From: Candidatus Aminicenantales bacterium | GTDB lineage: Bacteria; Acidobacteriota; Aminicenantia; Aminicenantales; UBA4085 | Assembly: GCA_049515535.1 (NCBI GenBank) | Contig: JBEKTZ010000006.1 | Location: forward strand, 124,001 to 188,000 | DNA length: 64,000 nucleotides | Reading direction: 5' to 3' | In this document: in pieces, positions 1 to 64,000 of the stretch | Layout of the letters: every line of letters begins with the position of its first letter | Numbering within the stretch: position 1 is the first letter of the stretch | The notes under the pieces: generated by a model | Seen by the model: only the letters and a program-made list of their open reading frames with translations | Databases searched by the model: none | Told to the model about the DNA's origin: nothing | Position numbers and translations under genes: made by a program

Positions 1-3000
1 CGGCGTGCGCGACGGCAGCGGATCGAGCCCCAGGTCCCGCATGAGTTCCTTGCGCTGCGTTTCCCGCCTTCGCTCCAGGTCTTCCTTCGACGCGGGAACG
101 GGCAGCGCGGCCGCGGCTTTCACTTGCCGGTCGAGATAGCGATTGACCATTGACGTGCCGTTCATGTTCTGCGACGAGAGGATGTCGTCGTCGTCCACGC
201 GGCCCGCGATCGGCCGGGCCGCTTTCGTCCCCTGCGTCCGGCCGATCACCTCGCCCAGCGTCAGGAACGGAATGTCGCGCGCGTTCATGAAATCGATGAC
301 GACCGACGAGGCGAATTGAGCGCCTTCGGTCCCGGCGTCGATGACCACCACGGGCTTTTTGCGGCCACCCGACTCCAAAATCTTGGCCAGCGCCTCGGCG
401 CAGGCCGGAATGTGCAGGCGCTCGAGCAGCCGGGCGTTGATCAAGACGATCCGGCCCTTGCCCCAACGCGTTGTCGCCATTCCGCCGTTGCCCGGCACGG
501 TCCAACCCGCGCTCTTGACGAACCGCTGGCGCAGGATGTCCTCATCCTTGATCTTTTTCAAGCCGAGCATGCCCGCCGAGTCGAAAACTTTGTCCCGGCT
601 GTTCTCGACGCCGAGCGGCTTGGGCAGCCAGTCGAGCGCGTAACGGCCCGCGGCATAGGTCTGGGCCAGGACGACCAGCGTCATCCCGCGCTCGACGGCG
701 TCGAGGATTTTGCGCTCGGTCGGAACGTTGAACGACCGGCTGAAATTCCAGGCCCGCGACGAAATGAGGAGAAGCCCGTGATCCTTCGACGACAGGACGG
801 CCGGGTCGAGATAGGCCAGAGCTTCTTCGCTCGAATAGAGAAGAGGAGTCGAACCGACCTGCGAGGAAACGACGAGATACGGCGCGTCGGCCTCCCATCC
901 CGGCACGCGCCGGACGCGGCCGTCGAGCTCGAGTTCGGCGGCGACCGAATGGCCCCACGGCTCGCGTTTGAATTCGTATTCGAACTTGTCTCCGCGTTTG
1001 ATCATCGGCGCTTTATGGAAGAAGGCGCTGCTCGGCAGTGGCTTGACGAGCGCCCAGGCGCGCGCGATCCCCGCGGCCGGCAGCGAAATCTTCGCCGTCT
1101 CCACGCCGATCTCGAGGGCGAGCGCCGGAGGGTTCGCGCCCTTCGCCGCGGGCGTTATGGGATCAGGCGCGGCCGCCGCGATCTTGGCCAGCCGATCGGC
1201 CTCGGCCTTGATCTTCGGCAGTTCCTGCGCCCAATGATAGGCATTGGTCCGCATGCGCAACCGCTCGGTGAACGGCTTGTAATAGGAGTTCGCGGCAAGT
1301 CGGCTCCATTCTTTTTCGGCTTCCAGCATATGGAACGTCGCTTTCGCCGAGGCGTCCACGGTTCCCGCCTGCGCTTGCCCCGCCCGATACGCCGACATGA
1401 ACCGCTCGGCGTAATAGCGGCCCAAATGGGCCGCCTGTCCGCAGGCCGCGATCAATTCCTTGAGTCGCTTTTGCTCGCCGGCCGGCGCGCTTGTCAGCGG
1501 GATATCCGCCGCTTTCGCCGCCGTCGCCGCGTCGGCCTCGAGCGCCGCCGCCGTTTCGCGCGGAGAGATCCGCCCGTCCGAGGCCTTTGTCGCGCCGTCC
1601 GCCAAATCCTCTTTGATCGACTTGAAAACATGCGAGTCGAACGGCTCGGCCGCTAAATACCCCGCCGTGTCCCCGCCCCATTCGAGCTCGATCGCGTGAT
1701 TGCGGTGGTCGGGCCCGAGCGAGAATGCCGAGAACGCGGTCGAGACGATCCGGCTCGCCGCCGTCCACGACTCGATCAGCGGCGTCGCGGACTTGCCCAA
1801 TTTATCCGCGACCATCGCCTCGAACAGCTCGTCGGGCGTCGCCGGGTCATAGCCGAGGCGGCCCCAGAGATTCAGATACATCCAGTCCCGCTCGTGAAGC
1901 CAGTCGCAATAAGCGTCGCCCGGATCGGCGAGATAATATTTCTGCGTCTTTGGATAATACGTGTCCAGGCCCTCGACAACGAAGCCGCTGGCCGTGCCGA
2001 GCGGCATGGATTTGACCGCCCGCCGCACCCCGTCGGGGTTGTAGACCGGCAGGATGCGGTGCGTGCCGTTCGTCCGCACTTGCCAGACGAGCTTGTACGG
2101 TTCGGACGGCCAGTTCCCGCCGCCGGGAGCCGGATTTCCCGGCCATAGCTTCGCGGCGTCGGCCGCCTGCGAATCGCTCAGATAATCTTCGAAGGAATAG
2201 CTGTACCAGCCGGCCATCCGGCCGCCCATCAGCATATAAGGCGCGCCCCAGTGCTCGCCGTTGTATTTGATCTCGACGGTGAAGTCTCCGGACGCCTTAG
2301 CCAGAGGCACGACCCGCGATTTGCGGGCGAGCCAGCTTCTCGTCACGAGCGGAATGTCGCGGCCAGACGCCTTGACCGCCTCGATGTAGCTATGGAAAAA
2401 CGCTTCGCCGTGTCCGCTCTCTCCGATCCTGAAACCGATCGCGTCGAGCTCGGGAACCCGGCGGATCATTTTCTCCACGACCTCGCGCGTATAGGCATAG
2501 AGGTCGGCCTCGTTTTCGGGGTAGGGAGCGGGAGCGTGAGGCGTTCTGAAGCGTGCCTCGTACGCCATCAGGCTCACCCGAACGCCCCGGGCGTGGGCCA
2601 TGGCGATGATCTTGCGGAGCCGGGCCAGGTTGGCCGCCTTGATCTCGGGCGCGACCCCGACCTTGGGATATTTCTCGCTCTGGATGAAGTAAGCGTAGAG
2701 ATTGGGCGCGTCGGTCACGCTGATGTCCCACGTCCCGTGGATGTCCACCCAATTGAGCCGGGCCTGGGCCATCTGATCGAAGAACGTCCGCCAGAATCCG
2801 TCGTTGGCGAACCACCAGTGCCTGGGATCGACGAGTGCGCGCGGGTCATAATCCGTGTTCGCGGCCGCGTCGTTCCAGGGGAGGGTCAGGAAGAGGTTCC
2901 AGCCGCGGTCTCGAAGGAACGGCCGGCCCGCGATGGACGCGCCGGCGAGCGCCTCGGCTCCGCGACGCCGGATTCTCTCGGCGAGCTCGAGCGCGCCGTA

Positions 3001-3252
3001 GAGCGCGCCGTTCGCGTCCGCGCCGTGAATAGACGCGCCGCCGTCCTTGAACGTAATATCGTAGCTTTCGGGAAGTCCCGAGCCCGTTGTCGAGATATCG
3101 ATGGGCGCTTTCAATCCGCGAGCGGCCAGCGCTTCCCGCAGCGCCCGATGGCCGAACGCGACGGGATTATCGGCTTGAACTTGCTCCATCGCCGTCGCCC
3201 CGCAAATTCCGGCGAAAAATAAAAAAGCGGATAGCTTTTTCAAGTTTGACAT
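1..3252 (-). CDS. Large secreted protein (partial, runs off window start): glycoside-hydrolase-like N-terminal and TIM-barrel regions, then the start of a probable alpha/beta-hydrolase (acetyl-xylan-esterase-like) domain
   Basis: Missing from the ORF track because there is no stop in the window. Manual translation from ATG 3252: MSNLKKLSAFLFFAGICGATA (signal peptide)...PESYDITFKDGGASIHGADANGALYGALELAE...PFLRDRG (hexosaminidase/GH67-type domain 2)...RKELMRDLGLDPLPSRTP at the window edge. Confidence 0.75.
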   Translation of the reverse strand, partial: MSNLKKLSAFLFFAGICGATAMEQVQADNPVAFGHRALREALAARGLKAPIDISTTGSGLPESYDITFKDGGASIHGADANGALYGALELAERIRRRGAEALAGASIAGRPFLRDRGWNLFLTLPWNDAAANTDYDPRALVDPRHWWFANDGFWRTFFDQMAQARLNWVDIHGTWDISVTDAPNLYAYFIQSEKYPKVGVAPEIKAANLARLRKIIAMAHARGVRVSLMAYEARFRTPHAPAPYPENEADLYAYTREVVEKMIRRVPELDAIGFRIGESGHGEAFFHSYIEAVKASGRDIPLVTRSWLARKSRVVPLAKASGDFTVEIKYNGEHWGAPYMLMGGRMAGWYSYSFEDYLSDSQAADAAKLWPGNPAPGGGNWPSEPYKLVWQVRTNGTHRILPVYNPDGVRRAVKSMPLGTASGFVVEGLDTYYPKTQKYYLADPGDAYCDWLHERDWMYLNLWGRLGYDPATPDELFEAMVADKLGKSATPLIESWTAASRIVSTAFSAFSLGPDHRNHAIELEWGGDTAGYLAAEPFDSHVFKSIKEDLADGATKASDGRISPRETAAALEADAATAAKAADIPLTSAPAGEQKRLKELIAACGQAAHLGRYYAERFMSAYRAGQAQAGTVDASAKATFHMLEAEKEWSRLAANSYYKPFTERLRMRTNAYHWAQELPKIKAEADRLAKIAAAAPDPITPAAKGANPPALALEIGVETAKISLPAAGIARAWALVKPLPSSAFFHKAPMIKRGDKFEYEFKREPWGHSVAAELELDGRVRRVPGWEADAPYLVVSSQVGSTPLLYSSEEALAYLDPAVLSSKDHGLLLISSRAWNFSRSFNVPTERKILDAVERGMTLVVLAQTYAAGRYALDWLPKPLGVENSRDKVFDSAGMLGLKKIKDEDILRQRFVKSAGWTVPGNGGMATTRWGKGRIVLINARLLERLHIPACAEALAKILESGGRKKPVVVIDAGTEGAQFASSVVIDFMNARDIPFLTLGEVIGRTQGTKAARPIAGRVDDDDILSSQNMNGTSMVNRYLDRQVKAAAALPVPASKEDLERRRETQRKELMRDLGLDPLPSRTP

Positions 3253-3432
3253 GAGCTCATTTCCTCCCCGTCTGATGGAATCGAGAAAAGCGTCCCCGTT
3301 CGTTCATGTCTGTTGATTTTACCATCTTTTCTCGGCAATCTCTTGGCAAATTCTTGGCCGATCTTTGACGAAGCATTTCTTTCCCAGGGCGAAAGACGGG
3401 CGAAAGTCGTCATACCGTTGCCCCCCTCGACA

Positions 3433-3441
3433 TGATATAAT
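3433..3441 (+). promoter_or_regulatory. Extended -10 promoter (TGaTATAAT) for the ABC operon
   Basis: TGATATAAT followed by SD GAGGAGG and ATG 3464. Confidence 0.55.
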
Positions 3442-3463
3442 TGCGCGCATCGAGGAGGTTCGC

Positions 3464-4186
3464 ATGAGCACAGTGCTTCGCGTTGAAAATCTGAGAAAAA
3501 GATACGGGAGTTTGGAAGCCGTCAAAGGCGTCAGTTTCCAGGTGGACGAGGGCGAGATCTTCGCCTTGATCGGCCCGAACGGCGCCGGCAAGACGACGAC
3601 GCTCCGGGTCGTCGCCACGTTGCTGTCGCTGTCCGGCGGGGAGGTCACGCTGGCCGGACATGACCTGAGGAAACACCCGGAAAAAATCAGGGAAAATATC
3701 AGCTACCTTCCCGAGGAGGCCGGCGCTTACAAAAACCTCAAGGGGCTGGAATACCTCAAATTCATGGCCAAATTCTACGCCGACACGCCGGGACAGGCCG
3801 AGGAAATCGTGAAACGTGCCGAAGGGATCGCCGACCTGGGCAGCCGTCTCGGGGAAAAAGTGGGAACTTACAGCAAGGGGATGGTCCGGAAGCTCCTTTT
3901 GGCCCGGGCGCTGATGACGAAACCCGCCCTGGCTATCCTGGACGAACCCACGTCGGGCCTGGACGTGATCAACTCCCTGGAAGTGAGGGAGATCATTAAA
4001 AAATACGCCCGCGAAGGAATCTCGGTGCTCCTCTCCTCGCATAACATGCTGGAGATCGAGTTCCTCTCCGACCGGGTGGCCCTGATCGATCAGGGCCTGA
4101 TCCTCGACGCGGGAACGCCGCAATCCTTGAAGGAAAAGTACCAGGCCGGAAACCTCGAAGTCGTTTTCAGGAGCGCCCTCCGATGA
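3464..4186 (+). CDS. ABC transporter ATP-binding protein (NatA-like)
   Basis: Walker A GPNGAGKTT, signature YSKGM, Walker B ILDEPT, H-loop SSH; GAGGAGG before ATG 3464. Confidence 0.92.
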   Translation: MSTVLRVENLRKRYGSLEAVKGVSFQVDEGEIFALIGPNGAGKTTTLRVVATLLSLSGGEVTLAGHDLRKHPEKIRENISYLPEEAGAYKNLKGLEYLKFMAKFYADTPGQAEEIVKRAEGIADLGSRLGEKVGTYSKGMVRKLLLARALMTKPALAILDEPTSGLDVINSLEVREIIKKYAREGISVLLSSHNMLEIEFLSDRVALIDQGLILDAGTPQSLKEKYQAGNLEVVFRSALR

Positions 4187-5466
4187 AAAAATTCAACAAT
4201 CTTCTGATCAAGGAAATCCGGGAATTGGTCACGCGCCAATTGATCATCTCGCTCGTCATGACCATGGCCCTTTTTTATTTCATAGGGAATCTGGCTAAAA
4301 GTGAAACCAAGCGGGCCGTCGCGATGCAAAAGATCGCCGTGCTCGACTTGGACAGGTCAGAGATGTCCGGCGGACTCCTGAGCAACCTCAAGGCCGTGAA
4401 TTTCAAGATCGATGAGGTCCGCGGGACCGATAAGAATTTGGCTGTCAAGGCGGCCAAAGCCGGCGATACGAGCCTGCTGCTCGTGATCCCGGCGGGATTC
4501 GGGGAATCGGTTTCCAGGTTCGAGACGAAGGAGATCGAAACCTATTCCTTTCTCCGGAGCTTCTCCATCACCGGGGCGAGGAATTCCTCCATCGTTCAGG
4601 CCGTCGTTTCGGCAGTCAACAGCTATCTCTCGGCCGATTTCCTCAAGAAAAAGCTCCCGGACTTCAATCCCGACAATGTCAAGAATCCCATCAAGAGCCG
4701 GGATTTTATCCTGGTCAATGATCGGATGGCCGAAGGATCGGCCGCGGCCGTCTCCGCGTTCGTTTCCATGCAATCGATTTTTGTCCCGGTCATCCTGATG
4801 ATGATCATCATCTATTCCTCGCAAATGGTCATTTCGGCCATCGCCATGGAGAAACAGAATAAGACCCTGGAAACGCTCTTGACCGTGCCCATCCGGCGGA
4901 CATCCATCGTCACGGCGAAAATGCTTTCCGCGGGCATCGTCGGCCTGTTATCGGCCGCGATCTACATGCTCGGCTTCAAATCCTACTTGAGCGGGATGAC
5001 GGGCGGAGCGACCGCCCCTTCCGCGGTCCAGGGCGTCATCCAGAAGCTCGGCCTGTCCATGACAACCGGCGGGTACGCCGTCCTGGGCGTTTCCCTCTTC
5101 TTCGCCATTCTCTGCGCCCTGGCCCTGGCCATGCTTCTCGGCGTCATGGCCGAGGATTTCCGGAGCGCCCAGATGCTGATCATGCCTATCGTTTTCCTGG
5201 TCATGATCCCGTATATCATTTCTTTTATCGCTGATTTCCGGACGCTCTCCCTGCCCGTCAAAATCCTGGTCTGGGTGATTCCGTTCTCCCATCCGTTCCT
5301 GGCCACGCAGAGCATCATCCTTCAAAACACCGGCGGGATCGTCCTGGGAATCCTGTATATGTTCGTCTTTTTCGCCGTGCTCGTTGTGCTCGCCGCCCGG
5401 ATTTTCTCCACGGACAAGGTCCTGACGATGAAGCTCAGATGGGGGAAAAAGAAACGGGTGGCATGA
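4183..5466 (+). CDS. ABC-2 family permease (NatB-like)
   Basis: N-terminal TM, extracytoplasmic domain, multiple TMs, EKQNKTLETLLTVP motif; ATGA overlap with the ATPase gene. Confidence 0.9.
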   Translation: MKKFNNLLIKEIRELVTRQLIISLVMTMALFYFIGNLAKSETKRAVAMQKIAVLDLDRSEMSGGLLSNLKAVNFKIDEVRGTDKNLAVKAAKAGDTSLLLVIPAGFGESVSRFETKEIETYSFLRSFSITGARNSSIVQAVVSAVNSYLSADFLKKKLPDFNPDNVKNPIKSRDFILVNDRMAEGSAAAVSAFVSMQSIFVPVILMMIIIYSSQMVISAIAMEKQNKTLETLLTVPIRRTSIVTAKMLSAGIVGLLSAAIYMLGFKSYLSGMTGGATAPSAVQGVIQKLGLSMTTGGYAVLGVSLFFAILCALALAMLLGVMAEDFRSAQMLIMPIVFLVMIPYIISFIADFRTLSLPVKILVWVIPFSHPFLATQSIILQNTGGIVLGILYMFVFFAVLVVLAARIFSTDKVLTMKLRWGKKKRVA

Positions 5467-5575
5467 GAATCGCGGGCGGATAAAAGCGATGCCGGCAGTC
5501 GCCGGCCCAGAAAATTTCATTTTTTTCAATTTTCTCTCCTTTCTATCGACTCACTAATTGGAGGGAGGATCCCTC

Positions 5576-6019
5576 GTGAAAAAATCATCTATTTCGAGGT
5601 CGACTAAACCCGTCCGTTCGACGGCGAAGCCCAAGGGCGCGCTCAAAATAGAAAAATCGAACGTCGCGATCGAAGAGCGGCGTCAAAGGAAAAAAAGGCG
5701 AAAAGAAGAGGCAAAAAAGCTCTATCTATATAAAGTCGATGTCGACGGAGGCGGTCGGCTGTCGGTCGTGGACGTCCGATTGGACCGGGGCATCGTCGAT
5801 CTCATCAGCAACGACGGCAGGAAATGGAAGGGCGCGAAAACCCTGCTGGCGGGGGATAAGGTCTATGTTCAATTCGAATGCGTCGCGCCAAACGGAACGG
5901 GCTGGCATATCGTCGTGACCAATGAAACGGAAAATAAAAAAATCGCGGAAAAAAGAGGGATGACGGGCGATTCCACGCCGAATTATTCGGAATTTGAAAA
6001 TACCGTCAACTCAGAATAG
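5576..6019 (+). CDS. Hypothetical protein, Lys/Arg-rich N-terminus and beta-rich C-terminal domain
   Basis: Strong SD GGAGGGAGG before GTG 5576; no recognised family. Confidence 0.65.
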   Translation: MKKSSISRSTKPVRSTAKPKGALKIEKSNVAIEERRQRKKRRKEEAKKLYLYKVDVDGGGRLSVVDVRLDRGIVDLISNDGRKWKGAKTLLAGDKVYVQFECVAPNGTGWHIVVTNETENKKIAEKRGMTGDSTPNYSEFENTVNSE

Positions 6020-6041
6020 AGAGTTTTTCTTTTTCTTCCGA

Positions 6042-6091
6042 GGAGCGGCCCTTCCCCAGGGCCGCTCCCAGCCCTTTCCGCTCGGGAAAGG
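6042..6091 (+). terminator. Tandem GC hairpins after the hypothetical gene (possible terminator)
   Basis: GGAGCGGCCCT/AGGGCCGCTCC (6042-6068) and CCTTTCC/GGAAAGG (6073-6091); no clear downstream U-tract. Confidence 0.35.
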
Positions 6092-6195
6092 ATTGACAGA
6101 GCTTCTCTCCTTAATATACATTTCGTCATGTCGCCGGATGCCGTCCAAAATGAATCGAGAGAATCATCCTTCCTGATGCGAAAAGGAGATCTCCA

Positions 6196-6263
6196 CGGCG
6201 GACGGGGCCCCGGGCTTTGCCCGGGGGTTCATTTCCGCCGCGAAGGCTTGTCCCTTGATTCAT
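6196..6263. repeat. Palindromic repeat family A, copy 1 (central hairpin deleted)
   Basis: CGGCGGA-CGGGGCCCCGGGCTTTGCCCGGGGGTTCATT-TCCGCCG then CGAAGGCTTGTCCCTTGATTCAT; matches copies at 43.7 and 56.0 kb. Confidence 0.85.
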
Positions 6264-6315
6264 GGCGGATCGTGCGCATGGACCGCGGATCGTTTCCCCG
6301 GCGGCAGGAGGACCC

Positions 6316-9300
6316 ATGGTGAATTCACGAACCAAGCTCTTGGCGATCGTTTTAACGCTTCTCGTCGTCATCGTCGCTTCGACGATGGCGGTACTGGCCC
6401 AGCCCTTCGACTCGAAATCTTTCGCCGGCATGCGCTGGCGCATGATCGGGCCTTTGCGAGCGGGCCGGACGCGGGCCGTCGCCGGCGTCCCCAGCCAGCC
6501 CAGCGTTTTTTACATCGGCGTGTGCAACGGCGGCGTTTGGAAGACGAACGACTACGGCCGGACCTGGAACCCGATCTTCGACAATCAGCCGACTGGCTCG
6601 ATCGGCGCGGTCGCCGTGGCGCCCTCCAATCCGGAAATCATCTATGTCGGGTGCGGCGAGGGCCTGCAGCGACCCGATCTCTCGACAGGCGACGGCATCT
6701 ATAAATCGATTGACGCCGGCCGGACCTGGACGCACCTCGGACTGCGCGACGGCCAACAGATTCCCCAGATCATCATCGATCCGCGAAACCCCGACCGGCT
6801 TTTTGTCGCCGTGCTCGGCCATCCCTATGGTCCCAACGAGGAACGCGGCATCTTCCGTTCGACCGACGGCGGGCAGACGTTCCAGAAACTTCTCTATAAA
6901 GACGAGAACACCGGCGGTTCGGAGCTCGCCTTCGATCCTTCGAACCCGGATATCGTCTATGCGGGTCTCTGGGAATCCCGTCAGGGGCCCTGGGAGAACG
7001 CGGCGTGGAGCGGCACCGGGGGCGGTATTTACAAATCGACGGACGGCGGCGCGACCTGGCGTCAGCTCTCGAACGGGCTGACAACCGGGACGGACGGCGT
7101 CGTCCAGGCCAACCTGGCCGTCGCGCCGAGCGACGCGCGCCGGGTATACGCCGCGATCGCCTTGGGGCGCGGAACGGGCATCTATCGTTCGGATGACGCG
7201 GGCGAAAGCTGGGTTCGCATCACGACCGACGGCCGCCCTGCGGGCCGCATCGGAGGCGGCGATCTCCCCAGACTGGCGGTCCACCCGAAGAACCCCGATA
7301 TCGTCATCGCGGTCAGCATCGTGACGTATAAATCCGTGGACGGCGGCAAGACATGGACGGGCATCCGTGGCGCTCCGGGCGGCGACGATTACCAGAATGT
7401 GTGGATCAACCCGAACAATCCCGACATCATTTTGCTCGCCAGCGATCAGGGCGCCATCATCACCGTCAACGGGGGCCAGACGTGGAGCTCGTGGTACAAC
7501 CAACCTACGGCCCAGCTGTATCACGTCGCGGCCGACAACGCCTTTCCCTACAGCGTCTATAGCGGTCAGCAGGAGAGCGGATCCGTCGGGATCGCCAGCC
7601 GCGGTATCGACGGCCAGATCACGGCCCGCGAATGGCATCCGGTGGGCGTGGACGAATACGGATATGCCGCGCCGGACCCCCTCGATCCGAATATCATTTA
7701 CGGCGGCCGGAGCGTGACGCGCTATGATCGCCGGACAGGCCAAACGCAGAACGTCGGGCCGAAGCCGGTCCGCTCCCCGGACATGAGGACCGTCCGAACC
7801 CAGCCGGTCCTCTTTTCGCCGGTCGATCCCCACATCTTGTACAGCGCGGCGAATATGCTGTGGAAGACCGATAACGGCGGCCAGAACTGGCAGCAAATCA
7901 GCCCCGACCTGACCCGTAAGACATGGGACGTGCCGGCGAATATCGGCAAGTACCGGGACACGGATGCGGCCAAGCCGGCCCAACGGGGCGTCATCTACAC
8001 GATCGCGCCCTCTTATAGCGACGCCAACCGCATCTGGGTCGGCACCGACGACGGCCTGATCCAGATGACGGCGGACGGCGGGCTCCATTGGACCGACGTG
8101 ACGCCCTCGCAGCTCGTCCCGTGGGCCAAAGTCTCGATTATGGACGCTGGGCGCTTCGACGTCCAGACGGCCTACGCGGCGGTCAACACGATCCGCCTCG
8201 ATGACATGCGCCCTCACATCTACCGGACGCATGACGGCGGCAAAACCTGGACGCCCATCACCGCCGGAATTCCCGACGGCGCGCCCGTCAACGTCGTCCG
8301 CGAAGATCCGAAGCGCAAGGGACTGCTGTTCGCCGGAACGGAGCGCGAGATCTATGTCTCTTTCGACGACGGCGATCATTGGCAATCGCTCCGGCTGAAC
8401 ATGCCGGCGACGTCGATGCGCGATCTCATCGTCAAGGATGACGACGTGGTGGTCGCGACCCACGGGCGGGGATTCTGGATCCTCGACGACATCACGCCGC
8501 TGCGTCAGCTCAGCCCAGATGTCGTCGCGGTCGAGGCCGTCCTGTTCGCTCCTCAGGTCGCGGTGCGCGTGCGCTGGAATACGAACTCAGACACGCCGAT
8601 CCCGCCCGATGAGCCGCGGGGAGAGAACCCTCCCGACGGCGCCGTCATCGATTATATGTTGAAATCCGAGGCGGTGGGGCCTGTGGTTCTCGAGATCCTG
8701 GACGGCGCGGGCAAGCCCGTCCGGCGCTATTCGAGCGCGGACCCCCTCAATGTCCCGGATCCGGCGACGGCCTCGGTGCCGCTGTACTGGTACCGGCCCC
8801 CGCAGGTCCTTTCGACGGCTTCGGGCATGCATCGTTTCATGTGGGACATGCATTATCAACCTCTGGGCGGGGCGGGCGGTCGCGGCGGGCTTCCCAGCGC
8901 GGCCGTCCCATACAATACCGTGTCGTCGCCGAATTCGCCCTGGGCGGCGCCGGGGGAATATGTCGTCAGGTTGACGGTCGGCGGCAAAAGCACCACCCAG
9001 CCGTTGACGCTGAAAATGGATCCGCGGGTTAAGACGCCGGCGGCCGGCCTCGCCCAGCAATTCATGTTATCGAAGCAGATGTACGACGGCGTTCTTGACG
9101 TGCAGGCGGCCCTCAAGCAGCTCCGGGCGATCCGCGCCCAGGTCAAGCCGCTCCAGGAGCGGGCCGGCCAGGGCGCCGTGTCACAGGTGCTCGCTGAATT
9201 CGACAAGAAGGCCGCGGCGCTCGAAGGCGGCGGGAGTGCGGGAGGCGGCCAGCGCGGGGGCGGCGGCGGATTCGGCCTGGGCGCCGGAACCGGGCCGGAC

Positions 9301-9519
9301 ACGCTGACGGGCATCGGCGGATCCCTCACCTCGCTGATGAACTTGATGCAGGCCGCCGACGCAGCGCCGACGAGCCAAGTGCTCGCGGCGGTCACGGAGC
9401 GCCGGCAAGCGCTGGCCAACCTGACGGCGAAGTGGATCGCGCTCAAAACGCAGGACCTGACGAATTTGAATGCCCAGCTCAAAGCGGCGAATCTGCCGGC
9501 GATCGAGGTCAAGGACTGA
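6316..9519 (+). CDS. Secreted BNR/Asp-box (VPS10/sortilin-like) beta-propeller glycosyl hydrolase-like protein
   Basis: Signal peptide, WRMIGPLRAGR, many S/T-x-D-x-G-x-T-W repeats, VVATHGRGFWILDD; SD AGGAGG before ATG 6316. Confidence 0.88.
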   Translation: MVNSRTKLLAIVLTLLVVIVASTMAVLAQPFDSKSFAGMRWRMIGPLRAGRTRAVAGVPSQPSVFYIGVCNGGVWKTNDYGRTWNPIFDNQPTGSIGAVAVAPSNPEIIYVGCGEGLQRPDLSTGDGIYKSIDAGRTWTHLGLRDGQQIPQIIIDPRNPDRLFVAVLGHPYGPNEERGIFRSTDGGQTFQKLLYKDENTGGSELAFDPSNPDIVYAGLWESRQGPWENAAWSGTGGGIYKSTDGGATWRQLSNGLTTGTDGVVQANLAVAPSDARRVYAAIALGRGTGIYRSDDAGESWVRITTDGRPAGRIGGGDLPRLAVHPKNPDIVIAVSIVTYKSVDGGKTWTGIRGAPGGDDYQNVWINPNNPDIILLASDQGAIITVNGGQTWSSWYNQPTAQLYHVAADNAFPYSVYSGQQESGSVGIASRGIDGQITAREWHPVGVDEYGYAAPDPLDPNIIYGGRSVTRYDRRTGQTQNVGPKPVRSPDMRTVRTQPVLFSPVDPHILYSAANMLWKTDNGGQNWQQISPDLTRKTWDVPANIGKYRDTDAAKPAQRGVIYTIAPSYSDANRIWVGTDDGLIQMTADGGLHWTDVTPSQLVPWAKVSIMDAGRFDVQTAYAAVNTIRLDDMRPHIYRTHDGGKTWTPITAGIPDGAPVNVVREDPKRKGLLFAGTEREIYVSFDDGDHWQSLRLNMPATSMRDLIVKDDDVVVATHGRGFWILDDITPLRQLSPDVVAVEAVLFAPQVAVRVRWNTNSDTPIPPDEPRGENPPDGAVIDYMLKSEAVGPVVLEILDGAGKPVRRYSSADPLNVPDPATASVPLYWYRPPQVLSTASGMHRFMWDMHYQPLGGAGGRGGLPSAAVPYNTVSSPNSPWAAPGEYVVRLTVGGKSTTQPLTLKMDPRVKTPAAGLAQQFMLSKQMYDGVLDVQAALKQLRAIRAQVKPLQERAGQGAVSQVLAEFDKKAAALEGGGSAGGGQRGGGGGFGLGAGTGPDTLTGIGGSLTSLMNLMQAADAAPTSQVLAAVTERRQALANLTAKWIALKTQDLTNLNAQLKAANLPAIEVKD

Positions 9520-9590
9520 GGCTTTATGTGAGGTCGAGACCTTGAACTTGCGGTTCCGTGGAAGATGAAGCTCGAGATGGGAGGTTTGGA

Positions 9591-10976
9591 ATGCGAGCGG
9601 CGTTGATCGAGCGGACATTTAAAATCCAAGAAAGAGGGACGAGCGTCAGAACCGAAATTCTCGGCGGCGCGACGACGTTCATAACGATGGCCTACATCAT
9701 CGTCGTCAATCCCGCGATCCTGAGTTTTGCCGGTATTCCCCAAGGGCCGAGCACGGTCGCGACCATCCTGGCCGCGGCATTCGGCTCGCTGGCCATGGGT
9801 CTCTATGCCAATCGGCCCATCGCCGTGGCCCCCTACATGGGGGAGAACGCCTTCATCGCCTTCGGCCTGGCGGCCATGGGCATCGGCTGGCAGCTGCGCT
9901 TGGGAGCCGTGTTCATCAGCGGCCTGGTCTTCGCCCTCATCACTCTTCTGCGGATCCGGACGTGGCTGGCGAATTCGATCTCCGTCAGCTTGAAACACAG
10001 CTTTGCCGTCGGCATCGGCTTGTTCCTGGCGTTCATCGGCCTGTATGAGACCGGGATCGTCACCAGCTCGGTCGCCGGGATGTCGCCTCAAACACTCCTG
10101 CGGGGAGGCGCTTCCCTGCTTTCGGCCCCCGATGTGCCCGTGAAAATCGGAAATCTCCGCAGCCCGCAGGTCCTTCTCGCGCTGTTCGGATTCGTTTTCA
10201 TCTGCGTTTTATTGTATCGGAAGGTCCGGGGAGGGATCTTGCTCGGCATAGCCGTCACGGCCGCGTTCGGGGTCGCCCTCGGCCTGGGACAAGCCCCGAA
10301 AGCCGTCGCGGCCATTCCGTTCATTGGAGAATACAACCTCGGTGCGATCGCCCTGAAGCTGGATATCGCCGGAGCGTTGCGCCTGAGCTTCCTCCCGATT
10401 TTACTCACGCTTTTCCTCATGGGCTTTTTGGACACGCTGGGCACCCTCGTCGGCGTCGGCGCCGCGGGCCATATGCTCGATGAAAAAGGAAATTTCCCGG
10501 ATATCGAACGCCCGATGATGGTCGATGCCGCCGCCTGCGTGTTTAGCGCCCTGGTCGGCACGTCGACCAGCGGCGCTTATATCGAATCGGCCACAGGGAT
10601 CAGGGAAGGGGCGCGGACCGGCCTGGCCGCGGTCACCACGGCCGCGCTGTTCGGTGTCTCCTTGTTTTTCATCCCGCTCGTCGAGCCTTTGCAGAATTTG
10701 CGCTACGCTTACGGCCCCGCCCTCATCGCCGTCGGCGTGCTGATGATCGGTTCCATCAAGAACATCGATTTCCAGGACCTGACCGAGCTCATCCCGTCGT
10801 TCGTCACGATCGTGGTCATGATTTTCACTTACAATATCGCCAATGGGCTGACGGCCGGGCTCGTCCTTTATCCCTTTTTCAAGCTCGTCACGGGGCGCGG
10901 CAAAGAGCTCAAATCCGGATCGATCGTCCTGGGCCTCCTCTGTCTTGTCTATTTCGTGTTTGGATTGCCGCATTGA
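9591..10976 (+). CDS. NCS2/AzgA family nucleobase (purine) permease
   Basis: TEILGGATTFITMAYIIVVNP, APYMGENAF, YIESATG, GARTGL motifs. Confidence 0.92.
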   Translation: MRAALIERTFKIQERGTSVRTEILGGATTFITMAYIIVVNPAILSFAGIPQGPSTVATILAAAFGSLAMGLYANRPIAVAPYMGENAFIAFGLAAMGIGWQLRLGAVFISGLVFALITLLRIRTWLANSISVSLKHSFAVGIGLFLAFIGLYETGIVTSSVAGMSPQTLLRGGASLLSAPDVPVKIGNLRSPQVLLALFGFVFICVLLYRKVRGGILLGIAVTAAFGVALGLGQAPKAVAAIPFIGEYNLGAIALKLDIAGALRLSFLPILLTLFLMGFLDTLGTLVGVGAAGHMLDEKGNFPDIERPMMVDAAACVFSALVGTSTSGAYIESATGIREGARTGLAAVTTAALFGVSLFFIPLVEPLQNLRYAYGPALIAVGVLMIGSIKNIDFQDLTELIPSFVTIVVMIFTYNIANGLTAGLVLYPFFKLVTGRGKELKSGSIVLGLLCLVYFVFGLPH

Positions 10977-12259
10977 TCTCATCGGCCGCGATCGCTTCCC
11001 TTTCGGCTTCCGTGCCGCAGCTCCTGGAGCGCCATGTCGCCCTTTGGCGGACGTGCGAAAACGACAGGCCGCATTTAGGAAGGACTTTTACGGCCGCGGA
11101 ACAATCCGTCCGGGGAAAAGCCCTGAAGCGATTCGTCGACGAGCTGAGGGCTGAAACGAAACGTTCCCGACGGCGGTCCGCCGATCGTGACGCCGCCCAG
11201 AAGCGGATCATGTCCGCGTTTGAGATTTTCGCGCGGAGGGCCCTGGATTGGGAGGATCGGCATATCCGCGTCCTCATCGGCGGCGGCTTCGAGCGCTCCG
11301 CGGCGGAGTTCTTCCGGATGGCCAAGCAGTTCGATCCCGGCATGAACGCCGAAGACATTTTTCAGGCCCTCCGCAACGTCTGGGTCATGAACGGGCTCCA
11401 GAGCCTGCTCGGAATTCAGGTCCATCTGACGCCGGCGATCTTCGCCTACAGCATGCTCTATCCTTACACGGACAACTATCTCGACGATGCGGCGACGACC
11501 GAGGCGACGAAGATGGATTTCAATGAACGGTTCCGGCGACGGCTGGAGGGTCAAGAGATCGCCGGCGCGAACCAGCGGGAAAACGCGATTTTCGACCTCG
11601 TGGCTATGATCGAAAAGGAATATGAACGGGCGCTCCATCCCCAGGTCTTCGAAAGCCTGTTGGCGATTCATCGGGCGCAAGTGAGAAGTTTGCGTCTTCT
11701 CCGCGGAAGCGGAGCGCCGTCTGAAACAGAAGCGCTGGAGATCTGCCTTGAAAAGGGAGGCACATCGGTTCTCGCCGACGGCTGCCTGGTCGCCGGTTCT
11801 CTTGCTCCGGACCAGATCGAATTCACGTTTGGATTGGGGGCGTTCCTGCAGCTGCTGGACGATCAAGAAGATGTTCCGTCCGATAGCGAAGCCGGATTGC
11901 TGACGTTCTATTCTCTGGCGGCCGGCCGGAGTCCCCTGGACGCTCTTACGAATCACACGCTCTGCTTCGGGGCCCGGGTCTATGAGCGCCTGGACGCTTT
12001 CGGAGCGCCCGGACCGGGGCCGCTCAAAGAGCTGCTCCGGTCCGTCACGATGCAGACTCCCATAATCTCCGCGGGCCGCTCCGGACGGTTTTACGGTCGA
12101 TCTTATCTCGGAAGCCTCGAGGCGCACTCGCCTTTTCGCTTTTCGTTCAGCAACAAACAGCGCCGCAAGCTCTTTCGGCGGAGAAGCGCGTTCATGCGGT
12201 TGTTCGACGGGTGGTTCAGTTCGGAGAAAGACCGGGCTTCGATCCGGGACATTCGATAG
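10973..12259 (+). CDS. Uncharacterised class I isoprenoid-synthase/terpene-synthase-fold protein
   Basis: Asp-rich motifs YPYTDNYLDD and LQLLDDQEDVPSD, plus KGGTSVLAD; start codon uncertain (TTG overlapping the upstream stop). Confidence 0.6.
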   Translation: MISSAAIASLSASVPQLLERHVALWRTCENDRPHLGRTFTAAEQSVRGKALKRFVDELRAETKRSRRRSADRDAAQKRIMSAFEIFARRALDWEDRHIRVLIGGGFERSAAEFFRMAKQFDPGMNAEDIFQALRNVWVMNGLQSLLGIQVHLTPAIFAYSMLYPYTDNYLDDAATTEATKMDFNERFRRRLEGQEIAGANQRENAIFDLVAMIEKEYERALHPQVFESLLAIHRAQVRSLRLLRGSGAPSETEALEICLEKGGTSVLADGCLVAGSLAPDQIEFTFGLGAFLQLLDDQEDVPSDSEAGLLTFYSLAAGRSPLDALTNHTLCFGARVYERLDAFGAPGPGPLKELLRSVTMQTPIISAGRSGRFYGRSYLGSLEAHSPFRFSFSNKQRRKLFRRRSAFMRLFDGWFSSEKDRASIRDIR

Positions 12260-12277
12260 GCGCGCGAGCTCGAATCT

Positions 12278-13963
12278 TTATATTTCTTGGATGAGCTTTC
12301 GTAAACGCTCGAGGCCTGCCGCCCCATCGTTTCCGAGGTCGATCCGCAGCACTCTTCGCTCTTTTTTTCGAAGGGCCAGGTCATCGCCCAGCGCTTGGGC
12401 TTTGATCAGCGCTCCGAAGGAATAATCCGTTTCCGGGAACGCCAGATCTTCGGCCGGCTCGTCGACGATCTGCAGGACGAGGACTTCGTTTGGCCCTCCT
12501 TTGTGCAGTTGTCCCGTGGAATGAAGAAACCGGGGCCCGTAACCGAACGTCGTAGCTAGGTTCGTCCGCTCGAGCAGATTGCGCCTGAGGGCTCGAAGCG
12601 ACGCGGATAATTCCCCGCCCGGAGAGAGATAAGCCTGAATGGCGAAATAGTCGCCCGGCCGCGCCGACGACAGCCAATTTTTCAACGCCGGCCGCAGGCT
12701 TCCGTCGTCATGGGCAAGAATGGTATCCTCGGCGCCCGCGGTTTTTGGGCCCGCCGCTTTCCCTTGTTTCATGACGTTCCTTGCCAGCTCTTTGGCCAGC
12801 TCGACGTCAGGCTGGTTGAACGGATGGATTCCGAGCGCGGCGCCGGCCGCGGCGGCTGCGATCTCCCAGCGGAAGATTTCCTGGCCGAGCGAATAGATGC
12901 CGTTCAAATCGATGCGGATCACGGCGTGCCCCAGGTTTTCCAACGCGCTCAAACGATCCTCGAGTTCCCGGTCATGATCCTCTTCGAGCCGGAGGCCGAC
13001 GAAGAGGCGATCCTTGCCGTATCCGCTGGGAGGAACGGGCGGCTCGTCAGTGACAGGGACGATGCCCCGGCCGTCCTTGCCCAAGCTTTCGGCGATGAGC
13101 TGTTCGAGCCAGTCCGGGAAAGCGCGCAGAGACGGGGACGTCAGAATGGTCAGTTTATTCCGGCTTTTGGCCGCTTCGCCCAGGGCCGCCCCCAGAATGA
13201 ATCCGGAGGCACAGTCTTCCTTTACGGAAAGCGCGTTGGCCCGGGCCGAGACACGAGCCTGATCGAGCAATAGGCGGACGTCCATGCCGATCAAAGCGGC
13301 CGGGACGAGACCAAAATCCGTAAGGGCCGAGTACCTTCCCCCGACATCGAGGGGGGCCTCGAAGAGGCGGCGGAAGGTTTTTTCTTTTGCCAGCGCGGCC
13401 AGGGGAGTGCCGGGATCGGTAATGGCGACAAAACGGCGGCCGGGCGTGTTCGTCAGCCCGCCGATCTTGTTCCAGAAATAGCGGAAGAAGGACAGCGTTT
13501 CAATGGTCGTTCCCGATTTGCTCGAGACGATGAAGAGTGCGTGGGAGATATCGATGTCGCGCTCGACCGATAGAACCGCGGCCGGATGCGTGCTGTCCAG
13601 GATGCGCAGCGCCGGAAAGCCCGGAGCGTTGCCAAAAGCCTTTTGATAGAATTCGGGGGCCAGGCTCGAGCCGCCCATGCCCAGGAGGACGGCATGGGTG
13701 AAACCTTCGGCTTTCACTTCGCCGGCAAAAGACGTCAGCGGCTCGATCTTCCGGCGCATAAGATCCGGCAGATCCAGCCAGCCCATTCGATTCGAGATAT
13801 CCGCTGTCGGCCGATTCGACCAGAGAGATGTATCCTTGGACCAGAGCCGCCGGGAGAAATTCATCTTTTTCCAGGAGGCCAGGCGCGCGTCCGCAAGCGC
13901 TTGGATTTCGCCGAGGTTGCAATTCTGGCCGACTCGCTCAGGTGATTCGGTCATTGGAGGCAT
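12278..13963 (-). CDS. pgi: Glucose-6-phosphate isomerase (stand-alone PGI half of the Tal-Pgi type)
   Basis: LLGMGGSSL, SSKSGTTIET, VGGRYSAL, EQLIAESLGK, PFNQPDVELAK, FLHSTGQLHKGGP. Confidence 0.88.
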   Translation of the reverse strand: MPPMTESPERVGQNCNLGEIQALADARLASWKKMNFSRRLWSKDTSLWSNRPTADISNRMGWLDLPDLMRRKIEPLTSFAGEVKAEGFTHAVLLGMGGSSLAPEFYQKAFGNAPGFPALRILDSTHPAAVLSVERDIDISHALFIVSSKSGTTIETLSFFRYFWNKIGGLTNTPGRRFVAITDPGTPLAALAKEKTFRRLFEAPLDVGGRYSALTDFGLVPAALIGMDVRLLLDQARVSARANALSVKEDCASGFILGAALGEAAKSRNKLTILTSPSLRAFPDWLEQLIAESLGKDGRGIVPVTDEPPVPPSGYGKDRLFVGLRLEEDHDRELEDRLSALENLGHAVIRIDLNGIYSLGQEIFRWEIAAAAAGAALGIHPFNQPDVELAKELARNVMKQGKAAGPKTAGAEDTILAHDDGSLRPALKNWLSSARPGDYFAIQAYLSPGGELSASLRALRRNLLERTNLATTFGYGPRFLHSTGQLHKGGPNEVLVLQIVDEPAEDLAFPETDYSFGALIKAQALGDDLALRKKERRVLRIDLGNDGAAGLERLRKLIQEI

Positions 13964-14037
13964 CGGTTTCCATCCTTCCCGAAATGGATTTTAACATAAA
14001 AATCGAAAAATCCTTCAGGTTCGGATTTCGCTCCTGA

Positions 14038-14805
14038 TCACTTGATCAATCGTCTTTTCATCAGCGTGACGCCGACGTAAAAAGCGATCATTTCCAGGAC
14101 GATAATGACGAGAAAGTCGTAGATCAGCGCGGAGGAATAGGCGCCCGAGAAGACCGCGCGCGAGATCGAGACGGCGGGCGTCAGCGGAAGGAATTTGGAG
14201 AAGGTCTTCATCCAGGCGGGGAAATTGTCGAGGGGAAAGAAGACCCCCGAGAAGAACAGCATCGGCGTCAGGATGAGCTCCGTATAGTAGTTGAAGAAAT
14301 CGAAGTTCGGGGCGAGCGACGTCACGATCATGGCCAGCGAACCGAACAGGACGCCGACGAAGATCATGCAGACGAAGAGAAGTAAAACGGCCCATAACGA
14401 GACAGGGAAAACCCCCATGGCCATGGCCACGACCATCATGAGGGTCCCGCTGACGAGACCCCGGAATACGCCCCAGGCGATATCGCCGGCGACGGCATCC
14501 TCGGCCGAGACCGGGGTCGCGATCAGGGAATCGTAGAGCCTTTCATGGACCATCTTGATGAACGTGCCGAACAAGCATTCATACGAAGCGGACAGGCTGA
14601 CGGCCGACATCAGGACGCCGGGGACGAGAAAATAGAGATAGGGCTTTCCGCCGAAGAGCCCGACATAGGCGCCCATGCCGATGCCGAAGGTGATGAGATA
14701 GAAAAGCGGCTGGACGAGGCTGGCGATGAACGTCGGCACGACGAACCTCTTGTAGGAGAGGAGGTTCCGGAAAAAGACGTGATAGATGCGGTACGACAAT
14801 TTCAT
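14038..14805 (-). CDS. ABC-2 permease (NodJ-like)
   Basis: Multi-TM ABC-2 pattern, FFSGVFFPL, LPLTPAV. Confidence 0.88.
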   Translation of the reverse strand: MKLSYRIYHVFFRNLLSYKRFVVPTFIASLVQPLFYLITFGIGMGAYVGLFGGKPYLYFLVPGVLMSAVSLSASYECLFGTFIKMVHERLYDSLIATPVSAEDAVAGDIAWGVFRGLVSGTLMMVVAMAMGVFPVSLWAVLLLFVCMIFVGVLFGSLAMIVTSLAPNFDFFNYYTELILTPMLFFSGVFFPLDNFPAWMKTFSKFLPLTPAVSISRAVFSGAYSSALIYDFLVIIVLEMIAFYVGVTLMKRRLIK

Positions 14806-15725
14806 TCGATCAAGCTCCGTCCCGTCAGTTTCAGAAAAACGTCCTCCAGTGTCGCCGGCCGGTAAACCGTGTTGGGAAGGTCGAGCTCGATCAGCTTCTT
14901 CTGCAGGTCGTGCCCGTCCCGGCAGTAAAAAAAGATCGTATCGCCCGCCCGTTCGTGCCCGCAGGAAAGACCGGCCAGCGCGGCGATCAGCTTCTCGTCC
15001 TCTTCCTGGGAGATCCGGATCTCGATGACGTCCCGGCCGATCTCATCCTCGATGAGGGGCCGCGGGGCGCCGGCTTTCAGGATCTTGCCTTGATGCATGA
15101 CCACGATCCGATCGCAGAGCTGCTGGGCCTCTTCCATATACTGGGTCGTCAGGATGAGCGTGACGCCCTGGGCCTTGAGCTGCCGGAGCCTCTGCCAGAT
15201 GAGGTGCCGGGCCTGGGGGTCGAGGCCGGTCGTTGGTTCGTCGGCGATGATGATGCTCGGATGATTGATCAAGGCCCGGGCGATGAGCAGCCGCCGCTTC
15301 ATGCCTGTGGAGAGCTGGTCGATCTTGCTGTCCCGTTTGGCCTCGAGCTCGACGAACTTCACGAGCTCCTCGATTCGCTTTTTCGCTTCGCGGCGCGGGA
15401 TGTCGAAGAACCGGGCGAAGACCATGAGGTTCTCGCGGACGGTGAGATCATTGTCCAAGGTGATTTCCTGGGGAATGACACCCGTCATTTTTTTGATGGT
15501 CCGATTGTCGATATGAGCGGGCATGCCGGCGACGGTGAGCGTGCCGGCCGTGACGGGAGACACGCAGTGGATCATCCGGACGGTCGATGTCTTGCCCGCG
15601 CCGTTCGGTCCCAAAAAGCCGAAGCACTCGCCCTCCAGGATTTCGAACGAGATCCCGTCGACGGCCGTGAACTTGCCGAAGCGTTTGATCAGGTCCTTGG
15701 CGGTGACGATCGTATTCATGGTCAT
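14802..15725 (-). CDS. ABC transporter ATP-binding protein (NodI-like)
   Basis: GPNGAGKTS, LSTGMKRR, DEPTTGLDPQARH, LEDVFLKLTG. Confidence 0.92.
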   Translation of the reverse strand: MTMNTIVTAKDLIKRFGKFTAVDGISFEILEGECFGFLGPNGAGKTSTVRMIHCVSPVTAGTLTVAGMPAHIDNRTIKKMTGVIPQEITLDNDLTVRENLMVFARFFDIPRREAKKRIEELVKFVELEAKRDSKIDQLSTGMKRRLLIARALINHPSIIIADEPTTGLDPQARHLIWQRLRQLKAQGVTLILTTQYMEEAQQLCDRIVVMHQGKILKAGAPRPLIEDEIGRDVIEIRISQEEDEKLIAALAGLSCGHERAGDTIFFYCRDGHDLQKKLIELDLPNTVYRPATLEDVFLKLTGRSLIE

Positions 15726-15874
15726 AACTTAGACCGCCTATCATAGCAAACTTTTTGGCCGGGATAAAGGAGAGTCCTAAAAAAACCAGCGGAAACCCGC
15801 TCCGTTTTTCAAGTGGGGCGAAGAAATAGTTCATCGCCGGTATTGAGGCGAAGAGGCTGCGTCTCCCGACGTTC

Positions 15875-16867
15875 TCAGCGGGCGTAACGGGTTTCCATCA
15901 ATGTCCGCCAGTCCGTTTCGGTCGCGACGCCAATGAAGGCCCTTCGGACTTCGGCCGGACGGGGATGCATGCGCGCGTAATGAATGCCGAAATTGCGCAT
16001 GATCTTCAGGCCGCGCTTTGGGCCGTACGTGTCGCAGGCCAACTGATAGTGGCGGGAGATCAGTTCGCGCTGTTCGGCGAGGTCCGGCTCGAAGGGTTTC
16101 CGGCCGGCGGCGATGTCGCGCGCCTGTCGGAACAGCCAGGGATTGCCGAGGGCCCCCCGGGCCGCGAGGACGCCGTCCACGCCCGTCTGCTCGAGCATTC
16201 GCAGAGCGTCCAAAGCGGTGAGAACGTCCCCGGAGCCGATGATCGTCCAGCCGGGAAATTCGAGCTTCACTTTCGACAAAAATTTCCAGTCGGCCTGGCC
16301 CCTGTATTTCTGCTCGACGCTGCGGGCGTGGACGCTGATCCCGGCGGCGCCGGCCTCGAAGGCCCCCCGGGCGATCGCCCAGAAGGCTTCATTCGTCTTG
16401 TCCGTCTCTCGAAAAGAGCGGCGGAGTTTGAGCGTCACGGGCCGGTCGGGAACGGCATCCAGGACGGCGCGCACGATTTCCAGCGCGAGGCCGGGCCGGT
16501 CCATCAAGTAACCGCCGCGCTTTCGGGCCAGGACTTTTTTGACCGGGCAGGCGAAATTCAGATCGATGACGTCGAATCCCATGTCGCGCAGGACGCCGGC
16601 CGCCCGAGCCATGATCGCCGGATCGCTGCCGATGATCTGTCCCGCTACGGGATGATCGGCGTCGTCGATCTTGACGAGCTTGGCGCGGAGCTTGCCCTCG
16701 ACGAGCATCTGCCGGTCCAACATGGCTTCGGTCGCGGCATAGGACGCGGAGCAGGAGCGGCAGATCAGGCGATAGGGCAGATCGCTGTAGGAAGCCAGCG
16801 AGGCGAGGACGACCGGGAAATCGATCAACATCCTGCCGATGCGGAGCGGCTTGAGAACGAAACCCAT
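15875..16867 (-). CDS. dusB: tRNA-dihydrouridine synthase
   Basis: IDLNFACP, GGYLM, PVTLKLR, SVHAR, GSGDV, ARGALGNPW; start reassigned to ATG 16867 (6 nt after TATAAT). Confidence 0.88.
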   Translation of the reverse strand: MGFVLKPLRIGRMLIDFPVVLASLASYSDLPYRLICRSCSASYAATEAMLDRQMLVEGKLRAKLVKIDDADHPVAGQIIGSDPAIMARAAGVLRDMGFDVIDLNFACPVKKVLARKRGGYLMDRPGLALEIVRAVLDAVPDRPVTLKLRRSFRETDKTNEAFWAIARGAFEAGAAGISVHARSVEQKYRGQADWKFLSKVKLEFPGWTIIGSGDVLTALDALRMLEQTGVDGVLAARGALGNPWLFRQARDIAAGRKPFEPDLAEQRELISRHYQLACDTYGPKRGLKIMRNFGIHYARMHPRPAEVRRAFIGVATETDWRTLMETRYAR

Positions 16868-17030
16868 GACGTCATTATACAGGAATTGCATTTTTTCCGG
16901 CCAACCGGTAAGATGACCAAAGTGATTCCGCCCGCGGACGAGCGTGTCGATTCCGCGCCTGGGATTTTGCGGCCTTGAGAACATGAGCTTCAGGAATTCG
17001 GCGTTCAGCGAAAGCCGCGCTCTCTCCCGA

Positions 17031-19202
17031 ATGAGTTCTTTCCTGGCTCCGGCACGGAAAAAAACGGTCTTCATCGCGGCGCTTTTCATCGGATTTCTGC
17101 TCCTCATTCTCGCGGCGAATGCGATTACGTCCTTGCATGGTCTCCGGGGCCGGACCTACGACAATGATTCCTGGGAAGGATCGCCGGTTTCGACGGCGAC
17201 CGACTCCGTCATCCAATTCGAGAAAAAGGGGGATGCCGATGGCGCGGGAAATCCCGACAGGTTCAGCATCGTCTGGGAAGGCGATCTCTACGCCCCCAAG
17301 AACTCCTCGTATCTTTTTTCGATCATTTCGGATGACGGTTCCTGGGTCTTTCTCGATGACGCCCTTCTGATCGAAAACGGAGGGATCCATCCGGCGCGTC
17401 TCGTGGAAAAGGAAATTCCGCTGTCCAAGGGAAATCATCATATCCTCATCAAATACTTTAACGCCGGCGGCCCGGCGGAAGTGGATTTTCGCTGGAAGGA
17501 AACGAAAACGCCGAAACGGCTGATGCCGAAACTCCATCTTTATTCCAAGCCGGTGAGCTTCGCCGTTTTTGCCGTTGACTCCACCCTGCCTTATCTCATG
17601 CGTTTGTTCCATGCCGCACTTTACATCCTGGGGGTCATTCTCTTGTTCTGGGCGGCCAGGGCCGTCTTTCCCCGGTGGGAGCTCCTGTCCGTCTTTTGTC
17701 TCTGCCTTTTTCTCCTCCTGGCGGGCTATTTCGGCTTCGAGGTCTTGGCCAAACGGTCCACGGCCGTCACCGGATGTGACAGTTATGCCTACCTGCAAGG
17801 AGCGGAGCTCATGGCTCGCCACGGCTTTTTTCACACGGAATTCGTCGATCCTCTCATCCCCGAGATCTATCGCGCCTATGCGACGAAGCCCCCCGAGCAA
17901 AAAGCGATCTTTTTGCTGAGCCCGCACGGCTATTATGTCTATGACTTGGACAAGGGACTCGTCTATAACGTCTTTCCGCCGGGGATGTCGATTCTTCTCT
18001 ATCCCTTCGTCAAAATCGGCGGACGGTCAGCGGCATTCTTCGTTCTTCCGTTCCTCGCCCTGATGATGATCGTTTCCTTTTATTATTGGGGCTCAAAGCT
18101 GGCCGGCCCGGTTTTCGGCCTCTGCCTGAGCGCGGCGGCCGTCTTCAGCGGCAACGTCTTTGAGAACACCATCGTGATCATGAGCGATGTTCCCTCCATG
18201 GCCTTGATTTCCTTGAGCGCGTTCCTTCTCTACCGAAACATCAAATCTCCCCGCCGGATTCGGCCTTTTGTCGCCGGCGCCATGTTCGGGTTCTCGCTGA
18301 TCGTCAGATATTCCAACCTCATGGGGGCGATCCCGCTGGCTTTTCTCTTTTGGGCGGCGTGGAGATACGAGCGGCGCGGGAAGAAAATCATCGGCGAGAT
18401 TTCTCTTTTTTCGGCCGGCGCGATTCTCTTCGGAATCCTTCCCTTGGCCGTCTACACGGATCGTCTTTTTGGAACGGTCTTCCGGCTGGTTTATGAGCCG
18501 TTCAATCAGAGCCGGATGGCCTGGGCGAATATCGGGCCGGGGATCTCCTTTTACCTGAAGAGCTTGGTTCAATCGTTCGGAATTCCAGGGCTTGCGCTCA
18601 TGGCGATCGGTCTGGGGGCCTGTATGGCCCGGCGCCGAATCCAAGCGGCCGGCTTCTTTTGCGCCCTGGCCTTCTTGTCGTTCTTCGTTTTTTACGTTTT
18701 TCACGGCATCCGCGAGGCGCGCTATCTTCTTCCGGCCTATCCTTTCCTGGCCGCGTTCTACGCTTTCGGCGTCGCGGAGATCGCCCGAAAATTCGATAAA
18801 TCCCTCCTCGTCAAGGTTCTGATCGTCATGGTCTGCGCGAGCTACCCGCTCGTTCATTCAGCGGGAAGCTATCCCCTGGGCGCCGTCTCCCAGGAAGCCG
18901 TCTCATCGGACATCCAGAAAAAGGTCGAACCGCGGGCGGTTGTTTTTTGCGATGAATTGAGCGGTCCCCTCCGGCTTTACGCGGGCCTTCCCGCCTACCG
19001 GTTCATCTGGACCGATTCTCGAACGCTCCAAGAGACGCTGGCCTTCTTCGGTCTAAAAAAAATCGCCGTCTATTTTTTCTTGGACAGCTCTCCCGCCCGG
19101 GAGCGTTTTCGGGCTTTGACCGACCAGGACGTCATTCCGAAAGGAAGGCTGGATTTCGTTTCCAATATTCGCGGTTGGCCTTTATATCGGATCCGGCCTT
19201 AG
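17031..19202 (+). CDS. PA14-domain, GT-C/ArnT-like multi-pass membrane glycosyltransferase
   Basis: PA14 motif FSIVWEG...SDDGSWVFLD; DSYAY, FPPG, MSDVP, EARYLLP; many TMs; start uncertain (16983 or 17031). Confidence 0.72.
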   Translation: MSSFLAPARKKTVFIAALFIGFLLLILAANAITSLHGLRGRTYDNDSWEGSPVSTATDSVIQFEKKGDADGAGNPDRFSIVWEGDLYAPKNSSYLFSIISDDGSWVFLDDALLIENGGIHPARLVEKEIPLSKGNHHILIKYFNAGGPAEVDFRWKETKTPKRLMPKLHLYSKPVSFAVFAVDSTLPYLMRLFHAALYILGVILLFWAARAVFPRWELLSVFCLCLFLLLAGYFGFEVLAKRSTAVTGCDSYAYLQGAELMARHGFFHTEFVDPLIPEIYRAYATKPPEQKAIFLLSPHGYYVYDLDKGLVYNVFPPGMSILLYPFVKIGGRSAAFFVLPFLALMMIVSFYYWGSKLAGPVFGLCLSAAAVFSGNVFENTIVIMSDVPSMALISLSAFLLYRNIKSPRRIRPFVAGAMFGFSLIVRYSNLMGAIPLAFLFWAAWRYERRGKKIIGEISLFSAGAILFGILPLAVYTDRLFGTVFRLVYEPFNQSRMAWANIGPGISFYLKSLVQSFGIPGLALMAIGLGACMARRRIQAAGFFCALAFLSFFVFYVFHGIREARYLLPAYPFLAAFYAFGVAEIARKFDKSLLVKVLIVMVCASYPLVHSAGSYPLGAVSQEAVSSDIQKKVEPRAVVFCDELSGPLRLYAGLPAYRFIWTDSRTLQETLAFFGLKKIAVYFFLDSSPARERFRALTDQDVIPKGRLDFVSNIRGWPLYRIRP

Positions 19203-19221
19203 CCGGATCGAAAGCTATGGG

Positions 19222-19386
19222 TCAGGGCCGGCCGCCGGCCGGCGGCCTGGGATTCCGGCGCCGAAAAAGCCGCCTGAGGCGGTCCCGCAGCCGGAGTTTC
19301 CGTTCTCCATCTTCGATTTCCAATTTATGCAAGGTCTTGCGGACGGGCCCGTGGAAGTCGGTCTCGGAAGGCTTTTCGCGTTTCAT
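19222..19386 (-). CDS. Possible 54-aa basic small protein
   Basis: MKREKPSETDFHGPVRKTLHKLEIEDGERKLRLRDRLRRLFRRRNPRPPAGGRP*; fills the intergenic gap, below the ORF-track cutoff. Confidence 0.4.
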   Translation of the reverse strand: MKREKPSETDFHGPVRKTLHKLEIEDGERKLRLRDRLRRLFRRRNPRPPAGGRP

Positions 19387-19553
19387 GGACGGGTCGTTTC
19401 ATCTTAGTGAATCCGGCTGGAAAACTCAACTCGAAAACCCGAAATTGCCGATAAGATGCGACGCGGAATTTCTGGACAAGCACTCAATCTCTACATTGAG
19501 TGTCGTGTCCCAGGGAATTCCGCGTTGGAAACTGTACGACGGTCAGGGGCGAA

Positions 19554-19595
19554 AACGATTGAATTTCAACGCTCTTTATGTTATATTCAATCGTT
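19554..19595 (+). promoter_or_regulatory. Sigma70-type promoter of rpoZ framed by an 11-bp inverted repeat
   Basis: TTGAAT(19559)-17 bp-TATATT(19582) with TG extension; inverted repeat AACGATTGAAT/ATTCAATCGTT. Confidence 0.6.
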
Positions 19596-19628
19596 GTCAT
19601 TTAATCAAAAGCGAGGAGTAATCAACCT

Positions 19629-20015
19629 TTGCAGACTTACGGCAAGATCGATAGTAAATTCCGATTCGTGATCTTGGCTTCGAAGAGGGCGAAGCAGCTC
19701 CTGAGAGGTTCCAAGGCTAAGATCAGAACCAAATCAAAAAACCCGATCCGCATCGCTCAGATCGAGGTCAAAGAGGGCTTGATCGACTACGAAATTCTCC
19801 CATCCAAACATGACATCCCTGTCGAAGTCGAAGAGCAGGTCTTGAGCGTCGACGCGGTCGCCGCGGCCGCCGCAGAGGATCCGGACGAAGCCGGGGGGGA
19901 CGTTGTCGAGGACAAGGAACTCGGCGAAGGCGCAGAGGTCGAAGAAGACGCCGACGGCGATTACGATGAGAATTTGCCGGTCGAAGACGTCGGCGAAGGC
20001 AAAGAAGAGGAATAA
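19629..20015 (+). CDS. rpoZ: RNA polymerase omega subunit with acidic tail
   Basis: IDSKFRFVILASKRAKQL...KNPIRIAQIEV; SD GAGGAG, TTG start. Confidence 0.9.
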   Translation: MQTYGKIDSKFRFVILASKRAKQLLRGSKAKIRTKSKNPIRIAQIEVKEGLIDYEILPSKHDIPVEVEEQVLSVDAVAAAAAEDPDEAGGDVVEDKELGEGAEVEEDADGDYDENLPVEDVGEGKEEE

Positions 20016-20536
20016 GACAGCGATCCCTCTTTTCCCGCGTTTTGCAAAAGCTGGATATAATCCAGCTTGATCCAGTCTTTTTTGGGAATCTTCAGGAGTT
20101 GCGAAAACCGGGCGATCTTTTCCCGCTCACCCTCGAATTCGATGAACAGGCCGGCGGCCGTTTCATCGAGGCAAATCGTGAGCGTTCCTTTCCTGAAAAC
20201 TTCCCGGCGTTTTTCATAGCGGAAGACCTCCACGAACCCAAGGGCCTTCAGGATTTTCCGGGCGTGCCGGGGATTCTTGATCTCGGTCTCGTACTCCTCA
20301 CGGATTTTATACTTCCGGGATTTCCGCGGCTCTCCCTTGAACGTCAGGAACGCTTTCTTGCCGGCCGTTCTCAACCGGAGCGCGTGGCGCTTCTTGAAAA
20401 GCGCGCGATTTTGAAAATCATAGAGGACGTTCATTTCGTGATACGGTCCTTGAGCCTCGACGGCGCCCAGGGTTAGAATCCGGCTCCGGACGGGGCCGAG
20501 GTCGGACACGCGAACTTTGACTTCGATCTCGAGCAC
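19961..20536 (-). CDS. cyaB: CYTH-domain protein (class IV adenylate cyclase family)
   Basis: EIEVK, LRLR, LTFKG, REEYET, YEKRRE, FIEFEG. Confidence 0.85.
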   Translation of the reverse strand: MLEIEVKVRVSDLGPVRSRILTLGAVEAQGPYHEMNVLYDFQNRALFKKRHALRLRTAGKKAFLTFKGEPRKSRKYKIREEYETEIKNPRHARKILKALGFVEVFRYEKRREVFRKGTLTICLDETAAGLFIEFEGEREKIARFSQLLKIPKKDWIKLDYIQLLQNAGKEGSLSYSSSLPSPTSSTGKFSS

Positions 20537-20537
20537 G

Positions 20538-21533
20538 CTATGTCTTTCTCCGCAGGATCAGATCGACCATGCGGACAAGGGATTCGCGGGGCGCGGACGC
20601 AGGGAAGGCCGCGAGAGCGTTTTTGGCTTTTTGAGCGAACACAACCGCCTGGTTGAAGGAATAATCCAAAGCGCCCGCGGAATCGATCAAGCCGAGGATC
20701 CGCTTGACGGCTTTCCGGTCCGCCGTTCTGTTCTTGATGAGACCAAGGAGTTCGTCGCGGGCGTCGCCCTTGGCCAGGCGCAAAGCGTGGATGAGCGGCA
20801 GGGTGACGCGCCCTTCACGGAGGTCGGCGAGCACGGGCTTTCCGAGCGTCGCGGCGTCGCCCGTATAATCAAGCAGATCGTCCACGATCTGGAAAGACAG
20901 CCCCAGGTTTTGGCCGAATTCCCTGAGTTTTTGCGTCTCCCGGGGCGCGGTCCCGGCGAGCCATCCACCGATCTGGCATGCGGCGGAAAAAAGCCGCGCT
21001 GTCTTTTTATCGAGGATCTCGAGATAGCGCTCTTCGGTCAAGCCGGGATCGCCGCTCATGGAATATTCAAGAAGCTCGCCTTCGATCATCCGGGCGGTGA
21101 CGTCGGCCAGCAGATCGATGATGTCCTGCTTCCTCGTCTTGAGGGCCAGAGTGACCGATTGGATATAGAGGAAGTCCCCGAGAAGCACGGTAATGTTGGG
21201 GCCCCAGCGGGCGTGGACCGTGTCCCGACCGCGGCGGAGATGAGAGTTGTCGATGATATCGTCGTGGATCAAACTCGCCGTATGGATGATCTCGACGAGC
21301 GCCGCCCAGAAGATGTGATGGGGTCCTTTGTAACCGCAGAGCTTTGAGCAGAGGATCAAGAGGGCCGGCCGGATGCGCTTGCCGCTTTTTTCAAACAGGT
21401 AACCATGGATTTCGGCGATGAGCGGATTCGGAGAGCTTCCGATCTTCTTCAGTTGGCGTTCGACCGCGTCCAAGTCGCGATGAAGACCTTTGGAGATGTC
21501 GATCAAGGGGTCGGGCTTCGATGCGGCTGTCAT
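20538..21533 (-). CDS. Polyprenyl diphosphate synthase
   Basis: GKRIRP, SLIHDDIID...RRG, KTA, FQIVDDLLD. Confidence 0.93.
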   Translation of the reverse strand: MTAASKPDPLIDISKGLHRDLDAVERQLKKIGSSPNPLIAEIHGYLFEKSGKRIRPALLILCSKLCGYKGPHHIFWAALVEIIHTASLIHDDIIDNSHLRRGRDTVHARWGPNITVLLGDFLYIQSVTLALKTRKQDIIDLLADVTARMIEGELLEYSMSGDPGLTEERYLEILDKKTARLFSAACQIGGWLAGTAPRETQKLREFGQNLGLSFQIVDDLLDYTGDAATLGKPVLADLREGRVTLPLIHALRLAKGDARDELLGLIKNRTADRKAVKRILGLIDSAGALDYSFNQAVVFAQKAKNALAAFPASAPRESLVRMVDLILRRKT

Positions 21534-21542
21534 GGCCCGCTT

Positions 21543-21571
21543 ATCTTAGCATTGAAGATTCATTTTTTCAA
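21543..21571 (-). promoter_or_regulatory. Sigma70 promoter 9 nt upstream of the polyprenyl synthase ATG
   Basis: TTGAAA-17 bp-TAAGAT with TG extension; no SD before ATG 21533. Confidence 0.55.
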
Positions 21572-21615
21572 ACTTGAAAAAAGCCGGCGGCGCGTTCCGG
21601 CCGGTGACCTTCTTG

Positions 21616-22404
21616 TCATGTATCGATATGGAAGAGCGAGCGAAAATTCCCAAGGATTTCTTCCGAGATCTTTTCAAAGGATGTATCCCTGATCTGGGCC
21701 ATGAGCTTGGCCGTTTCGACCACGAACGCAGGCTCGTTCCTCTTGCCGCGATGGGGCACCGGCGCCAGGTAAGGGGCGTCCGTTTCGACCAGGATCCGGT
21801 CCGCCGGAACTTTTCTCGCGACCTCGCGCAGGTCCCCGGACTTGGGAAACGTGACGAGGCCCGAGAAGGAGATGTAGAAACCGGCGTCCAGAGCCGTTTT
21901 CGCGAAGTCCCAATCCTCGGTGAAGCAGTGGAGGATGCCGCCGTTCGAGAACCCTTCTTCGCGGATGACCCGGGCGATCTCGGGGCCGGCGTTCCGGCTG
22001 TGGATGATCGCCGGAAGCCCGAGTTCCTGGGCCAGCGCCAGTTGCTCGCGAAAAGCTTTTTTCTGCTCGTCCGGCGAGGCGAAGTCGTAATGGAAATCGA
22101 GTCCGATCTCGCCGATCGCGATGATTTTATTGCGTTCGGCCAGGCCCCGGACCGCGGCGATGAGATCCGGCGCGAAAAGCCTGGCCTGGTGAGGATGGAG
22201 CCCGGCCGCGGCATGGATCATCGCGAATGCGGCCGTCAGATCCTGCGTGATCCGGATGCTCCGTTCGCTCGAAATGTCGAGGGGGCAGAGAAGATGATCG
22301 AGGCCCGCTTCGAACGCCCTCCGGACGACGTCGTCGCGGTCGGGGTCGAATTCCTCCATGTCGAGATGGGCGTGGGAATCGACGAGGCGGACGGGAGCGA
22401 TCAT
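21616..22404 (-). CDS. tatD: TatD family hydrolase
   Basis: DSHAHLD, GLHPH, IGEIGLD, IIHSR, LHCF, ETDAPYL. Confidence 0.93.
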   Translation of the reverse strand: MIAPVRLVDSHAHLDMEEFDPDRDDVVRRAFEAGLDHLLCPLDISSERSIRITQDLTAAFAMIHAAAGLHPHQARLFAPDLIAAVRGLAERNKIIAIGEIGLDFHYDFASPDEQKKAFREQLALAQELGLPAIIHSRNAGPEIARVIREEGFSNGGILHCFTEDWDFAKTALDAGFYISFSGLVTFPKSGDLREVARKVPADRILVETDAPYLAPVPHRGKRNEPAFVVETAKLMAQIRDTSFEKISEEILGNFRSLFHIDT

Positions 22405-22414
22405 GGGGCTATCC

Positions 22415-22464
22415 AAAAAAATCCCCCCGGTCTCCCTTTCGCGAAGGGAGACCCGAGGGGATTT
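22415..22464 (-). terminator. Intrinsic terminator after the DUF885 gene
   Basis: Long GC stem (ATCCCC..GGTCTCCCTT/AAGGGAGACC..GGGGAT) followed by T7 on the minus strand. Confidence 0.7.
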
Positions 22465-22477
22465 CGTCTCACTTGAA

Positions 22478-24244
22478 TTACTGCGCGATCTTCGTCTTCA
22501 GGATCCGCAGCGGCAGCGGGCCGTAGCTGACCAGCTTCTTGAGGAATTCCTTCTGGCTGAAGGCCGTGCCCTTGGCCAGCTTGGAATCCTTTTCCATGTC
22601 CAGGATTTCCTGGTATCCGAAGTAGGCATAGGCCGCGTCGGCGGGATGGAGGATGATCTGGTTCCACTTCCGTTCGGCTTCCGCCTGCGTCTGGAATCCG
22701 TTAACCGTCATCAGCTTGATGGCTTGTTCTTTCGTGTAGCTGCCCTCGTGGACGTTCACGTCGAGCTGGAAATCCATCAACGTCTGGAGTTTCAATTTGA
22801 GCTCCATCAGGCGTTGCTTGAGGTCGTAATTGTTGAATCCGGCGAAGATGAACATGTCCTGAGCGTAGATAGGCCAGCCCTTGAGCAGGGCTTTGTTGGG
22901 ATAGAGTTTCCGGATCAGAGAAGCGCTTTTATGGGTGAACGCGGCTGGGAAAAAGCTGCCCGGGTAGACTTTTTCAATCGTCCAAACGGGGAGGAGGTAA
23001 TTGGTATATTCGTCCATGAACGCCTGCGCTTGATCGGCGTTCAGGCTATCTGGATACGGATTGATCTGCAGGGTATAAGAGCCCGCCGGTTCATAGGGAT
23101 TCGGCGTGATGAGCCTCGTCAGTTTCGCGTCGCGGTCCAAGGCGGGCATGAGATCGATATCGAGCGTTTCTTCCGGCACGTCGAGGAGTCCCGTCTTGGC
23201 GATGAAGGCTTTGACATCGTCGGCCGAAGATTTGATTTTGTTGAACCAATCTTCTTTGGCCGGCTGCGCGCTCTTGATCTTGTTCAAGACGTGCGATACA
23301 ACGTTATTGATGAGCCCGTCCCCGCTCAGATTGGCCGGCGGATGTTCGATATCGAAAACCGGGTCCATGATCTTATAATAGGAGAAACAGACCTTGAACA
23401 TCTCGTTGCGGATGTTCGTCGTATCGGCCTTGGCCCGGGCGCCCAGCTCGTTCAACATCAGCGATCCGCCGATCGTCAACTGCAGCATCCGCTGATGAAC
23501 TTCCCCGAGCCGGAAATTGCCGGTGGATCTCGCCAGGAGATCTCCCTGGAGGAACCTCTGGTAATCCTCGAGGGCCGCGATGGCCTTGATGAGTTCCCCT
23601 TGGAATTTGGTCCTGGCCTCGGGACCGGCTTTTTCGATCAGCTTGGGGATTTCGATCTTGTAGAAGTCCAGGATGGCGGGAAACTGCTTGATAGCCGCTT
23701 CCGTATATTCCTTGGGAGGCGTCTTGAGTTCCGTTTTGGCTTGTTTGACGAACCCGGGGAGGGCCTTGGCCCGTTCCGTGGCGCTCTTCAACCTCGCGTC
23801 GATGGGGGCGAATTCCTTGACTAGAAGGCTCCGGAGGCTCTGAAGAATGATATCGTTATAGAAAAGCGGGTTGAGCTGCGTCGGCGCGATTTTCTCCAGC
23901 TTGAGGATATCCAGATCCAGGGCGTCACGGAAGAGATCCAGGTCGATCTGCAATTCCGGGCTGAGCTTGTCCCTGACGATCTTGTTGACCAGTTCCGCGT
24001 TCACCTTGTCCATCTCCCCGAGATGCTTCTCGAGCGATGACTCGGCGAGATCCTCGAGCTTGTCGTTGTATTTGTAAAATCCCGCCTGCGTCGCGGCCGT
24101 CGGATAAAATCTCCAATATGTGTCCAGGAACGTTTCCAGCTGTTTATTGAACTTGACGTCCTCCGGGTTCTGCTGCGAGAGCAGCCAGCCGAAGCTCAGC
24201 AGCAAAAAGGCGCTGAGCATGACCGGAATGAGCTTTTTCCTCAT
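22478..24244 (-). CDS. Secreted DUF885 family protein with degenerate metal-binding motif
   Basis: Signal peptide, PTAATQAGFYKYNDKL, C-terminal YFGYQEI...FLKKLVSYGPLP; strong SD GGAGGAGG. Confidence 0.8.
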   Translation of the reverse strand: MRKKLIPVMLSAFLLLSFGWLLSQQNPEDVKFNKQLETFLDTYWRFYPTAATQAGFYKYNDKLEDLAESSLEKHLGEMDKVNAELVNKIVRDKLSPELQIDLDLFRDALDLDILKLEKIAPTQLNPLFYNDIILQSLRSLLVKEFAPIDARLKSATERAKALPGFVKQAKTELKTPPKEYTEAAIKQFPAILDFYKIEIPKLIEKAGPEARTKFQGELIKAIAALEDYQRFLQGDLLARSTGNFRLGEVHQRMLQLTIGGSLMLNELGARAKADTTNIRNEMFKVCFSYYKIMDPVFDIEHPPANLSGDGLINNVVSHVLNKIKSAQPAKEDWFNKIKSSADDVKAFIAKTGLLDVPEETLDIDLMPALDRDAKLTRLITPNPYEPAGSYTLQINPYPDSLNADQAQAFMDEYTNYLLPVWTIEKVYPGSFFPAAFTHKSASLIRKLYPNKALLKGWPIYAQDMFIFAGFNNYDLKQRLMELKLKLQTLMDFQLDVNVHEGSYTKEQAIKLMTVNGFQTQAEAERKWNQIILHPADAAYAYFGYQEILDMEKDSKLAKGTAFSQKEFLKKLVSYGPLPLRILKTKIAQ

Positions 24245-24415
24245 GACCTCCTCCTCTTCCTTTTGTAAAGCAATTTTATATCGGATGGCTTGATTGAATT
24301 CCGAATCCTAGCATACATTTCTCAACAAATGCAATTCCCCGGGGGAAAAAACTTCGGCTTCCAAATCTCGAGACGATTCGGGCCTGTCATGTCCTTTTCC
24401 TGCAATGAATAATAG

Positions 24416-24432
24416 AGCAATATTTGTGCCAA
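24416..24432 (-). promoter_or_regulatory. Sigma-54 (-24/-12) promoter
   Basis: Minus strand TTGGCACAAATATTGCT matches TGGCAC-N5-TTGC. Confidence 0.7.
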
Positions 24433-24471
24433 AAATATGGTTGTGTCGATCCATGGTTTGCGCATGGAAGT

Positions 24472-25473
24472 TTACCACCGGATCAGAGCCGAAGCCCAGG
24501 TGAAACCCGATCCGAAAGACGTCAGGATGACGCAATCGCCCTTCTTCAGCCGACCGTCGCGGACCGCTTCGTCCAGGGCGATGGGGATGGAGGCGGCCGT
24601 GGTGTTCCCGAAGCGGTCGATGTTACGGGCGACCTTTTCGAGGGGGATTTGGAGTTTCCGGGCGACCATCTGCGAGATGCGGTCGTTGGCCTGGTGCGGG
24701 ATGAGAAGATCCACGTCGGCGATGGTCAGTCCGTTTTGCCGGAGGGCGGCCATGACCGCTTCCGGCATGCGTTCGGAGGCGTTCTTGAAGACGTTTTTCC
24801 CGTCCATGCGGGGAAAGAACCCGCCTTGCTCGAAAATCTCCGGGGCGAACGTCGGTTTCCGCGCTGAGTTGGGATGCTCCATCCAGAGGTCCCGGATGAA
24901 GCGTCCGTCGGAGTAGAGATGCGTCGAAAGGACGCCCCGGCCGTCGTCGGCCGAGTTCGGCTCGAGAATCACAGCCGCGCCGCCGTCGCCGAATAGGACG
25001 GCCATGTCCCGGCCTTCGTCTGAATAATCCAGGTTGTGCGATTGGACCTCCGCGGCGCAGACGAGGATCTTTTTATACGTGCCGGCCCGGATATATTGAT
25101 CGGCGGCGGACAGCGCGTAAATGAAGCCGCTGCACTGATTGCGAACGTCGAGGGCTCCGATGTGCGACAGTTCGAGCTTCGCCTGGATCATGACCCCGAT
25201 GCCGGGGAAATAGTGGTCGGGAGAGATCGTTGCCGCGACGATGAAATCGATCTCCGACTTGTCGATCCCCGCGTTTTCGATCGCGAGCTTGGCGGCTTCG
25301 ACGCCCAGATCCGAGCTGCCGACGCCGGCCTCGGCGTAATGGCGCGTTTGGATGCCGGACCGCTGTTGAATCCATTCGTCCGTCGTATTCATGACTTTTT
25401 CCAGGTCGAAATTAGTGACGACCTTGGGAGGGACATAATGACCCGTGCCGGTAATGATGCTTCGCATATTCAT
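24472..25473 (-). CDS. fabH: 3-oxoacyl-ACP synthase III
   Basis: TTDEWIQQRSGI, NQCSGF, LFGDGG, PHQAN, GNTTAASIP, FGSGFTW. Confidence 0.95.
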   Translation of the reverse strand: MNMRSIITGTGHYVPPKVVTNFDLEKVMNTTDEWIQQRSGIQTRHYAEAGVGSSDLGVEAAKLAIENAGIDKSEIDFIVAATISPDHYFPGIGVMIQAKLELSHIGALDVRNQCSGFIYALSAADQYIRAGTYKKILVCAAEVQSHNLDYSDEGRDMAVLFGDGGAAVILEPNSADDGRGVLSTHLYSDGRFIRDLWMEHPNSARKPTFAPEIFEQGGFFPRMDGKNVFKNASERMPEAVMAALRQNGLTIADVDLLIPHQANDRISQMVARKLQIPLEKVARNIDRFGNTTAASIPIALDEAVRDGRLKKGDCVILTSFGSGFTWASALIRW

Positions 25474-25584
25474 GAGCACCGCCTTTGCATGCCGCTCATT
25501 ATAATCAAGCCCTTTGGAAAAAGAAAGAAAAAAGGAAAAGGGGACCTTGACTTCACGCGGAAATCGCGCCTAAACTGGTTTCCC

Positions 25585-26079
25585 ATGAACCCGGGACGCA
25601 AGTTGACGAGGACGAACACGTTCCTTGGCCTCGGCCTGGGACTTTTTCTCTGGTCGGGAACCTTCGTTTTTTCCCAACAAGACCTGATCAGGGTCGAGGC
25701 GAGCATCAGCCCGTTGAGGGTCCCCCGGGGAGGGGAAGGCAAAGTCGTCCTCAAAATCAGCGTCAAACAGGGGATTACGATCAATTCCCAGCCTTCGTTC
25801 ATCATCGAGTTCGGACCGGGCGAGGAGCTCGTTTTTCCCAAAAATTTCTTCACCGCTTCGGATCTCAATATCGAGGTGGTGGAGGAGAACGGGAAGGAAC
25901 GGCTGAATTTGAAAAAGCCGGTCGAAATCCGCTTCACGGTCAACCCGAAAGCGAAGAGGGGAGTCTATGTCCTTGAGGGCAAGATCAAATATTTCGCTAC
26001 ATCCTCGAAGGAAGGCTGGTGTCTCAAGAGCGCGACCAAATTCTCGGCGCGTGCCCTGATCTCCGCGAGAATCTCCTAA
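25585..26079 (+). CDS. Exported hypothetical protein, DsbD-N-like Ig fold
   Basis: Signal peptide, beta-sandwich, KIKYFATS..EGWC; TTGACT-18-TAAACT 8 nt before ATG 25585. Confidence 0.6.
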   Translation: MNPGRKLTRTNTFLGLGLGLFLWSGTFVFSQQDLIRVEASISPLRVPRGGEGKVVLKISVKQGITINSQPSFIIEFGPGEELVFPKNFFTASDLNIEVVEENGKERLNLKKPVEIRFTVNPKAKRGVYVLEGKIKYFATSSKEGWCLKSATKFSARALISARIS

Positions 26080-27044
26080 AGCCAACCGTTGTCCCGGTAC
26101 CAGCGGATCGTCTCATATACGCCGTCATCCAGGGTGTATTCCGTCACGAAGGCTAAGCGTTCACGGGACTTTTGGACATCGGCCACCCAGCTCTGCTGTC
26201 TGTAATCGCGGTATTTATTCCGGTTGACGGCGGTCGGCCTGCGGCGGAGGCGCGAAGAAAATTCCGAGACCAGGGCTGTTCCAAAAACGGCGAGCATGGG
26301 AACGATGACGCGCCGGGGAGTGGTTCCGAGAGCCTCCGCGGCGGCCTGGCCGATGTCTTCGAAAGACCGGGGGATCGAATCCGCGATGTTCAGTATTTCT
26401 CCACTCGCCAGATCGGCGCCGGCGGCCATCTCGAGCGCCCGCGCAAGGTCTTTCACGTAACATAAGCTGAACAATTTTTTTTTGAGTCCCAACGACGGCA
26501 AAAGACCGCGTCGCACGTATTTGAAATAATTCAGGAAATCGGCATCCCTGGGGCCATAGACCGCGCCCACCCTGAGAATCGTCAAGGGAAAACGGTCTTT
26601 TCGGGCCAGAGCTTCCGCTTCGCCGAGAAGCTTGCTTTTTCCATAAGGCGTCACGGGCTCCGGGGAATCGTTTTCCTTGCGGTCTCGCCCCTCCCAAGAG
26701 GGACCTCCCGCGGCGAGGCTGGAGAGATAAATCACCTTCGGCGAAAGGCCTCGCTTGGCCAGCGCGTCGAAAAGACTTGCCGACCCGCGCTGGTTTACAT
26801 TATAATAATCCTCTGATTTCAGGGCTTTGGTCATTCCCGCGAGATGGAAGACGGCATCCAGGCCGGACGGCAACTCCGGGATGTTGAGAAGATCGCCCTT
26901 GAGAAGATGGACGTCGGTTCCCTCGAGGAACCTGATCCGGCTTGGATTCCGGACAAGGGCGAAAATCTCGGCGTCGTGGGCCCGGAGGCGTTCGACGAGA
27001 TGGCTTCCGATAAAGCCCGTGCCGCCGGTTATCAGGACTTTCAT
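26076..27044 (-). CDS. NAD-dependent epimerase/dehydratase
   Basis: GGTGFIG, HLAG, YGKSK, VYGPRD. Confidence 0.9.
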   Translation of the reverse strand: MKVLITGGTGFIGSHLVERLRAHDAEIFALVRNPSRIRFLEGTDVHLLKGDLLNIPELPSGLDAVFHLAGMTKALKSEDYYNVNQRGSASLFDALAKRGLSPKVIYLSSLAAGGPSWEGRDRKENDSPEPVTPYGKSKLLGEAEALARKDRFPLTILRVGAVYGPRDADFLNYFKYVRRGLLPSLGLKKKLFSLCYVKDLARALEMAAGADLASGEILNIADSIPRSFEDIGQAAAEALGTTPRRVIVPMLAVFGTALVSEFSSRLRRRPTAVNRNKYRDYRQQSWVADVQKSRERLAFVTEYTLDDGVYETIRWYRDNGWL

Positions 27045-27244
27045 GATAGGCGTTTCATTGTATGAGAATCACGGCGGGCGGTCAAACGAGACCCGTGAGA
27101 TCCGCGACCGGACAACGGGAATCCACTCCCAAGGAGGGAGTTCATGGATCGTTTTGGCAAGGGTTGCGCTTTCACTCGGGCCGAAGACATCATGACCGTC
27201 CCGAAGAACCGGGCTTCGATCAGGTTGAACCCCAGGATAAGATA

Positions 27245-29104
27245 TTGAAGAAGACCCAAGATCCCGACGCGATATCAGGCCGTTTCCACGGATTCCCCCG
27301 GCCGTTTTTTAGGACGGTCGCCGGCTTTTGCTTGACGTTGTCTTTCGCCGCAGCCCAAACGACGATCATGCCCCTGGACCAGGTGAAAGCCGGGCAGAGG
27401 GGGAAAGGCCGGACGGTCTTCGAAGAGAACAAGATAGAGGAATTCGACGCGGAAATCCTCGGCGTCCTGAAAAACACCAGCCCCAAGAGAAACATCATCA
27501 TCGCCCGGCTCAAGGGCAAGAACTTGGAAAATACCGGCGTCATCGCCGGCATGAGCGGCAGCCCGGTTTATATCGACGGCAAGCTCATCGGCGCCGTGGC
27601 TTTGGGCTTTCCTTATTCCAAAGAAGCCATCGCCGGGATCACGCCCATCGGCGAGATGATGGGCCTGTACGCGGAGAAAACGGCGCCTGGGAAATCCTTG
27701 GCATCCGGAATTCCCTTCAGGGCTTCGATGACCCTCGATGAGATATTGGATCTCGGAAAGGATGTCGTTCCCGCCAGGGAAAGCTTTATCGCTCAGGGGC
27801 AGGCGCTGGCGCCTCTCAGAGTTCCCCTGGCCTTCTCCGGGTTCTCTCCGCGGGTGATGGATAAGGCCGCTGCTTTCTTTTCCCGGATGGGCTTTTTCCC
27901 GGTGAAATCCGGCAGCGGCGCCCAGTCCCTGGCGAATCCCTCGGCGCAGGACTTCATTCTCCGCGAAGGCGATCCCGTTACTCTTCAACTCGTCAGCGGC
28001 GATTTGGATTTATCGGCGACGGGAACGGTGACCTATGTCGAGGGAAATAAAATCCTGGCGTTCGGCCATCCTCTTTATAATCTGGGAGCCGTGAATTACG
28101 CCATGGCCCGGGCGAAGATCATCACGGTCGTGCCGACGTTGGACAATTCGTTCAAGCTCGCCGAGACGGGAAACACGATCGGGACATTCACCCAGGATCG
28201 GGCATCCGGAGCTCTGGGCGAGATCGGCAAAATGCCCAGCCTCGTTCCCCTCAATATCCGAATCTACGATGGGGCCGATAACCTCAGGGAATTCAAGCTG
28301 CATATCGTCAACGACCCTCTCCTGACGGCCATCCTGGTCAACATGTCGCTTTTGACGCTGCTCGAAAACGAGGTCCGGGCCGAGGAGGATTTGACGCTCG
28401 AGTTCCAGAGCGATATCTATTTGGACAGCGGAGTGAGCGTCCAGAACATCCATTTGGAAGATCTGGCTTCCGGAAATTTCAACGCCCCCGTTCAAGACCT
28501 GGCCGGCCTGCTCACGGCGGTCGTGTTTTTTCTAACCAACAACGAATTCAAGGACGTGGGAATCCATCGCATCGACCTGGCCGTCAAAGCCACGGAACAA
28601 GCGAAATCGGCGAATTTGGAAAGGGTCTGGCTCGATAAATACGAAGCGGCGCCCGGCGAGACCATCACCGTCAAAGTCTATTACCGGACGTTCCGCGGCG
28701 ACGTCTACGTTGAGGAGATCCCTTTCACGGCGCCCAACCTGCCGGCGGGGTCGGAGTTCCAACTCATCATGGGAGATGCGGCCTCGATGCAGCGCGTCGA
28801 AGCAGGGATGTACCGGACGGGAGGGGTCGTCCCGAGGAATCTGAACCAGCTCGTTCGCCTGCTCAACAATCTGCGCAAGAACAACCGCATCTATGTCAAG
28901 ATCATCGCCTCCAAACCGGGGCTGTTTCTCCGGGGAGAGGAAATGCCCAACCTGCCGCCGGCCATGAAATCTCTTTTCGCCTCTCCGCGCGCCGCCGCTA
29001 CGATGCCCATCGAGCTCAGCAGTTCCACCTTGGGCGAGTATCAGATTCCGCTCCGCTATCAATTCAAAGGATCGGCCTCGATTCCTATTAAGATTCGTAA
29101 ATAG
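27245..29104 (+). CDS. SpoIVB-like S55 serine peptidase, exported (start uncertain)
   Basis: GVIAGMSGSPVYIDGKLIGAV, GTVTY...LAFGHP; hydrophobic signal-like stretch before AAAQ. Confidence 0.82.
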   Translation: MKKTQDPDAISGRFHGFPRPFFRTVAGFCLTLSFAAAQTTIMPLDQVKAGQRGKGRTVFEENKIEEFDAEILGVLKNTSPKRNIIIARLKGKNLENTGVIAGMSGSPVYIDGKLIGAVALGFPYSKEAIAGITPIGEMMGLYAEKTAPGKSLASGIPFRASMTLDEILDLGKDVVPARESFIAQGQALAPLRVPLAFSGFSPRVMDKAAAFFSRMGFFPVKSGSGAQSLANPSAQDFILREGDPVTLQLVSGDLDLSATGTVTYVEGNKILAFGHPLYNLGAVNYAMARAKIITVVPTLDNSFKLAETGNTIGTFTQDRASGALGEIGKMPSLVPLNIRIYDGADNLREFKLHIVNDPLLTAILVNMSLLTLLENEVRAEEDLTLEFQSDIYLDSGVSVQNIHLEDLASGNFNAPVQDLAGLLTAVVFFLTNNEFKDVGIHRIDLAVKATEQAKSANLERVWLDKYEAAPGETITVKVYYRTFRGDVYVEEIPFTAPNLPAGSEFQLIMGDAASMQRVEAGMYRTGGVVPRNLNQLVRLLNNLRKNNRIYVKIIASKPGLFLRGEEMPNLPPAMKSLFASPRAAATMPIELSSSTLGEYQIPLRYQFKGSASIPIKIRK

Positions 29105-29139
29105 CTTTGTCCCATGTATTCGGTGTCGGGAGTTAAGGC

Positions 29140-31335
29140 ATGAAAAAAATATTTTTCGCCTCGCTGGGTTTCACTTTCGCGGCGCTGACGACCCTTCTTG
29201 CCGTCGTTCCCCAGAAATGGACAACCCGGAGCTACGATGAGTTCTTGCGCGGCAGATTCGACGGCATTGCGGTTTCCGCGGACGGCGTTTTGACTCTGGC
29301 TCCGCGGGAAGACGTCATCGAGGGCCCCTCGGAAGATTTTTATCTTTCGTTTTACATGACGCCGGAAGGAACGGGATATCTGGGCACGGGCCACGGGGGG
29401 AAAATATATAAAATCTCCAAGGACGGGAAAGCCGATCTCTTCGCTCAAACTTCCGAAATGGACGTGACCTGCCTGGCCATGGATAAAAAGGGCGTCCTTT
29501 ACGCCGGAACGTCTCCCAACGGCAAGATCTATAAGATTACGGCCCAGGGAAAGAGCGAAATCTTTTTCGATCCGAGCGAAAAATATATCTGGCGCCTGCT
29601 GTTCACGGAAGACGGCACATTGCTTGCGGCCGTCGGGGAAAGCGGGGGGATTTACGCGATCAATACCCAGGGCGAGGGCCGGCAGGTTTTCAAAGCCGCG
29701 GAAAACCACATCCTCTGCGTGAGGTTGGACAAGAACGCGGATATCATCGCCGGCAGCGGCGGGAACGGCCTCGTCTATCGCGTCGCGAAAACGGGGAAAG
29801 CTTCGGTCCTCTTCGAATCTCCCTATGAAGAAGTCCGAAGTCTGGTGATCGACCTCGACGGCAACATCTATGCGGCCGCCGGAGGAACGTCGACCAGAGG
29901 CCGAAGGGAAGATCCGACCGTTTCTTCTTCGGGCCGCGAAGCGGAAGTGATGATCTCCGTCTCGGCCGCGCCGACGCCCGCGCCGGCGGTTCAGGCCGGG
30001 CCGCCTGCGGCGAAATTGTTCGGCGCGGCCGCGGCTCCCGCGAGGGAACCGGGAGCGCTCTTCAAGATCGCTCCGGACGGCGTGGCGAAAAGACTCTGGT
30101 CGTCCGCGGATGAAATGATCTACAGCCTCTTCTGGAACGAGTCCGAGAAAACGGTCGTTTTCGGCACCGGCCCGAAAGGCCGCCTCTATGCCCTGAATAA
30201 GGAAGACAAGGCGACCCTGATCCTCCAAAAGAGCTCTGAGCAGATCTACGAACTTCTTCCTCTCGGCGTGAGAACGTATCTTCTTTCCAATAATCCCTGC
30301 CAGCTCAGCGTCCTCTCTCCCGAGCGGCGCTTATCCGGCGAATTCGTCGGACCCGTTTTGGACGCGAGGATCATCTCCACTTGGGGCAGAATCAGCTGGG
30401 ACGCGGAACTCCCGCAGGGAGCCGTCCTCCAGTTCCAAACGCGAAGCGGCAATTCCTATGAACCGGGCGCAAGCTGGAGCGACTGGTCTCCCCCTTATCA
30501 GAAAAAGGATGGAGAACAGGTCTTGAGTCCGAAAGCCCGATACCTCCAATTCAAGGTCCTGTTCAAGGCCCAATCGGGAAAGGCCCTGCCGGCGCTGTCG
30601 AAAATGGGCATTTTCTATCTTCAGGCCAATATCGCTCCTTCCATCACCCGGCTCGACATCCTCCCGCCCAACGAGGTTTATTTGAAGGCGCCCATGGATC
30701 AGGAAGAGATCATCTGGGGTTTGGAAAAACGGAACCCGGAGCCGGCCGTGAAAAAAGACGACGGGCTGAAGATGATGATGAACCGAAAAGTGGAGCGCAA
30801 AGGCTACCAGACGATCATGTGGGACGCCGAAGACGAGAACGGCGATGCGCTGACCTATACCATCTCGCTGCGGCAGGAAGGGGAGAAGGACTGGCGCGTG
30901 ATCGAGGACGATTGGAAAGACAATCTCCTGACGTTCAATACCTTGAATTTTCCGGACGGGATCTATTTCGTGAAAGTGACCGTCTCCGACCTTTCTTCCA
31001 ATCCTCCCGATCTTGCCAAAAGGTCCGAGAGGATCAGCCCGGCGCTGGCCATCGATAACACGCCGCCCGTGATCCGGAACATCCAAGCCGTCCGGCAGGG
31101 AGATCAGCTCGACGTGAGCTTTCTGGCCGAGGACGCGTTCTCAACCGTCAAGGAAGTGAAATATCTGGTCCGGCCCGATGAATGGCATATCGTGTTCCCG
31201 GAAGACGGCATCTGCGATGCAAGACAGGAGAGCTTCAAATTCAAGGTCCAACTTCCCCCCGGGTCGGACCGCATGATCACGATCATCGTCAAGGACGCCT
31301 GTAACAACACGGCCACCATCAAGCAAAGCTTCTGA
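29140..31335 (+). CDS. Exported beta-propeller protein with C-terminal Ig/FN3-like domains
   Basis: Signal peptide; repeated YxGT..GKIYKI blades; TRSGN...WSDWS; DNTPP. Confidence 0.75.
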   Translation: MKKIFFASLGFTFAALTTLLAVVPQKWTTRSYDEFLRGRFDGIAVSADGVLTLAPREDVIEGPSEDFYLSFYMTPEGTGYLGTGHGGKIYKISKDGKADLFAQTSEMDVTCLAMDKKGVLYAGTSPNGKIYKITAQGKSEIFFDPSEKYIWRLLFTEDGTLLAAVGESGGIYAINTQGEGRQVFKAAENHILCVRLDKNADIIAGSGGNGLVYRVAKTGKASVLFESPYEEVRSLVIDLDGNIYAAAGGTSTRGRREDPTVSSSGREAEVMISVSAAPTPAPAVQAGPPAAKLFGAAAAPAREPGALFKIAPDGVAKRLWSSADEMIYSLFWNESEKTVVFGTGPKGRLYALNKEDKATLILQKSSEQIYELLPLGVRTYLLSNNPCQLSVLSPERRLSGEFVGPVLDARIISTWGRISWDAELPQGAVLQFQTRSGNSYEPGASWSDWSPPYQKKDGEQVLSPKARYLQFKVLFKAQSGKALPALSKMGIFYLQANIAPSITRLDILPPNEVYLKAPMDQEEIIWGLEKRNPEPAVKKDDGLKMMMNRKVERKGYQTIMWDAEDENGDALTYTISLRQEGEKDWRVIEDDWKDNLLTFNTLNFPDGIYFVKVTVSDLSSNPPDLAKRSERISPALAIDNTPPVIRNIQAVRQGDQLDVSFLAEDAFSTVKEVKYLVRPDEWHIVFPEDGICDARQESFKFKVQLPPGSDRMITIIVKDACNNTATIKQSF

Positions 31336-31352
31336 CGGCCCGCTTTCCAAAA

Positions 31353-31397
31353 AAATCCCTCTTTTCCCTTCTTGCATTAAAGGGGAGAGAGGTATTT
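31353..31397. terminator. Probable bidirectional terminator between convergent genes
   Basis: AAATCCCTCTTTTCCCTT...AAGGGGAGAGAGGTATTT imperfect stem flanked by A and T runs. Confidence 0.5.
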
Positions 31398-31408
31398 GAT
31401 CCTTTTCT

Positions 31409-31969
31409 TTAAACGCGCTCCAAATAGGAGTCGTCGCGCGTGTCGATCTTCAGGACGTCCCCTTCCTTGACGAACGGCGGGACCATGACCGTCAGGCCGT
31501 TTTCGAGGGTGGCGGGTTTATAGGAAGCGGAGGCCGTAGCTCCTTTCATGAAGGGTTCGGTATGCGCGACCTTGAGCTGGATGGTGATCGGCGGCACGAC
31601 GTTCACCGGTTTGCCTTCGAAGGATTCGATGGAAAAGACGACGTTCGGGACGAGGTATTTCACGGTGTCGCCGATGACCTCGACCGAAAGCGTGACCTGG
31701 TCGAAGGTCGTCTGGTTCATGAAGAAATAATCGTCGCCGTTCTGGTACAGAAATTCCATGGGGGTCTCATCCATGAACGCCTGCTCGACCCGCTCCTCCG
31801 AGCGGAAGCGGTAATCCGTGACCGTGTTGTCCTTCAGGCTGCGAAGTTTTGTTTGGACCATGGCCTTCCACCGGCCCGGAGTGATGAGCTGCATCTCCAC
31901 GACGCGCCAAAGCTGGCCGTCCTCCCTTTTTATGATCATGCCTTTGCGAAGTCTCGTTGCGTCAAGCAT
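31409..31969 (-). CDS. efp: Elongation factor P
   Basis: LRKGM, TPGRWKA, MEFLY, KGATAS...KPATLENG, VPPFV, IDTR. Confidence 0.95.
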   Translation of the reverse strand: MLDATRLRKGMIIKREDGQLWRVVEMQLITPGRWKAMVQTKLRSLKDNTVTDYRFRSEERVEQAFMDETPMEFLYQNGDDYFFMNQTTFDQVTLSVEVIGDTVKYLVPNVVFSIESFEGKPVNVVPPITIQLKVAHTEPFMKGATASASYKPATLENGLTVMVPPFVKEGDVLKIDTRDDSYLERV

Positions 31970-31987
31970 AAAAAATCCTCCCCACGA

Positions 31988-33061
31988 CTATTCCCGTCTG
32001 ACGCCTTTGTCGATGTGAACGATGAACGGCTGCCCGCCCGCCTTTTCGATGGCCGCGGCGACTTTTTCCGGGGCGTCCGGAGCGTAAGCGAACATGCAGC
32101 CTCCGCCGCCGGAGCCGTTTATTTTAGCCCCGAATGCGCCGGCGTCAAGCGCGCTAGCGATCATCCGTTCGATTTTATCCGTCGAGATTCGGAGATGGTC
32201 TCGAAGGACCGCGTGCTGAGCGTCGAGAAGCCGCCCGAATTTCCGATGGTCGAACGGCTTGGCCTGGAACAGGGCGGCGCCTTCCTTCGTCAGATCCCGG
32301 GTCATGAGAGTTCCCTTGAGAAGGCGCTGATGGTCCACAGGAAGCCGGTCGATCTCGGCGAGGACGTCGGCGGTCAGCGGGCTTTTCAAATGAAAGCCGG
32401 GGATCTTTCGGGCGACAAGGGCCGCGCCCTCGAGGACGTGGCTCTTGATGAAACCCAGCGTGCCGGTCGTGTCTTTCTTCTGAAGCGAATTGGCCAAGAC
32501 GAACGTTCCCAGGGGGTTTTCGAGCTGATCGAGTTTCATGGGGACGTCGAATCGGATCCAGACGATCCCCCCCAAGGCCGAGGCATAGTGGTCCATTTTG
32601 CCGCCCGGCTCCTTGAACTCGGCGACTTCGGTCAAGAAGCCGAGTTCGGCCAGTTCGCGGGGATCGTTCGCGCGCGCGTCCCCCGCGGCTTCGAGCAGGA
32701 ATTTATTCCAGGCCACGACCATGGCCGAGGAGCTCGACGTTCCCGCGTTGATGGGGATCGTGCCGCGGACCTCGCAATCCCAGCCGGTCATCGGCAGGCC
32801 GGCCCGCCGGTGGATATTGACCGCGCTTTTGAGATAGTCCCTCTTTTTCTCGTAGGGGATCTCGCGCGCGAACGAAAACGTTTCCTTTTCGCCGATGTCC
32901 GGAAGGTCGATGGCGAAGATTTTATCGTTTCTCCGGTTCCCGCTGAAAGCGATGCGCAGATCGACGGCGCCGGCGATGATGGCCAGTCCGAAGTAGTCCT
33001 GATGCTCGCCGAAAAGGCACATGCGGCCCGGCGACGAGACGCGAAGCTCGACGTTTTTCAT
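31988..33061 (-). CDS. GHMP family sugar kinase (galactokinase-like)
   Basis: SPGRMCLFGEHQDY, IPINAGTSSSSA, GAKINGSGGGG; start reassigned to ATG 33061 (the longer ORF reads into a repeat). Confidence 0.88.
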   Translation of the reverse strand: MKNVELRVSSPGRMCLFGEHQDYFGLAIIAGAVDLRIAFSGNRRNDKIFAIDLPDIGEKETFSFAREIPYEKKRDYLKSAVNIHRRAGLPMTGWDCEVRGTIPINAGTSSSSAMVVAWNKFLLEAAGDARANDPRELAELGFLTEVAEFKEPGGKMDHYASALGGIVWIRFDVPMKLDQLENPLGTFVLANSLQKKDTTGTLGFIKSHVLEGAALVARKIPGFHLKSPLTADVLAEIDRLPVDHQRLLKGTLMTRDLTKEGAALFQAKPFDHRKFGRLLDAQHAVLRDHLRISTDKIERMIASALDAGAFGAKINGSGGGGCMFAYAPDAPEKVAAAIEKAGGQPFIVHIDKGVRRE

Positions 33062-33068
33062 AACCCCT

Positions 33069-33097
33069 TTTGTAACCGATGCGCGGGTTTCTGTCAA
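33069..33097 (-). promoter_or_regulatory. Sigma70 promoter giving a probably leaderless kinase mRNA
   Basis: TTGACA-17 bp-TACAAA, 7 nt before ATG 33061. Confidence 0.6.
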
Positions 33098-33112
33098 CGG
33101 ATATGTGCGGAT

Positions 33113-33305
33113 ACTCTTGGAGGAAAACCCTTGGTGGGGTTTCCCTCCAACGGGAGCTTCGCTCCCTGCCACTCTTCCCTGGAGCATCTCGTGAACGCAT
33201 TTTTACGTTCAGACCCTATGTATTAAATAGGTGCCCTCGATCGGCGTCACCCGTTCTCCCTTCCTCCCATGATCCATTTCGATACCTCGTTTTAGAAACT
33301 GTACT
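33113..33305. repeat. Composite repeat family B, copy 1 (B1 33113-33232, B2 33233-33305)
   Basis: B1 matches the reverse complement of 46340-46460 (about 14 substitutions in 120 nt, manual alignment); B2 matches 46461-46527 on the same strand. Confidence 0.88.
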
Positions 33306-33413
33306 ACTGTTAGGGCTCATTTGATTTTCCCCGGCGATTTGACTATAAAGGACGTTCCATGGAATTTCGGCGGGATAAAATCGTGAACAGCCCGAGAATA
33401 CGGGGAGGATGCC

Positions 33414-35114
33414 ATGAACAATCGCGCGGTCCTTTGGACCGTCATCATCATCATCGCCGCCTCAGCGCTGATGATGGTGGCGCTCGTGTCCTGCGGCGGA
33501 GGAGTTCCCATGGCCGATAAAATTCTCGTCAATGGAAAGATCTGGACGGTGGACCCGGGCCGGCCGTGGGCCGAAGCCGTGGCCGTCCGTGATCACAAGA
33601 TCCTCGCGGTCGGAACGACGTTCGACATCAGGAAGACGGCCGGCCGGACGACGGAGATCATCGACCTCAAGAACGCGTTCGTCCTGCCCGGCTTCATCGA
33701 CAGCCACGTCCATTTCATCAACGGCGGCCGGTCCCTGACGAGCGTTCAACTCCGTGAAGCGAGATCCAAGGAGGAATTCGTCCAGCGCATCGCCGCGAAA
33801 GCCAGGGATCTGCCCAAGGGCGAGTGGATCCTGAACGGCGAATGGGATCACACCCAGTTCGACCCCGTCGAACTGCCCCGCCGGGAATGGATCGACGCCG
33901 TCACGCCGGACCACCCGGTCTGCGTCAACCGTCTCGACGGCCACATGATCCTGGCGAACAGCCTGGCCCTGAAGCTCGGCGGCGTCACCAAGAACACGCC
34001 CGTTCCAGCGGGCGGTGAAATCGTCAAGGACTCGGCGACCGGGGAGCCGACGGGCATCCTGAAAGACGCGGCCATGGACCTCGTCTTTCGCCGCATGCCG
34101 GACCCGACCCCGGCTCAAACCATGAGAGCCGCGGAGGCCGCGATGGCTTATGCCGCGGAAAGAGGGGTCACCTCGGTCCACGACGTATCCGGCGAAGCGG
34201 GCTTCGACGTCTACCAGGAGCTTCTGAAAAATCGGAAGCTGACGACACGGATCTCGTTCTACGTTCCCGTCACCGAGGTCGATCTCGTCCTGCGCATGAA
34301 ACTCCGGACGTCGTTCGGAAACGATATGCTCGCGTTCGCCGGGCTGAAAGGGTTCTCCGACGGCTCTCTCGGCTCCGCGACCGCCTATTTCTTCGAGCCT
34401 TACGCCGACGACCCCAAGGCCAGGGGACTTCTCAACGAGCAGATGTTCCCGGAAGGCCTTATGGAAAAACGGGTTCTGGCCGCCGACAGAGGCGGGCTGC
34501 AAATCGCGATCCACGCCATCGGCGATCGGGCCAATGCCATCGTCCTGGATATTTTCGAAAAAGCGGAGAGGGAGAACGGCGATCGCGACCGGCGCTTCCG
34601 GATCGAGCACGCCCAGCATCTCAGGCCCGCGGACATCGTCCGGTTCGGCAAACTCAAGGTCATCGCCTCGGTCCAGCCCTATCATCTGATCGACGACGGG
34701 CGCTGGGCGGAGAAAAAAATCGGCCCCGAGCGGGCCAAGACCACGTATCCCTTCAAATCGCTCCTGGACAACGGCGTGACGCTCGTCTGCGGTTCGGATT
34801 GGCCGGTCGCGCCGATGGACCCGATCATGGGTCTTTACGCCGCGGTCACGCGGCGGACTTTGGACGAGAAGAATCCCGGCGGCTGGATCCCCGAACAGAA
34901 GATCACGCTGGGAGAGGCGATCAAGGGGTTCACGATCAACGGCGCTTTCGCCCAATTCGCGGAAAAGATCAAAGGATCGATCGAGCCCGGCAAGCTCGCC
35001 GACTTCGTCGTCCTCGATCGGAATCTCTTCGCCGTCAAACCTGAAGAGATCCGCGACGCCCGGGTCGTCATGACGATCGTCAACGGGGAAATTGTCTACG
35101 GCCGGCGAATCTGA
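33414..35114 (+). CDS. Amidohydrolase (YtcJ-like), probable lipoprotein
   Basis: Lipobox ALVSC, PGFIDSHVH, DGH, DGSLGS, HAIGDRA, RIEHAQ, GSDWPV. Confidence 0.9.
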   Translation: MNNRAVLWTVIIIIAASALMMVALVSCGGGVPMADKILVNGKIWTVDPGRPWAEAVAVRDHKILAVGTTFDIRKTAGRTTEIIDLKNAFVLPGFIDSHVHFINGGRSLTSVQLREARSKEEFVQRIAAKARDLPKGEWILNGEWDHTQFDPVELPRREWIDAVTPDHPVCVNRLDGHMILANSLALKLGGVTKNTPVPAGGEIVKDSATGEPTGILKDAAMDLVFRRMPDPTPAQTMRAAEAAMAYAAERGVTSVHDVSGEAGFDVYQELLKNRKLTTRISFYVPVTEVDLVLRMKLRTSFGNDMLAFAGLKGFSDGSLGSATAYFFEPYADDPKARGLLNEQMFPEGLMEKRVLAADRGGLQIAIHAIGDRANAIVLDIFEKAERENGDRDRRFRIEHAQHLRPADIVRFGKLKVIASVQPYHLIDDGRWAEKKIGPERAKTTYPFKSLLDNGVTLVCGSDWPVAPMDPIMGLYAAVTRRTLDEKNPGGWIPEQKITLGEAIKGFTINGAFAQFAEKIKGSIEPGKLADFVVLDRNLFAVKPEEIRDARVVMTIVNGEIVYGRRI

Positions 35115-35156
35115 TATCATCGGCTCCTTCAAAAATAACGTCGATATGCGAGCGCG

Positions 35157-35618
35157 ATGACCGTCGAAGAAATCCTGAAAGATTCGGGGCCGGCGCAAAG
35201 CGAGCTAATCGCCATCCTGCACAGGCTCCAGGCCGAATTCGGCCATATCCCGCCCGAATCGGTGCGAGCCGTCGCCCGGCATCTCCGCATCTCGCCGAGC
35301 GAGGTCTACGGCGTTCTGACGTTTTATAAAGCGTTCACTCTCGAGCCCAAGGGTCGGACCATCGTGACGGTCTGCCTGGGCACGGCCTGCCACGTGCGGG
35401 GAGGCCCCGCGATCGTCGAAGAGCTCGAACGGAGGCTCGGCGTCAAGGCCGGCCGAACCTCGCCCGACGGGGAATTCTCTCTTGAAACGGTCAACGGTCT
35501 CGGTTGCTTCGCGATCTGGCCGGTTGTGGTCGTCAACGGGAATTATCATTCCAACGTCACCTTGAAAAAAATCGACGCCATTTTGGCGACCTGCCGGGGC
35601 TCCGGAAAGAAGCCATGA
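35157..35618 (+). CDS. NuoE/HydC-like 2Fe-2S subunit, second Cys pair substituted (possibly degenerate)
   Basis: VCLGTACHVRG intact, but VNGLGCFAIWP where the family has VNCLGCCAxGP. Confidence 0.8.
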   Translation: MTVEEILKDSGPAQSELIAILHRLQAEFGHIPPESVRAVARHLRISPSEVYGVLTFYKAFTLEPKGRTIVTVCLGTACHVRGGPAIVEELERRLGVKAGRTSPDGEFSLETVNGLGCFAIWPVVVVNGNYHSNVTLKKIDAILATCRGSGKKP

Positions 35619-37504
35619 GAAAGCTGGCGCATCCCGATCACCTGGCCGCGTTGAGGAGGCAGGTCCTCGAGAACCGGCCCGTCCACTCGAAAACCGTCGT
35701 CGTCACAGCCGGAACGTGCGGCCAGGCGAGCGGCGCGCTCCCCGTCCTGGACGCTTTGAGGCGGGAGATCGCCCAAAAGGGACTCTCGGACAGCGTCGGC
35801 GTCGTGGTCACCGGCTGTCACGGCTTCTGCGAGATGGAGCCGAGCCTCATCATTTATCCCGAGGGTATTTTTTATAAAAAGCTCGAGCCCGGCGACATCC
35901 CGGCCATCGTCGCGGAAACCATCATCAAGAACAAGGTCATTCCCTCACTGACGTATGAAGACGCAGCCACCGGCAAGAGATACTCTCGCCAGAAAGACAT
36001 CCCTTTTTATCATAAGCAAACGCGGCTTCTAACCGAGCCCCATTTCCACATCGATCCCGATCATATCGAGGATTACATCGCCCTCGGCGGCTACCAGGCC
36101 CTGGCCAAGGCCCTTTTCGATATGACGTCGGAGAGCGTGATCGCCGAAATCAAAGCGTCCGGGTTGAGGGGGAGAGGAGGCGCCGGCTACCCGACCGGGA
36201 AAAAATGGGAGATATGCCGGGAGGCGCACGGCCATCCGAAATATGTCATCTGCAACGCGGACGAAGGCGACCCGGGCGCCTACATGAATCGGAGCCTGCT
36301 CGAGGGCAATCCTCATAGCGTCATCGAGGGAATGATCATCGGCGCCTACGCCATCGGCGCTCCCGAGGGCTTCATCTTCGTCCGCATGGAATATTCCGTG
36401 GCCGTGCGGCACGTGAACCGCGCCCTGGAGCAGGCGCGCAAGATCGGCCTGCTCGGACCGACGATCCTCGGCTCGGAATTTCATTTTGATATCCACATCG
36501 TCCGAGGCGCCGGGGCGTTCGTCTCCGGCGAAGAGACTTCGCTCATGGCCTCGATCGAAGGGAAGCGGGCGTTTCCGAGGCAGCGCCCCCCTTTTCCGGC
36601 CCAGGAAGGATTGTGGGGAAAGCCGACCAACATCAATAACGTGGAGACCTGGGCGAACGTGCCGCTGATCATCGACAAAGGCGCCATGGAATTCGCCGGG
36701 ATCGGGACGGAAAAGAGCAAAGGGACGAAGATCTTCTCTCTCGTCGGGAAAATCAACAATACGGGCCTCGTGGAAGTTCCCATGGGCCTCACCCTGCGAG
36801 AGATCGTCCACGATATCGGCGGCGGCGTTAAAAACAAGAAGAAACTGAAGGCCGTTCAAGCCGGAGGGCCTTCGGGCGGCTGCATCCCCGCGGACAAGAT
36901 CGGTCTTCAGATCGATTACGATTCGCTCCTTCAGGCCGGCGCGATCATGGGATCGGGCGGCCTGATCGTCATGGACGAGGATACGTGCATGGTGGATGTG
37001 GCCCGTTATTTTTTGAACTTCACCCAGGAGGAATCCTGCGGGAAATGCGTCCCGTGCCGCGTCGGGACCCAGCAGATGTGCGAGATCCTGACCCGTATCA
37101 CGCAAGGAAAGGGCGCGGATGGCGACCTGGAACGGCTGGAAGAGCTGGCGGTTACCGTTAAAACAGGGTCGCTCTGCGGACTGGGGCAGACGGCCCCGAA
37201 TCCCGTCTCGACTACGCTCCGCTACTTCCGTGATGAATACAGAGCCCATATCGAGGACCGCTGCTGCCCGGCCCTCGTCTGCAAAGACTTGATTGCGTTT
37301 TATGTCGAGCCCGATAAATGCACGGGCTGTCTCCTTTGCCGAGAGAGTTGTCCGGTAAAGGCCATCCGCGGCGAACGGAAAAAGGTCCATGTCATCGACC
37401 AGGCCGCCTGCGTAAAATGCGGCGCCTGTTTCGATATCTGCCCCGCGAAAGTGCGGGCCGTCTCCCGGTTGACGGGCGGGGACAGGCGGAAGATCGCATC
37501 ATGA
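35615..37504 (+). CDS. NuoF/HydB-like NADH- and FMN-binding Fe-S subunit
   Basis: GLRGRGGAG, CNADEGDPGA, GEET, ESCGKCVPCR, SLCGLG, two C-terminal CxxCxxCxxxC. Confidence 0.92.
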   Translation: MRKLAHPDHLAALRRQVLENRPVHSKTVVVTAGTCGQASGALPVLDALRREIAQKGLSDSVGVVVTGCHGFCEMEPSLIIYPEGIFYKKLEPGDIPAIVAETIIKNKVIPSLTYEDAATGKRYSRQKDIPFYHKQTRLLTEPHFHIDPDHIEDYIALGGYQALAKALFDMTSESVIAEIKASGLRGRGGAGYPTGKKWEICREAHGHPKYVICNADEGDPGAYMNRSLLEGNPHSVIEGMIIGAYAIGAPEGFIFVRMEYSVAVRHVNRALEQARKIGLLGPTILGSEFHFDIHIVRGAGAFVSGEETSLMASIEGKRAFPRQRPPFPAQEGLWGKPTNINNVETWANVPLIIDKGAMEFAGIGTEKSKGTKIFSLVGKINNTGLVEVPMGLTLREIVHDIGGGVKNKKKLKAVQAGGPSGGCIPADKIGLQIDYDSLLQAGAIMGSGGLIVMDEDTCMVDVARYFLNFTQEESCGKCVPCRVGTQQMCEILTRITQGKGADGDLERLEELAVTVKTGSLCGLGQTAPNPVSTTLRYFRDEYRAHIEDRCCPALVCKDLIAFYVEPDKCTGCLLCRESCPVKAIRGERKKVHVIDQAACVKCGACFDICPAKVRAVSRLTGGDRRKIAS

Positions 37505-39798
37505 AGATCACCATCGATAAGAAGACGATCGAAGTCGACGGGCGGATAACCGTCCTCGAAACCGCCCGGGAACATGGGATCTATATCCCGTCCCTCTGCG
37601 ATCATCCCCGCCTCGAGCCTTTTGCGGCCTGCCGACTCTGCCTGGTCGAGATCAAGGGCCGGAAAGGTTACAGCCCCGCCTGCAGCACTTATGCCGAAGA
37701 CGGCCTGGACATCACGACCCAAAAGCCGGAACTCCAAAAGCTGAGACGAAACATCCTTGAGTTCATCCTTTCCGAACATCCCAGCGCCTGCCTGATCTGC
37801 AGCGAGAAAAACACGTACGATGAGTGCAAATCCACGATCCGGAAGGTCGGGGAGACGACGGGCTGCATCTTGTGCTGGAAGAGCGGCCGCTGCGATCTGC
37901 AGAAGGTCGTGGAATATCTGCGGCTGGAGAAGGTCGAATTCCCCGCCGTCTATCGAAACTCCGATGTCCGCAAGGATGACCCGTTCATCGATCGGGATTA
38001 CAACCTTTGCATTCTCTGCGGACGCTGCGTCCGGATCTGCCATGAGGTCCGCGGCGTATCGGCGCTGTCCTTCATCCGGCGCGGGCCTTGGACGGCGATC
38101 GGGACGGAGCTCGACGGCCGGCTTTTCGAAACGGATTGCCAGTTCTGCGGCGCCTGCGTGGACGTCTGTCCGACGGGAGCGCTGGCCGAACGGGCCGTCC
38201 GCTACGACGCGGCTCCCGACGCGAAAAAAGACGCGGTCTGCGCCATGTGCGGCCAGGGATGCCGGTTGACCATCGAGCTCCGGGAAGGAAGAATCCGGCG
38301 CTCGGTTCCAGCGGATGACGGCGCCGTGAACAGGGGTCAGGCGTGCGTCAAAGGCCGGTTTCTCGTCCGCGACGCGGTGTCTCACCCGCGAAGGATCCTT
38401 CGGCCTCTCGTGCGGAAGAACGGCGGACTCGAAGAGACGTCCTGGGACGATGCGTTGAGCCGGGCCGCGGCCGGGCTGTCCCGGTTCAAGGGCGAGGACA
38501 TCGCCCTCTTTGGATCGGCCCAGCATTCCTGCGAAGACGCGTATCTTTTCCGAAAATTCGGCCGGGAGGGATTGACGTCGGAACATATCGCCGGGCCTGA
38601 AGATTTTTCGGCTGCGGCCAGGCTCGCGCGCTTCGAGAGATCGAACGGTCTCGCGGCGGCGCTGAATTTCCGGATCGCCGATATCGGCAAGGCGCGAACG
38701 ATCGTCGTCTTCGGCGAAGACCTTCCCGCGGAGCATCCCCTGATCTGGCTCGAGGTCTTCCGGGCGCTGCGCCGCGGAGCCAAGATGATCCTGGCCGGTT
38801 CCAAGGAATTGTGTTTCCATCGCTGCGCTTCGGGCTGGCTGCGGCTCGGACCGGAAAAAGGAGGCGTCCTTCTGACGGCCCTATCCAAAATGCTTCTTGA
38901 AAGCCATGACGCCGGCGGCGCGGTCAAGGCTGACGGCTTCGCCGAATTCCAAAAGCGATTGGAGGATTTCGATCTGCCCGAAGCTCTGGCCCGAATGGGA
39001 ATCGCCGAAGAAAAACTGAACCGGCTGGCCCTGATCCTGGAAAAGCGAAAACCCGCCGCGCTTCTTTTCGGCGCGAATTTCTGTGAAGGGCCTTACGGAG
39101 AGACGAACCTCGAGGCCATGGAAAACCTGGCCTTTCTGATAGAGGGGAGGCTTTTTCCCTTGGCCGCCGACGCCAATACCCGCGGGGCCCTGGCGATCTC
39201 CCAAGCTTATGAAACGAACAAAGAAGATCCCGATCGGGTTCTGTCTTTGATCCGCCGAGGTGTCTTCAAAGCGCTATATCTCGCCGGGTCGGCGCCGAAA
39301 CTGGAAAGAGGAAAGGCCGAGTTCGTGATCGTCCAAAGCCCATACGCGACCGAGAATCTCGATATCGCCGATGTCGTTCTTCCTCAAACGACGTTTGCGG
39401 AATCCGACGGCGCGTTTGTGAATACGGAAGGCCGGGCGCAAGCGAGCCCGCGGGCGATCGAGCCCGCGGGGGAGTCCAGGCCCGGATGGCGCATCGTCCG
39501 CGATCTTGCTCAAAAAATGGGTTTGTCCGGCTTTGCTTTCGCGAATGTGACCGCCGTATTCGAGGCGATGGCCAAATCCGTTCCGGGCTTTCACGGAATG
39601 AAGGCCGGAGGCCTGGGCCGGGAGACGTTCCTCCAAGAACAGGCCCGGAACGGAAAAAAGTTCATCTCGACCGGGCCGCCCCAAGCGTCGGACGGCTCCT
39701 CCGCTTCTCCGTTCGACAGCAGCTCCGATATCTATGAAGGATTAGACATGGCCCAAGACCATCAAAGCTTGAATCTCATCAGGAAACGGAAATTCTGA
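37501..39798 (+). CDS. NuoG/FdhF-like Fe-S subunit with molybdopterin-fold domain
   Basis: IPSLC...CRLC...PAC, HPSACLIC, CILCGRCVRIC, CQFCGACVDVCP, CAMCGQGC...CVKG, DGAFVNTEGR. Confidence 0.85.
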   Translation: MKITIDKKTIEVDGRITVLETAREHGIYIPSLCDHPRLEPFAACRLCLVEIKGRKGYSPACSTYAEDGLDITTQKPELQKLRRNILEFILSEHPSACLICSEKNTYDECKSTIRKVGETTGCILCWKSGRCDLQKVVEYLRLEKVEFPAVYRNSDVRKDDPFIDRDYNLCILCGRCVRICHEVRGVSALSFIRRGPWTAIGTELDGRLFETDCQFCGACVDVCPTGALAERAVRYDAAPDAKKDAVCAMCGQGCRLTIELREGRIRRSVPADDGAVNRGQACVKGRFLVRDAVSHPRRILRPLVRKNGGLEETSWDDALSRAAAGLSRFKGEDIALFGSAQHSCEDAYLFRKFGREGLTSEHIAGPEDFSAAARLARFERSNGLAAALNFRIADIGKARTIVVFGEDLPAEHPLIWLEVFRALRRGAKMILAGSKELCFHRCASGWLRLGPEKGGVLLTALSKMLLESHDAGGAVKADGFAEFQKRLEDFDLPEALARMGIAEEKLNRLALILEKRKPAALLFGANFCEGPYGETNLEAMENLAFLIEGRLFPLAADANTRGALAISQAYETNKEDPDRVLSLIRRGVFKALYLAGSAPKLERGKAEFVIVQSPYATENLDIADVVLPQTTFAESDGAFVNTEGRAQASPRAIEPAGESRPGWRIVRDLAQKMGLSGFAFANVTAVFEAMAKSVPGFHGMKAGGLGRETFLQEQARNGKKFISTGPPQASDGSSASPFDSSSDIYEGLDMAQDHQSLNLIRKRKF

Positions 39799-40304
39799 TG
39801 GCTAGGATCCTGGACCGCCGCCTCGTCCCCAACCTTCATCTTCTCGAAGTCCACGCCCCCGAATTGGCGAGAAAATGCCGGCCCGGGCAATTCGTCATTA
39901 TCATGCCCGACGAGAAAGGAGAACGGATCCCCCTCTCCATCGCCGACTGGGACGAGAGGGAAATGACCGAAAAGAAGAGCGATCTGCCGCCCGATCTCCG
40001 GGAGAGGCTCAAAGCGGAGTTCGAAAAGGACTGGCGCAAAGAACTGCACAAAGCTCTTCCCGTCAAAGAGCGGATGAAGATTCCGCGCCGGATGATGCCG
40101 GAGCGGGAGTCCAGAATCCGAAACCGCGATTTCAAGGAAGTCAACCTTGGTCTCGAGGTCGAAGAGGCCCTCGCCGAAGCAGGGGTTTATGCGGGCGGAA
40201 ATATCATCCGGGGCGGATCGACGGTCATTTTGGCCATGGGTGACGGCCGGACCGCGGCCGCGGAAATCGACAAATATTTAAGAAAGAAGAAGCGCCCGGC
40301 ATGA
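39798..40304 (+). pseudogene. Collapsed nfnA-nfnB (sudBA/gltD-like) remnant with two internal deletions
   Basis: aa 1-52 NfnA N-terminus (PGQFVII..GERIPLSIAD); from aa 56 NfnB N-terminus (FKEVNLG..EEALAEA); then NfnB C-terminus (GVYAGG..TVILAMGDGR). Confidence 0.8.
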
Positions 40305-40963
40305 GACAAAGCGACCTGTTTCCGGGAACCGCGGGCCATATCGGAACCGACGAATCCGGAAAAGGCGATTATTTCGGCCCGCTCGTCATCGCCGGTTTTT
40401 TTCTTCCGGACGGCCAGGCGCACGTCCTCAAGGAACTCGGAGTCAAGGACAGCAAAAAACTCTCGGATAACCGCTGCCGGGAAATCGCGGAGACATTGAC
40501 GGCCGGCTATCCGCACGCGATCGTCGCCATCGGTCCCGAAAAATACAACGAGCTCTACGCCAAGATCCGCAACCTGAACAAAATGCTGGCTTGGGGACAC
40601 GCGCGCGTCATCGAGAATATCCTGGCCGATGTGCCATGCGCCACGGCCGTCACCGACCAGTTCGGCGACGAGAGATTCGTCCTGAACGCTCTGATGAAGC
40701 ATGGGAAAAATATCGAGCTCATCCAGCGGACCAAGGGGGAGTCCGATCCGGCGGTGGCGGCGGCTTCCATCCTGGCCCGGGCGGAATTCTTGAAGCGGCT
40801 TCATCTTTTGGGACGAGAATGGAGCCAGATCCTGCCTAAAGGGGCCGGGCCGCAGGTCGAAACGGCCGCCGTCGCCCTCATCCGCAAGTACGGCGCTGGC
40901 GTCCTGGATAAAACCGTAAAGAAGCATTTTAAAATCACGGAAAGAGTGCTCAAGGCGGTTTAA
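40301..40963 (+). CDS. rnhC: Ribonuclease HIII, catalytic domain only
   Basis: IGTDESGKGDYFGPLV, GVKDSKKL, YNELY, DQF, AVAAASILAR, LPKGAG, KKHFK. Confidence 0.88.
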   Translation: MRQSDLFPGTAGHIGTDESGKGDYFGPLVIAGFFLPDGQAHVLKELGVKDSKKLSDNRCREIAETLTAGYPHAIVAIGPEKYNELYAKIRNLNKMLAWGHARVIENILADVPCATAVTDQFGDERFVLNALMKHGKNIELIQRTKGESDPAVAAASILARAEFLKRLHLLGREWSQILPKGAGPQVETAAVALIRKYGAGVLDKTVKKHFKITERVLKAV

Positions 40964-40967
40964 AGAC

Positions 40968-42185
40968 ATGATCATCCTTCTGAAGATCGTCACCATCATC
41001 CTGGTCCTTCTTTTTCTCATCCGGATGAAATGGGACCTCGGCCTGTCGCTGTTCATCGATTCCGCCATGACGGCGATCCTGTTCAAGATGAACATCACGG
41101 ATTTCGCGAAAAACGTCGGAAGCGCGCTCATCTCCGGCGAAACCCTGAGCCTCGTCGCCATCGTGATCCTCGTCCTCTATTTGGGAAATTTCCTCCAGGT
41201 CGGCGGCCATTTCCGGAGAATGGTGGAAGCCCTCAAAAACCTCGTTCGTGACCCGCGGCTGATTTTGGCCATCCCGTCCGCGTTCATCGGGCTTCTTCCC
41301 ATGACGGCGGGGGCCATGATGGGCGCGCCGATCGTCGAGGAGGCGGCCCGGCGATGGAACCTGACGGCGCCATGGAAGACGTTTTTCAATTATTGGTTCC
41401 GGCATATCTGGGAATATAGCTGGCCGCTTTATATCAATTTGATCTTGGCGGCGGCCATCGTCCAGGCGCCGCTCAAGAAGATCTGCTACACGCAGTTCCC
41501 TTTCACGATTCTGGCCGCGGCTGCGGGGCTGGTCGTTCTCTTCAAGAATGTCCCGTTTCTTCCACCGGAACAATACGCCGCGAAGACATTCATGGACGTC
41601 GTCAGAGTCTTCTGGAGCATCTGGCCGATCTTCCTGACGATCATCTTGAATTTCGTCTTCCGATTGAACCTGCTCGTCGCTCTGGGAATAGCGAGTATCC
41701 TGACCCAGGTGTTTTCCAGAATGAGGCTCAAGGACCGTTGGGAGCTCGTCCTGGGAAGTCTTTCGCCTAAGATCATCCTGCTCACCGCCGCGGTCATGGT
41801 CTTCAAACAGATCCTGGAAGCGTCGGGGGCCCTGGATTCGGTCGTTCGCGTGTTTCCGCCTCACGGCGCTACGGCTTACATCCTGCTTTTCGCGGCGCCG
41901 TTTTTCGTCGGACTGCTGACCGGCGTCAACCAGGCCTTCGTGGCCATCTCGTTCCCTCTCCTCCTGCCGATCATCGGCAAGGGACAGCCGGACATGATCC
42001 TCCTTCTCTTCGCCTATGTCAGCGGATTTTGCGGCATTTTGCTGTCCCCCGCCCATCTCTGCCTGGCCCTGACGGCGGATTATTTCAAGGCCGAGCTGCG
42101 CGCGGTCTACAAGATCTTGATCTGGCCCGTGAGCGTCGTCTTCTCGGCTGCGTTCCTGGCCTTATTGATATTCAGGATTTTATAA
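40968..42185 (+). CDS. DUF401 family membrane protein
   Basis: IGLLPM..GA...AP, NYWFRHIWE..WPLY, LSPAHLCL. Confidence 0.82.
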   Translation: MIILLKIVTIILVLLFLIRMKWDLGLSLFIDSAMTAILFKMNITDFAKNVGSALISGETLSLVAIVILVLYLGNFLQVGGHFRRMVEALKNLVRDPRLILAIPSAFIGLLPMTAGAMMGAPIVEEAARRWNLTAPWKTFFNYWFRHIWEYSWPLYINLILAAAIVQAPLKKICYTQFPFTILAAAAGLVVLFKNVPFLPPEQYAAKTFMDVVRVFWSIWPIFLTIILNFVFRLNLLVALGIASILTQVFSRMRLKDRWELVLGSLSPKIILLTAAVMVFKQILEASGALDSVVRVFPPHGATAYILLFAAPFFVGLLTGVNQAFVAISFPLLLPIIGKGQPDMILLLFAYVSGFCGILLSPAHLCLALTADYFKAELRAVYKILIWPVSVVFSAAFLALLIFRIL

Positions 42186-42187
42186 CC

Positions 42188-43381
42188 ATGAACAAAACAC
42201 AAAAGCTCTACTTTGACGATGCCTACCTGGTGGAATTCGAAGCCGCCGTCGTCGCCAGGCTCGTTGATCAGGGCCAACCGGCGGTCGTCCTCGACCGGAC
42301 CTGCTTTTATCCGGAGTCCGGCGGCCAGCCCTGGGACAAAGGAACGCTCGATGGGGTCGAGGTCTTGAATGTCGTCGAGGATGGAGAGATGATCGTCCAT
42401 GTTTTGGCTAAGGACCTCCCATCCGACCGCGTGAAGGGGAAGATCGACTGGGCGGCGCGGTTCGATCACATGCAGCAGCATTCCGGCCAGCATATCCTGT
42501 CCCAGGCTTTTTTCGAGTCGTTGAAGGGCGAGACGCGATCTTTCCATCTCGGCGCCGACGTTTCGACTTTGGAGATCGCCCTGGCCATGGCCGCCGATGG
42601 AGATATTGAGCGCGTCGAGCGCCGGGCGAACGCCATCGTCTTCGAAAACCGGGAGATCAAGACCTATTTCGTCCCGGAAGAGCGGATTGGGGAAATCCCC
42701 TTGCGCCGGCCGCCCAAGGTGACGGGGCTGATCCGTGTCGTCGAGGCGGACGCCTTCGATTACTCGGCCTGCGGCGGGACGCATTGCCGGAGGACGGGGG
42801 AGATCGGCCTGATCAAGATCGTGAAGTCGGAGCGCATCCGGGGGAATCTGCGCTTCGAGTTCGTCTGCGGCGGCCGCGCTCTCCGGGATTACGCTCTTAA
42901 GAACCGGATCGTCCGGCAGCTTATCGGCCAGTTCAACGTGAAGGAGGCCGATATCGCCGTCTCGGTCGGCAGGCGCGCGGAGGAATTGAAGACGGCGAAA
43001 AAACGGCTCCGCAGAAGCGAAGAAGCGCTCTCCGTCTTCGAAGCCCGGGGGTTCATGGACAAGGCCGAAGGGAAGATCATCCGGGAGATCTTCGGCGACA
43101 AATCGCCGGAGGGGGCGCGATTTCTGGCGCTCAACATTATCCGGCAAGGCGAATACGTCGTTTTGTTCGGCGCGAAGTCGGAAACCCGGAGCCATTTGAT
43201 CCTGGCCTGTTCCGAAACCCTGACGCTCGATATGCGCCGGCTGACGCCGGTCGTCGCTCCCCTCATGAACGGGCGGGGCGGCGGAGGCCCGACCCTCGTC
43301 GAGATCGCGGGCGACCTTGCCGCGGATCTGCGCGGCGTCATCGCCGCGGCCGAGGATTTCGTCAGGAAAAACCCGGCCTAG
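42188..43381 (+). CDS. AlaX-type alanyl-tRNA editing protein with DHHA1 domain
   Basis: FYPESGGQP.D.G, HMQQHSGQHIL, ACGGTH, GRGGG. Confidence 0.9.
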   Translation: MNKTQKLYFDDAYLVEFEAAVVARLVDQGQPAVVLDRTCFYPESGGQPWDKGTLDGVEVLNVVEDGEMIVHVLAKDLPSDRVKGKIDWAARFDHMQQHSGQHILSQAFFESLKGETRSFHLGADVSTLEIALAMAADGDIERVERRANAIVFENREIKTYFVPEERIGEIPLRRPPKVTGLIRVVEADAFDYSACGGTHCRRTGEIGLIKIVKSERIRGNLRFEFVCGGRALRDYALKNRIVRQLIGQFNVKEADIAVSVGRRAEELKTAKKRLRRSEEALSVFEARGFMDKAEGKIIREIFGDKSPEGARFLALNIIRQGEYVVLFGAKSETRSHLILACSETLTLDMRRLTPVVAPLMNGRGGGGPTLVEIAGDLAADLRGVIAAAEDFVRKNPA

Positions 43382-43458
43382 CCGCCGCCTTTTTTTTCAT
43401 TCGTCAGGGCCGCGAGAAACGCGGTGAATAAGGAAGCCATGTCCCGGAGGTTCGGTGG

Positions 43459-43737
43459 ATGAAGAGAAAAAAATATTTTATCGCTTTGGCCGTCACGATC
43501 CTGAATCTCGCGGTCTTCGCCCAGGAATTACGGCACGACGTCTCCGTCGTCAACATCGAGGTTCCCGTCCGGGTTTTCAAGGGCGAGGCGTTCGCCGGGA
43601 AGACCAAAACGAAGATCGCCGACGAACTCCGGGGGAAACTGCGAAAGGATATTGAAGTGAAGAATTTCTCCGACAGCGGACGGGACCCCGGGCTTTGCCC
43701 GGGGGTCCATTTCCGCCGTACTCGCCCGTGGATATAA
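43459..43737 (+). pseudogene. Remnant of an exported VWA-associated-type protein, running into repeat A
   Basis: Signal peptide + QELRHDVSVVNIEVPVRVFKG, then GKLRKDIEVK; last ~20 codons are repeat-derived. Confidence 0.5.
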
Positions 43738-43780
43738 GCCACGGGCGAGTGGCGAGCCGAAGGCTCGTCCCTTGATTCAT
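43668..43780. repeat. Palindromic repeat family A, copy 2 (full length)
   Basis: GGACCCCGGGC-TTT-GCCCGGGGGTCC; ACTCGCCCGTGG-ATATAAG-CCACGGGCGAGT; GAGCC-GAA-GGCTC; GTCCCTTGA. Confidence 0.9.
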
Positions 43781-45023
43781 TCGTAGCGGAGAGAAATGAT
43801 GGGGTCGACCTTGGCGGCTTTTTGGGCGGGAAAGATGCCGAAGAAAAGGCCGACCGAGATCGAGACGAATAATCCCAGGAACACGGACCAGGGCGTGACG
43901 GCGGCCGGCAGCGGGGTGGCTGCCCGGACGAGAAAAGCCACCGCGAATCCGATCAGCGTTCCGAGCAGGCCGCCCATCCCCGTCAAGACCATCGCTTCGA
44001 TCAAGAACTGTTTCAGGATATCGGCTGAGCGGGCGCCGAGCGCCTTGCGGATGCCGATCTCGCACGTTCGTTCTTTGGCCGAGACGAGCATGATATTCAT
44101 GACGCCGATGCCTCCGACGAGGAGTCCGATCGACGAGATGACGATCATGACCAGGTACGCCGCGCCCGTGATCTGATTGTAGAGATCGAGCATGGTCTCC
44201 TGGGTGAAGATGGAGAAATCATCGGGTTTTCCATAAGGGACCTTCCGCCGGACGCGAAGCACGTTGCGGATCTGCTCGAGAGACTCCAGGATCGTGCCTG
44301 GCGTCTTTGGGACGGCGCCGATCTCCAGGCTGGTTTTATCGTAGTCGAAATATTTCATGAACGTGGTGATCGGAAGCGCGACCAAGTTGTCGCGGCTCTG
44401 GCCGAAGATCTGGCCGCGCTTGTTGAGAACGCCGATGATGGTGAATTTTTCGGGGCCGACCCGGATCTCCTTGCCGACGGCGCTCGTATGGGGGAAGAGG
44501 GTTTCGGCCGTTTCGAACCCGAGCATGGCCACGCGGCTGGAATGCGTGACTTCGGATTCCGTCAGGAACCGACCCTCTTTGGGCAGATAAAGGTTATAAA
44601 CCGTGGTGAATTTGTCGTTCACGCCGAGGATGAGGGTGTTTTCGCTCTTGATATTCTGATATTTGACCGGAATTTCCTCGAACACGTTGGTGTGCAGGTT
44701 GGCCGTGACGGCTTTGATCAAAGGGGCTCCCTGCTCGATGGCTTTGGCGTCCTCGTAGGTCAGGTCCTTCCGCTGGCGCTCTGCCTCGGTCAGCTGCCCC
44801 ATCTGCACGGGGTTATTCTTGTAGACGATGATCAAATCCGATCCCGCCGATTCGAGCTCCTTGATGAAGGATTTGTTCAGCCCCTCGATGATCGAGACCA
44901 TGCCGATGACGGTCATGACGCCGATCATGATCCCGAGGAGCGTCAGGAACGAGCGGAGCTTGTGTGTTCTCAGTGAGTCGAAGGCCATGGCGAAGATTTC
45001 CCGGAAAATGCCGTGCCGGACCG

Positions 45024-45027
<4 letters not shown>
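43777..45027 (-). CDS. MacB/FtsX-type ABC permease
   Basis: KLRSFLTLLGI, LLVGGIGVMNIMLVS..ERT.EIGIRKALGA, PAQKAAKVDPI.SLRYE. Confidence 0.92.
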
Positions 45028-46259
<1,232 letters not shown>

Positions 46260-46339
46260 TGAACGAGCTCAATATTTTACATGAAATCATACGAAAATGC
46301 GAAGAAATGGTTTCGCCGCCAGTGCCGGTTTGCGGCAAG

Positions 46340-46527
46340 ACCCCATTTAGTAAATAGAGTCTGACCGCATAATTGCGTTCACGAAATGCTCCAGGGAAGG
46401 GTGGCAGGGAGCGAAGCTCCCGTTGGAGGGAAACCCTAAAAAGGGTTTCCCTCCAAGAGTGCCCGGCGTCACCCGTTCTCCCCTGCCGCCGTGACTCATA
46501 TCGATACCTCGTCTTGAAAACTGGACT
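46340..46527. repeat. Composite repeat family B, copy 2 (B1 inverted relative to copy 1)
   Basis: GGGAGC-GAA-GCTCCC and perfect TTGGAGGGAAACCC-TAAAAA-GGGTTTCCCTCCAA hairpins, then GCCCGGCGTCACCCGTTCTCCC...TCGATACCTCGT. Confidence 0.88.
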
Positions 46528-46664
46528 GCGATCAGTGGTCTTGTCGCTTGACTTTGGAAAGACAAGACGACACAATGGGAAAAAGATGAAAAGCGTCGCG
46601 CGCGTCGCGGAATCCGGGACAAACGTCGCCCGGCTTCGGGTCGACGCGTCATGAGGAGACGACC

Positions 46665-47225
46665 ATGAAACGATTAGCCGGCCTCGTCCTCGTCCTCGCC
46701 CTGTTTTTGACGGCGGTCAATGCCTATTCCCAGGTCGGGATTTATATGGGCGGTTTCGCCGGGTACTCAGCCCAGAAGCCGAGTTTCGACAACGCGACGT
46801 TCACCACGAACACAACGTTTCTCTACGGCCTGCACGGGGGGATCCGGTTCCTGATGCTGGCGCTCGAGGTGAGCTATTTCAAGGCGATCCACAACCTCAC
46901 TTTGAGCGATTTCCTAGTTTTAAACTGGAACGGCAAAATCAACGACTACAGCTACATCGGCCTCGATCTCAAATATATTTTTTCGTTGGTGTTTCTCCAT
47001 CCCTATCTGACAGTCGGCTACGGATACTATACCGCCAATATCGAACAGATCGACAAAGATAAAGAGGGCGGCTATAATTTCGGCGCCGGGCTTGAGATCT
47101 CGTTCAGCAAAAAGATTTCGCTGATCGCCGAAGGCCGATACCACCACGTCACCGTGGACATCCAGCACATCCAACTCGGCTTGGGCAATTTCACGCTCAC
47201 CGGGGGGCTCAACATTTATTTTTGA
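46665..47225 (+). CDS. Outer-membrane beta-barrel protein (OmpA-TM/porin family)
   Basis: Signal peptide, HPYLTVGYGYY, NFGAGLE, C-terminal GGLNIYF; SD GAGGAG. Confidence 0.82.
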   Translation: MKRLAGLVLVLALFLTAVNAYSQVGIYMGGFAGYSAQKPSFDNATFTTNTTFLYGLHGGIRFLMLALEVSYFKAIHNLTLSDFLVLNWNGKINDYSYIGLDLKYIFSLVFLHPYLTVGYGYYTANIEQIDKDKEGGYNFGAGLEISFSKKISLIAEGRYHHVTVDIQHIQLGLGNFTLTGGLNIYF

Positions 47226-47971
47226 TGGACATCCGCCTCAATAAATATCTGGCTCAACGAGGGATCGCTTCGCGTCGGGAAGCCGACCGGATGATCCAGG
47301 ACGGCCGGATCTCGGTCAACGGCCGGATCGTCGAGGACCTCGGCCACAAGATCGATGCGGCGAGCGATCGGGTGGCCGTCGACGGCAGAAAAATCAAACA
47401 GGGACGGGATCTCGTTTATATGGCCCTCAACAAGCCAGCCGGGTTTCTGGTGACGCTCAGCGATCCGCTGGGCCGGGCGACGATCCGAAACCTGATCCCC
47501 TCGCTCCCCGCCGGCGTCAATCCCGTCGGGAGGCTGGACAAGGACAGCGAGGGGCTTCTGCTTCTGACGAGCGACGGCGAACTGGCCTTCCGTCTGACGC
47601 ATCCCCGCTATGAAATCCCCAAGGTCTATTTCGTCCGCGTGCAGGGCGCGATCAGCGCGGAGAAGATCGCCAGAATCGAAAAGGGCGTCTTCGTCGAAGG
47701 GAGAAAGACGGCGCCGGCCAAGATCACGGTCCTGGAAGCGAACGCTCAGTTCGGCACCCTGCAGGTCGAGATCCACGAAGGACGGAAGCGCGAAGTCCGG
47801 CAGATGTTCGAAGCCGTGGGCCACGATGTCGCGCGTTTGAAGCGGGTGAGCTTCGCCGGGCTCCGGCTCGAGAACCTGCCCGCCGGAAAATGGCGTTTCT
47901 TGAAAAAGGAGGAGGTCCGAAGGCTGAGGCGCCTGGTGGCCTTGGACCCCATGCCGAGGGACGATGAATGA
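47225..47971 (+). CDS. rRNA pseudouridine synthase (RluB/RsuA family)
   Basis: S4 domain RLNKYLA..G.ASRR, NKP.G, VGRLDKDSEGLLLLT, EGRKREVRQM. Confidence 0.92.
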   Translation: MDIRLNKYLAQRGIASRREADRMIQDGRISVNGRIVEDLGHKIDAASDRVAVDGRKIKQGRDLVYMALNKPAGFLVTLSDPLGRATIRNLIPSLPAGVNPVGRLDKDSEGLLLLTSDGELAFRLTHPRYEIPKVYFVRVQGAISAEKIARIEKGVFVEGRKTAPAKITVLEANAQFGTLQVEIHEGRKREVRQMFEAVGHDVARLKRVSFAGLRLENLPAGKWRFLKKEEVRRLRRLVALDPMPRDDE

Positions 47972-50357
47972 ATTTTTCGTGAAAAGCCGGCGCGAGCTGC
48001 CCGCGCTCCTGGCCCTGGCCTTTCTTTCGCTGGCCATGACTTATCCCCTCGTTTTTCATCCATCCGACCGCGTTCCCTCGGACCTCAGGGACCCCCTTTA
48101 TACCATGTGGGTCCTGAATTGGGACGTCCGGGCGGCCGGAGCCGGTTTCGCCCATTTCGCGGACGCCAATATTTTTTATCCTCATCGGGGCACGCTGTTC
48201 TACGCGGACGCGCTTCCCGGCCTGGCGGCGCTCGGAGCTCCGATTCTCCTCCTCAGCGGCAATCCTGTCTTGACCTACAATGTCTTATTCATCCTTTCAT
48301 TTTTTTTAGGCGGCCTTGGCATGTTCTTGCTCGTCAAGCATCTGACGTCATCGAGAAACGCGGGCTTTCTCGCCGGCGTCATTTTCGCTTTTTTCCCCTA
48401 TCATTTCGCCCATCTCAGCCATCTCGAGCTTCTCTTCTGTTGTTGGATGCCTTTCTGCTTCTTGTTCATCCATCGGTTCTTCGAAAAACCGTCCATCAAA
48501 AATCTGGCGGGGATCGCCGTCTTCTACGCGCTTCAAGTCCTGAGTTGCGCTTACTACGGCGCCTACCTGACGCTTTTTTCCGGGCTTGCCGGCCTCTATT
48601 TCGCCCTCAAACAGGGCGACTGGAGGAAAGGACGTTTCTGGGGGAAAATGGCGATCCTCGCGGCCGTCTGCGGCGGCATCCTCTTTCCGTATTTTTCTTT
48701 GATTTCTCGCGTCCACGCCAGAATGCTGTTCACCAGGCCCATGTGGGAAGTGAAACTCTTTTCCGCGGAGCTCCAGCACTATCTCGCCGTTCCGTCCATC
48801 AATATCGCCTGGGGCTGGCTTACCGGACGGCTCGGCGCCCAGGAATGGCAGCTCTTTCCCGGCTTGGTTCCGATCTTTTTAACGGCCTTCTGGCTGTTCA
48901 AGACGAGGCCGCGGCAGCCGGCCGCTCCCGAACGGCCGCTGAATCCAAAAAAGAAACCCCTTTTCATTCTTTGGGATGTGCTCAATGTCCTCGTATTCTG
49001 CGCGGTCCTTGGCCTGGGCCTGACGGGCGGCTTTGATCTCAATGCCGGGCTGTTCAAGATCACCGCGCATCATCTCGATCATATCGTGATATTTCTCTTG
49101 ATCTCCCTGTGTTCGCGGGCGTTGCTGGATCCGCGGATCCGGAGCCGTCTCCAGGCTTTTTCGAGGGTGATCCGCTCCGCGGAAAAGGTTTATCTTTTCA
49201 TGCTGGTCTCCGCCTGGCTGCTTTCGTTCGGGCCGGTCATTCGCTGTCTCGGACGAGAAATCGTCGCCGGCCCCTATAACCTTTTGTTTAAATGGGTCCC
49301 CGGGTTCCAGAACCTCAGAGTTCCCAGTCGTTTCGCGGTGATGCTGATGGTCGGCCTCTCCGTCTTGAGCGGCTGGGGCGCCTTGAGGATTTTGGATCGG
49401 TGGAAATCGGCCCGCGGAAAAAACCGGGTGGCCGCAGCGATCGTAGCCCTCATCCTTCTGGAATATTTGTCCGTGCCCGTTCCCTTGGTTCCCGTTCCGG
49501 TCAATGATCGGATCCCCCGGATTTATGCGGCCGTCGAAAAACTTCCGAAAGATGCCGCGCTCATCGAGCTGCCCATGCCTGCCCACGACCATGAGGAATA
49601 CGAAGAAGCTCCGGCCGTCTATTATTCCATCTATCACAAGAAGGCCATCGTCAACGGCTACAGCGGCTATTCGCCCCCGGGTTACAGGGTCGTGCGCGAG
49701 GCGATGGAGCAGTTCCCGTCCGAGGAGACCTTCCGTCTTTTGGAAGACCTGGGAGTGGATCATATCGTGGTTCATACGGACGGCTATCGCGCCGAAAAAG
49801 GGCGGGATATCATCGAGCGGCTCAAGGACTTCTCCTCGCGCGCCGGTCTCGTCGTCGACGCGAACGGCGATTATCTCTATCGGCTGATCGTCCGACAAAG
49901 GGAAGCGGCCGCCGACGAAGGACTTCGGACGACCGGCGACCGGACGAAATGGCGCGCCCGCGCGAGCTTGAATCAAAACACGATCGGCCTGGCCACCGAT
50001 GGCGATATCGACACGGGGTGGTCCACGGGCTTCCCGCAGCGGAAAGACGATTTCTTCGAGCTCGACCTCGGTGAGATTGTGCCGATGAAGAAGATCATTC
50101 TCCACCTGAATAACAACCCCCTGGATTTTCCCCGCAGTTTTCGCGTCGAAGGTTCGGCGGACGGAAAGGCGTGGAGAAATCTCTACGAAAAGACGGGCTT
50201 TTTTCCGGCTCTCGATTCTTCCATGATCGAGGATTTCCGCCGATATGTCGTGCCCATCCCGTTCGCGGCGGCGGCCGTCCGTTATATCCGGATCACGCTG
50301 ACCGCTGCCCATGAAGTGCGCCACTGGTCGATCAATGAAATATCGATCATGAATTGA
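47964..50357 (+). CDS. Multi-pass GT-C-like (YfhO-type) membrane protein with C-terminal F5/8 discoidin domain
   Basis: ANIFYP..TL, LRVPSRF, VNGYSGY; DGDIDTGWS...DLG...PRSFRVEGSADG..W...RYIRI...WSINEI. Confidence 0.72.
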   Translation: MNEFFVKSRRELPALLALAFLSLAMTYPLVFHPSDRVPSDLRDPLYTMWVLNWDVRAAGAGFAHFADANIFYPHRGTLFYADALPGLAALGAPILLLSGNPVLTYNVLFILSFFLGGLGMFLLVKHLTSSRNAGFLAGVIFAFFPYHFAHLSHLELLFCCWMPFCFLFIHRFFEKPSIKNLAGIAVFYALQVLSCAYYGAYLTLFSGLAGLYFALKQGDWRKGRFWGKMAILAAVCGGILFPYFSLISRVHARMLFTRPMWEVKLFSAELQHYLAVPSINIAWGWLTGRLGAQEWQLFPGLVPIFLTAFWLFKTRPRQPAAPERPLNPKKKPLFILWDVLNVLVFCAVLGLGLTGGFDLNAGLFKITAHHLDHIVIFLLISLCSRALLDPRIRSRLQAFSRVIRSAEKVYLFMLVSAWLLSFGPVIRCLGREIVAGPYNLLFKWVPGFQNLRVPSRFAVMLMVGLSVLSGWGALRILDRWKSARGKNRVAAAIVALILLEYLSVPVPLVPVPVNDRIPRIYAAVEKLPKDAALIELPMPAHDHEEYEEAPAVYYSIYHKKAIVNGYSGYSPPGYRVVREAMEQFPSEETFRLLEDLGVDHIVVHTDGYRAEKGRDIIERLKDFSSRAGLVVDANGDYLYRLIVRQREAAADEGLRTTGDRTKWRARASLNQNTIGLATDGDIDTGWSTGFPQRKDDFFELDLGEIVPMKKIILHLNNNPLDFPRSFRVEGSADGKAWRNLYEKTGFFPALDSSMIEDFRRYVVPIPFAAAAVRYIRITLTAAHEVRHWSINEISIMN

Positions 50358-50376
50358 TGGCTCCGGTGACACACAT

Positions 50377-53300
50377 ATGAAGATGCATCTTTTATGTTTC
50401 ATGATCGTCCTTTTGGCCGGACTCTGTTTCGCTCAGGACATTCCTTATAAAACCGGCCAGTGGAACGGCGATGAGCTCGGCAATCACCGGGCCGTCATCC
50501 GCGTGGACGCCGGGGCCGATGCTGTCTGGGCCCATATTCCCTGGCGGCGGAGGGACGCGAGTCCCGAAAAGAAAGGGTTTATTCTCATGGACGGGCGGAC
50601 GGGCGCGCGAGTGAAAAATGTCTTCCCGGCCGATATCAAGCGTGAATACGGGGATATCATTTTTCAGCCGGTATCGGGCCGGGGAGAATATTATGTCTAT
50701 GACATGCCCTATACGCTGGCCGGCAGCCGGAACTATCCCAACGCCGTCTATCCGGCGCCGGAGAAGACGGCGGAGCCGGAATGGCTGTCCCGCAACGGCT
50801 TGCGAAACGCGGCGACAAGCGACGCCGCGCTCAGCTCGGTGTCCGTCGCCGGAAAATTCCCGCAAGCGCGCGTCGTCGAATTTCAGTCGATCGACGCGTT
50901 CAATAGCTTTGATCCGATGGAAATCATCGCCACGGCTGAAGAAACCAAAAGGTTGTCGGCCGGATTTCCGGATGCCCCGTATCTCCTTTTTCCCGAGGAC
51001 CGGAAATTTTCCATCCGGATGACGGACGATCTCCCGCTGCGCTGGATCCGGAACGGGCCGCGAAAGGAATTCAGCGGCGAAGCCGCGCGAGGGGAATATT
51101 ATGCCTTTCAAATCGGGGTCTATGCCGCCCGGGCGGATCTCGCGGACGTTGCGGTCGTTTTCGGCGATTTAAAGAATGGCGCAGGGGCCGGGATGATCCC
51201 CTCGTCCGCGTTCCATTGCCTCAATACGGGAGGCATCGATTGGAACGGCGAGCCCTTGAAAAAAAACGTTTTGGTCCCCAGGGGCAAAATTCAGGCGTTC
51301 TGGTGCGGCGTCCAGGTGCCGATGGACACGGCGCCCGGCGATTATGAAGGGCTCGTCCGCGTCCGGCCGAAGAACCTGCCGGAAGGGGAGATCGCGCTGA
51401 GGCTCAAGATCACGAACGAGGTCCTGCCCGATGCGGGCGACGGCGATCCTTCCCGGATGTCGAGAATCCGATGGCTCGACTCGACGCTCGCCTCGGACGA
51501 CGAGCTCGTCGCGCCGTTCACGCCCTTGAAAATTGAGGGCGATACGGTGAACTGCCTGGGGAGAAGCGTCACTCTCGGGAGATCCGGATTGCCGATTCAG
51601 GTTCGGAGCTTCTTCGCTCCGGACGTTACGCGGATCGTTCAAAACGGCCGCGATCTTTTAGCGGCTCCGTTCGAATTGGTCATCGAGGACGGCGCCGGAT
51701 CCAGGCTGGCCTGGAATGACGAAGCGATCCATTTCGTGAAAAGGACCCCCGGCGCCGTCGGCTGGGAAACCTCCCGCCGCGGCGGGCCGGCGACGGCCGA
51801 GATCAAGGCCCGCATGGAAATGGACGGCGACCTTGAATTTCAGGTCAGGCTGTCCGTCACGAGCGCGCTCGAGGTCAAGGATATCCGTCTGGAAATCCCT
51901 TTTGTCGAGGATGCCGCGAAATATATGATGGGGATGGGATTCAAGGGCGGCCGCCGCCCGGCCGAATTCCAATGGTCGTGGGACCAGAAAAAAAATCAGG
52001 ACGCCCTTTGGATCGGCGACGTCAATGCGGGCCTGCAGGTCGGTTTGAGAGCGGAGAACTATGCCCGCCCGCTCAACACGAATTTTTACCTGTCCAAACC
52101 ACTGGCCATGCCGCCCTCCTGGTTCAACGAGGGCCGGGGAGAGTGCACGGTCAAACCGGCCGCGGGGAGACGAGTGGTCTTCGCCGCATCGAGCGGGGCG
52201 CGGACTCTTCAACCCGGCCGGGACCTCGATTTCAATTTCACCCTTCTGCTCACGCCCTTCAAGCCGATCGATACGAAGGGCCAATGGGCGACGCGCTTTC
52301 TCCACGCCTTCAAGCCGCTCGACGAGGCGGCGGCGACGGGGGCCAATACCATCAACATCCACCACGCGAACGACATCAATCCGTATATCAATTATCCTTT
52401 CCTGCGAGCGAACGAGATGAAGGCTTACATCGACGCGGCCCACCAGCGCGGCTTTAAGGTCAAGATCTACGATACCATCCGCGAGCTTTCGAACAGGGCT
52501 CCCGAGTTTTTCGCCCTGCGCAGCCTGGGCGGCGAGATCTTCACCCATGGTCCGGGCGGAGGCTATAGCTGGCTGCAGGAACATGTCGGCGGGGATTACA
52601 TCCCGGCCTGGTTCGTTCCGCAGCTCAAGGACGCGGCCCTCATCAACAGCGGCATGTCGCGCTGGCATAATTATTATATCGAGGGATTGAACTGGGCGGC
52701 GAAGAACGTCGGCATCGACGGCCTTTACATCGACGACGTCGCCTTCGACCGGACGACGATGAAGCGCGTCCGCAAGGTCCTCGACCGCAGCCGGCCGGGC
52801 GCCCTCATCGACTTGCATTCGGCCAATCAATTCAATCCCCGGGACGGTTTCGCCTCGAGCGCCAATCTCTATTTGGAGCATTTCCCTTATCTCAACCGGC
52901 TCTGGTTCGGCGAGTACTTCGATTACTTCAATACATCGCCCGATTACTGGTTGGTCGAGATCTCCGGCATTCCGTTCGGCCTCATGGGGGAGATGCTCCA
53001 GGACGGCGGCAACCCCTGGCGCGGCATGATTTATGGCATGACGAACCGTCTGCCGTGGTCGGGAAAAAATCCGGCGGACATCTGGAAAGTCTGGGACGCG
53101 TTTGGAATGGGGGAATCGCAAATGGTCGGATACTGGGTGGACTCGAGCCCGGTCAAAACGGACAACCCGGACGTCCTGGCGACGGCTTATGTGAAAAAAG
53201 ACGAGGTTCTCATTTCCCTGGCCAGTTGGGCGCGCGGCCCGCTCATGTGCCGGCTGAACATCGATTGGAAAGCCCTCGGCCTGGATCCGAGCCGAGCGAA

Positions 53301-53406
53301 ATTGAGCGCGCCCGCGATCCCCGACTTTCAATTCGAGACGTCGTTCGCTCCCGGCGACCCGATCCCGTTCGAGGTCGGAAAGGGCTGGCTGCTGATTCTT
53401 AAATGA
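50377..53406 (+). CDS. Secreted DUF6067 / GH123-like glycoside hydrolase
   Basis: LGNHRAV, RGEYYAFQIG, NIHHAN.INPYINYPF, DGLYIDDVAFDR, LWFGEYFD. Confidence 0.75.
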   Translation: MKMHLLCFMIVLLAGLCFAQDIPYKTGQWNGDELGNHRAVIRVDAGADAVWAHIPWRRRDASPEKKGFILMDGRTGARVKNVFPADIKREYGDIIFQPVSGRGEYYVYDMPYTLAGSRNYPNAVYPAPEKTAEPEWLSRNGLRNAATSDAALSSVSVAGKFPQARVVEFQSIDAFNSFDPMEIIATAEETKRLSAGFPDAPYLLFPEDRKFSIRMTDDLPLRWIRNGPRKEFSGEAARGEYYAFQIGVYAARADLADVAVVFGDLKNGAGAGMIPSSAFHCLNTGGIDWNGEPLKKNVLVPRGKIQAFWCGVQVPMDTAPGDYEGLVRVRPKNLPEGEIALRLKITNEVLPDAGDGDPSRMSRIRWLDSTLASDDELVAPFTPLKIEGDTVNCLGRSVTLGRSGLPIQVRSFFAPDVTRIVQNGRDLLAAPFELVIEDGAGSRLAWNDEAIHFVKRTPGAVGWETSRRGGPATAEIKARMEMDGDLEFQVRLSVTSALEVKDIRLEIPFVEDAAKYMMGMGFKGGRRPAEFQWSWDQKKNQDALWIGDVNAGLQVGLRAENYARPLNTNFYLSKPLAMPPSWFNEGRGECTVKPAAGRRVVFAASSGARTLQPGRDLDFNFTLLLTPFKPIDTKGQWATRFLHAFKPLDEAAATGANTINIHHANDINPYINYPFLRANEMKAYIDAAHQRGFKVKIYDTIRELSNRAPEFFALRSLGGEIFTHGPGGGYSWLQEHVGGDYIPAWFVPQLKDAALINSGMSRWHNYYIEGLNWAAKNVGIDGLYIDDVAFDRTTMKRVRKVLDRSRPGALIDLHSANQFNPRDGFASSANLYLEHFPYLNRLWFGEYFDYFNTSPDYWLVEISGIPFGLMGEMLQDGGNPWRGMIYGMTNRLPWSGKNPADIWKVWDAFGMGESQMVGYWVDSSPVKTDNPDVLATAYVKKDEVLISLASWARGPLMCRLNIDWKALGLDPSRAKLSAPAIPDFQFETSFAPGDPIPFEVGKGWLLILK

Positions 53407-53460
53407 CGAGCGGTTGATAAGTCCTATGGCTCACCATAGGGAACCGGAATATGTCTTTCG

Positions 53461-55881
53461 TCAATCCTTCTTTTCTTCGAAAGCGTCCTTCGCGGCGCGG
53501 GCGAGACGCTTCAGTTCCTTGTCGACGAGGTCGTTGACCGAGCCTTCCTCGAATGTCCCGTCTTCTTTGCGCGCGCCGGCCGGAAGGCCGGTCAGGATCT
53601 CGATCCCTTCATCGATACTGCCGATTGGATAGATATGGAATTGGCCCCTAGCCGCGGCTTCGACGACGTCCGTCCGCAACATCAGATTTTGGACGTTCTG
53701 GCTGGGGATGATGACGCCCTGCGTTCCGCTCAGCCCCTTCGCCTTGCAGACGTCATAAAAGCCCTCGATCTTTTCGTTGACGCCGCCGATGGGCTGGATC
53801 TCGCCTTTCTGGTTCAAGGATCCGGTGACGGCGATCTCCTGTCGCAGAGGCAAGCCCGATAAGCTCGACAGAATCGCGTAAACTTCCGTGGACGAAGCGC
53901 TGTCTCCATCCACGCCGCCGTAGGACTGCTCGAAGGCGATGCTCGCGGACAGGGCGAACGGCCTGTCCTGGGCGTATCTTCCGCGGAGGTACCCTCCGAG
54001 GATGAGCACGCCCTTGTTGTGGGTGCTGCCGCTCATGGCGGCTTCGCGCTCGATGTTGATGACGCCGGCCCGGCCCACGGCCGTCCGGGCCGTGATCCGC
54101 GTCGGCTTGCCGAAGGCGAACTGTCCCATGTCGTAGACCGAGAGGCCGTTGACCTGGCCGACGACCACGCTCCGGGTGTCGATCATGATCGTGCCTTCAT
54201 CGATCATCTCCTGGATCTTGTCCTCGATAAGGCTGACCCGCTCAAACCGCTCCTTGATCGCGGTTTCGACGTGCGGGGCGCTCACGATCTTCATGCCGTC
54301 CTTCCGGGCCCAGTAGCTCGCCTCTCTCAGGACGTCGGCGATCACGTGGAACCGCGTCGAGAGCTTCTTGTGCCGTCCCGCGATGCGTGTCCCGTACTCG
54401 ACGACCGCAGCCATGGCGGACTTGTCGAAAGCCAGGAGGTTGTCCTCTTCGCAGATCTTCTTCATGAAACGGACGTAGTCGCCGATGCTGTCCTCGCTCT
54501 TGGGCATCTCGGAATCGAACTCGGCCTTGATTTTGAAGATCTTTTTGAAGTCCTGGTCGCCGAAATAGAGGAGGTTGTAGATCTCCTCGTCGCCGATCAT
54601 CACGACCTTGACGTTGACCTTGATAGGCTCGGGCTTCAAGCGGGTCGTGGAGAAAAGGAACAACGAGGCGTAGTTCTGGATCTCGAAGATCTGGTTGCGG
54701 AGCGTCCGTTTCAGCGTGGCCCAGACGCCCGGCTCGACGAGAGCGTCGAGCGCGTTGAAAACCAGGAATCCACCGTTCGCCTTGAGGAACGAACCGGCCT
54801 TGATCTTCGTGAAATCGGTCTGCATGACGCCGAAACGGTTGATCGTCGATTCGATCGAGCCGAAGAGATTGATGTAGCTGGGGTTGGTTTCCATCTCCAC
54901 CGGGGCCTGCTTCAGGTCCGAGTTGTCCACGAGGAGGTTGACCCGGTATTCGAGGAAGGGATCGGTGAATTCCTTTTTCTCCTCATCCTTCTTCTGGTTC
55001 TTGAAGAGCTCGATATTGCCGATGAGATGGACCTCAGTGTCGACGAGATATTCGGCGATCTTCGGATTGGCGAACTTGGCCTTGATTTCGGATATGGCGC
55101 CCTTGATCATGGGAGAGATGGATTCGGCGTCCCAGTTCTTGAGGAACGTCCGCGTCTCTTCATCGATTTCGCGCAGCTGCTCGAAGATGCCTTCGAGCTT
55201 TTCCGACAGTTCCTCGTATTTTTTCTTGAGTTCGTCGAGCGCTTTCTGGGACAGCTTTTTCTCGCGGACCATGGACTCGAGCTTGGCGAACGGGGTCGGC
55301 GTCTCGTCGATCATGGGAATGAGGTCGGGTTTGACAAACATGCCCATCTGGACCTGGATCACCGAGAACCCGGACTTGGCCGCCGTCTCCTCGAAGCCCT
55401 GCAGGATGTCTTTCTGTTTGCGCTGCTGGCCTTCGACGATCGCGTCCCGCTTCTCCGCGTAATATTTGCTTTTGAGAAGGTCGGGAATGTTGTGTTTGAG
55501 CATCTCGATGAGGCTGTCCATGGCCTGGGCGAACTGCCGGCCTTTTTCCGGGGGAAGTCTAATCAAGGTCGGCTCGTCGGGATATTTGAAATTATTGACG
55601 TAGAGCAGATCGTCCGGCGGCTGGTCGCCTTTTTCCAGTTTCTCGAGCAATTGCTTGATCGTCGTCGTCCGGCCCGTTCCGACCATGCCCGTGATGAAGA
55701 TGTTGTAGCCCAGGCTCCGGATATCCAGGCCCGTCTGGAGGGCCTTAAGCGCCCGGTCCTGGCCGATGATCTCTTCGCTCGGCGGGCAGGATTCGATCGT
55801 GGCGAAGGGGATCGCGGCCGGGTCGCACCGCCAGCGGAGCTTATCGATGGGGACTTCCGCGAAGTCCGTATTGATCTTCAT
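53461..55881 (-). CDS. Lon family protease (LonB/LonC-like, AAA_32 plus Lon_C)
   Basis: IIGQDRA, GMVGTGRTT, ANGG, GQVNGL, VDGDSAS, TGS..Q.G..QPIGGVNEKIEGF; SD AAGGAG before ATG 55881. Confidence 0.9.
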   Translation of the reverse strand: MKINTDFAEVPIDKLRWRCDPAAIPFATIESCPPSEEIIGQDRALKALQTGLDIRSLGYNIFITGMVGTGRTTTIKQLLEKLEKGDQPPDDLLYVNNFKYPDEPTLIRLPPEKGRQFAQAMDSLIEMLKHNIPDLLKSKYYAEKRDAIVEGQQRKQKDILQGFEETAAKSGFSVIQVQMGMFVKPDLIPMIDETPTPFAKLESMVREKKLSQKALDELKKKYEELSEKLEGIFEQLREIDEETRTFLKNWDAESISPMIKGAISEIKAKFANPKIAEYLVDTEVHLIGNIELFKNQKKDEEKKEFTDPFLEYRVNLLVDNSDLKQAPVEMETNPSYINLFGSIESTINRFGVMQTDFTKIKAGSFLKANGGFLVFNALDALVEPGVWATLKRTLRNQIFEIQNYASLFLFSTTRLKPEPIKVNVKVVMIGDEEIYNLLYFGDQDFKKIFKIKAEFDSEMPKSEDSIGDYVRFMKKICEEDNLLAFDKSAMAAVVEYGTRIAGRHKKLSTRFHVIADVLREASYWARKDGMKIVSAPHVETAIKERFERVSLIEDKIQEMIDEGTIMIDTRSVVVGQVNGLSVYDMGQFAFGKPTRITARTAVGRAGVINIEREAAMSGSTHNKGVLILGGYLRGRYAQDRPFALSASIAFEQSYGGVDGDSASSTEVYAILSSLSGLPLRQEIAVTGSLNQKGEIQPIGGVNEKIEGFYDVCKAKGLSGTQGVIIPSQNVQNLMLRTDVVEAAARGQFHIYPIGSIDEGIEILTGLPAGARKEDGTFEEGSVNDLVDKELKRLARAAKDAFEEKKD

Positions 55882-55982
55882 CGCCGTCTCCTTATGATGA
55901 CGTTCGGGCACAGGTTTATTATCACAAGAATTGGATAAAGACAAGCCAAGTCATGCCTGGTCCGCCGCCCGGGTTCCGTCGT

Positions 55983-56084
55983 CGGCAGCCGGGGTCCCGG
56001 GCTTTGCCTGGGGGTCCACTTCTGCCGTACTCGCCCGTGGATATAAGCCACGGGCGAGTGGCGAACCGAAGGCTCGTCCCTTGA
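55983..56084. repeat. Palindromic repeat family A, copy 3
   Basis: CGGCAG-CCGGGGTCCCGGGCTTTGCCTGGGGGTCCACTT-CTGCCG, identical central hairpin, ends GTCCCTTGA. Confidence 0.9.
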
Positions 56085-56361
56085 CGATCGACCCCGTCGA
56101 CCTCGACCCATCCTTCCCCCGGCGAGGGCCTTGCCGCGTGGGCGCCAGAGCCCCCCGATCGAGGCCGCCCGCGCTTCCTCGAGTGAGATAAAAACCGTGC
56201 AAAGAACGGCTCAATTTGTTAAAATACATAAACTTGGAGAAGGCCATGGGATTCCGCGCGGGTTATGACCGCTGCAACAAAGAGAGATCCGAGACCTTCA
56301 AGAAATCACGGCGGCGGGCGGACCGCTCCTGTCGCCGGATCGATTCGCATAGGAGATGGGC

Positions 56362-56829
56362 ATGAAAACATATGAAGGCAAGCTTCAAGCCAAAGGGTTC
56401 AAGGTCGGCCTGGTCGTCAGCCGGTTCAACGATTTCATCACGAGCAAGCTCCTCGACGGCGCCCTGGATGCGCTCAAAAAGCTCGGCGCCGAGGACGCGG
56501 ACATCGTGATCTATAAAGTTCCCGGCTCGTTCGAAGTCCCGTTCGTCGCCAAGAAACTGGCCCTGTCCAAGAAGGTCGACGGGATCGTCTGCTTGGGCGC
56601 TCTGATCCGGGGCGATACGCCGCATTTCGATTTTCTGAGCGCCGAAGTGACGAAAGGTCTGGCCCAGATCTCGCTCGAGAACGGGATTCCGCTTGCGTTC
56701 GGCATCCTGACGGTCGAGACGATCGAGCAGGGCATCGAACGCGCAGGGACCAAATCCGGCAACAAGGGCTGGGACGCCGTGTTATCTCTGATCGAAACCC
56801 TGAACTTGATGAAGGATTCGAAACTGTAA
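56362..56829 (+). CDS. ribH: 6,7-dimethyl-8-ribityllumazine synthase
   Basis: [43 protein letters not shown]. Confidence 0.96.
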
Positions 56830-56929
56830 GCCGGAACGCGGGATCTCGACGCTTCGGAAAATGAGCCCCTCGCTTTTCTCATAATCCGAAGGGATGGTTC
56901 CCCGCCGTGAATAGACTCGGATAAAGACC

Positions 56930-57415
56930 ATGGGACAAAGACGATCGGCAAGGGAAAGCGCCCTGCAGATCCTTTTCGAGCTCGAATTCAACGATGCCGG
57001 GCTCGAACCGGCCTTGTCCCGGCACTGGGCCGGGAAGAAAGCCGACGCGGCCGTCCGGGAATACGCCGCCTGGCTGGCTCGGGGGATCGTCCCGCGACGC
57101 GATGAGATCGACGGATTGATCCAGAGCACCTCCACCCACTGGCGCGTCTCCCGCATGGCCCTTGTGGACCGCAATATCCTGCGGATCGCGGTCTTCGAGC
57201 TTCTGGAAGAGAAATTCCTGGCTCCGGCCATCATCATCAACGAGGCCATTGAGATCGCCAAGCGATACAGCGGTCCGGAAGCCGCCGTTTTCGTCAACGG
57301 CGTTCTGGACGCGGTCCGGAAAAAGCTGAATCGAAAAAATGCCCGCGAGGAAGAGAAGGACGATGAACGAACCAAAGAACCCGCCAAGAAACGAACCGCC
57401 GGCGCCGGCGGATGA
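56930..57415 (+). CDS. nusB: Transcription antitermination factor NusB
   Basis: RRSARE.ALQ.LF, VDRNILR.A.FE, INEAIEIAK, FVNGVLD. Confidence 0.95.
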   Translation: MGQRRSARESALQILFELEFNDAGLEPALSRHWAGKKADAAVREYAAWLARGIVPRRDEIDGLIQSTSTHWRVSRMALVDRNILRIAVFELLEEKFLAPAIIINEAIEIAKRYSGPEAAVFVNGVLDAVRKKLNRKNAREEEKDDERTKEPAKKRTAGAGG

Positions 57416-58892
57416 CGCCAAAAAGACCGACCAGGACCTCGCCCGCGAAGAAAAGTTCCAAAAACTGATCCGGGAGGGCGTCGAACCGTTCCCTCACAAG
57501 GTCGAGCGCACGCACGCCGTTTCCGAGATCGTCGGACGCTACGCGGCCCTGGCCAAGGAAGATCTCGAGGCGCAAAAGATCCCGGTGAGCGTCCCGGGCC
57601 GGATCATGACCGTCCGCCTCATGGGGCGGGCGACGTTTTTTCATATCTCAGACGGGAAACGCCGGCTCCAGGTCTATCTTCGGGAGGAGGTCGTCAGCGC
57701 CAAGAAATATGAGCTGTTCGCCCTCTTCGATATCGGCGACATGATCGCCGTGAGGGGCACGCTCTTCAAGACACGCACGGGAGAATTGACCGTGTTCTGT
57801 GAGACCTATGATTTCCTGGCGAAATGCCTCCACCCGCTGCCCGAGAAATGGCACGGACTCCAGGATGTGGAGCTCCGGTATCGCCGAAGATACCTGGACC
57901 TGATCATGAACGCGGACGTCAGGGAGATCTTCCAGCTGAGGAGCGCCCTCGTCGCCCGGATCCGGAGGTTCTTCGACGAGCGGGGCTACATCGAAGTCGA
58001 GACGCCGATGATGCATGCCATCCCGGGCGGGGCTCTGGCCCGGCCTTTCATCACCCATCACAACGCGCTGGACATCGATCTCTTCCTGCGGGTCGCGCCG
58101 GAATTGTACTTGAAACGGCTCGTCGTGGGCGGCATGGAAAAAGTTTATGAGATCAACCGGGTCTTCCGCAACGAAGGCATCGATGCGGAGCACAATCCCG
58201 AGTTCACGATGCTCGAGTTCTACGAGGCCTATTGTGATTACGATGATATGATGGACATGACCGAGAAGCTCCTCGGCGAGCTCGGCCGGGCGCTGCTGGG
58301 CAAGGACGAATTGACGTATGGCGACCGGACGATCTCCCTCCGGGGGCCCTTCAAAAGAATAAAGTTCATGGAGGCCATTTCGAACTACAGCGGCCTGGCC
58401 CCGGAAAAACTGGGAGATCCGGCGGCCGTCATCAAGTTCGCCGAGACCCTGGCCCCCGAGAAAAAGCCGCTCGGCTTCGGCAAGGCGTTGGATATCATCT
58501 TCGACAAACATGTTAAGCCTCAGATCGTCCAGCCGACCTTCATCGTCAACCCTCCCAAGGACGTCTCACCGCTGGCCAAGGCGGCCAAAGGGCATCCCGA
58601 CGAAGCGGCGCGGTTCGAGCTCATGATCGCGGGCATGGAGATCGCCAACGCGTTTTCCGAGCTGACCGATCCCGCGGAACAACGGATGCGGTTCGAACAG
58701 CAGGCCGAGGAGCGCATAAAGGGCGACGAGGAATCCCACCCGATCGACCTGGATTACGTCCAGGCGCTCGAATACGGGCTTCCCCCGACGGGCGGCGAAG
58801 GCATCGGCATCGACCGGCTGGTCATGCTGTTCGCCAACCGGAAGTCGATCCGCGAAGTGATCCTGTTCCCTTTATTGAGGCCGAGAGATTGA
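57363..58892 (+). CDS. lysS: Lysyl-tRNA synthetase (class II)
   Basis: PLPEKWHGL.D.E.RYRRRYLDL, EVETP, FRNEG, HNPEFT, PPTGGEGIGIDRL. Confidence 0.97.
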   Translation: MNEPKNPPRNEPPAPADDAKKTDQDLAREEKFQKLIREGVEPFPHKVERTHAVSEIVGRYAALAKEDLEAQKIPVSVPGRIMTVRLMGRATFFHISDGKRRLQVYLREEVVSAKKYELFALFDIGDMIAVRGTLFKTRTGELTVFCETYDFLAKCLHPLPEKWHGLQDVELRYRRRYLDLIMNADVREIFQLRSALVARIRRFFDERGYIEVETPMMHAIPGGALARPFITHHNALDIDLFLRVAPELYLKRLVVGGMEKVYEINRVFRNEGIDAEHNPEFTMLEFYEAYCDYDDMMDMTEKLLGELGRALLGKDELTYGDRTISLRGPFKRIKFMEAISNYSGLAPEKLGDPAAVIKFAETLAPEKKPLGFGKALDIIFDKHVKPQIVQPTFIVNPPKDVSPLAKAAKGHPDEAARFELMIAGMEIANAFSELTDPAEQRMRFEQQAEERIKGDEESHPIDLDYVQALEYGLPPTGGEGIGIDRLVMLFANRKSIREVILFPLLRPRD

Positions 58893-60115
58893 TCGTGAAT
58901 TACGAAATCTTCGTCGCCAAGCGCTATCTGACCGCGAAGCGGAAACAGGCCTTCATTTCGGTCATCACCTTCATCTCCGTCCTGGGCATCACGATCGGCG
59001 TCATGGCCCTCATCATCGCCATCGCTCTGATCACGGGATTCCAGAAAGACGTGCAGGATAAAATCCTGAGCGCGACATCCCATCTCATGGTCCAGGACCT
59101 CTCCAGCGAGGGCCTCAAGGACTATGAGCGGATGATGGCCAAGATCACGGCCCTTCCGGGCGTCAAGTCCGTTTCGCCGGTGGTCTTGAACATGGCTTTG
59201 ATCGCGGGATCGGCCAAGACCGACGGGGCCATGCTCAAGGGGATCGATTTTGATCTGGAAACGAAACACTCCCCCTGGCTCCGGAAACTCGAGAGCGGGA
59301 CGATTCCCCGCCCGGTTTCGGGCCGGGACGGCATTCTCCTCGGCCACGACCTCGCCTTCAAGCTGGGCGCGGGCGTCGGCGACGTCGTGACGGTGGTGAC
59401 GGCGTCCATGCGACTGACGCCGACGGGAATGGTGCCGAAGCAGAAAAATTTCGCGGTGACGGGAATCTTCGTGACGGGGCTCTTTGAGTACGATTCTTCC
59501 ACGGCGCTCATTTCTCTCCCGGTCGCGCAGAAGCTGTTCGGACTCAAAGACGGCATCAGCTACCTGCAGGTCATGATCGGTGATATCTTCGAGGCGGCGG
59601 CGTACAAAGAACGTTTCAGATCCGTCCTTCCGCCCATGACCTACACGACGACCTGGATGGAGCTTAACAAGTCGCTCTTCTCGGCGCTCAAGCTCGAAAA
59701 GAACATCATGTTCCTGACGATCGCGCTCATTGTCTTTGTCGCCGCGCTCAACATCATCGCGACGCTGATCCTCATGGTCATGGAAAAAACGCGGGACATC
59801 GGGATCCTCATCGCCCTGGGGGCCACGACGAAGGACATCCGCCGGATCTTCTTCCTCCAAGGCGCGCTCATCGGCGTCGTGGGGACAGCCGTCGGCACGA
59901 TCCTGGGACTCCTCTGGTGCGCGCTCGCGAACACGTTCAAGTTGATCAGAGTCCCCGTGGACATCTATCAGATCTCGTATGTTCCTTTTCACATCAAGCT
60001 CCTGGACCTGCTCCTGATCATCGGCGTCTCGCTGCTGATCAGCTTTTTATCCACGCTCTTTCCGTCTCACAGGGCCTCAAAAACCGATCCTGTGGCGGCT
60101 TTAAAATATGAGTGA
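58889..60115 (+). CDS. Lipoprotein-releasing ABC permease LolC/E
   Basis: FISVITFIS.LG...GV.ALI, ALKLEK, VAALNII.TL..MV.EK..DI.IL. Confidence 0.9.
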   Translation: MIVNYEIFVAKRYLTAKRKQAFISVITFISVLGITIGVMALIIAIALITGFQKDVQDKILSATSHLMVQDLSSEGLKDYERMMAKITALPGVKSVSPVVLNMALIAGSAKTDGAMLKGIDFDLETKHSPWLRKLESGTIPRPVSGRDGILLGHDLAFKLGAGVGDVVTVVTASMRLTPTGMVPKQKNFAVTGIFVTGLFEYDSSTALISLPVAQKLFGLKDGISYLQVMIGDIFEAAAYKERFRSVLPPMTYTTTWMELNKSLFSALKLEKNIMFLTIALIVFVAALNIIATLILMVMEKTRDIGILIALGATTKDIRRIFFLQGALIGVVGTAVGTILGLLWCALANTFKLIRVPVDIYQISYVPFHIKLLDLLLIIGVSLLISFLSTLFPSHRASKTDPVAALKYE

Positions 60116-60788
60116 CATTCTCCGCGCCGAAAATTTAGGGAAGGAATATCCCCTGCCCAAGGGGGTTCTCCAGATCTTCAAGGGCCTCGGCTTCACGTTG
60201 GAAGCGGGGGATATCGTCGCGGTCATGGGTGTTTCGGGGGTCGGCAAGACCACATTCCTCAACCTCCTCGGCGCCTTGGACCGGCCGACCGAGGGGACGG
60301 TCTTTTTGGACGGCGAGAACCTCTTTGCCCGGGAAGAAAAAGAGCTGGCCCGGATCCGCAATCGCAAGATCGGGTTCGTTTTTCAGTTTTTCCATCTTCT
60401 TCCGGAGTTCACCGCCCTGGAGAACGTCAGCCTTCCCTTGATGATCAATGGCCTGAATAAAACCGAAGCCCTGGAAAAAGGCCGGGACATGCTCCGCGAG
60501 GTCCGCCTCGAAGACAAGGCCGATTGCCGGCCGGCCCAGCTTTCGGGAGGAGAGCAGCAGAGAGTCGCCATTGCCCGGGCCCTGGTCAACGAACCGAAGC
60601 TCCTGCTGGCCGACGAGCCGACCGGCAACCTGGACTGGAAAACCGGCGAACATATCATGAATCTCCTCTTGGACTTGCACCGGAAAAAAGGCCTGTCCTC
60701 CATCCTGGTGACCCACAACGACAAGGTCGCCCAATTCTGCCGGAAGCTCTATGTGATGGAGCGCGGAGAATTGAAACTTTTAGCCTGA
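60108..60788 (+). CDS. lolD: Lipoprotein-releasing ABC ATPase
   Basis: GVSGVGKTT, GFVFQFFHLLPEFTALEN, LSGGEQQR, ADEPTGNLD; directly after lolC/E. Confidence 0.9.
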   Translation: MSDILRAENLGKEYPLPKGVLQIFKGLGFTLEAGDIVAVMGVSGVGKTTFLNLLGALDRPTEGTVFLDGENLFAREEKELARIRNRKIGFVFQFFHLLPEFTALENVSLPLMINGLNKTEALEKGRDMLREVRLEDKADCRPAQLSGGEQQRVAIARALVNEPKLLLADEPTGNLDWKTGEHIMNLLLDLHRKKGLSSILVTHNDKVAQFCRKLYVMERGELKLLA

Positions 60789-60871
60789 GCCGGGCGTTTA
60801 ATCAATGGGGGATCAGAGCCCTCTGCTGGTTTTTTGAAAAAAACCGCTTCTTATGATATAAGGAATATGAA

Positions 60872-63214
60872 ATGAAAAAGTGGATCGTCGGCCTGTTCAT
60901 TATCTTGGTTCCTCTTTTGAGCTTCGGCCAGGAGATGATCGAGAGGATCGACATCGCCGGGAATGAAAGGGTCAACCGGGATACGGTCATGTACTACCTC
61001 ACCGCCCGGGAGGGGGATTATTACAGCCAAGATCTGTTGAAGAAAGATTTCATGGTGCTTTGGTCCACGGGCTTTTTTTCGAACATCCGGATCGAAGAAG
61101 CGCAGGGAACCAGAGGAAAAATCGTCAAGATATATCTTGAGGAAAATCCCATCGTCAAGACGATCAGTTATAAAACCGGAAAGAAAGTCAAGGAAGACGA
61201 TATCGTCAACAAGCTGAAGGAAAAGGACGAATACATCCTCGCTTACTCCTATTACAGCCCGGGCAAAATTCAAAAGATCAAAAAGACGATCGAAGATCTG
61301 CTCGCGGAAAAAGGGCTTCATGCCGCAAAGGTCGATCTCGAGACGAACAAAAAAGGAAAAAGCGAGGTCGATATCGTCTTCAATATCGACGAGGGCCCCA
61401 AAGTCCGGATCGGCGACATTGTGTTCACCGGCAAGCCTAAACTTCCTCAAAGCACGCTTCTCGAGGCTATGTCGGAAAACAAGCCGCTCGATCTTATCAG
61501 TTGGCTTACCGGAAAAAGCGTTTACAAACAGAACAAGATGACGGACGACATCGCCGCCGTCAAAAAGAAATTCCAGGAATACGGCTATATGGAAGCGACG
61601 ATCGGCGAGCCCAAGATCGAACAGATCACGACGCGGAAGTTCCCGTTCTTCAAAAAGCAGACGATGCTGAAAGTGACCATTCCGGTCAACGCCGGATATC
61701 TCTACCGCGTCGGCGAGATCAAGATCGAAGGCAACAAGGCGTTTACCGCAAAGGGCATTCAAACCAAGATCAAATTCGTGAAGGACGAAATCTACAACAC
61801 GAAGATCAGGGAAAAGAGCGTCGACGACATCAACGAATTGTTTCGCAATTTCGGGCATCTCTATGGGCAGGTTGTCCCGGTGGAAAACCTGGACCCGAAG
61901 AACAAGGTCGTCAACGTGACCTACCAGATCATCGAGGGGGATCCCTGTTATCTCCGTCGACTGGATTTCAAGGGCAACGTCTTCACGAAGGACAAGGTCA
62001 TCCGGAGGGAGATGATCCTCCGCGAAGGCGACCGTTTCAGCCTGGCCCTCTTTAAGGACAGCATCCTCCGCGTCAAACAGCTCGGGCTCGTCGACCTCGA
62101 GAAAGACCCCGATATCAAGCCCTCCCAGGACGATTCGACCCAGTTCGACGTGAGCGTGAACGTCAAGGAACTCCAGCGGAACAACATCCAGTTCACGGCC
62201 GGCTACAGCGGCTATGAAGGGACATTCATCGCGGCCAGTTATTCCACGGTCAATTTCCTCGGCGCGGGAGAGAACCTGGAAATTACCGCCCAGTACGGGA
62301 AACGGATCAAGAACTATGTCTTCGGCTTCAGAGAGCCGTACTTGTTCGATTCTCCCGTGAGCGTAGGGTTCAATATTTACGACCGCTATATGATCTATCC
62401 TTACCTGTACGACCAAAAGGCCAGAGGCATCGATTTCACGTTCGGCGCCCGCCTCAGCGGATACTGGAGTTCGAGTCTGACCTACAGCTTCCAGGACATC
62501 GACGTCACCGCGCCGAGCATTACGGATACGACGACGTCGACGAGCTCCTCCGTGTACGATGCCTATTATGCCAGCCTTTACGGCTGGGGCCGATACTTTG
62601 AGAATTCGCTCACGCCCTCGATCTACTACACGACGATCGACAGCCCCCTGACGCCGATGAGCGGCACGATGTACCTGTTTTCGCTGAAATACGCCGGAAC
62701 CTTCCTCGGTGGAGAGATCCACATGATCAAGCCCAATCTCCAGTTCACCCATTACCAGCTCATCAAGCAAGGCATCATGTCGTTTGGATTGCACCTCGAA
62801 TATTCCGAGGCGAAGCCTCTCCGGAACTCGCAAGTGCCCTTCTGGGAAAGGTTCTTTCTCGGCGGCGAACGCAACATCCGGGGCTACGAGATCTATACGA
62901 TCGGCCCCAAGGACGCGAACGACTCGAACGTCGGGGGACTGAAATCCCTGGTCATCAACGCGGAGCTCATTTTCCACGTCGGCGGCCAGGAGAGCCCTCT
63001 TTATCTTATCGCTTTCCACGATATGGGCAATGCTTACAGCGCGGATGAGCGGGTGAGCCTCAAGAACGTCTACACGTCCACGGGAGTGGAAGCCCGGATC
63101 TTCGTCCCGGCCTTGAGAGTTCCTTTCCGGCTCATTTTTTCATATAATAACCGCTTGATCTATTCGAGCGATTCCAACTTTGCTTTTCGATTCGCGATTG
63201 GAACGACGTTCTAA
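60872..63214 (+). CDS. bamA: Outer membrane protein assembly factor BamA
   Basis: Signal peptide, POTRA repeats, T.DKVIRRE, N.LG.G, FFLGG..NIRGY, terminal IGTTF. Confidence 0.94.
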   Translation: MKKWIVGLFIILVPLLSFGQEMIERIDIAGNERVNRDTVMYYLTAREGDYYSQDLLKKDFMVLWSTGFFSNIRIEEAQGTRGKIVKIYLEENPIVKTISYKTGKKVKEDDIVNKLKEKDEYILAYSYYSPGKIQKIKKTIEDLLAEKGLHAAKVDLETNKKGKSEVDIVFNIDEGPKVRIGDIVFTGKPKLPQSTLLEAMSENKPLDLISWLTGKSVYKQNKMTDDIAAVKKKFQEYGYMEATIGEPKIEQITTRKFPFFKKQTMLKVTIPVNAGYLYRVGEIKIEGNKAFTAKGIQTKIKFVKDEIYNTKIREKSVDDINELFRNFGHLYGQVVPVENLDPKNKVVNVTYQIIEGDPCYLRRLDFKGNVFTKDKVIRREMILREGDRFSLALFKDSILRVKQLGLVDLEKDPDIKPSQDDSTQFDVSVNVKELQRNNIQFTAGYSGYEGTFIAASYSTVNFLGAGENLEITAQYGKRIKNYVFGFREPYLFDSPVSVGFNIYDRYMIYPYLYDQKARGIDFTFGARLSGYWSSSLTYSFQDIDVTAPSITDTTTSTSSSVYDAYYASLYGWGRYFENSLTPSIYYTTIDSPLTPMSGTMYLFSLKYAGTFLGGEIHMIKPNLQFTHYQLIKQGIMSFGLHLEYSEAKPLRNSQVPFWERFFLGGERNIRGYEIYTIGPKDANDSNVGGLKSLVINAELIFHVGGQESPLYLIAFHDMGNAYSADERVSLKNVYTSTGVEARIFVPALRVPFRLIFSYNNRLIYSSDSNFAFRFAIGTTF

Positions 63215-63269
63215 GACACGAAAAGTAAGCAAAGTCAATATTGATCCATAAACTGGAGGAGGACTAACG

Positions 63270-63788
63270 ATGAGGAAAACAATCACATTGATCGCCTTGC
63301 TCGGCGCCTGCATCTCCGCGGGCTTCGCCCAGGTGAAGGTCGGCGTCATCAATTCCCAGGACGTTTTGGAAAAATCGACGGAAGGAAAAAAGGTCATCGC
63401 CCGTCTTCAGGAAGCGGACAAGCAAAACCAGACCCAGATCGCCACTCTGGACGATCAGATCCGCAAGCTGCAGACCGAGCTCAATACCCAGCGGATCACG
63501 ATGACCGAAGACGCCGTCATGGCCAAGAACGCGGATCTGGAACGGAAAAATACGGACCGGAAAAGAAAGGCCGAAGACGCTTACGCCAGTATGAATGATC
63601 TGACGCAACGGCTGTTCAAGAAGATCCAGGACGAGCTCATTCCAATCGTCGAGCAGGTCGGAAAGGAAAAGGGCTTCGACATCATCTTCGACTTGGCCAA
63701 GAGCGGCGCCATCTATTGGAGCCCGGCGATCGACCTGACCACGGAAGTGATCAAGAGATACGATGCCTCGAAAGCGGCGGGCAAATAG
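63270..63788 (+). CDS. skp: OmpH/Skp periplasmic chaperone
   Basis: Signal peptide, KVGVIN, coiled coil, DLTTEVIK; after bamA. Confidence 0.9.
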   Translation: MRKTITLIALLGACISAGFAQVKVGVINSQDVLEKSTEGKKVIARLQEADKQNQTQIATLDDQIRKLQTELNTQRITMTEDAVMAKNADLERKNTDRKRKAEDAYASMNDLTQRLFKKIQDELIPIVEQVGKEKGFDIIFDLAKSGAIYWSPAIDLTTEVIKRYDASKAAGK

Positions 63789-63800
63789 CGGAACGTCTCC

Positions 63801-64000
63801 TTGTTTGACATCGAAGCGATTCTGAAGTTTCTGCCTCACCGCTATCCCTTTCTCCTAGTGGATCGCGTCTTGAGCCTGGAAAAGGCGAAATCGATTGTCG
63901 CCATCAAGAACGTCACATACAACGAGGAGTTCTTCCAGGGCCATTTTCCCGGGCTGAGGATCATGCCCGGGGTGCTCATCGTCGAAGCTTTGGCCCAGGC
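63801..64000 (+). CDS. fabZ: 3-hydroxyacyl-ACP dehydratase (partial, runs off window end)
   Basis: Manual translation from TTG 63801: [22 protein letters not shown]...[29 protein letters not shown]. Confidence 0.93.

Follow-up and report, generated by a model that had tools for sequence, protein, structure and literature searches.

The closest described relatives of the enzyme examined here are RnhC of Bacillus subtilis and the RNases HIII of Geobacillus stearothermophilus (2D0A) and Thermovibrio ammonificans (4PY5), which have the same catalytic domain with the same four acidic residues. Canonical RNase HIII carries, besides this domain, a TBP-like hybrid-binding N-domain of ~70–90 residues, which is treated as characteristic of the family in the available passages of two papers (PMC9719913; PMC4132731). 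In the accessible text of the latter (PMC4132731), the N-domain is described as binding the hybrid ~10 bp from the scissile phosphate and as enhancing substrate binding. The enzyme described below is without this N-domain and begins instead with a 12-residue tail that includes the sequence Q-x-x-L-F-P.

Other RNases H are directed by protein partners. Archaeal RNase HII and eukaryotic RNase H2 (through its subunit B) bind PCNA via a PIP box, according to the available parts of the reports (PMC3089482; PMC13492167). In Escherichia coli, RNase HI is recruited through SSB and RNase HII through RNA polymerase, as stated in the accessible text of PMC11253446; there, as in the arrangement proposed here, a hub brings the RNase H to its substrate, although both the hub and the motif differ. 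RNase HIII of B. subtilis has been seen at replication forks, and those passages of the available text that deal with the clamp or DnaN name no recruiting partner for it. The means by which bacterial RNases H locate primers, R-loops and embedded ribonucleotides are understood only in part.

Bacterial proteins that bind the beta clamp (DnaN), among them DnaE, Pol II, Pol IV, MutS, MutL and Hda, carry motifs of the consensus QL[SD]LF or, in its looser form, QxxLF, and the motif of Hda is located at the extreme N-terminus. No RNase H was found among the described beta-clamp partners in the full-text literature searched. The same literature (subscription-only papers and supplements lie outside it) yielded neither a description of a clamp motif on any bacterial RNase H nor one of an RNase HIII lacking the N-domain, in agreement with the earlier note on this DNA, whose author knew of no account of a clamp-type motif on RNase HIII.

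The gene, here designated rnhC, was found in a 64,000-nucleotide stretch (the window) of contig JBEKTZ010000006.1 from an uncultured Candidatus Aminicenantales bacterium (GenBank assembly GCA_049515535.1); its features are listed in Table 1. The product scored 197.6 bits against the NCBIfam model TIGR00716 (the rnhC equivalog; cut-off 161.2), while RNase HII models gave at most 65 bits and stayed under their cut-offs. D17, E18, D119 and E147 do not vary among the 111 sequences of alignment A1, and we take them, following the RNase HIII literature, to be the catalytic residues (DEDE) of the type 2 RNase H fold. The match to TIGR00716 spans profile positions 82–283 of 284 only, and the PDB chains of RNase HIII (2D0A, 4PY5 and 3VN5) align from their residues 75–89 onward, namely over residues 89–303 of the Bst enzyme 2D0A and 75–267 of 4PY5. 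Because the profile and the solved structures are matched over these parts alone, the product is by homology an RNase HIII made up of the catalytic domain without the TBP-like N-domain, as had been claimed from the first reading of the sequence. Only 13 residues precede the catalytic domain, and the DNA upstream is taken by another gene, which leaves no coding room. The product would be an active RNase HIII built of its catalytic domain alone, activity being predicted.

Table 1 Features of rnhC and its neighbours. Coordinates are positions in the window; entropies refer to the tails of 117 homologues.
Feature	Coordinates	Strand	Remarks
Upstream neighbour, 168-aa collapsed NfnA/NfnB-like oxidoreductase remnant	39798..40304	+	stop overlaps rnhC start
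rnhC, RNase HIII without N-domain	40301..40963	+	220 aa plus stop
N-terminal tail, residues 1–12, predicted unstructured	40301..40336	+	DSSP coil 1–11; low pLDDT
Q3-S-D-L6-F7-P8, candidate beta-clamp-binding motif (Q-x-x-L-F-P)	40307..40324	+	homologue conservation
Q3			107/117; 0.60 bits
L6			115/117; 0.14 bits
F7			110/117; 0.36 bits
P8			100/117; 0.99 bits
Tail positions 2, 4, 5, 9, 10, 11			variable; 2.1–2.9 bits
RNase H-fold catalytic domain, residues 14–211	40340..40933	+	Pfam RNase_HII PF01351, 121 bits
D17-E18 of GTDESGKGD active-site motif	40349..40354	+	invariant; aligned to DE of 2D0A
D119, third acidic active-site residue	40655..40657	+	invariant; aligned to D of 'iiDeF' in 2D0A
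E147, fourth acidic active-site residue	40739..40741	+	invariant; aligned to E of 'kaES' in 2D0A
Downstream neighbour, DUF401 / TIGR00529-type membrane protein	40968..42185	+	

As the tail is short, its reading depends on the start codon. The reading frame opens with MRQSDLFPGTAGHIGTDESGKGD, so that the protein begins MRQSDLFP. The ATG at 40301 is the first start codon 3' of an in-frame stop, and on reading the sequence no further in-frame ATG, GTG or TTG was found between it and the invariant D17/E18; the start is therefore secure, and the choice made in the earlier note was right. The MRQSDLF opening that it reported stands as well, and only its spacing requires correction: six residues (PGTAGH), not seven, follow F7 before IGTDESGKGD begins at I14. 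The start codon overlaps the stop of the upstream ORF in the sequence ATGA, with 4 nt common to both. In 42 species-representative loci the start codon lies 13–15 codons 5' of the G of GTDESGKGD (at -14 in 40 of them) and is mostly ATG; few of these loci offer any alternative, and a wrong start codon was rejected as an explanation of the tail. Downstream, a 405-aa ORF, known by its size and position, directly follows rnhC in the relative G014 too.

The best 120 homologues retrieved from a collection of 5.8 billion proteins share 66–100% identity with the rnhC product, are almost all 219–224 aa long and, in the few cases with a name, are assigned to Aminicenantes or Acidobacteriota. Nearly all of them open with M-x-Q-x-x-L-F-P. 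Entropy was calculated for the 117 whose tails have at least 14 residues, the three shorter tails being dropped, and it was low at Q3, L6, F7 and P8 and high at the six variable positions (Table 1); Q was replaced in 10 of the 117. A species-level set of 43 rows, composed of the window and the 42 species-representative loci from GTDB genomes, retained Q in 40, L in 41 and F in 40 rows, one row having been corrected for a one-residue offset. Among the exceptions, loci L023 and L044 have no Q, and the L-F pair reads LY in L026, FF in L036, IF in L040 and LI in L043; the motif is absent altogether from L039.

The same residues are encoded in different ways across these rows: Q by CAA in 23 and CAG in 16, F by TTT in 28 and TTC in 11, and L by five codons. 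The DNA upstream of the gene is unrelated between the species-representative loci. Because Q, L and F are kept while their codons vary synonymously and the upstream DNA is unrelated, selection on the tail motif is read as acting at the protein level. A constraint at the nucleotide level, exerted by a ribosome-binding site or by the overlap with the upstream gene, was considered and rejected on the same evidence, the overlap being of 4 nt only.

Within the order, 31 genomes from nine families were sampled, and rnhC was present in 29; this sample and the 42 loci overlap in their source genomes and are not independent of each other. L-F or L-I was found at the right place in all 29, and Q-x-x-L-F/I in 25, with Q replaced in four and F changed to I in three. 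The conserved QxxLF that the earlier note proposed to look for was thus found in orthologues of the Aminicenantes order clade, both in these genomes (25/29) and in the wider homologue set (Q in 107/117). By comparison, Qxx[LIM]F occurs within residues 2–12 of 10 of the 7010 ORFs of at least 120 aa in the genome (~0.14%). On these figures a lone occurrence could be due to chance, whereas conservation throughout the clade could not.

Short forms of RNase HIII were also found outside this clade. Among the best 150 of 3524 matches (representatives of 50%-identity clusters, E ≤ 0.001), 99 have the usual N-domain, 35 are longer, 14 are short and two do not contain the search pattern. A second, large clade without the N-domain, with records mostly named Nitrospira, is represented by 38 loci, of which 34 have 12 or more open codons upstream; the tails of these 34 show 2.1–3.5 bits from position -12 to position -3 and are without any Q/L/F pattern. 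Of 151 Acidobacteriota genomes sampled evenly, only nine, the source genome included, contain RNase HIII, and it is short in all nine; in this sample QxxLF was absent from the other orders of the class, in which tails have 4–11 residues and one reads EEKLF. The Nitrospira-type and other-order enzymes resemble the rnhC product in size (~205–230 aa), in consisting of the catalytic domain only and in their GxDESGKGD start, and differ from it in their tails of 4–13 residues, which vary freely and are without Q-x-x-L-F.

A tree was built from 158 catalytic domains, the two sequences without the pattern and one fragment being left out. The motif-bearing sequences fell into one branch of 13 rows (SH-aLRT 97), of which ten carry the motif, two have another residue for Q and one is aberrant, and the short forms require at least four independent changes on well-supported branches. 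From the tree and the phylum sample, loss of the N-domain is interpreted as polyphyletic and, within this class, as earlier than the motif; the Q-x-x-L-F-P tail is on this phylogeny a later gain of this order on an already short enzyme. To describe the motif as standing in place of the TBP-like domain, as had been done at first, is consequently an overstatement, and the proposal that short RnhC proteins carry QxxLF is borne out for the Aminicenantes order clade and not for short forms in general. Since the other clades lacking the N-domain do without any such motif, a clamp tether is not obligatory for short RNase HIII.

Two other possibilities were considered. Among 134 full-length or longer RNases HIII, Qxx[LIM]F was present in one linker, at one N-terminus and at no C-terminus, and the motif was rejected as a remnant of the inter-domain linker on the count of 1 linker in 134. 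Fusions between DnaN and RNase HIII were likewise rejected. Pfam scans of 17 proteins among the ~600-aa homologues showed no DnaN; the ~380 extra N-terminal residues of these homologues include Lon_C, repeats of TBP-like, RnlA-like or DUF3378 modules, and further domains.

The pentapeptide QSDLF (residues 3–7) of the rnhC product fits QxxLF, the clade consensus being Q-x-x-L-F-P, and its pattern is the same as that of two motifs encoded in the same genome. In DnaE the motif is QNSLF, ~922 residues from the first Met, a place which we take to be close to that of the E. coli alpha motif QADMF (920); in MutS it is QGLLF, near the C-terminus. The Y-family polymerase of the genome was discarded as a further reference, its C-terminus being without QxxLF; its gene adjoins a DnaE2-like gene, the two probably belonging to an ImuB-type cassette. 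As in the described clamp binders, Q-x-x-L-F is situated in a disordered terminus, and Hda offers a precedent for its N-terminal placing. Unlike in those proteins, position 2 of the pentapeptide in the rnhC clade is S or P, against the L of the QL[SD]LF consensus, and very few residues join the motif to the folded domain.

The cognate clamp is a protein of 366 aa, the gene of which adjoins dnaA on contig C5 (locus L003, 772–1872). It aligns with E. coli beta end to end (1–366 to 1–366; 203.8 bits), and its TDGHRL and C-terminal YV.MPM segments, which presumably form the peptide-binding cleft, are invariant or nearly so; by these comparisons the DnaN of this genome is canonical. Two matches to PF01351 were found in the genome, an RNase HII (contig C14) and rnhC, and no match to RNase HI (PF00075) was found in this 94%-complete genome. 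It therefore shows the H2+H3 pattern, where RNase H3 is believed to take the place of H1 (PMC4132731, in the passages available).

The AlphaFold2 model of the rnhC product has a mean pLDDT of 91.7. The mean over residues 1–10 is 62, compared with at least 90 for most of the remainder, and residues 1–11 are coil according to DSSP. About 4–5 residues (P8–G12) separate F7 from the first beta-strand of the model; so short a tether may limit the geometry of binding.

Co-folding of DnaN (79-row alignment) with full RNase HIII (111-row alignment) gave a score of 0.46 (0.47, 0.46 and 0.45 in the separate runs), and three controls in which the partner or DnaN was swapped for unrelated proteins gave 0.00, 0.01 and 0.00. 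The runs share at least 82% of their contacts, with a partner pLDDT of at least 82. The mark for a pass is reached by 116 of 157 solved complexes and by 2 of 215 mismatched pairs; passes at or below 0.60 account for only 18 of the 157 and for both mismatches that passed, and by this calibration a pass this low will, for a pairing that was not already likely on other grounds, more often be false than true. Beta-clamp entries are many in the PDB, and because clamp-peptide complexes are so abundant there, the pass may reflect likeness to solved complexes. The co-fold proposed in the earlier note thus passes against its controls (0.46 against 0.01 for the best of them) and lends the DnaN–RNase HIII pairing weak support.

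Taken together, the conserved M-x-Q-x-x-L-F-P tail is probably a beta-clamp-binding motif. The conservation as such demonstrates selection on Q, L, F and P and leaves the partner unnamed, so that the tail might also be viewed as a functional short linear motif for a protein other than DnaN, for instance SSB, RNA polymerase, Pol I, a helicase or a protease adaptor controlling turnover of the enzyme. The low score of the DnaN co-fold (0.46) agrees with such a reading, and precedents exist in the E. coli RNases H that use SSB and RNA polymerase (PMC11253446, available text). Against it, Q-x-x-L-F placed in a disordered terminus matches the consensus of clamp binders as well as the DnaE and MutS motifs of the same genome, and the co-fold controls with unrelated proteins remained at 0.00–0.01. 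Moreover, recognition of QxxLF by any other bacterial hub is not known to us, and we regard a partner other than DnaN as rather unlikely.

The tail could instead act inside the enzyme, by packing on the catalytic domain or touching the hybrid as a minimal substitute for the N-domain or linker. Only 4–5 residues lie between the motif and the first strand, and some compensation might be expected in an enzyme deprived of a domain that in its canonical relatives enhances substrate binding (PMC4132731, accessible passages). This role is nevertheless improbable: residues 1–11 are modelled as coil at low confidence while the remainder is confident, two other clades without the N-domain keep tails that vary freely or have four residues, the pattern occurs in only one of the 134 linkers of longer forms, and a hydrophobic L-F pair with Q would not be a typical nucleic-acid contact. 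As for a motif that arose by chance, or is neutral and was merely inherited by close relatives, the homologues are indeed related and hence not independent, and Qxx[LIM]F near the N-terminus is met in ~0.14% of ORFs (10/7010). On the other hand, six of the same 12 positions have drifted to 2.1–2.9 bits while Q, L and F remain at 0.14–0.60, and these three residues are written in several synonymous codons across nine families of the order; given this tail entropy and codon variation, chance or neutral inheritance is very unlikely.

Returning to clamp binding, we infer that DnaN is the partner of the motif, that the enzyme acts at the replication fork and that the clamp functionally substitutes for the N-domain. 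In the mechanism envisaged, the flexible tail of ~12 residues carrying M-x-Q-x-x-L-F-P would precede the catalytic domain, and L6 and F7, together with Q3, would insert in the hydrophobic cleft between domains II and III of DnaN. Clamps on DNA, such as those remaining at the 3' ends of completed Okazaki fragments, would tether the nuclease, which would then cut the RNA of an adjoining RNA/DNA hybrid, i.e. primers and possibly R-loops or runs of ribonucleotides. A clamp that stays behind at a 3' end has its protein-binding face turned toward the primer of the preceding fragment, and the most plausible target would be that primer. The second cleft of the clamp dimer would remain free for the polymerase. 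The clamp would in this manner supply the DNA tethering that the TBP-like hybrid-binding domain gives in canonical RNase HIII. Such tethering could make up for the missing N-domain and is not regarded as required, because other short clades are without any motif.

The arrangement proposed here would resemble that of PCNA with RNase HII or H2 in that a type 2 RNase H is steered to replication and repair substrates by a short terminal clamp peptide. It differs in that the clamp is beta (DnaN) and not PCNA, that the peptide is QxxLF and not a PIP box, and that binding is here predicted; furthermore, the motif is N-terminal on RNase HIII and not C-terminal as on RNase HII or H2B.

The RNase HII of these bacteria was also inspected. 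It ends with x-x-L-F, for example QPKLF, QAKLF or EKKLF, in 14 of 18 genomes of the window's own family and in none of the 11 that represent other families of the order. This ending may be a second clamp motif. A wider scheme, which we put forward tentatively and hold to be possible rather than probable, is that within this order of Aminicenantes both type 2 RNases H would be clamp-tethered, HIII by its N-terminal Q-x-x-L-F-P and the HII of this family by its C-terminal x-x-L-F, as a convergent bacterial counterpart of PCNA with RNase HII/H2, in which the clamp would have assumed the targeting done by the lost hybrid-binding domain and primer removal would take place on a clamp 'toolbelt'.

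If clamp tethering of this RNase HIII is true, it would give PCNA-directed RNase H2 its first parallel in bacteria and would offer a clean model in which to ask whether tethering to a clamp can take over from a nucleic-acid-binding domain. RNase H would then join the clients that compete for the beta-clamp cleft.

The reading frame that precedes rnhC, the gene for the 220-aa RNase HIII, follows that of an iron-sulfur protein and retains only the first ~55 residues of an oxidoreductase, one middle stretch and its last ~40 residues; a relative (L120:2-1468) carries ~400 extra residues between the parts kept. Either the gene has collapsed in frame to a remnant, or the assembly is collapsed here. 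The antisense frame that overlaps the entire rnhC is probably spurious; it exceeds the real gene in length, and a naive longest-ORF filter was misled by it.

Location of reading frames around rnhC and of the RNase HII gene
Feature	Position	Strand	Remark
826-aa NuoG/molybdopterin-type iron-sulfur protein	window 37318-39798		precedes the 168-aa ORF
168-aa ORF, parts of an NfnA/NfnB-like (PRK12778-type) oxidoreductase	window 39798-40304	+	sequence comparison with relative
324-aa ORF	window 40187-41161	-	overlaps entire rnhC
RNase HII	contig C14, L001:1447-2085		own genome, outside window

Among the 150 best RNase HIII representatives of 50%-identity clusters, drawn from 3524 matches at E of 0.001 or lower, 35 were long forms of 374-942 aa (among P0123-P0269, none of them in the window). 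Scanning of 17 representatives for domain content disclosed, N-terminal to the nuclease of the long forms, several TBP-like, RnlA-like or DUF3378 repeats, or Lon_C/ChlI or kinase pieces, and C-terminal HIT, HEPN_Swt1 or TPR domains in others. These multi-domain forms may be variants that serve in defence or conflict systems. One unrelated short representative ended in ...SPDLFAR, and one full-length RNase HIII had QTGLF in its linker (the pair being P0263 and P0270); these isolated cases may be due to chance.

Elsewhere in the window's own genome, on contig C20, a Y-family polymerase gene directly adjoins a second DnaE-like gene, a 942-aa open frame (L084, L086), and the pair looks like an ImuB/DnaE2-type mutagenesis cassette.

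The RNase HII of the same genome ends in ...FKLQAEKKLFSSS. A short C-terminal extension of this enzyme with a final x-x-L-F was present in 14 of 18 same-family genomes (for example QPKLF, QAKLF and ERTLFE) and in none of 11 genomes from the order's other families (relatives L088-L116). This tail could represent another clamp motif, here at the C-terminus, where archaeal RNase HII has its PIP box.
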